A stretch of DNA of 27,323 nucleotides from Paracoccaceae bacterium (GTDB lineage Bacteria > Pseudomonadota > Alphaproteobacteria > Rhodobacterales > Rhodobacteraceae), in contig JALSRF010000503.1 in the NCBI GenBank assembly GCA_026984895.1, forward strand, positions 1 through 27,323, read 5' to 3'. The translations under genes and the position numbers were made by a program. Position 1 is the stretch's first letter. The number at the start of each line of letters is the position of its first letter. The notes beneath the pieces were generated by a model. The model ran no database searches, was not told the origin of the DNA, and was given only the letters and a program-made list of their open reading frames with translations. This document shows, one piece after another, positions 1 through 27,323 of this stretch.

Positions 1-99
1 CCGGCACAATCAAGCGGCTCCGCCGTCGCAGCCCGCCCGCGCCTTGCGCCATCGCTTCACGCGCGCGCGTGCCCGCCGCCCGCAGCCCGCAGCCCGCGG

Positions 100-170
100 C
101 CCGCCCGTGCCGTCTACCATCGCCCCTGCCCCCCGCCCGTGCCGTCTACCATCGCCCCCGCCCCGCCCGT
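100..170. repeat. 32-bp-period tandem duplication
   Basis: CCCGCCCGTGCCGTCTACCATCGCCCC is identical at 100-126 and 132-158, with a partial third copy at 162-170. Confidence 0.9.
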
Positions 171-259
171 ACCCGTGCCCGCCCGTGCCCGCCGCCTGCC
201 GCCGGCCGGATTTGCCGGCGGGTTTGCACTGGCGCGGCCACGCCGCTAGGGTCGGCCCC

Positions 260-925
260 ATGCCCGCCCGAAGCTTCAGCCATGTGCGCAACTGGGTCTT
301 TGACCTGGACAACACGCTCTACCCGCCCGAGGCTGCGCTTTTTGCGCAGATCGAGCAGCGCATGACGGACTGGGTCATGCGCTGCCTCGGGGTGGAGCGC
401 GCCAAAGCCGACCGCATGCGAAGGACCTACTGGCAGCGCTATGGCACCACGCTGGCCGGGCTGATGCGCGAGCACGGAGTCGATCCGGGGCCCTACCTTG
501 ACGAGGTGCATGACATCGACCTTTCATCGCTGCGGCCCGCGCCCGAGCTTGCCGCGGCCATCGACGCGCTGCCCGGGCGCAAGATCGTCCATACCAACGG
601 GTCTGGCTCCTATGCGGGGCGGGTGCTGGAGGCGCGCGGCCTTTCCGGCGTCTTCGATGCGGTTTACGGCGTCGAACACGCGCGGTTTCACCCGAAACCC
701 GAACGCTCTGCCTTCGAGGCGGTGCTGGCGCGCGATGGCGCCGACTGCCGTCGGGCGGCGATGTTCGAGGACGACCCGCGCAATCTGGAGGCCCCGCACG
801 AGATGGGGATGCGCACGGTTCTGGTGGGCGAAAGGCCGGTCCCGGCGCGGCGCCACATCCATTACCGGACCGACGATCTGTCCGGCTTTCTCCGGGCGCT
901 GGCAGCGGAGGTGCCCCGCGGGTAA
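260..925 (+). CDS. HAD-superfamily pyrimidine 5'-nucleotidase, 221 aa
   Basis: Motif I WVFDLDNTLYP, motif II HTNG, motif III FHPKP, motif IV MFEDDPRNL. Start moved from ORF-track 44 to ATG 260 because the upstream part is low-complexity repeat sequence. Confidence 0.88.
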   Translation: MPARSFSHVRNWVFDLDNTLYPPEAALFAQIEQRMTDWVMRCLGVERAKADRMRRTYWQRYGTTLAGLMREHGVDPGPYLDEVHDIDLSSLRPAPELAAAIDALPGRKIVHTNGSGSYAGRVLEARGLSGVFDAVYGVEHARFHPKPERSAFEAVLARDGADCRRAAMFEDDPRNLEAPHEMGMRTVLVGERPVPARRHIHYRTDDLSGFLRALAAEVPRG

Positions 926-994
926 GTGTCCCCTTGTGCCGGCGCGCGCGCAGCCCTAGCATGACCGCCGAAAAGCACCCGGCACCGGCGGCCC

Positions 995-2194
995 ATGAAA
1001 CGCGAAAAGACCGATATCTTCATTTCGGGCGGCGGTCCTGCCGGCCTTTCGGCGGCGGCGGCGTTCGGCCGGGCCGGATTTTCCGTGATCCTTGCCGATC
1101 CGTCGCCCCCGGTCACCGAGGGCGACGCCGAGGGCAGCGACCTGCGCTCGACCGCCTTTCTGCAACCCGCGCGCCGGCTGTTCGAGGACGCCGGGCTCTG
1201 GGAAGGGCTGGCCCCTTTCGGAGTGGCGCTTCAGGCGCTGCGCATTGTCGATACCGCCGGAGAACCGCCGGCCCTGCGGGGCGAACGCGCGTTTCGCTCG
1301 GACGACATGGGCACGGCCCCGTTCGGCTGGAACTTTCTCAACTGGGTCTTTCGTCGCGAGGTGATGAAACGGCTGGAACAAGAGCCCAATGTCTCGCTGC
1401 GCCTGGGACGCGGGTTTCGCGCGCTTGTGACCCGCACCGACGAAGCGCTGGTCACGCTCGATGACGGCACGCGCCTGTCGGCACGCCTGGTCATTGCCGC
1501 CGACGGGCGCAATTCGCCGGTGCGCGATGCCCTGGGCATCGGCGTTCGCGTCACCCGCCATGGACAGAAATCGCTGGCGTTCACCGCGGCCCACCAGGTG
1601 GCGCATGGCAATGTCAGCACCGAGATCTACCACCACGGCGGGCCGTTCACCATGGTGCCGCTCCCGGATGTGGACGGGCAGCCCGCCTCGGCCGTGGTCT
1701 GGATGAACCCGGGGCGCCGGGCGGCCGAGCTTCTGGCCATGGAGCCGGCGCGTTTCAACGCCGAGATGGAACGCCGTTCGGCCGGGCTGTTCGGGCGGAT
1801 GAAGCTGGTTTCGAGGCGGGCGATGTTTCCCATCGTGTCGCAGCGCGCCAGCCGGCTTGTGGCCGCGCGCTGCGCGATCGTGGCCGAGGCTGCGCATGTG
1901 CTGCCGCCGATCGGCGCGCAGGGGCTGAATACCTCGCTCAACGACATTGCCAGGCTGCTGGAACTTGCGCGCGCCAACCCGGACGGGCTGGGGAGCGCGG
2001 CCATGCTCGCGGCCTTCGAACGCGCGCGCGGCCCCGACATCGCGCGCCGGGCGCGGGCGATCGACCTGTTCAACCGCGTGACCCGTTCGCCCAGCCGCCC
2101 GTTGCAGGACATGCGCCTGATCGGGTTGAAGATGGCCCATGACATCGTGCCATTGCGCCAGGCGCTGATGCGCGCCGGCATGGGCCCGCGATGA
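995..2194 (+). CDS. UbiH/UbiF/UbiL-family FAD-dependent hydroxylase, 399 aa
   Basis: Rossmann ISGGGPAG, DG motif IAADGRNS, second FAD motif AEAAHVLPPIGAQGLN. The exact paralogue cannot be assigned by eye. Confidence 0.88.
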   Translation: MKREKTDIFISGGGPAGLSAAAAFGRAGFSVILADPSPPVTEGDAEGSDLRSTAFLQPARRLFEDAGLWEGLAPFGVALQALRIVDTAGEPPALRGERAFRSDDMGTAPFGWNFLNWVFRREVMKRLEQEPNVSLRLGRGFRALVTRTDEALVTLDDGTRLSARLVIAADGRNSPVRDALGIGVRVTRHGQKSLAFTAAHQVAHGNVSTEIYHHGGPFTMVPLPDVDGQPASAVVWMNPGRRAAELLAMEPARFNAEMERRSAGLFGRMKLVSRRAMFPIVSQRASRLVAARCAIVAEAAHVLPPIGAQGLNTSLNDIARLLELARANPDGLGSAAMLAAFERARGPDIARRARAIDLFNRVTRSPSRPLQDMRLIGLKMAHDIVPLRQALMRAGMGPR

Positions 2195-2207
2195 GCCCGC
2201 AGCCGCC

Positions 2208-2291
2208 GGTGCAGATGCGGGCGCGGATGCGGGTGTGGATGCAGGCGCGGGTGTGGGTGTGGGTGTGGATGCGGATGCAGGCGCAGGTGTA
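2208..2291. repeat. Degenerate hexamer array, 14 x GRYGYR
   Basis: GGTGCA GATGCG GGCGCG GATGCG GGTGTG GATGCA GGCGCG GGTGTG GGTGTG GGTGTG GATGCG GATGCA GGCGCA GGTGTA, in unbroken 6-bp phase. Confidence 0.92.
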
Positions 2292-2370
2292 ACCGAACCA
2301 CCTGCCTCCGGCCTGTCTGTCAGCGCGCCAGCGCCCCGCGGGCCGGGACGCCAGGGCCTGCGTCGGCGGC

Positions 2371-2447
2371 CCCCGTCATCACCCCGGTCATCACCACCGC
2401 CGTCACCCCCGTCATCACCACCGCCGTCACCCCCGTCATCACCCCGG
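2371..2447. repeat. Nested 12/24-bp repeats at the aminotransferase 3' end
   Basis: GTCATCACC at 2375, 2387, 2411 and 2435; a 24-bp unit twice (2387-2434); a 17-bp identity between 2371-2387 and 2431-2447. Confidence 0.9.
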
Positions 2448-3572
2448 CATCACCTTGTCCACCGCCGCCTGCAACCGGGCGACGCAGGCCGGGACATCGG
2501 CAAGCTTGTCCAGGCCGAAAAGGCCCAGCCGGAAGCTGCGGAAGGCGTCCCCCTCATCGCATTGCAGCGGAACGCCTGCGGCGATCTGGACCCCGAGCCG
2601 GGCGAACTTGCTGCCGTTCTGGATTTCCGGGTCGTCGGTATAGCTGACCACCACGCCCGGCGCCTCGAATCCCGGGGCGGCGACCGACCGGGCCCCGCGC
2701 TCGGCCAGCAGCGCGCGCACCCGGCGTCCCAGATCCCACTGCGCCGCCTTGAGCGCATCGAAGCCGCGCGCCCGTGCCTCCAGCATGTTGTCGCGAAAGC
2801 CGCGCAATGCGTCCGTCGGCATGGTGGCGTGGTAGGCGTGGCCGCCGTTGACGTAAGCCTGCATGATCCCCGCCCATTTCGCCAGGTCCAGCGCAAAGCT
2901 GGTGGATCGGGTGCGCTCCAGCTTCTCCAGCGCCCGGCTGCCAAGCATGACAAGCCCCGCCGAGGGCGACGACGACCAGCCCTTTTGCGGGGCAGAGATC
3001 AGCACGTCCACCCCGGTGGCGCGCATATCCACCCAGACCGCCCCCGAGGCAATGCAGTCCAGGACGAACAGCCCGCCCACGCCATGAACCGCCTCGGCCA
3101 CGGCGCGAATGTATTCGTCCGGCAGGATGATGCCCGAGGCGGTTTCCACATGCGGGGCCAGGACGATGCCCGGGCGTTCTTCGGCGATTCGCTCGACCAC
3201 CTGTTCGATGGCGGGCGGCGCAAACGGCGCATCGGTCGCGTTGCCCTGGCGGCGCGCCTTGAGCACAACCTCGTCCGCGGGAATGGCGCCGGCTTCGAAT
3301 ATCTGGCTCCAGCGATAGGAAAACCAGCCGTTGCGAATGACCAGGGCCTTTTCGCCGGTGGCGAACTGGCGCGCGACCGACTCCATGGCATAGGTGCCGC
3401 CGCCGGGCACGACAACGGCGGTGTAGGCGCCATAGACCTCACACAGGGTATCGTGAATGTCGCGCATCACCTTCTGAAAGGCGGCGGACATGTGGTTCAG
3501 CGAACGGTCGGTGAACACCACCGAAAATTCAAGCATGCCGTCGGGGTCGATATCGTCAAGCAGGGCTGGCAT
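2439..3572 (-). CDS. Class V PLP-dependent aminotransferase (serine-pyruvate/alanine-glyoxylate type), 377 aa
   Basis: PGGGTYAMES, HVETASG, LDCIASG and the PLP-lysine motif DVLISAPQKG. Start taken at ATG 3572 (MPALLDDIDP). Confidence 0.88.
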   Translation of the reverse strand: MPALLDDIDPDGMLEFSVVFTDRSLNHMSAAFQKVMRDIHDTLCEVYGAYTAVVVPGGGTYAMESVARQFATGEKALVIRNGWFSYRWSQIFEAGAIPADEVVLKARRQGNATDAPFAPPAIEQVVERIAEERPGIVLAPHVETASGIILPDEYIRAVAEAVHGVGGLFVLDCIASGAVWVDMRATGVDVLISAPQKGWSSSPSAGLVMLGSRALEKLERTRSTSFALDLAKWAGIMQAYVNGGHAYHATMPTDALRGFRDNMLEARARGFDALKAAQWDLGRRVRALLAERGARSVAAPGFEAPGVVVSYTDDPEIQNGSKFARLGVQIAAGVPLQCDEGDAFRSFRLGLFGLDKLADVPACVARLQAAVDKVMPG

Positions 3573-3773
3573 CGAACGGGCTCCTTTTTTTCGCCAAATT
3601 AGCTGCCCCCCGGGGAATGGCAAGCAAAAGCCAGCCCCACCGGCGCCGTTTTCCCGAAACAAAACGGACCGAAATCGGTGGGGGATTTCGGCGCCAGGAG
3701 CCTGTCGCGTCAGGCCACGCCCGCCGGACCCGGGGTGCGTATCCAGGGTGCGTCTCCGGCGCGGCGGCGGGAG

Positions 3774-3825
3774 CCTTGCCCCCGCCTTGCCCCCCTTGCC
3801 CCCCTTTGCCCCCCGTCCGCCCCCC
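3774..3825. repeat. C-tract repeat (G-rich on the minus strand)
   Basis: TTGCCCCC(C)-like units give five C runs of 5-6 nt at 3779, 3790, 3799, 3809 and 3820. Confidence 0.85.
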
Positions 3826-3906
3826 GGGGCGCCGCCTGCCCCGTGTCATGCGCCGCGCCGCATCGGCGGCCGGCTCCAGTGCCGCCCCCCGCATGCGCGA
3901 CCGGCG

Positions 3907-4365
3907 CTAGCCAAGCGGGCCGGCAAGACGCTCTTCGCTGAGCAGCACGTTGGCCTCCACATCCCCGACGCCGGGAAGCGTCATGATCCGCCGGCGCAAG
4001 ACGCGCTCGAAGTCGGCCAGGTCGCGGGCCACCACCCGCAGCCGGTAGTCGTAAAGCCCCAGCACATGTTCGACCATCTGCACCTCGGGGATGGCGCTGG
4101 CGGCGCGTTCGAAATCCTCAAGGCTCACCCGCCCCCTCGTGGCCAGCTTGACCCCCAGGAACACGCTCACCCCAAAGCCCAGGCGCCCGAGGTCCAGATC
4201 GACCCGGCGCCCGGCGATCACACCTGCCTCCTGCAGCCGCCGGATGCGCCGCCACACCACCGGTTGCGAACAGCCGAAGCGGCGGGCCAGCTCCCCGGCG
4301 GTGGCGGTGGCATCGGCCACCAGTGCGCGCAGCAGACGCCGGTCGAGTGCGTCCAGATCGGTCAT
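3907..4365 (-). CDS. Lrp/AsnC-family transcriptional regulator, 152 aa
   Basis: LDALDRRLLRAL HTH start, RRIRRLQEAGVI, C-terminal RAM domain (GLYDYRLRVVARDL). ATGA overlap with the upstream paralogue. Confidence 0.9.
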   Translation of the reverse strand: MTDLDALDRRLLRALVADATATAGELARRFGCSQPVVWRRIRRLQEAGVIAGRRVDLDLGRLGFGVSVFLGVKLATRGRVSLEDFERAASAIPEVQMVEHVLGLYDYRLRVVARDLADFERVLRRRIMTLPGVGDVEANVLLSEERLAGPLG

Positions 4366-4817
4366 ACCGGCAGCGCCCGTGTGGACTTGATCGAGGTGAT
4401 GTGCATCAGCGCCTCGATATCGGCGACATGGGGCAGGGTCAGGATGCGGCTTCGGTAGACCTCCTGATAATGCGCCATGTCGCGCGCCACCAGCGCCAGG
4501 CGCACGTCTACGCGGCCCAGGAATGTCTGCATCTCGATCACCTCGGGCACCTTTCGCGCCGCGGCCTGAAACGCGTCGAAGGCGCGCGGGTCGGTCTTGT
4601 CGAGCGTGAAGCGCAGCGATACCCCCACCGAATAGCCGAGCGCGCGCCAGTCGATCACCGCATGCTGGCCGCGCAAGATCCCGTCCGCTTTCATCCGCGC
4701 GATCCGGCGCGCCGCCGTGGCCGGTGTCATGGCCGCGCGCCGGGCGAGTTCGGCGACCGGCGCCTGCGGCGCGTCGAGCAGATGGCGCAACAGGCGCCGG
4801 CTGGCATCGTCAAGCAT
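4362..4817 (-). CDS. Lrp/AsnC-family transcriptional regulator, 151 aa
   Basis: MLDDASRRLLRHL, RRIARMKADGIL, RAM domain (GRVDVRLALVARDM). It is the 3' end of the long ORF 4362..5894, whose remainder is the antisense shadow of ilvC. Confidence 0.9.
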   Translation of the reverse strand: MLDDASRRLLRHLLDAPQAPVAELARRAAMTPATAARRIARMKADGILRGQHAVIDWRALGYSVGVSLRFTLDKTDPRAFDAFQAAARKVPEVIEMQTFLGRVDVRLALVARDMAHYQEVYRSRILTLPHVADIEALMHITSIKSTRALPV

Positions 4818-5978
<1,161 letters not shown>

Positions 5979-5997
5979 GCCGGGGCTTCACCCACGG

Positions 5998-6030
5998 ACA
6001 GGGCGGCTCGCCGGCCGGGGCGCCCTTGTT
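5998..6030 (+). terminator. Possible hairpin terminator after ilvC
   Basis: AGGGCG (6000-6005) pairs with CGCCCT (6021-6026), followed by TGTT. The U-tract is weak. Confidence 0.3.
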
Positions 6031-6438
6031 GCGGGCGCGGCCGTTGTGGCGGCGCTGGCAAGCGATGGAGCGCGGGCCGGGGAACCGGCGGCTCATCGTC
6101 GTGCCGGCGTCGTGCCCGCGTTGAGCCGGGAGCATCCTTCACGATGGTGCCGACATGGTGTCGATGGCACGCACCGGTCGGGCCAGGGCTCCGGCCCGCC
6201 GAGCGCGGCTGGCGGGCCGGCACGCCGGTGCCGGTCGTGCCGGTCCTGCCGGTCATCCCTCGCGCGGCATCCGTGCGCGAAACCCGCCGCCCCCCCCCGC
6301 GCGCCGGCGCGCGTCCTTGCCGGGCCTGTCATCGGCCAGCGGGCATCGACGCGCTGCCCCTGAACCCGGTTCGCCCTGTTCAAATCCGACAAACTGCGCT
6401 TACATGAAGGCACATGCAGCGCAGCGAAGGGGGATCTC

Positions 6439-7278
6439 ATGGACCAACTGAACATCGGCAACCTGATCTGGCTGTTCTTCATCCTGTCGGCGCTGCAGCC
6501 GCTATTTCAACGCAAGATGCTGGAAGGGCTGCGCCGGCGACAGTTGTCGAAGATGGAAAAACAGCGGGGCTCGCGGGTGATCCTGCTGGTGCACCGCCAG
6601 GAAACCATGAGCTTTCTCGGCTTTCCGGTCATGCGTTACATCGACATAAACGACAGCGAAGCGGTGCTGCGCGCCATCCACACCGCCGGCAACGACACGC
6701 CCATCGACATCATCCTGCACACGCCCGGCGGCATGGTGATTGCGGCCACCCAGATTGCCCGCGCCGTCAAGGCGCACCCCGGCAAGGTCACGGTGTTCGT
6801 TCCCCATTTCGCGATGTCGGGCGGCACCCTGATCGCACTGGCCGCCGACGAGATACGGATGAGCCCGTTCGCCACCCTCGGGCCGGTGGACCCGCAACTG
6901 GGCAACCAGCCGGCGGCCTCGCTGGTGGAAGTGCTGAAAAAGAAGCCGATCAAGGACATCGACGACCAGACGCTGATCAATGCCGACATGGGCGCAAAGG
7001 CCATTTCCCAGGTGCAGAAAACCGCTGCCGAACTGCTGGCCGGCACGGTGCCCGAGGAAAAGGCCCGGGCCATCGCGCAGATGCTGTCCGAAGGGCGCTG
7101 GACCCATGATTACCCGATCTTCTGCGATGAAGCCGCCGAGATCGGGCTGCCGGTGTCCTCGGACATGCCGGCGGAGGTCATCGAAATGATGGCGCTATAT
7201 CCGCAGGCGACGCAGAAGAACCCCAGCGTCGAATACCTGCCCGAACCGATACGCAAGCCGCGCGGCAGGCAGGGGTGA
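6439..7278 (+). CDS. SDH-family Clp-fold serine peptidase (S49/ClpP-like) with N-terminal membrane anchor, 279 aa
   Basis: Hydrophobic N-terminus LIWLFFILSAL, IILHTPGG, AMSGGTLIALAADEI (Ser), LGPVDPQ (Asp), WTHDYP (His). GAAGGGGGA RBS upstream. Confidence 0.85.
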   Translation: MDQLNIGNLIWLFFILSALQPLFQRKMLEGLRRRQLSKMEKQRGSRVILLVHRQETMSFLGFPVMRYIDINDSEAVLRAIHTAGNDTPIDIILHTPGGMVIAATQIARAVKAHPGKVTVFVPHFAMSGGTLIALAADEIRMSPFATLGPVDPQLGNQPAASLVEVLKKKPIKDIDDQTLINADMGAKAISQVQKTAAELLAGTVPEEKARAIAQMLSEGRWTHDYPIFCDEAAEIGLPVSSDMPAEVIEMMALYPQATQKNPSVEYLPEPIRKPRGRQG

Positions 7279-7422
7279 CCACAGCCGCCGGCCGCCCGGC
7301 CGCCCGGCCGGCGCGGGCCCGGGCTGTCCGGGTTATCCGGGCTTCCGGGAAAGGCGCCGCCCCGGTGCCTGTGCCTTTGCGCGCGCCTGACCGGGGCTGA
7401 ACCGGTGGTCGGCGCGCGCGGC

Positions 7423-8766
7423 TCAGCCGACGCTTTCGATCAGCGCCACCAGGCTGTCCACGGTCTCTTCCAGCACCGCGTGATCCTCGCATTCCCCCAT
7501 CACCCGGATCAGCGGCTCGGTCCCGGACTTGCGGATCAGCAGCCGCCCGATTCCCTGCAGCCGCCGCTCGGCATCGGCGATGCCGCCGGCAACCTTTTCA
7601 TGGCCCAGCGGATCGGCCCCTCTGGAAAAACGCACGTTCTTCAGCATCTGCGGCACGGTCTCGAACTGATGCGCCAGTTCCGAGGCACGCTTGCCGGTAC
7701 TCACCATCGCCGCCAGAAACTGCAGCCCCGCCAGAAGGCCATCGCCCGTGGTGGCGAAATCGGTCATCACGATATGGCCCGACTGCTCTCCCCCCAGGTT
7801 GAAGCCGCCTTCGCGCATCCGCTCCACGACATAGCGGTCGCCGACCCCGGTGCGCACCAGAGACAATCCCTGCCCGTCCAGGAACCGTTCCAGCCCGAGG
7901 TTCGACATCACCGTGGCAACCAGCGCTCCGCCCTTCAGCCGGCCGGCCCGCGCCCAGCGACTGGCAAACAGCGCCATGATCTGATCGCCATCGGCCACCA
8001 CGCCCTTTTCGTCCAGGATCATCACCCGGTCGGCATCGCCATCCAGGCAGATGCCCACATCGGCGCCATGCGCAACCACGGTTTCGGCGGCGGCGCGCGT
8101 GTCCGTCGAACCGCAGCGTTCGTTGATGTTGAAGCCGTCAGGCGAAACCCCGACCGGGATCACCTCGGCGCCCAGTTCCCAGAGCACTTCCGGCGCGGTG
8201 CGGTAGGCGGCGCCATTGGCACAGTCGATCACCACCTTGAGGCCGGCCAGGCGCTGCCCGGGCGGCAGGCTCGACTTGACCCGCTCGATGTAGCGCGCGC
8301 GCCCGTCGTCGATGCGCCGGGCCCGGCCGATGTTTTCGGCGCGCACGGGCTCTACCCCTTCGGCGACGAAGCGCTCGATCTGCGCCTCGGCCGCGTCCGA
8401 CAGCTTGAAGCCGTCGGGGCCGAAGAACTTGATTCCGTTGTCGTGATGCGGATTGTGACTGGCCGAGATCATCACCCCGGCATCGGCGCGCATCGAGGTG
8501 GTCAGCATCCCCACCGCCGGCGTCGGCACCGGCCCCAGCAAGAGCACGTTCATGCCGGTCGAGGCAAACCCCGCGGTCAGGGCGTTTTCGAACATGTAAC
8601 CGGACAGGCGCGTATCCTTGCCAATGACCACCCGGTGGTTGCGCGCCTGATCCTGGCGGAAGAACCGCCCCGCCGCCGCCCCCAGTTGCAGGGCCATGTC
8701 GGCGGTCATCGGCGCCATGTTCGCCTTGCCGCGCACGCCATCTGTGCCGAACAGTTTTTTTGTCAT
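7423..8766 (-). CDS. glmM: Phosphoglucosamine mutase, 447 aa
   Basis: [18 protein letters not shown], phospho-Ser motif ISASHNP, DGDADR, GGEQSGH, RKSGTEP. Confidence 0.99.
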
Positions 8767-8792
8767 GAAATCAGCCTTTTGAAACTTGAAAT

Positions 8793-9803
8793 TCAGGTTA
8801 CGCACAGCCCCGATGCCGCGTGCCACAGCGCCACCGCCTGCCGGGTTTCGCGCACATCGTGAACACGCACAATCTGCACCCCTTTGCCAAGGGCTGCAAG
8901 CGCCACGCCCAGCGAACCGGCGACCCGGCGCTCGGCCACCTCTTCGCCCGACAGCGTGCCGATGAAACGCTTGCGCGACGCACCCAGCAGCACCGCGCAG
9001 CCAAGCGCGTGGAACAGGTCGAGCCGGCGCAGCAGGGCAAGGTTGTGCTCAAGCGTCTTGCCAAAGCCGATTCCCGGATCGACGATGATCCTTTCGCGGG
9101 CAATGCCCGCCCTTTCGGCCAGATCAAGGCGCGCGCGCAGATGATCGAAAACGTCCAGCAGCACATCGTCGTAAACCGGGTTGTCCTGCATCGTCCGCGG
9201 ATCTGAACGGCTGTGCATGAGGCAAACAGGAACATCGTTTTTTGCCACGACATCAATCATTTGCGGGTCGTAGTTGAAGGCGGAAACATCGTTGACCATG
9301 GTTGCGCCCGCCGCAAGCGCCGCCGCCGCCACCGGCGCCTTGCGTGTGTCGATGGACAGCGGCACCCCGGCATCGCAGGCCGCACGCACCACCGGCGCGC
9401 TGCGGGCGATCTCCTCGGCAACGGGAACCGTCTGCGCGCCGGGGCGCGTGCTTTCGCCGCCGATGTCGATGATGTCCGCGCCCTGTGCGACCATCTCGCG
9501 CACCCGCGCGCCGGCCTTTTCGGGCGCGTTGAAAACCCCACCGTCGGAAAAACTGTCAGGGGTCGCATTCACGATGCCCATGATGCGCGGCGCGCTCAGC
9601 GTCAGACCGGCAAGCGCGGCGCGCGGGGCGCAGATGCGTGCGCGCACCTCGTCGGGCAGCGCACTGGCCGGAACGATCCGCGGCGCGCGACCGCGTTCGA
9701 GAACCTCGACCTCGCTGAACCAGCACCAGCCCTGTGCGATGCGCTCCGCCTGCGCAGGGCGGGCCGGGCCGAATTGCGAAACGGGGCGAAAATAGAGGCT
9801 CAT
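8793..9803 (-). CDS. folP: Dihydropteroate synthase with N-terminal extension, 336 aa
   Basis: [56 protein letters not shown]. Start at ATG 9803. Confidence 0.97.
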
Positions 9804-9841
9804 GCCCCGGCTATCGGACAAAGCCTGCGCCTTGGCAAGGC

Positions 9842-10765
9842 TCACGGCAGGCGCGGCGCATCGGGCGCGCAGCTTTTCGCCGGAATGTCCAGGCCCTCGG
9901 GCACATCGGTGCCGATGCAGATCAGTTCGCGTGCGCCCATCTTGCGGGCAAACCATGCCAGCAGCGTATCGGCATCCGCGGCCGGACGTTCCGGGCTGTC
10001 GAGCACCAGGCGCGCCGGCGCCCAGACCGAAATCTGCCCGTTCAGGAGCCCCCAGTCCAGTTCGGTCCGACTGTCCACCACCACGCAGCGCTGGTCGCGC
10101 CCGGCCAGCACCCAGGCATTCTGTTCGATGGCCAGCAGGTCGATCCTGCGCTGCACGGCCGGGATCGCAGAGCGCACAGGCAGGCTGTCAGGCGCACCGA
10201 CACACAAGATGACGGGTGTTCGGGCCTCTGCCAGTTCGTCGATCCAACGCGCCAGCCACCGGGACGCGATCGCCGCGTTGGACAGGAAGACAAGAACCGG
10301 GCGCGGCGCCGCCTGGGGCTGCGACGGCGCAAGCCGTTCGGCGCGCGACGCGCTGCGAACGATTTCGACCCCAAGCGCGCCGGGCCCGCGGTCCAGCTTC
10401 TGGATGCGCACGAAGACGCGCTCGGCCTGCGGTTCGTTCAGCAGACGCGCGGCAATACGCTCGGCCAGGGTTTCCAGCAGGTTCAGCCTTTCGGACGCAA
10501 GTTCGGCGGCGATGACCCGGGAAATGGTATCGTAGGAGAGCACCCGATCGACATCGTCCAGCAGCGGCTCTGCCGGCGGCTTGACCTCGACCACGACATC
10601 GAAGCTGAGGCGTTGCGTGGTCCCGCGCTCGATCTGGAAGGCGCCGATTTCGACCTCGACAACGTGATCACGCAGCGAAATCCGGTCCAGCGGATTGTCC
10701 CCGGCGCTGGCGCGGGCCCGGGCGCTGAGGCTGTCGAAGGCCAGGAGGGCGGCGTCGGTGCTCAT
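9842..10765 (-). CDS. folB: Dihydroneopterin aldolase fused to an about 150-aa C-terminal domain, 307 aa
   Basis: FolB motifs IGAFQIER, LSYD, LNLLETLAERIA, VRIQKL in the first ~140 aa. Lies directly upstream of folP. Confidence 0.85.
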   Translation of the reverse strand: MSTDAALLAFDSLSARARASAGDNPLDRISLRDHVVEVEIGAFQIERGTTQRLSFDVVVEVKPPAEPLLDDVDRVLSYDTISRVIAAELASERLNLLETLAERIAARLLNEPQAERVFVRIQKLDRGPGALGVEIVRSASRAERLAPSQPQAAPRPVLVFLSNAAIASRWLARWIDELAEARTPVILCVGAPDSLPVRSAIPAVQRRIDLLAIEQNAWVLAGRDQRCVVVDSRTELDWGLLNGQISVWAPARLVLDSPERPAADADTLLAWFARKMGARELICIGTDVPEGLDIPAKSCAPDAPRLP

Positions 10766-10893
10766 GAACGGGAATCCGGTTGTGGACTGACTGGCCGATC
10801 CATAGCGCAAACGCCCCCGGTTTTCCATGGCGCAGGCGTCGGCATGCGTGGTTCCCGCGGTCTTTTCGCGCCCGGCGAATGCAGGCGGCCGCG

Positions 10894-11589
10894 TCAGCGC
10901 AACTGGGCAGTTTCCAGAGGCAGGCGGTAGAAGAAATGCGCCCCGATGGCCGCGGTGCGTGAAAACTTGCGCGCCCAGCGCGGACGCACCGAACGGGCGT
11001 GATAGTAGGTGGCACCGCCGGTCAGGTCGCGTTTCTTGCCGTCAAGCACGATGCGCGCCACCTTGCCGACCTCTTCCCAGGCCACGCGATCGGTAATGGT
11101 TTCCTTGCGCCCGTCGCAACGATAGGTGAACTGGCATTGGAAACGCCGCCCCGTGCCCTGGTTGATCACCGCGCATACGGTGTCGGGAAACTTCGGGCTG
11201 TCGACGCGATTCAGAACCACCTCGGCCACCGCAAACTGGCCCTTGACGGATTCTCCGCGGGCCTCGAAATACAGCGCTTCGCTGAGGCAGCGCCAGCTTT
11301 TCCCCCCCTTGGCCACGGGCAGGCTGCCCAGATATTCCCGGCTGTAGGAGAACCGCGGCGCGCGCCGGGCAAAAAGCCCGCCGGTGGGGCGCGACTGCAG
11401 CCGCTTCACCCGCGCCGGGCTGACGGCCTCCATGGCCTGGTGTTCATTGCCGAACAAGGCCCCGAGTTCGGCATCCAGGATGGCGGCAGGCGCGTTGGAC
11501 TGGCTGAGCGACACGTCCGCCCGTGCGCCGGCAGCGCTCGCCAGAAGCGCCACGACCAGCAACAGCCTCGCAAGACGCGGGTGCAACAT
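10894..11589 (-). CDS. SleB/CwlJ-family cell wall hydrolase (lytic transglycosylase-like) with signal peptide, 231 aa
   Basis: Signal peptide LLLVVALLASAAGARA, CLSEALYFEARGE (catalytic Glu), QFAVAEVVLNRV, CQF, GATYYHA. Confidence 0.92.
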   Translation of the reverse strand: MLHPRLARLLLVVALLASAAGARADVSLSQSNAPAAILDAELGALFGNEHQAMEAVSPARVKRLQSRPTGGLFARRAPRFSYSREYLGSLPVAKGGKSWRCLSEALYFEARGESVKGQFAVAEVVLNRVDSPKFPDTVCAVINQGTGRRFQCQFTYRCDGRKETITDRVAWEEVGKVARIVLDGKKRDLTGGATYYHARSVRPRWARKFSRTAAIGAHFFYRLPLETAQLR

Positions 11590-11806
11590 TCCCCCTCCAG
11601 GTTTCCAGATGCCGGCTTCGGGCCGGCGGCAGACTCCAGCCCAATTAGGTCAAAACCTCGCGCACGTCGAGTCACGCCGCCGTGCGCACGGCCCCCACGT
11701 TGCAGGCCGACAACATCCGTTTCACCGAAAATTCCGCGAAAATTCGCCGATTCCCGATGATTTTCAACGAAATTTTCGCGGTCCTGGTCCTGCCCTCTGT
11801 TTCCGG

Positions 11807-14353
11807 TCACGAAACGCTATTTTTCAGCGTCCAGTGGGCCGCCGCCAGCCGTGCGACGGGGACCCGGTAGGGGGAACACGACACATAGTCGAAGCCCAGC
11901 GCCCGACAAAAGGCGATGGATTCGGGATTGCCGCCGTGTTCGCCGCACATGGCAAGCGTGATGTCGGGGCGGGTCGCGCGGGCGCGCTCGGCGCCGAGTT
12001 CCATCAATTCCCCGACCCCTTCGGCATCGAGAATGTGAAACGGGTCCTCGGGATAGACCCCTTGCGCCACGTAGTCCCCCATGAAGCGGCCGGCATCGTC
12101 GCGCGACAGCCCGTAGGTCATCTGGGTCAGGTCGTTGGTGCCGAAAGACAGGAAGGCGGCATGCTGGGCAATGTCGTTGGCGCGCAGCGCGGCGCGCGGG
12201 GTTTCGGCCATGACGCCAAGCCGGTAGTCGAATGCCTCTGCGCGTTCGTTGCGCACCGCCGCGGCAACCGCATCCACGCGCGACTTCACGATTTCCACCT
12301 CCTTGCGCGCCGAAACCAGCGGGATCATGATCTCGGGCACGACCGGGGCGCCCTCGCGGCTGGCCTCGATGGTGGCCTCGAATATGGCACGCGCCTGCAT
12401 GTCGTAGATTTCCGGCACGGTAATGCCAAGCCGGACGCCGCGCATCCCCAGCATGGGGTTGAATTCGCGCAACGCCTCGATGCGGCGCATGACCCGCGAA
12501 AGCGGCATCGCCAGCGCCTCGGCCAGTTCGCGCATGCCCGAACGTCCGGTGGGCAGGAACTCGTGCAGCGGCGGGTCAAACAGGCGGATGCACACCGGCT
12601 GGCCCTGCATGATCTCGAACAGTTCGACGAAATCGTTGCGCTGCATCGGCAGCAGCCGTTCGAGCGCGGCGGCGCGGTCGTCCGGGTCGTCGGTGAAGAT
12701 CATCTCGCGCATCACGGTCAGCCGGTCGTGTTCGAAGAACATGTGCTCGGTGCGACACAGCCCGATGCCCTGGGCATCGAAACGACGCGCCACCTGCGCA
12801 TCCGCCGGCGTGTCGGCGTTGGCGCGGATTTCCATGTCGCTTGCCGCCTCGGCCCAGCCCATCAGCACCTGGAAGGCTTCGCCCAGCCCCGGCGCCAGCA
12901 TCGCCGCCTGCCCGCACAGCGCTTCTCCGGCGGTGCCGTCGAGGGTGATCACATCGCCCTCCCGGAACAGGCGCCCGTCGGGGGCGCGCATCGTCTTTTC
13001 CTTCGCGTTCAGCTGCATGTCGCCGGCCCCGACGACACAGGGCAGCCCGAGGCCGCGCGCGATCACTGCCGCATGGCTGGTCACGCCGCCGCGCTCGGTC
13101 AGCACCCCGGCGGCCGCATGCATGCCGCGCACATCCTCGGGGCGGGTTTCGCGGCGCACGAGGATGCAGGGCTCGGCCCGCGCGGCGCTGGCCTGGGCGG
13201 CGGCCGAGGAAAACACGATGCGCCCGACCGCCGCCCCCGGGCTGGCGGGAATCCCGGTCACGAAGATGTCGCGCGGGTCAGCGGGATCCACCTGCGGGTG
13301 CAACAGTTCGCTCAGGGAGCGCGGCTCGATGCGCTGCACGGCCTCGTTTTCGGTAATGATCCCGTCGTTGGCCAGCGCGACGGCGATTTCCAGCGCCGCA
13401 CGCGGCGTCCGGTTCACGCGCACCGCATCCAGCACGTGCAGCGTGCCGTTTTCCACGGTGAATTCGATCTGCATTTCCTCGCGCAGGCGGGCGCGGCAGA
13501 TTTCGCCGTAGGAGACCAGCCGCTGGAAAAGCTCGGGGCATTTCACCTCCAGCGAGGCGCCGCGCTCGTCCCGGGTGAGAAAGAGCGCGCCCGTTGTCGC
13601 GCGCAGCGCATCGCGCCCCTGGCTCTGCCCCAGATAACGCCCGGTCACCTGTGCCTTGCCGGTGGTCGGGTCGACGAACTGGATCACCCCGGCACCGCTT
13701 TCCCCGGGGCCAACCCCAAGCACCATCTGCTGCACCACCAGCCCGAGCCCCGCTTCGGCCGGTGCGCCGCGGGCCTGGCGCAGGAGCCGCGCGCTCGTGC
13801 CTTCCCAGGCCCGGGCCATCGAGCGCAGCACCTCGGCAAGCTGCTCCTCCGGGTCCTGGGGGAAATATTCCTCGGTCTGCGCCTCGTAGGCCTCCAGCGC
13901 CGCGCGCAGCGCATCGCCCCCCAGCCCCTGGTCGATTTCGAACATTTCCGGATCGAGGCGCGCCACGTTGATGGCGAAGGATTGCACGAACCGAAGATAA
14001 AGCGCATTGGCCGCCTCTTCGCCAAGGCTGTCGACCAGCTCGCCGTGGCGGGCATCGTTCATGCCGATGTTCAGGATCGCCCCCGGCCCGCCCCAGTCGG
14101 GGTCTTCGCTGGACGGGCGCACCGAAACCAGCGGTCGGTCGCCGAACACCGACAGCAGGGCCCGCAGATCCGGCAACTCGCCCGCGGCAATCCGGTGCAC
14201 GGTGTCAAAGGACAGGGCCACGGTTTCGGGAACCGGCAGGTCAAGCCGGATCAACCGCTGCAGGCACTTTGCCCGCCCGCCGTGGGTTTCGGCTGAGATC
14301 GGCGCCACGCGTCGAACACGGGTGAACCCACTTAATGCCATTGCTTTCTGCAT
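11807..14353 (-). CDS. ppdK: Pyruvate phosphate dikinase-like PEP-utilising protein with divergent nucleotide-binding domain, 848 aa
   Basis: GGVTSHAAV (phospho-His), GIGLCRTEHMFF, SFGTNDLTQ, CGEHGG, VSCSPYRVPVARLAAA. It follows glyS, as ppdK commonly does in alphaproteobacteria. N-terminal motifs are altered (see findings). Confidence 0.85.
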   Translation of the reverse strand: MQKAMALSGFTRVRRVAPISAETHGGRAKCLQRLIRLDLPVPETVALSFDTVHRIAAGELPDLRALLSVFGDRPLVSVRPSSEDPDWGGPGAILNIGMNDARHGELVDSLGEEAANALYLRFVQSFAINVARLDPEMFEIDQGLGGDALRAALEAYEAQTEEYFPQDPEEQLAEVLRSMARAWEGTSARLLRQARGAPAEAGLGLVVQQMVLGVGPGESGAGVIQFVDPTTGKAQVTGRYLGQSQGRDALRATTGALFLTRDERGASLEVKCPELFQRLVSYGEICRARLREEMQIEFTVENGTLHVLDAVRVNRTPRAALEIAVALANDGIITENEAVQRIEPRSLSELLHPQVDPADPRDIFVTGIPASPGAAVGRIVFSSAAAQASAARAEPCILVRRETRPEDVRGMHAAAGVLTERGGVTSHAAVIARGLGLPCVVGAGDMQLNAKEKTMRAPDGRLFREGDVITLDGTAGEALCGQAAMLAPGLGEAFQVLMGWAEAASDMEIRANADTPADAQVARRFDAQGIGLCRTEHMFFEHDRLTVMREMIFTDDPDDRAAALERLLPMQRNDFVELFEIMQGQPVCIRLFDPPLHEFLPTGRSGMRELAEALAMPLSRVMRRIEALREFNPMLGMRGVRLGITVPEIYDMQARAIFEATIEASREGAPVVPEIMIPLVSARKEVEIVKSRVDAVAAAVRNERAEAFDYRLGVMAETPRAALRANDIAQHAAFLSFGTNDLTQMTYGLSRDDAGRFMGDYVAQGVYPEDPFHILDAEGVGELMELGAERARATRPDITLAMCGEHGGNPESIAFCRALGFDYVSCSPYRVPVARLAAAHWTLKNSVS

Positions 14354-14494
14354 CGCAGCGCTCCGTGACTTGCGCCCGCAGCATAGCGCCGCGCCGATTC
14401 GACGCAACCTTGGTGTCGGCGGAGCCGGTTCGTGCCATCACCGCCGCCCGATCGGCGGCCGCCGCCCCGTGGCCGGCCCCGCCGCGGCGCGCGT

Positions 14495-16663
14495 TCAGCC
14501 CTCGATTCGGCGCAGATCGGCCACCCCGAGGCACAGGTCGCGGATCGAAGACAGCATGTTCAGCCGGTTGCGGCGGATCACATCGTTTTCGTCATTCACC
14601 TGCACCGCTTCGAAAAACCCGTCGATGGCCACGCGCAGGGAGGCCAGCGAAGCCATGGCCGACGCGAAATCTTCGGCGTCGATCGCCGAAGAGATCGCCC
14701 CTCCCTCCTGCGAAAGCGCGCGAAACAGCGCCTTTTCCTGCGGCGCACGCAGGAATTTTTCTTCCGCGCCGTAGGAATATTCCACCCCGTCGCGCGCCTC
14801 GGCCTGTTCCAGGATGTTGTTGGCGCGCCGGAACCCCTGCAACAGGTTCGCCCCGTCCTCGGTTTCCAGGAAATCCGACAGCGCGCGCGCGCGGCGCACA
14901 AGCAGGCTCAGGTCATCGTTGCCGGGCATGGACAGACAGGCGTCGATCACATCGTGGCGAATGCCCCGGTCGCGCAGATGCACCTTCAGCCGGTCATGGA
15001 AGAATGCCAGCAGATCGTCGCCGGGGTCCTGCCGGGGCACGGCCTTTCCGTCGGGCTTTTCGCCCGTATCCGCCTTGCAGGCGTCGGTTTCGCCAGCCCG
15101 CTTGCCGGCCGCCGCCTTGCCGGCCGCCTGTTCGTCCAGCCCGTTCAGCGCCGCCCGGAACGCCTCCAGCAGCGGCAGGCGCAGATCGTTGTCCAGCACC
15201 AGCCGGATCACCCCGAGAGCGGCCCGCCGCAGCGCGAAGGGATCCTTGCTGCCGGTGGGTTTCTCGCCGATGGCCCAGAACCCGGCGAGCATGTCGATCT
15301 TGTCCGCCAGCCCCACCGCCACCGAGACCGGCGCCCGCGGCACCGCATCCGACGGCCCAAGCGGCGCATAGTGCTCTTCGCAGGCGGCAGCCACCTCGGC
15401 CCGAAGGCCCGCGGCCGTGGCGTAGCAGCGCCCCATGGTGCCCTGAAGTTCGGGGAATTCGTAGACCATTTCCGAGGCAAGATCGGCCTTGGCAACGCGC
15501 GCCGCTTCGCGCGCCAGCGCCGCATCGGCCCCGGTCGCCGGCGCCAGTTCGCCCGCCAGCCGTTCCAGCCGCGCAACGCGCTCCTTCTGGCTGCCGAGCC
15601 GGTTGTGGAAGGTCACATGGGCCAGCGCGTCCAGCCAGCTGGCCATGCCCGCCCGGGCCACGCGCAGATCGTTTTCCCAGAAGAACCGGGCATCGGCCAG
15701 CCGGGCGGCCAGAACCTTGCGGTTGCCGGCAAGGATGGCGGCGCCGTCATCGGCGGTTTCGCGGTTGGCAACGGTAACGAAACGCACGATCTGCCCGGAT
15801 TTCGGATCCTTCACGGAAAAGAACTTCTGGTGTTCGCGCATCGAGGTCTGCAGCACCTCCGGGGGCAGGCCCAGAAAATCGCTCTCGATCTCGCCCATCA
15901 GCACCACCGGCCATTCCACAAGCCCGGCGACCTCGGCCAGAAGCGCGGCATCCTCCACCAGTTCCAGCCCCTGGGCAAAGGCGGCGGTGGTGGCGTCGTG
16001 GCGAATGGCCTCTGCCCGCTCGGCCGCATCGAGGCGCACGAAGGCGCGCTTCAGCCGGGTGGCGTAGTCCTGAAAACCGGTCACCGAAAAGCGTCCCGGC
16101 GCCATGAACCGGTGCCCGGCGGTGCTGTCTCCGGCCTTGATGCCGTCGATGTCCAGCGCCACCACCCGCGCGCCGGCCTCATCCGACAGCAGGCACAGGA
16201 TCGAATGCAGCGGGCGGACCCATTTCAGCGTCCCGCCCCCCCAGCGCATGGACCTGGGCCAGGGGAAGTTGCGCACCGTGCACTCCAGCACCTCGGCGAC
16301 GATTTCGCCAGCCGGGCGGCCGGCATGCTCGATCACCGCGAACAGCACGTCGCCCTTTGCGGTGGCGCGGGTTTCAAGCTGCGCGCGGCGCATCCCGGTT
16401 GCGCGCAGGAACCCTTCGATCGCCTTTTGCGGCGCGTCGGCCCGCGGGCCCCGGCGCTCTTCGCGGCGCAGCGGGCTCTTGCCCGGCAGCCCCTCGACAT
16501 GCAGCGCCAGCCGGCGCGGCGTGACGAAAGCCCGCGCGCCGGAGCAGCGCAGCCCCGCCTCTGCCAGCCCGTCTGTCACCAGCCGCTTGAGATCGGCGCC
16601 GGCACGCGCCTGCATGCGCGCCGGAATTTCCTCGGAAAACAGTTCGATCAGAAGATCGGCCAT
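14495..16663 (-). CDS. glyS: Glycine-tRNA ligase beta subunit, 722 aa
   Basis: DLLIELFSEEIPARMQ, TPRRL, FPWPRSMRW, WVRPLHSI, EFPELQG, GSKDPFALRR, RRNRLNML. TGATG overlap with the upstream small ORF. Confidence 0.98.
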   Translation of the reverse strand: MADLLIELFSEEIPARMQARAGADLKRLVTDGLAEAGLRCSGARAFVTPRRLALHVEGLPGKSPLRREERRGPRADAPQKAIEGFLRATGMRRAQLETRATAKGDVLFAVIEHAGRPAGEIVAEVLECTVRNFPWPRSMRWGGGTLKWVRPLHSILCLLSDEAGARVVALDIDGIKAGDSTAGHRFMAPGRFSVTGFQDYATRLKRAFVRLDAAERAEAIRHDATTAAFAQGLELVEDAALLAEVAGLVEWPVVLMGEIESDFLGLPPEVLQTSMREHQKFFSVKDPKSGQIVRFVTVANRETADDGAAILAGNRKVLAARLADARFFWENDLRVARAGMASWLDALAHVTFHNRLGSQKERVARLERLAGELAPATGADAALAREAARVAKADLASEMVYEFPELQGTMGRCYATAAGLRAEVAAACEEHYAPLGPSDAVPRAPVSVAVGLADKIDMLAGFWAIGEKPTGSKDPFALRRAALGVIRLVLDNDLRLPLLEAFRAALNGLDEQAAGKAAAGKRAGETDACKADTGEKPDGKAVPRQDPGDDLLAFFHDRLKVHLRDRGIRHDVIDACLSMPGNDDLSLLVRRARALSDFLETEDGANLLQGFRRANNILEQAEARDGVEYSYGAEEKFLRAPQEKALFRALSQEGGAISSAIDAEDFASAMASLASLRVAIDGFFEAVQVNDENDVIRRNRLNMLSSIRDLCLGVADLRRIEG

Positions 16664-17187
16664 CACTTCTTCCTTTCGGGCGGAGGCGGGCAGCCTTCGG
16701 GGGCGGGCTGGCCGTCATAGACCACCTCGCCGCAATGGTTCAACTGGTGCCAGGCATAGGCGCGTCCGTCGTCGTAGACCGCGATCACCTGATCGATGCC
16801 GTAGGTCACGTTGGCCTCGCCGAGAAAGGCCAGCGCCTTGCCGCTTTCCAGGTCGGCGCCGATCCGGGCGGCGTCGAAACAGTCGAACCAGCCCGGCCCG
16901 ATCAGCGGCCGGGCGTTTTCGTAGGGCGTGTAGGTTTCGGTCATCATCGCAAGGCTCTGCGGAGTCCTGAAACAGGCCCGAAAGCGCAGCGGCGAACTGT
17001 TGGCGTCGATGCCCCGGAAATCCTCGGTCAGGATCGGCTCGGCCCGGTCCTGGCCCAGCGGGGTCATGCGCATCACGGTATCGGCCGGCAGATCGAAGAA
17101 ATAGGCGTAGACCTGCAGATAGTAGATGGCCCCGCCGGCAAGCAGCGCGGAACCGACGATGATCGACACGAGAACCTTCCCCATCAT
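16663..17187 (-). CDS. Conserved hypothetical membrane-anchored protein (resembles the DUF6446 family), 174 aa
   Basis: 3' part of ORF 16663..17487 from MMGKVLV. One N-terminal TM segment, four Cys, ATGA overlap with glyQ and TGATG overlap with glyS. The DUF label is from memory. Confidence 0.75.
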
Positions 17188-18182
17188 GCGCCCTGCCCGT
17201 CGCCGGCACGGTTGCCGGAGGGCGCCGGGCCGGAGGGCGCGGGGCCGGCATCCGGTTCCTCGGACAGCGCGGTTTCGGATTGCAGCCAGGCGCCCGCACA
17301 GGCCCGTGCCAGCGCGCGCACCCGCCCGATATAGGCCTGGCGCTCGGTCACCGAGATCACCCCGCGCGCATCCAGCAGGTTGAACAGGTGGCTGGCCTTG
17401 ATGCACTGGTCGTAGGCCGGCAGCGCCATGACGATGCGCCGGCCGGTTTTCGGATCCTCTTCGGGGGCGGCCAGGATGCGCTGACACTCGGCCTCGGCAT
17501 CCTCGAAATGGCGCAGCAGCATCGCCGTGTCCGCCACATCGAAGTTCCAGCGCGAATACTGTTCTTCCGCCTGGCGGAAGACGTCGCCGTATTTCAGCGG
17601 GATCGGCGCATCGGGGTCGTTGAACGGCATCGCCATCACATGGTCCACCCCCAGCACATACATCGCCAGCCGTTCCAGCCCGTAGGTCAGCTCGCCCGAA
17701 ACCGGGTGGCAGTCATGGCCGCCGACCTGCTGGAAATAGGTGAACTGGCTGACTTCCATGCCGTCGCACCAGACCTCCCAGCCCAGGCCCCAGGCGCCCA
17801 GGGTCGGGCTTTCCCAGTCGTCCTCGACAAAACGGATGTCGTGCATCTCCATGTCGATGCCGATCGCCTGGAGGCTGCCCAGATACAGTGCCTGAAAATC
17901 CGGCGGGCTTGGCTTCAGGATCACCTGATACTGGTAATAGTGCTGCAGGCGGTTCGGATTTTCGCCATAGCGCCCGTCGGTGGGCCGGCGCGAGGGCTGG
18001 ACGAAGGCGGCCGCCCAGGGGCGCGGTCCCAGCGCGCGCAGCGTCGTCGCCGGATGAAACGTGCCCGCGCCCACCTCCATGTCATAGGGCTGCAGCACGG
18101 CACAGCCCTGCCCGGCCCAATAGGCCTGCAGCCGCAGGATGACCTCCTGGAACGAACGCGGTCTGGCGGGTCTGGCGGCCAT
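17184..18182 (-). CDS. glyQ: Glycine-tRNA ligase alpha subunit, 332 aa
   Basis: [64 protein letters not shown]. Confidence 0.99.
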
Positions 18183-18377
18183 CGTGATCCCTTTGCAGCG
18201 ATACCTTCGGAAACTCCGCGCCCTCAATAGGCAGCGTTGCCGGCAGGGTCAATTGCGGCCGTGCCGATCGCGCGCCCGGTTGCCCCGGTTGCAACGGAAA
18301 CTGGCCCCGTGCATACCGCGCGACGGGCCGCTATGGTCCGGCACGAGAATCAGGGAACCGGGAGCGGATGACAGTTC

Positions 18378-20222
18378 ATGCGTAAAATTCTGATCGGGTT
18401 GTATTTCTTGTTCGCAACCGTTGCCGCCGACATGGCCGCCGCACAGCAACAGGTCTGGATACAGATCAAGGCCGAGCGAACGCTTGCCCGTGCCCGGGAG
18501 GCGGCGCGCGACTTTGCGACGCGGGTGCAGCCGGTCAGCGGGTTTGCCCTGCGCAACGGCTGGTTCGCGGTGGCGCTCGGGCCGTTTGGCCCGAACGAAG
18601 CGCAGGACACGCTGCAACAGTTGCGCATCACCCGGCAGATCCCGACAGACAGCTATATCACCGACGGCGCCGGATTTGGCGCGCGCTTCTGGCCGATCGG
18701 CGCCGGTCAGATGGAAAGCGGGCAGATCGGGACCGCCGCCGCCCGGAACGAAACGCCGGCCCCCGAAACCACGCCGCCGGGGGCCGCCGGCACGGGAGAC
18801 GCCGGCACGGGGGGCGATACCGTCTCTGCCGCCTCGCCTGCCGGTGCCTCGCCTGCCAGTGCCTCGCCTGCCGCAGCCGACGAAACCCCTGCACAGGCCC
18901 GGCAGTCCGAGCGCCTTCTCAGCCGCGCAGAGCGCGAGCTTGTCCAGACGGCGCTGAAAGCCGAGGGACTTTATGGCGCGGCGATCGACGGCGCCATCGG
19001 CCCGGGCACGCGCCGCTCCATGGCCGCCTGGCAATCCCGGGAAGGGTTCGAACCCACCGGCGTTCTGACCAGCGGCCAGCGCCAGATCCTGCTGGATCGC
19101 TACCGGGCACTGCGCGATTCGCTGGGCATTGCCGAGGTGGTGGACGATGTTGCCGGCATTCGGATCGACCTGCCGCTTGGCCTGGTTGCATTCGACCGCT
19201 ACGATCCGCCTTTCGCGAAATATGCCGGCAAGACCGGGATACCGCTTGTCCTTCTGATCAGCCAGACCGGCGACCGCGCCAGCCTGCGCGCGCTCTACGA
19301 TGTCATGCAGACCCTGGACGTGGTGCCGCTTTCCGGCAAGCGCAGCCTGAAAAAGACCAGTTTCACCCTGACCGGCGAAGACGACCGGATCACCTCCTAT
19401 ACCTATGCCGCGCTTTCAGGGAACGCGATCAAGGGCTTTACCCTGGTCTGGCCGCGCAACGACGCGAAACGGCGCAAACTGGTGCTTGCCGCGATGCGCG
19501 ACAGTTTCAGGACCATCGGCGGGCAGACCATGCCCGATGTCGTCGGCGACAGCGCCGAAAACCAGTCGATCGACCTGCTGGCCGGGCTGGCCATTCGCCG
19601 GCCCCGCGTCACGCGCTCGGGCTTTTTCGTGTCCGAAACCGGGGCGGTGCTGACCAGCGCCACGGCGGTGCGCTCCTGCAAGCGGGTGACGATCGGCGAC
19701 GACACCCCGGCGCGCATCGCGGCCGTGAACGACAGGCTCGGGCTGGCTCTTGTGCTGCCGGAAAAACCGCTGGCACCGCTGGAAAGCGCCGCGCTGCGCA
19801 GCACGCCCGAACGGCTTGGCACCGAGGTATCGGTTTCCGGCTATTCCTACGGCGGGCGGCTCGGGGCGCCGACGCTGACCTATGGCCGGCTTGCCGAACT
19901 GCGCGGCCTGAATGGCGAGGACGACCTGGAAAGGCTGACGCTGGAAACGACGCAGGCCGATGCCGGCGGGCCGGTGCTGGACCCGTCGGGGGCGGTTGTC
20001 GGGGTGTTGCTGGACAACCAGGAGCAACCGGCCCGGCGGCTGCCCGAAAGCGTCCGTTTTGCCGCGCGGGCCCGGGCCGTCGCACGTTTCCTGGACGAAA
20101 ACGGGATCGCCACGCGCACGCAGGGCGATGGCGCCGCGGCGCTGAGCCCGGAGGACCTGGCGACCCGGGCCGAATCCATGACCGTTCTGGTCAGCTGCTG
20201 GGACCGGGCCGCGGCCCCGTGA
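18378..20222 (+). CDS. Exported protein: SPOR-like region, peptidoglycan-binding domain and trypsin-like domain (probably inactive), 614 aa
   Basis: Signal peptide; PG-binding signature VQTAL..GLY.AAIDG.IGPGTR.SM..WQ...G...TG.L; C-terminal SGFFVS..G.VLT and GGPV.D..G.VVGV trypsin-fold motifs. Confidence 0.85.
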   Translation: MRKILIGLYFLFATVAADMAAAQQQVWIQIKAERTLARAREAARDFATRVQPVSGFALRNGWFAVALGPFGPNEAQDTLQQLRITRQIPTDSYITDGAGFGARFWPIGAGQMESGQIGTAAARNETPAPETTPPGAAGTGDAGTGGDTVSAASPAGASPASASPAAADETPAQARQSERLLSRAERELVQTALKAEGLYGAAIDGAIGPGTRRSMAAWQSREGFEPTGVLTSGQRQILLDRYRALRDSLGIAEVVDDVAGIRIDLPLGLVAFDRYDPPFAKYAGKTGIPLVLLISQTGDRASLRALYDVMQTLDVVPLSGKRSLKKTSFTLTGEDDRITSYTYAALSGNAIKGFTLVWPRNDAKRRKLVLAAMRDSFRTIGGQTMPDVVGDSAENQSIDLLAGLAIRRPRVTRSGFFVSETGAVLTSATAVRSCKRVTIGDDTPARIAAVNDRLGLALVLPEKPLAPLESAALRSTPERLGTEVSVSGYSYGGRLGAPTLTYGRLAELRGLNGEDDLERLTLETTQADAGGPVLDPSGAVVGVLLDNQEQPARRLPESVRFAARARAVARFLDENGIATRTQGDGAAALSPEDLATRAESMTVLVSCWDRAAAP

Positions 20223-20272
20223 ACCGGCTTGCGGTGCCGTGCCTGTCGCTGAGCGGCGCGGGCCGGGGCGTG

Positions 20273-20308
20273 TCGCATCCATGTGTTTTCGCATCCATGT
20301 GTTTTCGC
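20273..20308. repeat. 16-bp tandem duplication
   Basis: TCGCATCCATGTGTTT twice, plus TCGC. Confidence 0.9.
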
Positions 20309-20462
20309 GGCAAACGTCGCGGCGCCGGTTTTTCGCATGTCCGGTCCAAGGGACGCGCTCCGCCGGCTGCCGGCTTCGGGCGCCATTTGGCTTCGGGCGC
20401 CGTGCCTGGGGCCTTTTGCAGCTGACCCGGGCCGGCGCGCCACCCGACACAGCGCCGATGCC

Positions 20463-20492
20463 GGCGGCCCGGGCGGGGGCGGCCCGGGCGGG
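20463..20492. repeat. 15-bp perfect tandem duplication
   Basis: GGCGGCCCGGGCGGG twice. Confidence 0.85.
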
Positions 20493-20605
20493 CGCAAGAA
20501 GGCCCCGCCTGCGCACCCCGGGCAAGGCAGGCCTGCCCCGGGGTCAGGCCCCATCAAACCCGTTAACCCGTCAAGCTGCGCGCGTCTGATTGACGGGGCC
20601 TGGCC

Positions 20606-21709
20606 CTAGCCGACGTGAAACAGCGTGTTGAACAGCTTGGGGTCCAGGCTTTCGTTGGCGAAGGTGTCGCCTTCGGTCAGAACCGATACCGCATCGTGAC
20701 TGTGCAGGCTTTCCTGATGGCTGGCGATGATGCGAAAATCGCCGATCCGCGCATCGCCCTGCAGCGCCTGTGAAAACAGCCGGGCCGCGTCTTCGACGAA
20801 AATCGGGTTGGCGGCGTTCAGTTCGGCAAAGGCCTGTTCGTCCTCGCGCTTGACCATCACCTGGGTTTCGGTGGGCACGACCGTGCGGCAATGGTCGATC
20901 AGGTCCTCGAACCACAGACACGGCCCGTCGCAGTTCATCACCACCGAGATACGCGCCACCGAGCGCTGCGAATGCGGCGTGGCCAGTTGCCCGCGCTGCT
21001 GGCGGGCATGTTCGCTGAGTTCCAGAGAGCACGGGCAGGTCGAGGAATAGACATAGTCGAGGTGGATGATCTTCTTGCGCACGCCGCCGGTTTCCACCAG
21101 TTCCAGCGCGATGTCGTAATACTGGAACCCCGACAGGCCCGAGCGCAGCGACGCCACGCGCATCGGGAAGGAAAACCGCATCTGGATACGCGCATCGAAA
21201 CTGTCCAGGTCGTTCTTGTAGGCGTCAAGAGCGGTCTCGATCACGTCGAAGGAAAAGGTCTTTTCGGCATAACGGTAGAACGACCGCATGATCCGCGACA
21301 TGTTGATGCCCTTCTTGCCGGCGTCCAGGCTGACCGTGCCGGTGACCGAGGTTTCCAGCGTCAGATCGTCGCCGTCGCGGGTGTGAAAGCGGATCGGCAG
21401 GCGAAAGTTGGAAATGCCCACATGTTCGATATGGCGTTTCGCCCCCTTGATCAGGCTTTCGGGGCCGTTCTGAAGATCGGGAAGCGAGGCAAGATAGGCC
21501 GCATCCACCTGGAATTCTTCGGGGTAGGCGCGCATCAACGCCGGGTAATTGCCCAGTTCGTGCCCCGGCAGGAGCCGGGCAATGGACGGGTGCAGATCGG
21601 CGATTTCGGTTGGCGTCGCATTCGCCGCCCAGGCCTTCAGCGTTTCGAGCGCGGCTTCGGCCGCGGCGCGTTCGGGTGCCGGGCCGGTCTTGCCGGACTG
21701 GATATTCAT
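20606..21709 (-). CDS. folE2: GTP cyclohydrolase I type IB with N-terminal extension, 367 aa
   Basis: LPDLQ, VGISNFRLP, KGINMSR, YSSTCPCS, HSQRS, FVEDAAR, ESLHSHDA. Start at ATG 21709. Confidence 0.95.
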   Translation of the reverse strand: MNIQSGKTGPAPERAAAEAALETLKAWAANATPTEIADLHPSIARLLPGHELGNYPALMRAYPEEFQVDAAYLASLPDLQNGPESLIKGAKRHIEHVGISNFRLPIRFHTRDGDDLTLETSVTGTVSLDAGKKGINMSRIMRSFYRYAEKTFSFDVIETALDAYKNDLDSFDARIQMRFSFPMRVASLRSGLSGFQYYDIALELVETGGVRKKIIHLDYVYSSTCPCSLELSEHARQQRGQLATPHSQRSVARISVVMNCDGPCLWFEDLIDHCRTVVPTETQVMVKREDEQAFAELNAANPIFVEDAARLFSQALQGDARIGDFRIIASHQESLHSHDAVSVLTEGDTFANESLDPKLFNTLFHVG

Positions 21710-21803
21710 CGGGTTCCCCCCTGATACTGTTCGCGGCTCCAACCTAATGGCTTTGGCGCCGGATTCCAAATCCCGCGCCGCAACCTGCGACCAGATGCGC
21801 ACC

Positions 21804-22985
21804 TTACGCGGCGCCAAGCGCCTGCAGGATATCGGCGGTCAGATCGGCGCCATCCTCAAGCCCGACCGAAACGCGCACCAGCCCCGGCGTGATCCCGAGG
21901 CGCGCCTTCTGGTCGTCGCTCAGGCGCTGGTGGGTGGTGGTCGCCGGATGGGTGACGAGGCTTTTCGCATCGGCGAAATTATTGGTAATCGTGAATATTT
22001 CCAATGCGTTGAGGAAACGGAACGCCGCCTCCTTGCCGCCCTTCAGGTCAATCGCCAGCACGGTGCCGCCGGCCTCCATCTGGCGCCGGGCCAATTCGTG
22101 CTGCGGGTGGCTCGGATGGTGCGGATACAGCATCCGGGCCAGCTTTTCGTGGCCGGCCAGCGCCTCGGCCAGCGCGGTTGCCGTGGCGGTCTGGGCGCGC
22201 ACCCGCAAATCCAGCGTTTCCAGCGATTTCAGCATCACCCAGGCGTTGAACGGGCTGAGCGCGCCGCCGGTGTGCTTGGCGTAGGGCTCGATCAATTCGC
22301 GGATCAGCGCGCGGCTGCCCAGCACCACGCCGCCCAGGCAGCGGCCCTGCCCGTCCACATGCTTGGTGGTGGAATAGACCACCAGATCGGCGCCGCAGCG
22401 CAGCGCGTAGGAATAAAGCGGCGTGGCAAAGGCGTTGTCGACGATCACCCGCGCACCCACCGCATGCGCCAGCTCGCTTACCGCGGCCAGGTCGATGACC
22501 TCCAGCGTCGGGTTGGAGATGGATTCGAGAAACACCGCCGCCGTTTCGGGCCGGATCGCCGCCTTCCAGGCCGCAAGGTCGGTGCCATCGACGAAATCCA
22601 CCGCCACCCCGAAACGTCCGAGCACCGTGCCCAGGATGTATTCGCAAGACCCGAACAGCGCGCGCGCGGCCACCACATGATCACCCGCCTTGAGCAGCGC
22701 CATCAGCGCCACGGTCACCGCCGCCATGCCCGATGCGGTGGCAAAGGCGTCCTCGGCCCCTTCGAGCGCCGCGATACGGTCCTCGAACATGCGCACCGTC
22801 GGGTTGCCGTAGCGGGCATAGATGAATTCGTCCGGGCCGGCCTCGATGAAGCGCGCCTCGGCCGCTTCGGCGCTGTCGTAGACGAACCCCTGGGTGAGGA
22901 AGATCGCCTCGCTCACCTCGCCATACTGGCTGCGCCGGGTGCCGGCATGCACCGTTTTCGTGCGTTTTTTCCATCTGTTGCCCAT
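21804..22985 (-). CDS. metZ: O-succinylhomoserine sulfhydrylase, 393 aa
   Basis: YARYGNPT, ATASGMAA, ESISNP, DNAFATP, PLP-Lys YSTTKHVDGQGR, HPATTTH, RVSVGLED. AGGAG RBS at 22994-22998 on the minus strand. Confidence 0.95.
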   Translation of the reverse strand: MGNRWKKRTKTVHAGTRRSQYGEVSEAIFLTQGFVYDSAEAAEARFIEAGPDEFIYARYGNPTVRMFEDRIAALEGAEDAFATASGMAAVTVALMALLKAGDHVVAARALFGSCEYILGTVLGRFGVAVDFVDGTDLAAWKAAIRPETAAVFLESISNPTLEVIDLAAVSELAHAVGARVIVDNAFATPLYSYALRCGADLVVYSTTKHVDGQGRCLGGVVLGSRALIRELIEPYAKHTGGALSPFNAWVMLKSLETLDLRVRAQTATATALAEALAGHEKLARMLYPHHPSHPQHELARRQMEAGGTVLAIDLKGGKEAAFRFLNALEIFTITNNFADAKSLVTHPATTTHQRLSDDQKARLGITPGLVRVSVGLEDGADLTADILQALGAA

Positions 22986-23007
22986 TGCCGCGCCTCCTTC
23001 GCGCATG

Positions 23008-23044
23008 AAAAAACCCCCGGGCCACAAGAGCGTCGGGGGCGTTT
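23008..23044 (-). terminator. Intrinsic terminator in the metZ leader (riboswitch expression platform)
   Basis: Minus strand CCCCCG-N14-CGGGGG followed by TTTTTT, about 22 nt upstream of the metZ start. Confidence 0.8.
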
Positions 23045-23049
23045 CCCTG

Positions 23050-23106
23050 ACCTCTTTAGCGGTGATGTTTAACGTGGCCCGCAATCCGGTGAACAAATCG
23101 CCACGA
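23050..23106 (-). ncRNA. SAM-II (SAM_alpha) riboswitch aptamer upstream of metZ
   Basis: Minus strand CGTGGCGATTTG...CCGGATTGCGGGCCACGTTAAACATCACCGCTAAAG matches the alphaproteobacterial SAM-II pattern as I recall it (CGTGG/CCACG stem, GATTT, TTGC, terminal GCTAAAG). It sits upstream of a methionine biosynthesis gene. Confidence 0.88.
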
Positions 23107-23237
23107 TGCCCCGCGATAGCGCGATTGCGCCCCGGGGTCAACGCCCGGGGACAATACGGACGACAGTGCGGCTGACGGTGCCCGTGCATGGTTTCGGGGT
23201 TGAGTCTTCCGCGCGATCGGCCGAAGCTGGCGCCAAG

Positions 23238-23273
23238 GACACCGACACCGACACCGACAACGACAACGACACC
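23238..23273. repeat. Hexamer array, 6 x GACAMC
   Basis: GACACC x3, GACAAC x2, GACACC x1, ending 24 nt before the GST start. Confidence 0.9.
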
Positions 23274-23297
23274 AGGGAAATGCCCGGAGGCCCGCCC

Positions 23298-24008
23298 ATG
23301 ACAAAGCCGATCACCCTTTACTACTGGCCCACGCCCAACGGGCAGAAGATCTCGATCGCGCTGGAAGAGATGGGCCTCGCCTACGAGGTCGAATACGTGA
23401 ACATCGGCGCCGGCGACCAGTTCAAGGCGGACTTCCTGAAGATTTCGCCCAACAACCGCATGCCCGCGATCATCGACCCGGACGGGCCGGACGGCGCGCC
23501 GATCCCGGTGTTCGAAAGCGGCGCGATCCTGCAATACCTGGCGCGCAAGACCGGCCGGTTCACCGGCAAGAGCGAGCGCCAGCGCGTGGCGGTCGAGGAA
23601 TGGCTGATGTGGCAGATGGGCGGGCTGGGGCCGATGGCCGGACAGGCGCACCATTTCCTGGTCTACGCGCCGGCCATGGACCCGCCCCATGACCTGCCCT
23701 ACGCCAAGGCGCGCTACCGCAACGAGGTCGCCCGGCTGTACCGGGTGCTGAACGACAGGCTGGCCGAAAACGAATTCGTCGCCGGCGACTTCTATTCCAT
23801 CGCCGACATCGCGATCTGGCCCTGGGCGAAGGGCTGGAAGCGCCAGGAACAGACGCTGGACGACAAGCCGCACATGAAACGCTGGCTGGAACAGATCGCC
23901 GCGCGCCCGGCGGTCGTGCGGGGCGCCGCGCTGGGGGCCGAGCGCCGCGGCAACCTGCAGGACGACCGGAAGGCGCAGGCGGTGCTGTTCGGCAAACCGC
24001 CGAAATGA
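23298..24008 (+). CDS. Glutathione S-transferase, YfcG/YghU-like, 236 aa
   Basis: LYYWPTPNGQK, ISPNNRMPAI, FESGAILQYLA, YSIADIAIWPW. GGAGG RBS at 23286-23290 supports ATG 23298. Confidence 0.93.
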   Translation: MTKPITLYYWPTPNGQKISIALEEMGLAYEVEYVNIGAGDQFKADFLKISPNNRMPAIIDPDGPDGAPIPVFESGAILQYLARKTGRFTGKSERQRVAVEEWLMWQMGGLGPMAGQAHHFLVYAPAMDPPHDLPYAKARYRNEVARLYRVLNDRLAENEFVAGDFYSIADIAIWPWAKGWKRQEQTLDDKPHMKRWLEQIAARPAVVRGAALGAERRGNLQDDRKAQAVLFGKPPK

Positions 24009-24047
24009 CGGCTGAAGGCTGGGGGCTGACGGCTGGCGGTTGAAGGT
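24006..24047. repeat. Heptamer array, 6 x TGRNGGY, starting at the GST stop codon
   Basis: TGACGGC TGAAGGC TGGGGGC TGACGGC TGGCGGT TGAAGGT. Confidence 0.8.
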
Positions 24048-24064
24048 GGCCCGGGCGCGGGGGC

Positions 24065-24673
24065 TCAGTCCTTTTCTTCGTTTTCGTCCTGCCCGTATCT
24101 TGCCAGCAACCCGGCCTGGCTCATGAAGAACAGGAACACCGCCGCGCTCAGACCGAAGGTCTTGAAATTCACCCAGACATCGGTCGAGAAATTTCGCCAG
24201 ATCGCCTCGTTCAGGATCGCGAGCGCGAAGAAGAAAACCGTGATGCGCCGGGTCAGGATGTTCCAGCCCTCGGGCCTGAGGGGCATGACCTCGCCCATCA
24301 TGTATTCAAGGTAGGATTTCCCGCGCAGCAGCCCCAGCCCCAGCGCGCCACCGAACAGCAGGTAGATCATGGTCGGTTTCATCTTGAAGAAACGTTCGTC
24401 GTTGAACCAGATGGTGAGAGAGCCGAAGATCACCACCAGCACGAGCGTGGCGATCTGCATGCGCGCCACCTTGCCGGTCAGCCGCCAAAGCGCAAAGGTC
24501 GAAAGCGCGATCAGCGGGATGAAGATCGCGGTCACGACAACGAAGCCGGAATATTCGGTCCCGCCGATCGTGAAACTGTGGTCGCGCAGGCGGAAATAGA
24601 GCACGAAAAACGCGATCACCGGACCGATATCCAGCGCAAGTTTCAGGAAGGGGTTGATCTTTTTCGCCGACAT
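24065..24673 (-). CDS. yciB: Inner membrane-spanning protein YciB (IspZ / septation protein A), 202 aa
   Basis: FNDERFFKMKPT, W..LT.R...FF..LAILNE.IWR, WVNFKTFG. Confidence 0.93.
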   Translation of the reverse strand: MSAKKINPFLKLALDIGPVIAFFVLYFRLRDHSFTIGGTEYSGFVVVTAIFIPLIALSTFALWRLTGKVARMQIATLVLVVIFGSLTIWFNDERFFKMKPTMIYLLFGGALGLGLLRGKSYLEYMMGEVMPLRPEGWNILTRRITVFFFALAILNEAIWRNFSTDVWVNFKTFGLSAAVFLFFMSQAGLLARYGQDENEEKD

Positions 24674-24687
24674 GCCCGTTTCTTTCC

Positions 24688-25590
24688 TCAGCTGCCTGTC
24701 TCTACTATCACGGCGCCCAGCGCAATCAACGCGATAAGCGCAAGGCGCACGAGGCCCACGTGCTCTTTCAGCACCAGCCAGCCGATCAGCGCGGCAAAGA
24801 CCACGCTGGTTTCGCGCAATACCGCGGCCTCGCCCACCTTGTCGAGCCGGGTCGCCAGCATGATCGCGCCGAAGCTTGCCAGCGCAACGACCCCGCCCAG
24901 CAGGCCGCGCGCCATCAGCGCGCCCGGTGCCGGACGCGGCGCCATGTTGCGGTATCGCACCGCGGCGATGACCGGCATCGCGATCCCGTCAAGCAGGAAG
25001 AACCACGCCAGGAAGGTGAACGGATCGCCGGTCGACCGGATGCCATAGGCATCCCATGTGGTATAGGCGGCAACCAGCACGCCCGTGGCAACGGCCAGGC
25101 CAAGGGCGGCGCCCATGGTCTCGCGCCCGGGCGTCAGCGCGCGCAGGTTGCACGACGCAAGGCCGAGAATCCCGCCCACCAGCAGCCCCACCCCGAGCCA
25201 TTGCTGCAACGAAAACGACTCGCCGAACAGCAGCCCGGCGCCAAGCACGGTAAAGACCGGGCTTGAGCCGCGCACCACCGGGTAGACCACCGTATAGGCC
25301 CCGCGGACATAGGCCATCGCCTGGGCGATCTTGTAGGTGGTATGAATCGCGAAGGCCGCCGCCAGGATCGGCCACAGCCCCGCTTCGGGCCAGGGCACGA
25401 CGAACAGGGCGAAAGGCGCCGCGATCAGCCCGTAGCTTGCGTCCATCGCGCCCCGGCTCAGCCAGGGATCGTGGCGCCCCTTCTGCAGCGCCCCGAAAAA
25501 GGCGTGCAGCACGGCCGCGGCCAGCGCCAGCGCCAGCGCCAGCACATGCCCGGCGTCGGTGCCCTCGATGCCGGTCAGCCAGGCGCTCAT
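24688..25590 (-). CDS. EamA/DMT-family transporter, 300 aa
   Basis: About 10 hydrophobic segments, YTVVYPVVRG, AAVLRETSVVFAALIGWLVLKE. Confidence 0.9.
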   Translation of the reverse strand: MSAWLTGIEGTDAGHVLALALALAAAVLHAFFGALQKGRHDPWLSRGAMDASYGLIAAPFALFVVPWPEAGLWPILAAAFAIHTTYKIAQAMAYVRGAYTVVYPVVRGSSPVFTVLGAGLLFGESFSLQQWLGVGLLVGGILGLASCNLRALTPGRETMGAALGLAVATGVLVAAYTTWDAYGIRSTGDPFTFLAWFFLLDGIAMPVIAAVRYRNMAPRPAPGALMARGLLGGVVALASFGAIMLATRLDKVGEAAVLRETSVVFAALIGWLVLKEHVGLVRLALIALIALGAVIVETGS

Positions 25591-25659
25591 GGCGCGCCCT
25601 CTCGACAGGGCCGCGGTGCACAGCTAGGCTCGGGCGCGCAAGCACCCGGAGCGCGCCGC

Positions 25660-26166
25660 ATGTCTGACGTCCTGATTGCCGAGCTTGGCCGCTCGACCGA
25701 CCCGCTGCAGTTCGCGGTCCTGGTCCTGCGCATCCTGGCGGCGATGGTTCTGGGCGGCACCATCGGCTGGGAGCGGCACCTGCACAACAAGCCCGCCGGC
25801 ATGCGCACCCACATGATGATTTCGCTGGCGGCCTGCGTTTTCACGCTGGTTGCGCTCGGGATGATCGCCACCGACTGGGGGGGCGATGCCGGCCGGGTCA
25901 GGTTCGATCCGCTGCGCCTTGTCGTTGCGGTCACATCGGGCGTGGCCTTTCTGGCGGCGGGCACCATCATCAACGCGCGCGGCCATGTCCACGGGTTGAC
26001 GACGGGGGCCGGCATGTGGCTGGCCGGTGCGCTGGGCATGGCCTGCGGGGCCGGGCAGATTCCGCTGGCCGCGCTGGCAACGGTCATGGCGCTGCTGGTG
26101 CTGTGGGTGCTGCGCCGGATCGAGCGCGACATCCCCGATCCGCCGGCCGACGACGAACCGCACTGA
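25660..26166 (+). CDS. MgtC/SapB-family membrane protein, short form, 168 aa
   Basis: LGGTIGWER, KPAGMRTH, DPLRL..AVTSGVAFLAAG, GLTTGAGMW..GALGMACG. Start at ATG 25660. Confidence 0.9.
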   Translation: MSDVLIAELGRSTDPLQFAVLVLRILAAMVLGGTIGWERHLHNKPAGMRTHMMISLAACVFTLVALGMIATDWGGDAGRVRFDPLRLVVAVTSGVAFLAAGTIINARGHVHGLTTGAGMWLAGALGMACGAGQIPLAALATVMALLVLWVLRRIERDIPDPPADDEPH

Positions 26167-26190
26167 ACCGGCGCGCGCCAGCCCGGGCGG

Positions 26191-27323
<1,133 letters not shown>

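Follow-up and report, generated by a model that had tools for sequence, protein, structure and literature searches.

The window (the whole 27,323-nucleotide stretch of DNA analyzed here) encodes an 848-aa homologue of pyruvate,phosphate dikinase (PPDK) in which the PEP-to-His chemistry appears to have been kept and the N-terminal site re-tooled to take a ligand or acceptor other than the canonical one, a reading that, judging from sequence comparison, we hold with about even confidence. According to it, His427 would be autophosphorylated from PEP, or dephosphorylated by pyruvate, and the swivel domain would no longer hand the phosphoryl group to the standard AMP+PPi/ATP+Pi site. The enzyme would then be a PEP-linked phosphotransferase or sensor with another second substrate and not a standard pyruvate,phosphate dikinase.

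Locus, Distribution and Orthology

The open reading frame at 11807-14353 is unbroken, and its ATG start agrees with those of homologues of 847-850 aa. Remodelled forms (N-domain identity of at least 56%), referred to below as the clade, occur in 50 of the 61 family genomes sampled, and related N-domains were found in at least 574 species genomes. Like the present gene, nearly all of those in the 60 genomes sampled have an intact reading frame, and lengths of 847-860 aa dominate. Some lineages show further decay of the N-domain, through deletion (G006) or frameshift (G029).

Since glyS adjoins the 848-aa gene, as it adjoins ppdK across Alphaproteobacteria (25 of 30 canonical alphaproteobacterial loci, 25 of 29 clade loci and 8 of 8 intermediate loci), the gene is the positional orthologue of ppdK. 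Upstream lies the ancestral glyQ-DUF6446-glyS group and downstream a gene for a SleB-like hydrolase; beyond these, the neighbourhood showed no partner gene specific to the clade. In a tree built on the His and C-terminal domains (His+C), the clade joins a canonical-type Rhodobacteraceae PPDK (L040). The 848-aa protein is the sole PPDK homologue in the source MAG, and a canonical-type PPDK is present in only 1 of 61 family genomes, which rules out an extra paralogue beside a real PPDK. The term "standalone", used for the protein in the earlier note, is thus not appropriate: this is the ppdK orthologue beside glyS and the only PPDK homologue of its genome. That the gene is the vertically inherited Rhodobacteraceae ppdK orthologue forms one part of our best reading, to which, taken as a whole, we give as much credit as doubt. 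The features of the locus are collected in Table 1.

Table 1. Coordinates of the PPDK homologue, its domains and replaced active-site segments, and the adjacent glyS gene (positions in the window).
Feature	Coordinates	Strand	Remarks
Whole gene: 848-aa PPDK homologue, positional orthologue of alphaproteobacterial ppdK	11807..14353	-	stop codon 11807-11809
N-terminal domain, residues 1-335, PPDK nucleotide-binding (ATP-grasp) fold with rebuilt active-site residue set	13349..14353	-	no PF01326 match
R27 codon, position of K22 (GGKG -> GGRA)	14273..14275	-	R in 49/49 clade members
Residues 84-92, DPDWGGPGA, replacing the canonical SMPGMMDT phosphate loop	14078..14104	-	W87, G88, G89 and P90 invariant in clade
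R239 (position of E271, GEYL -> GRYL) to R247 (position of E279, QGED -> QGRD)	13613..13639	-	both charge reversals in 49/49
Q295-I-E297, replacing D321-x-E323	13463..13471	-	Q in 47/49, E in 49/49
D309-A-V311-R312, replacing Q335-T-R337-x	13418..13429	-	D in 49/49, V in 42/49, new R312 in 45/49
Linkers and swivel phospho-His domain (PF00391), GGVTSHAAV with T425 and H427	12854..13348	-	H427 codon 13073-13075
PEP/pyruvate TIM-barrel domain (PF02896); R534, R590, E717, N740, D741 and C803 kept	11810..12853	-	
glyS (glycyl-tRNA synthetase beta subunit), directly upstream of the ppdK homologue	14495..16666	-	synteny anchor common to canonical ppdK loci

Divergence of the N-Domain and the Rebuilt Site

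A Pfam search of the 848-aa protein matched PF00391 and PF02896; PF01326 (cut-off of 27 bits) matched neither the protein nor, at E<=10, its N-domain alone. With TIGR01828 the protein scored 843.0 bits against a cut-off of 843.45, in an alignment that starts only at residue 75; canonical alphaproteobacterial PPDKs score 1320-1427 bits, i.e., ~500-580 bits higher. Scores with the Enzyme I model TIGR01417 (121 bits, cut-off 341.7) and the PEP synthase model TIGR01418 (142 bits, cut-off 739.75) were far lower. The HPr-binding helical domain PF05524 gave no match in the protein, which speaks against the description "Enzyme-I-like".

Against canonical alphaproteobacterial PPDK, the N-domain of the protein shows 29% identity, the His domain 50% and the C-domain 56%; among the canonical alphaproteobacterial PPDKs themselves, the N-domain is the most conserved domain, with 71% identity. 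When the comparison was scored domain by domain, the divergence proved to be concentrated in the N-domain: out of the columns that do not vary across 30 canonical PPDKs, the clade consensus agrees at 43 of 110 (39%) there, compared with 45 of 51 (88%) in the linker/His region and 111 of 119 (93%) in the PEP domain. Counted on aligned columns, this asymmetry between domains is far beyond chance.

The motif changes described in the earlier note are all present: GGRA for GGKG, GAGVIQFV for GTGVAFTR, QGRDALRA for QGEDVVAG, MQIEF for QDMEF and, at 13421-13432, LDAV for LQTR, with PSSEDPDWGGPGA standing where canonical PPDK has SGA.SMPGMMDT; the His427 codon (13073-13075) was also correctly placed. 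The numbering K22, D321, Q335 and R337, which that note had given, fits the ungapped alignment with Clostridium symbiosum PPDK and the titles of PDB entries 1JDE (K22A) and 2DIK (R337A). The N-domain indeed does not hold the canonical ATP/Pi residue set, as had been claimed. Across the clade, K22 is replaced by R27, E271 by R239, E279 by R247, D321 by Q295, Q335 by D309, R337 by V311 and SMPGMMDT by DPDWGGPG; only R92 (R79), R135 (R121), Q240 and E323 (E297) are unchanged among nucleotide-site residues. R27, R79, P90, R239, R247, E297 and D309 are each found in 49/49 clade members. In total, there are 36 fixed differences from canonical PPDKs at N-domain sites invariant within both groups, and the net charge shifts from -3 to +3. 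GGK, D-x-E and Q-x-R are intact in PEP synthases from this bacterial family, so that the signature is superfamily-wide and it is the clade that deviates.

A simple register shift that would restore the ATP/Pi ligands was rejected, there being no gap between the anchors E297/F298 and R315. Because the alignment is ungapped over this interval, R312 lies at canonical position 338, not 337, and by strand alternation its side chain should face the side opposite to that of R337. Pocket positions are conserved in 8 of 11 cases, compared with 46% in the rest of the N-domain (p=0.07), a mild enrichment that is at most suggestive and counts against the main reading. As a separate observation, canonical R219 is replaced by T or S in the clade, and two His-domain changes, E->Q387 and R->L437, are candidates for charge compensation matching R219->T/S and E271->R, a lead from sequence only.

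The rebuilt pocket would be rich in arginines (R27, R79, R121, R239, R247, R312 and R315), with E297 and D309 as possible Mg2+ ligands, and would most likely bind a different anionic, phosphate-bearing ligand or acceptor. It is plausible, though we would put it somewhat below an even call, that the N-domain has become a new site of catalysis or ligand binding, at which PEP, via His427, phosphorylates or exchanges phosphate with an acceptor other than AMP/PPi; candidate acceptors include other nucleotides, polyphosphate species and metabolites.

The same residues admit the reading that the protein is still a genuine pyruvate,phosphate dikinase, whose site has drifted to an unusual but working set (R for K22, swapped D/Q metal ligands and a loop newly rich in Gly) and which may differ in nucleotide preference or kinetics; we consider this doubtful, though far from negligible. 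K22->R is conservative, and D321->Q and Q335->D, also a chemically mild swap, of an acid and an amide, could compensate each other. Since R92, R135, Q240 and E323 are kept in addition, a Mg-nucleotide site of altered geometry is possible, and this counts against our main reading. However, K22, D321 and Q335 belong to five C. symbiosum PPDK residues that are reportedly inactivating when mutated, a result attributed to Ye et al. 2001; the residue roles assumed here for the nucleotide site follow in part that work and McGuire et al. 1998. R337, E279 and the SMPGMMDT loop are likewise changed, even PPDK and PEP synthase agree with each other at the changed positions, and two acidic residues of the pocket are now Arg.

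The His and PEP/Pyruvate Domains and PDRP

The PEP/pyruvate barrel and the phospho-His domain match PPDK, in agreement with the earlier note. H427 (canonical His455) is present in 49/49 clade members, as is each of R534, R590, E717, N740, D741 and C803 (canonical R561, R617, E745, N768, D769 and C831); T425 (canonical Thr453) is present in 45/49. Thus, the regulatory Thr is retained, as had been noted, but its retention means little, since PDRP (DUF299, PF03618) was found neither in the source MAG, which is 88% complete, nor in any of 50 relatives whose genomes encode the fully remodelled form. The same Thr-Ser-His is also kept in Enzyme I, which works without PDRP.

Among alphaproteobacterial genomes with canonical PPDK, 35 of 43 carry PDRP. 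Within the family, it was found only in four basal lineages, and in three of these (G003, G013 and G059) the N-domain is already non-canonical. Persistence of PDRP there fits continued PPDK-type regulation, at least in those lineages, and is in line with a genuine dikinase of unusual residue set; that PDRP was not found in 50/50 genomes with the remodelled form is not.

Fold, Selection and Tempo of Change

The AF2 model of the 848-aa protein has a pLDDT of 90.4, with a confident N-domain. In a Foldseek comparison, it aligned over its full length with Flaveria PPDK (5jvl_C; TM 0.89/0.88, rmsd 3.0 A), and it is closer to PEP-side conformers (TM 0.82-0.89) than to 1KBL (0.70). The N-domain has a dN/dS of 0.06-0.32, similar to that of the His domain, and across 49 clade members 33% of its positions show no variation, compared with 30% in the His domain; 103 N-domain residues are invariant in the clade. 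Since the replacement residues are themselves fixed, it follows that the N-domain site was rebuilt and not left to decay. "Eroded", as the domain had been called, is therefore a misnomer for a confidently predicted PPDK nucleotide-binding fold of this kind, and the view that the gene is not a pseudogene is borne out by the full frame, purifying selection and predicted fold. The N-domain is the most diverged part of the protein and gives no Pfam match, as would be seen if the N-terminal third were decaying and the gene becoming a pseudogene, but nearly all of the 60 genomes sampled have an intact frame, and at least 574 species genomes encode a related N-domain. With dN/dS well below 1, a third of the N-domain positions invariant and a confident fold, decay is effectively refuted, and we regard it as highly improbable.

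Ratios of N-domain to His+C substitution rates, estimated on a fixed topology, were 1.24 in canonical PPDKs, ~17 on a single stem branch and 2.2 within the clade; the stem branch carries 1.43 substitutions per site in the N-domain vs. 0.085 in His+C. We propose that a burst of change reshaped the N-domain, which a new constraint has since kept fixed, as a further part of the best reading, for which the evidence as a whole leaves us evenly divided. Positional orthology with ppdK, the complete three-domain fold and purifying selection on the N-domain are consistent with a genuine PPDK, and full-length retention of all three domains would be equally expected of a working dikinase; a 17-fold burst limited to one domain, on the other hand, is unexpected under steady function.

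Alternatively, the N-domain may be a non-catalytic remnant serving folding, regulation or docking, with only the PEP/pyruvate-His half at work; the protein could then be a sensor of the PEP:pyruvate ratio or an Enzyme-I-like phosphodonor to a partner protein. The changes R219E/E271R/S262D in PDB 2R82 were reportedly engineered so that the nucleotide domain would repel the His domain. One of the three, E271->R, occurs naturally here and R219 is lost as well, which together with the intact PEP and His domains argues for a remnant, but the polar and charged pocket residues invariant in 49/49 members are hard to explain without a ligand. The resemblance of the AF2 model to PEP-side conformers points the same way as the E271 change, although the conformer picked by AF2 is no evidence of function. 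Lineages with more decay (the deletion in G006 and the frameshift in G029) would fit too; a dispensable domain should, however, be often deleted, yet forms of 847-860 aa dominate. Since, in addition, there is neither an HPr-binding domain nor a conserved partner gene beyond the ancestral glyS neighbourhood, we consider a remnant unlikely.

Metabolic Context and Significance

For the main reading of kept PEP-His chemistry and a re-tooled N-site, 13C flux studies offer weak support. Pyruvate-to-PEP flux was weak or absent in pyruvate-grown Roseobacter denitrificans (PMC2749216) and in glucose-grown D. shibae and P. gallaeciensis (PMC2761930); these studies cover few conditions, in strains presumed to carry the clade form. 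PEP synthase, considered as a sign of non-redundancy, was present in 11 of 50 clade genomes and in 6 of 43 genomes beside canonical PPDK, which is no useful difference. Since pyruvate kinase and PEPCK are both encoded in the MAG, glycolytic and gluconeogenic flux can proceed without need of the 848-aa enzyme; their presence is neither for nor against any of the readings.

Roseobacters and their relatives rank among the most abundant heterotrophs of the sea, and ppdK is a routine annotation in their genomes. In abundant marine Rhodobacteraceae this annotation probably names the wrong reaction. Literature searches found no paper describing the remodelled Rhodobacteraceae form of PPDK. A reversible pyruvate-PEP step is assumed by metabolic models and by a proposed mixotrophic route of CO2 assimilation (PPDK plus PEP carboxylase). 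If ATP+Pi dikinase chemistry is absent, those reconstructions are wrong at a central node, where a conserved enzyme with another second substrate would stand, and the clade would be a clean natural case in which one domain was re-tooled and the other two were frozen. Stepwise intermediates survive in living lineages, in which the disappearance of the dedicated regulator can be followed as well. Should the reading with a new acceptor hold, an undescribed PEP-dependent phosphotransferase activity would exist in hundreds of marine roseobacter species. Since the clade includes cultured members (Celeribacter, Rhodovulum, Leisingera, Sulfitobacter and Roseovarius were encountered), the question is directly testable.

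Comparison with Known Systems

With canonical PPDK (EC 2.7.9.1; TIGR01828; structures from C. symbiosum, 1KBL/1DIK, Flaveria, 5JVL, and maize, 1VBG), the 848-aa protein has in common the domain order and fold, the swivel His/Thr motif, the PEP/pyruvate catalytic residues and the alphaproteobacterial position at glyS; it differs in an N-domain of only 29% identity, in replaced nucleotide-site residues and in a genome in which PDRP was not found. PEP synthase (PpsA, TIGR01418) belongs to the same superfamily and follows the same three-module logic, but PpsA of the same bacterial family retains GGK, D-x-E and Q-x-R, all three of which the remodelled clade is without. Enzyme I (PtsI/PtsP) has a homologous swivel His and PEP barrel, and PEP-driven autophosphorylation is its sole chemistry; it carries an HPr-binding helical subdomain (PF05524) and no ATP-grasp, whereas the 848-aa protein carries a PPDK-type N-domain and no HPr-binding module.

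A precedent for neofunctionalization of the scaffold is VadK (Rv1127c) from Mycobacterium tuberculosis, a regulatory histidine kinase derived from PPDK and thus a PPDK descendant outside central-carbon catalysis (PMC13400623). The two proteins are mirror images of each other: VadK has kept the ATP-grasp and the His and lost the PEP/pyruvate barrel, while in the 848-aa protein the barrel and the His are kept and it is the ATP-grasp site that is altered.

The PPDK Homologue and Its Distribution

The PPDK homologue is an intact open reading frame whose start ATG is shared with homologues of 847-850 aa, and all motifs quoted in the earlier note were found at the coordinates given there. A 970-codon open frame antisense to it (11384-14296, + strand) was rejected as a gene and is considered a shadow ORF; such ORFs are common at 67-70% G+C. 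The Pfam search retrieved the phospho-His domain and the PEP-binding barrel (see the table) but no PPDK_N (PF01326) in the full protein. PF01326 did not match the N-terminal (N) domain alone at E ≤ 10, while canonical N-domains reach 1.5e-43. The NCBIfam PPDK equivalog, TIGR01828, scored 843.0 bits (cut-off 843.45) in an alignment that begins only at residue 75, and the closest solved structure is Clostridium symbiosum PPDK (E about 1e-194, residues 72-845). NCBI labels the homologues "putative PEP-binding protein" or "pyruvate, phosphate dikinase".

Coordinates of features in the window and of VadK-like matches in sampled genomes
Feature	Position	Strand	Remark
PPDK homologue ORF	11807-14353	-	intact, 848 codons
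Mobile phospho-His domain, PF00391	residues 394-476		Pfam match
PEP-binding barrel, PF02896	residues 495-840		Pfam match
glyS	14495-16666	-	upstream of PPDK gene
DUF6446 gene	16663-17487	-	upstream, between glyQ and glyS
glyQ	17184-18227	-	upstream of PPDK gene
folB	9842-10828	-	328 aa; FolB domain at residues 50-156 only
VadK-like match	G100:C9:7503-9128		open frame, 540-620 aa range
VadK-like match	G102:C5:575559-577145		open frame, 540-620 aa range
VadK-like match	G114:C4:46377-47894		open frame, 540-620 aa range
VadK-like match	G104:C55:292160-293632		open frame, 540-620 aa range
VadK-like match	G097:C9:558744-560249		1059-aa frame

The divergence of the N-domain is real and family-wide. 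Among 61 genomes drawn evenly from the same GTDB family (hit names Paracoccaceae, Rhodobacteraceae and Roseobacteraceae), 60 encode a relative of this domain. N-domain identity is 56-80% in about 50 of them, hereafter the crown, and 35-48% in seven; the N-domain of one genome, G056, is canonical throughout (GGKGANL, SMPGMLDT, GEYL, QGEDVV, QDIEFT, LQTRS). Since no convincing homologue of the gene was found in two of the 61 (G015 and G017, 97% and 95% complete), its presence across the family is not strictly universal. N-domain relatives are encoded in at least 574 species-representative genomes, including those of Leisingera, Sulfitobacter, Loktanella, Roseovarius, Rhodovulum, Celeribacter, Thalassobius and Aliiroseovarius. 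A crown-type gene with 65% N-domain identity (L099) lies on contig CAXPTW010000034.1 of a MAG labelled Abyssibacter sp., a gammaproteobacterial genus; this is either a mis-binned contig or horizontal transfer.

Fixed Replacements in the N-Domain

In a MAFFT alignment of 68 sequences, the query is 29, 50 and 56% identical to 30 canonical alphaproteobacterial PPDKs in the N, linker/His and PEP domains, respectively. The same domains are 71, 68 and 68% identical among the canonical enzymes, of which N is the most conserved domain, and 63.5, 67 and 76% among crown members. The crown consensus retains 43 of 110 canonical-invariant columns in N (39%), 45 of 51 in linker/His (88%) and 111 of 119 in the PEP domain (93%).

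Residue frequencies were counted in 49 crown proteins, with C. symbiosum numbering for reference. K22 is replaced by R27, M103 by P90, E271 by R239, E279 by R247 and Q335 by D309 in all 49, D321 by Q295 in 47 and R337 by V311 in 42; a new arginine, R312, occupies position 338 in 45. R92, G101, Q240, E323 and R341 are retained in every protein (as R79, G88, Q208, E297 and R315), and R135 in 46 (as R121). The loop DPDWGGPG stands in place of SMPGMMDT. At 36 positions invariant within each group yet different between them, the net charge changes from -3 (canonical) to +3 (crown). PEP synthases of the same bacterial family retain GGK, D-x-E and Q-x-R; the crown thus deviates from a signature common to the PPDK/PpsA superfamily as a whole.

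In the work of Ye et al. (2001, J Biol Chem), K22, R92, D321, E323 and Q335 mutants were reportedly inactive, R337, E279, D280 and R135 mutants partly active, and T253 and Q240 mutants nearly wild type. By this list, three of five essential residues are altered in the crown; K to R is conservative and the other two changes amount to an acid/amide swap. For K22, PMC4844700 confirms the role proposed at the γ-phosphate.

A Rebuilt Rather than an Eroded Domain

The N-domain had been called eroded in the earlier note, a description that does not hold. An AF2 model from a 67-sequence alignment (mean pLDDT 90.4, pTM 0.85) predicts a confident PPDK fold, with mean pLDDT of 75-96 in ten-residue N-domain blocks, the disordered first block excepted. 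Over its full length, the model superimposes on 5jvl_C, a Flaveria PPDK structure containing an ATP analogue, with TM 0.89/0.88 and rmsd 3.0 Å, and an ESM Atlas search grouped the N-domain with PPDK_N proteins on both features and structure. Crown pairwise dN/dS is 0.06-0.32 in the N-domain, 0.09-0.28 in the His domain and 0.04-0.13 in the PEP domain, and 33, 30 and 47% of N, His and C positions, respectively, are invariant in at least 48 of 49 sequences. The replacement residues are fixed, and decay of the N-domain is essentially excluded. That the domain is non-catalytic or regulatory appears unlikely. Eight of 11 sites mutated in C. symbiosum are conserved at the 90% level, versus 46% of the rest of the N-domain, a difference that is not significant (p = 0.07).

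Two family loci depart from this pattern. At G029:C7:1370074-1371064, a divergent N-domain is split across two frames (residues 14-265 and 254-350), a frameshift that reflects a sequencing error or else genuine inactivation. In L047 (G006:C2, 821-aa frame), the N-domain is without the QG(E/R)D segment and its branch is very long (2.46 vs. 0.51 for His+C), which points to further degeneration in some lineages.

Evolutionary History and Orthology

In the His+C domain tree, all Rhodobacteraceae sequences form one clade. This gene tree alone gives a ladder of L040 (from G056, canonical-type), L041, L047, L042/L043, L044 and L046, and the crown. When branch lengths were re-estimated per partition with the His+C topology held fixed, the N : His+C rate ratio was 1.24 among canonical PPDKs, about 17 on the L040-L041 internode (1.43 vs. 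0.085 substitutions per site); for the stem as a whole it was 5.75, and inside the crown 2.2. Such a pattern is that of constraint lost and then replaced by a new, somewhat looser one.

glyS adjoins the PPDK gene in 25 of 30 canonical alphaproteobacterial loci, 25 of 29 crown-clade loci and 8 of 8 intermediate loci, which makes the gene the positional orthologue of ppdK. No second PPDK homologue was found in the source MAG (2.7 Mb, 510 contigs, 88% complete), where only a PtsP-like Enzyme I is encoded, on another contig. On these two grounds an added paralogue was rejected, and the earlier suggestion of a "standalone" protein falls. The MAG also encodes pyruvate kinase and ATP-dependent PEPCK. 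glyQ and glyS usually form one glyQS operon; here the DUF6446 gene interrupts the pair. Downstream lie genes for a SleB-like cell-wall hydrolase, folB and folP, and the C-terminal half of the folB ORF has no Pfam match.

Regulator, Swivel Interface and Probable Function

Among sampled alphaproteobacterial genomes, the PPDK regulator PDRP (DUF299, PF03618) was found in 35 of the 43 that encode a canonical PPDK and in 1 of the 17 that lack one. In the family sample it was found only in G056 and in three genomes with basal, partly remodelled forms (G003, G013 and G059); it was found in none of 50 crown genomes, nor in the source MAG (88% complete). Its loss in the crown agrees with a changed function. 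The gene product could instead be a divergent yet genuine PPDK, which we consider possible but less likely. PDRP persists beside three N-domains that are already non-canonical, a point for the view that at least these intermediates may still act as PPDK.

The most likely of the readings weighed, to which we give about an even chance, is that PEP/pyruvate and His427 chemistry is kept while selection has re-tooled the N-site for a ligand or acceptor that is non-canonical and probably carries phosphate.

PDB 2R82 is an engineered C. symbiosum PPDK mutant (R219E/E271R/S262D); aligned with the query, it reads GRYL for wild-type GEYL. Lim et al. (2007) reportedly made these substitutions so that the nucleotide domain would repel the His domain. 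In the crown, R occurs naturally at the E271 position (49/49), the R219 position holds T or S, and the His domain shows two fixed losses of charge (E to Q387, R to L437). The AF2 model is closer to PEP-side conformers (TM 0.82-0.89) than to 1KBL (0.70), a resemblance of a predicted model that says nothing on function.

We found no description of the divergent N-domain in the literature. Roseobacter denitrificans on [3-13C]pyruvate had weak pyruvate-to-PEP flux and low ppdK expression (PMC2749216), and in D. shibae and P. gallaeciensis on glucose no PEP arose from pyruvate, "despite the putative gene" (PMC2761930). These results, from few conditions and from strains presumed to carry this form of ppdK, are compatible with a re-tooled N-site but are weak evidence for it. 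In proteins of several alphaproteobacterial genomes, the match to PPDK is confined to its ATP-grasp and His part (TIGR01828 about 2-529), an architecture like that of VadK of M. tuberculosis; one of the genomes, G100, combines this form with PDRP and is without full PPDK. VadK itself illustrates that PPDK descendants can turn into regulatory kinases (PMC13400623).
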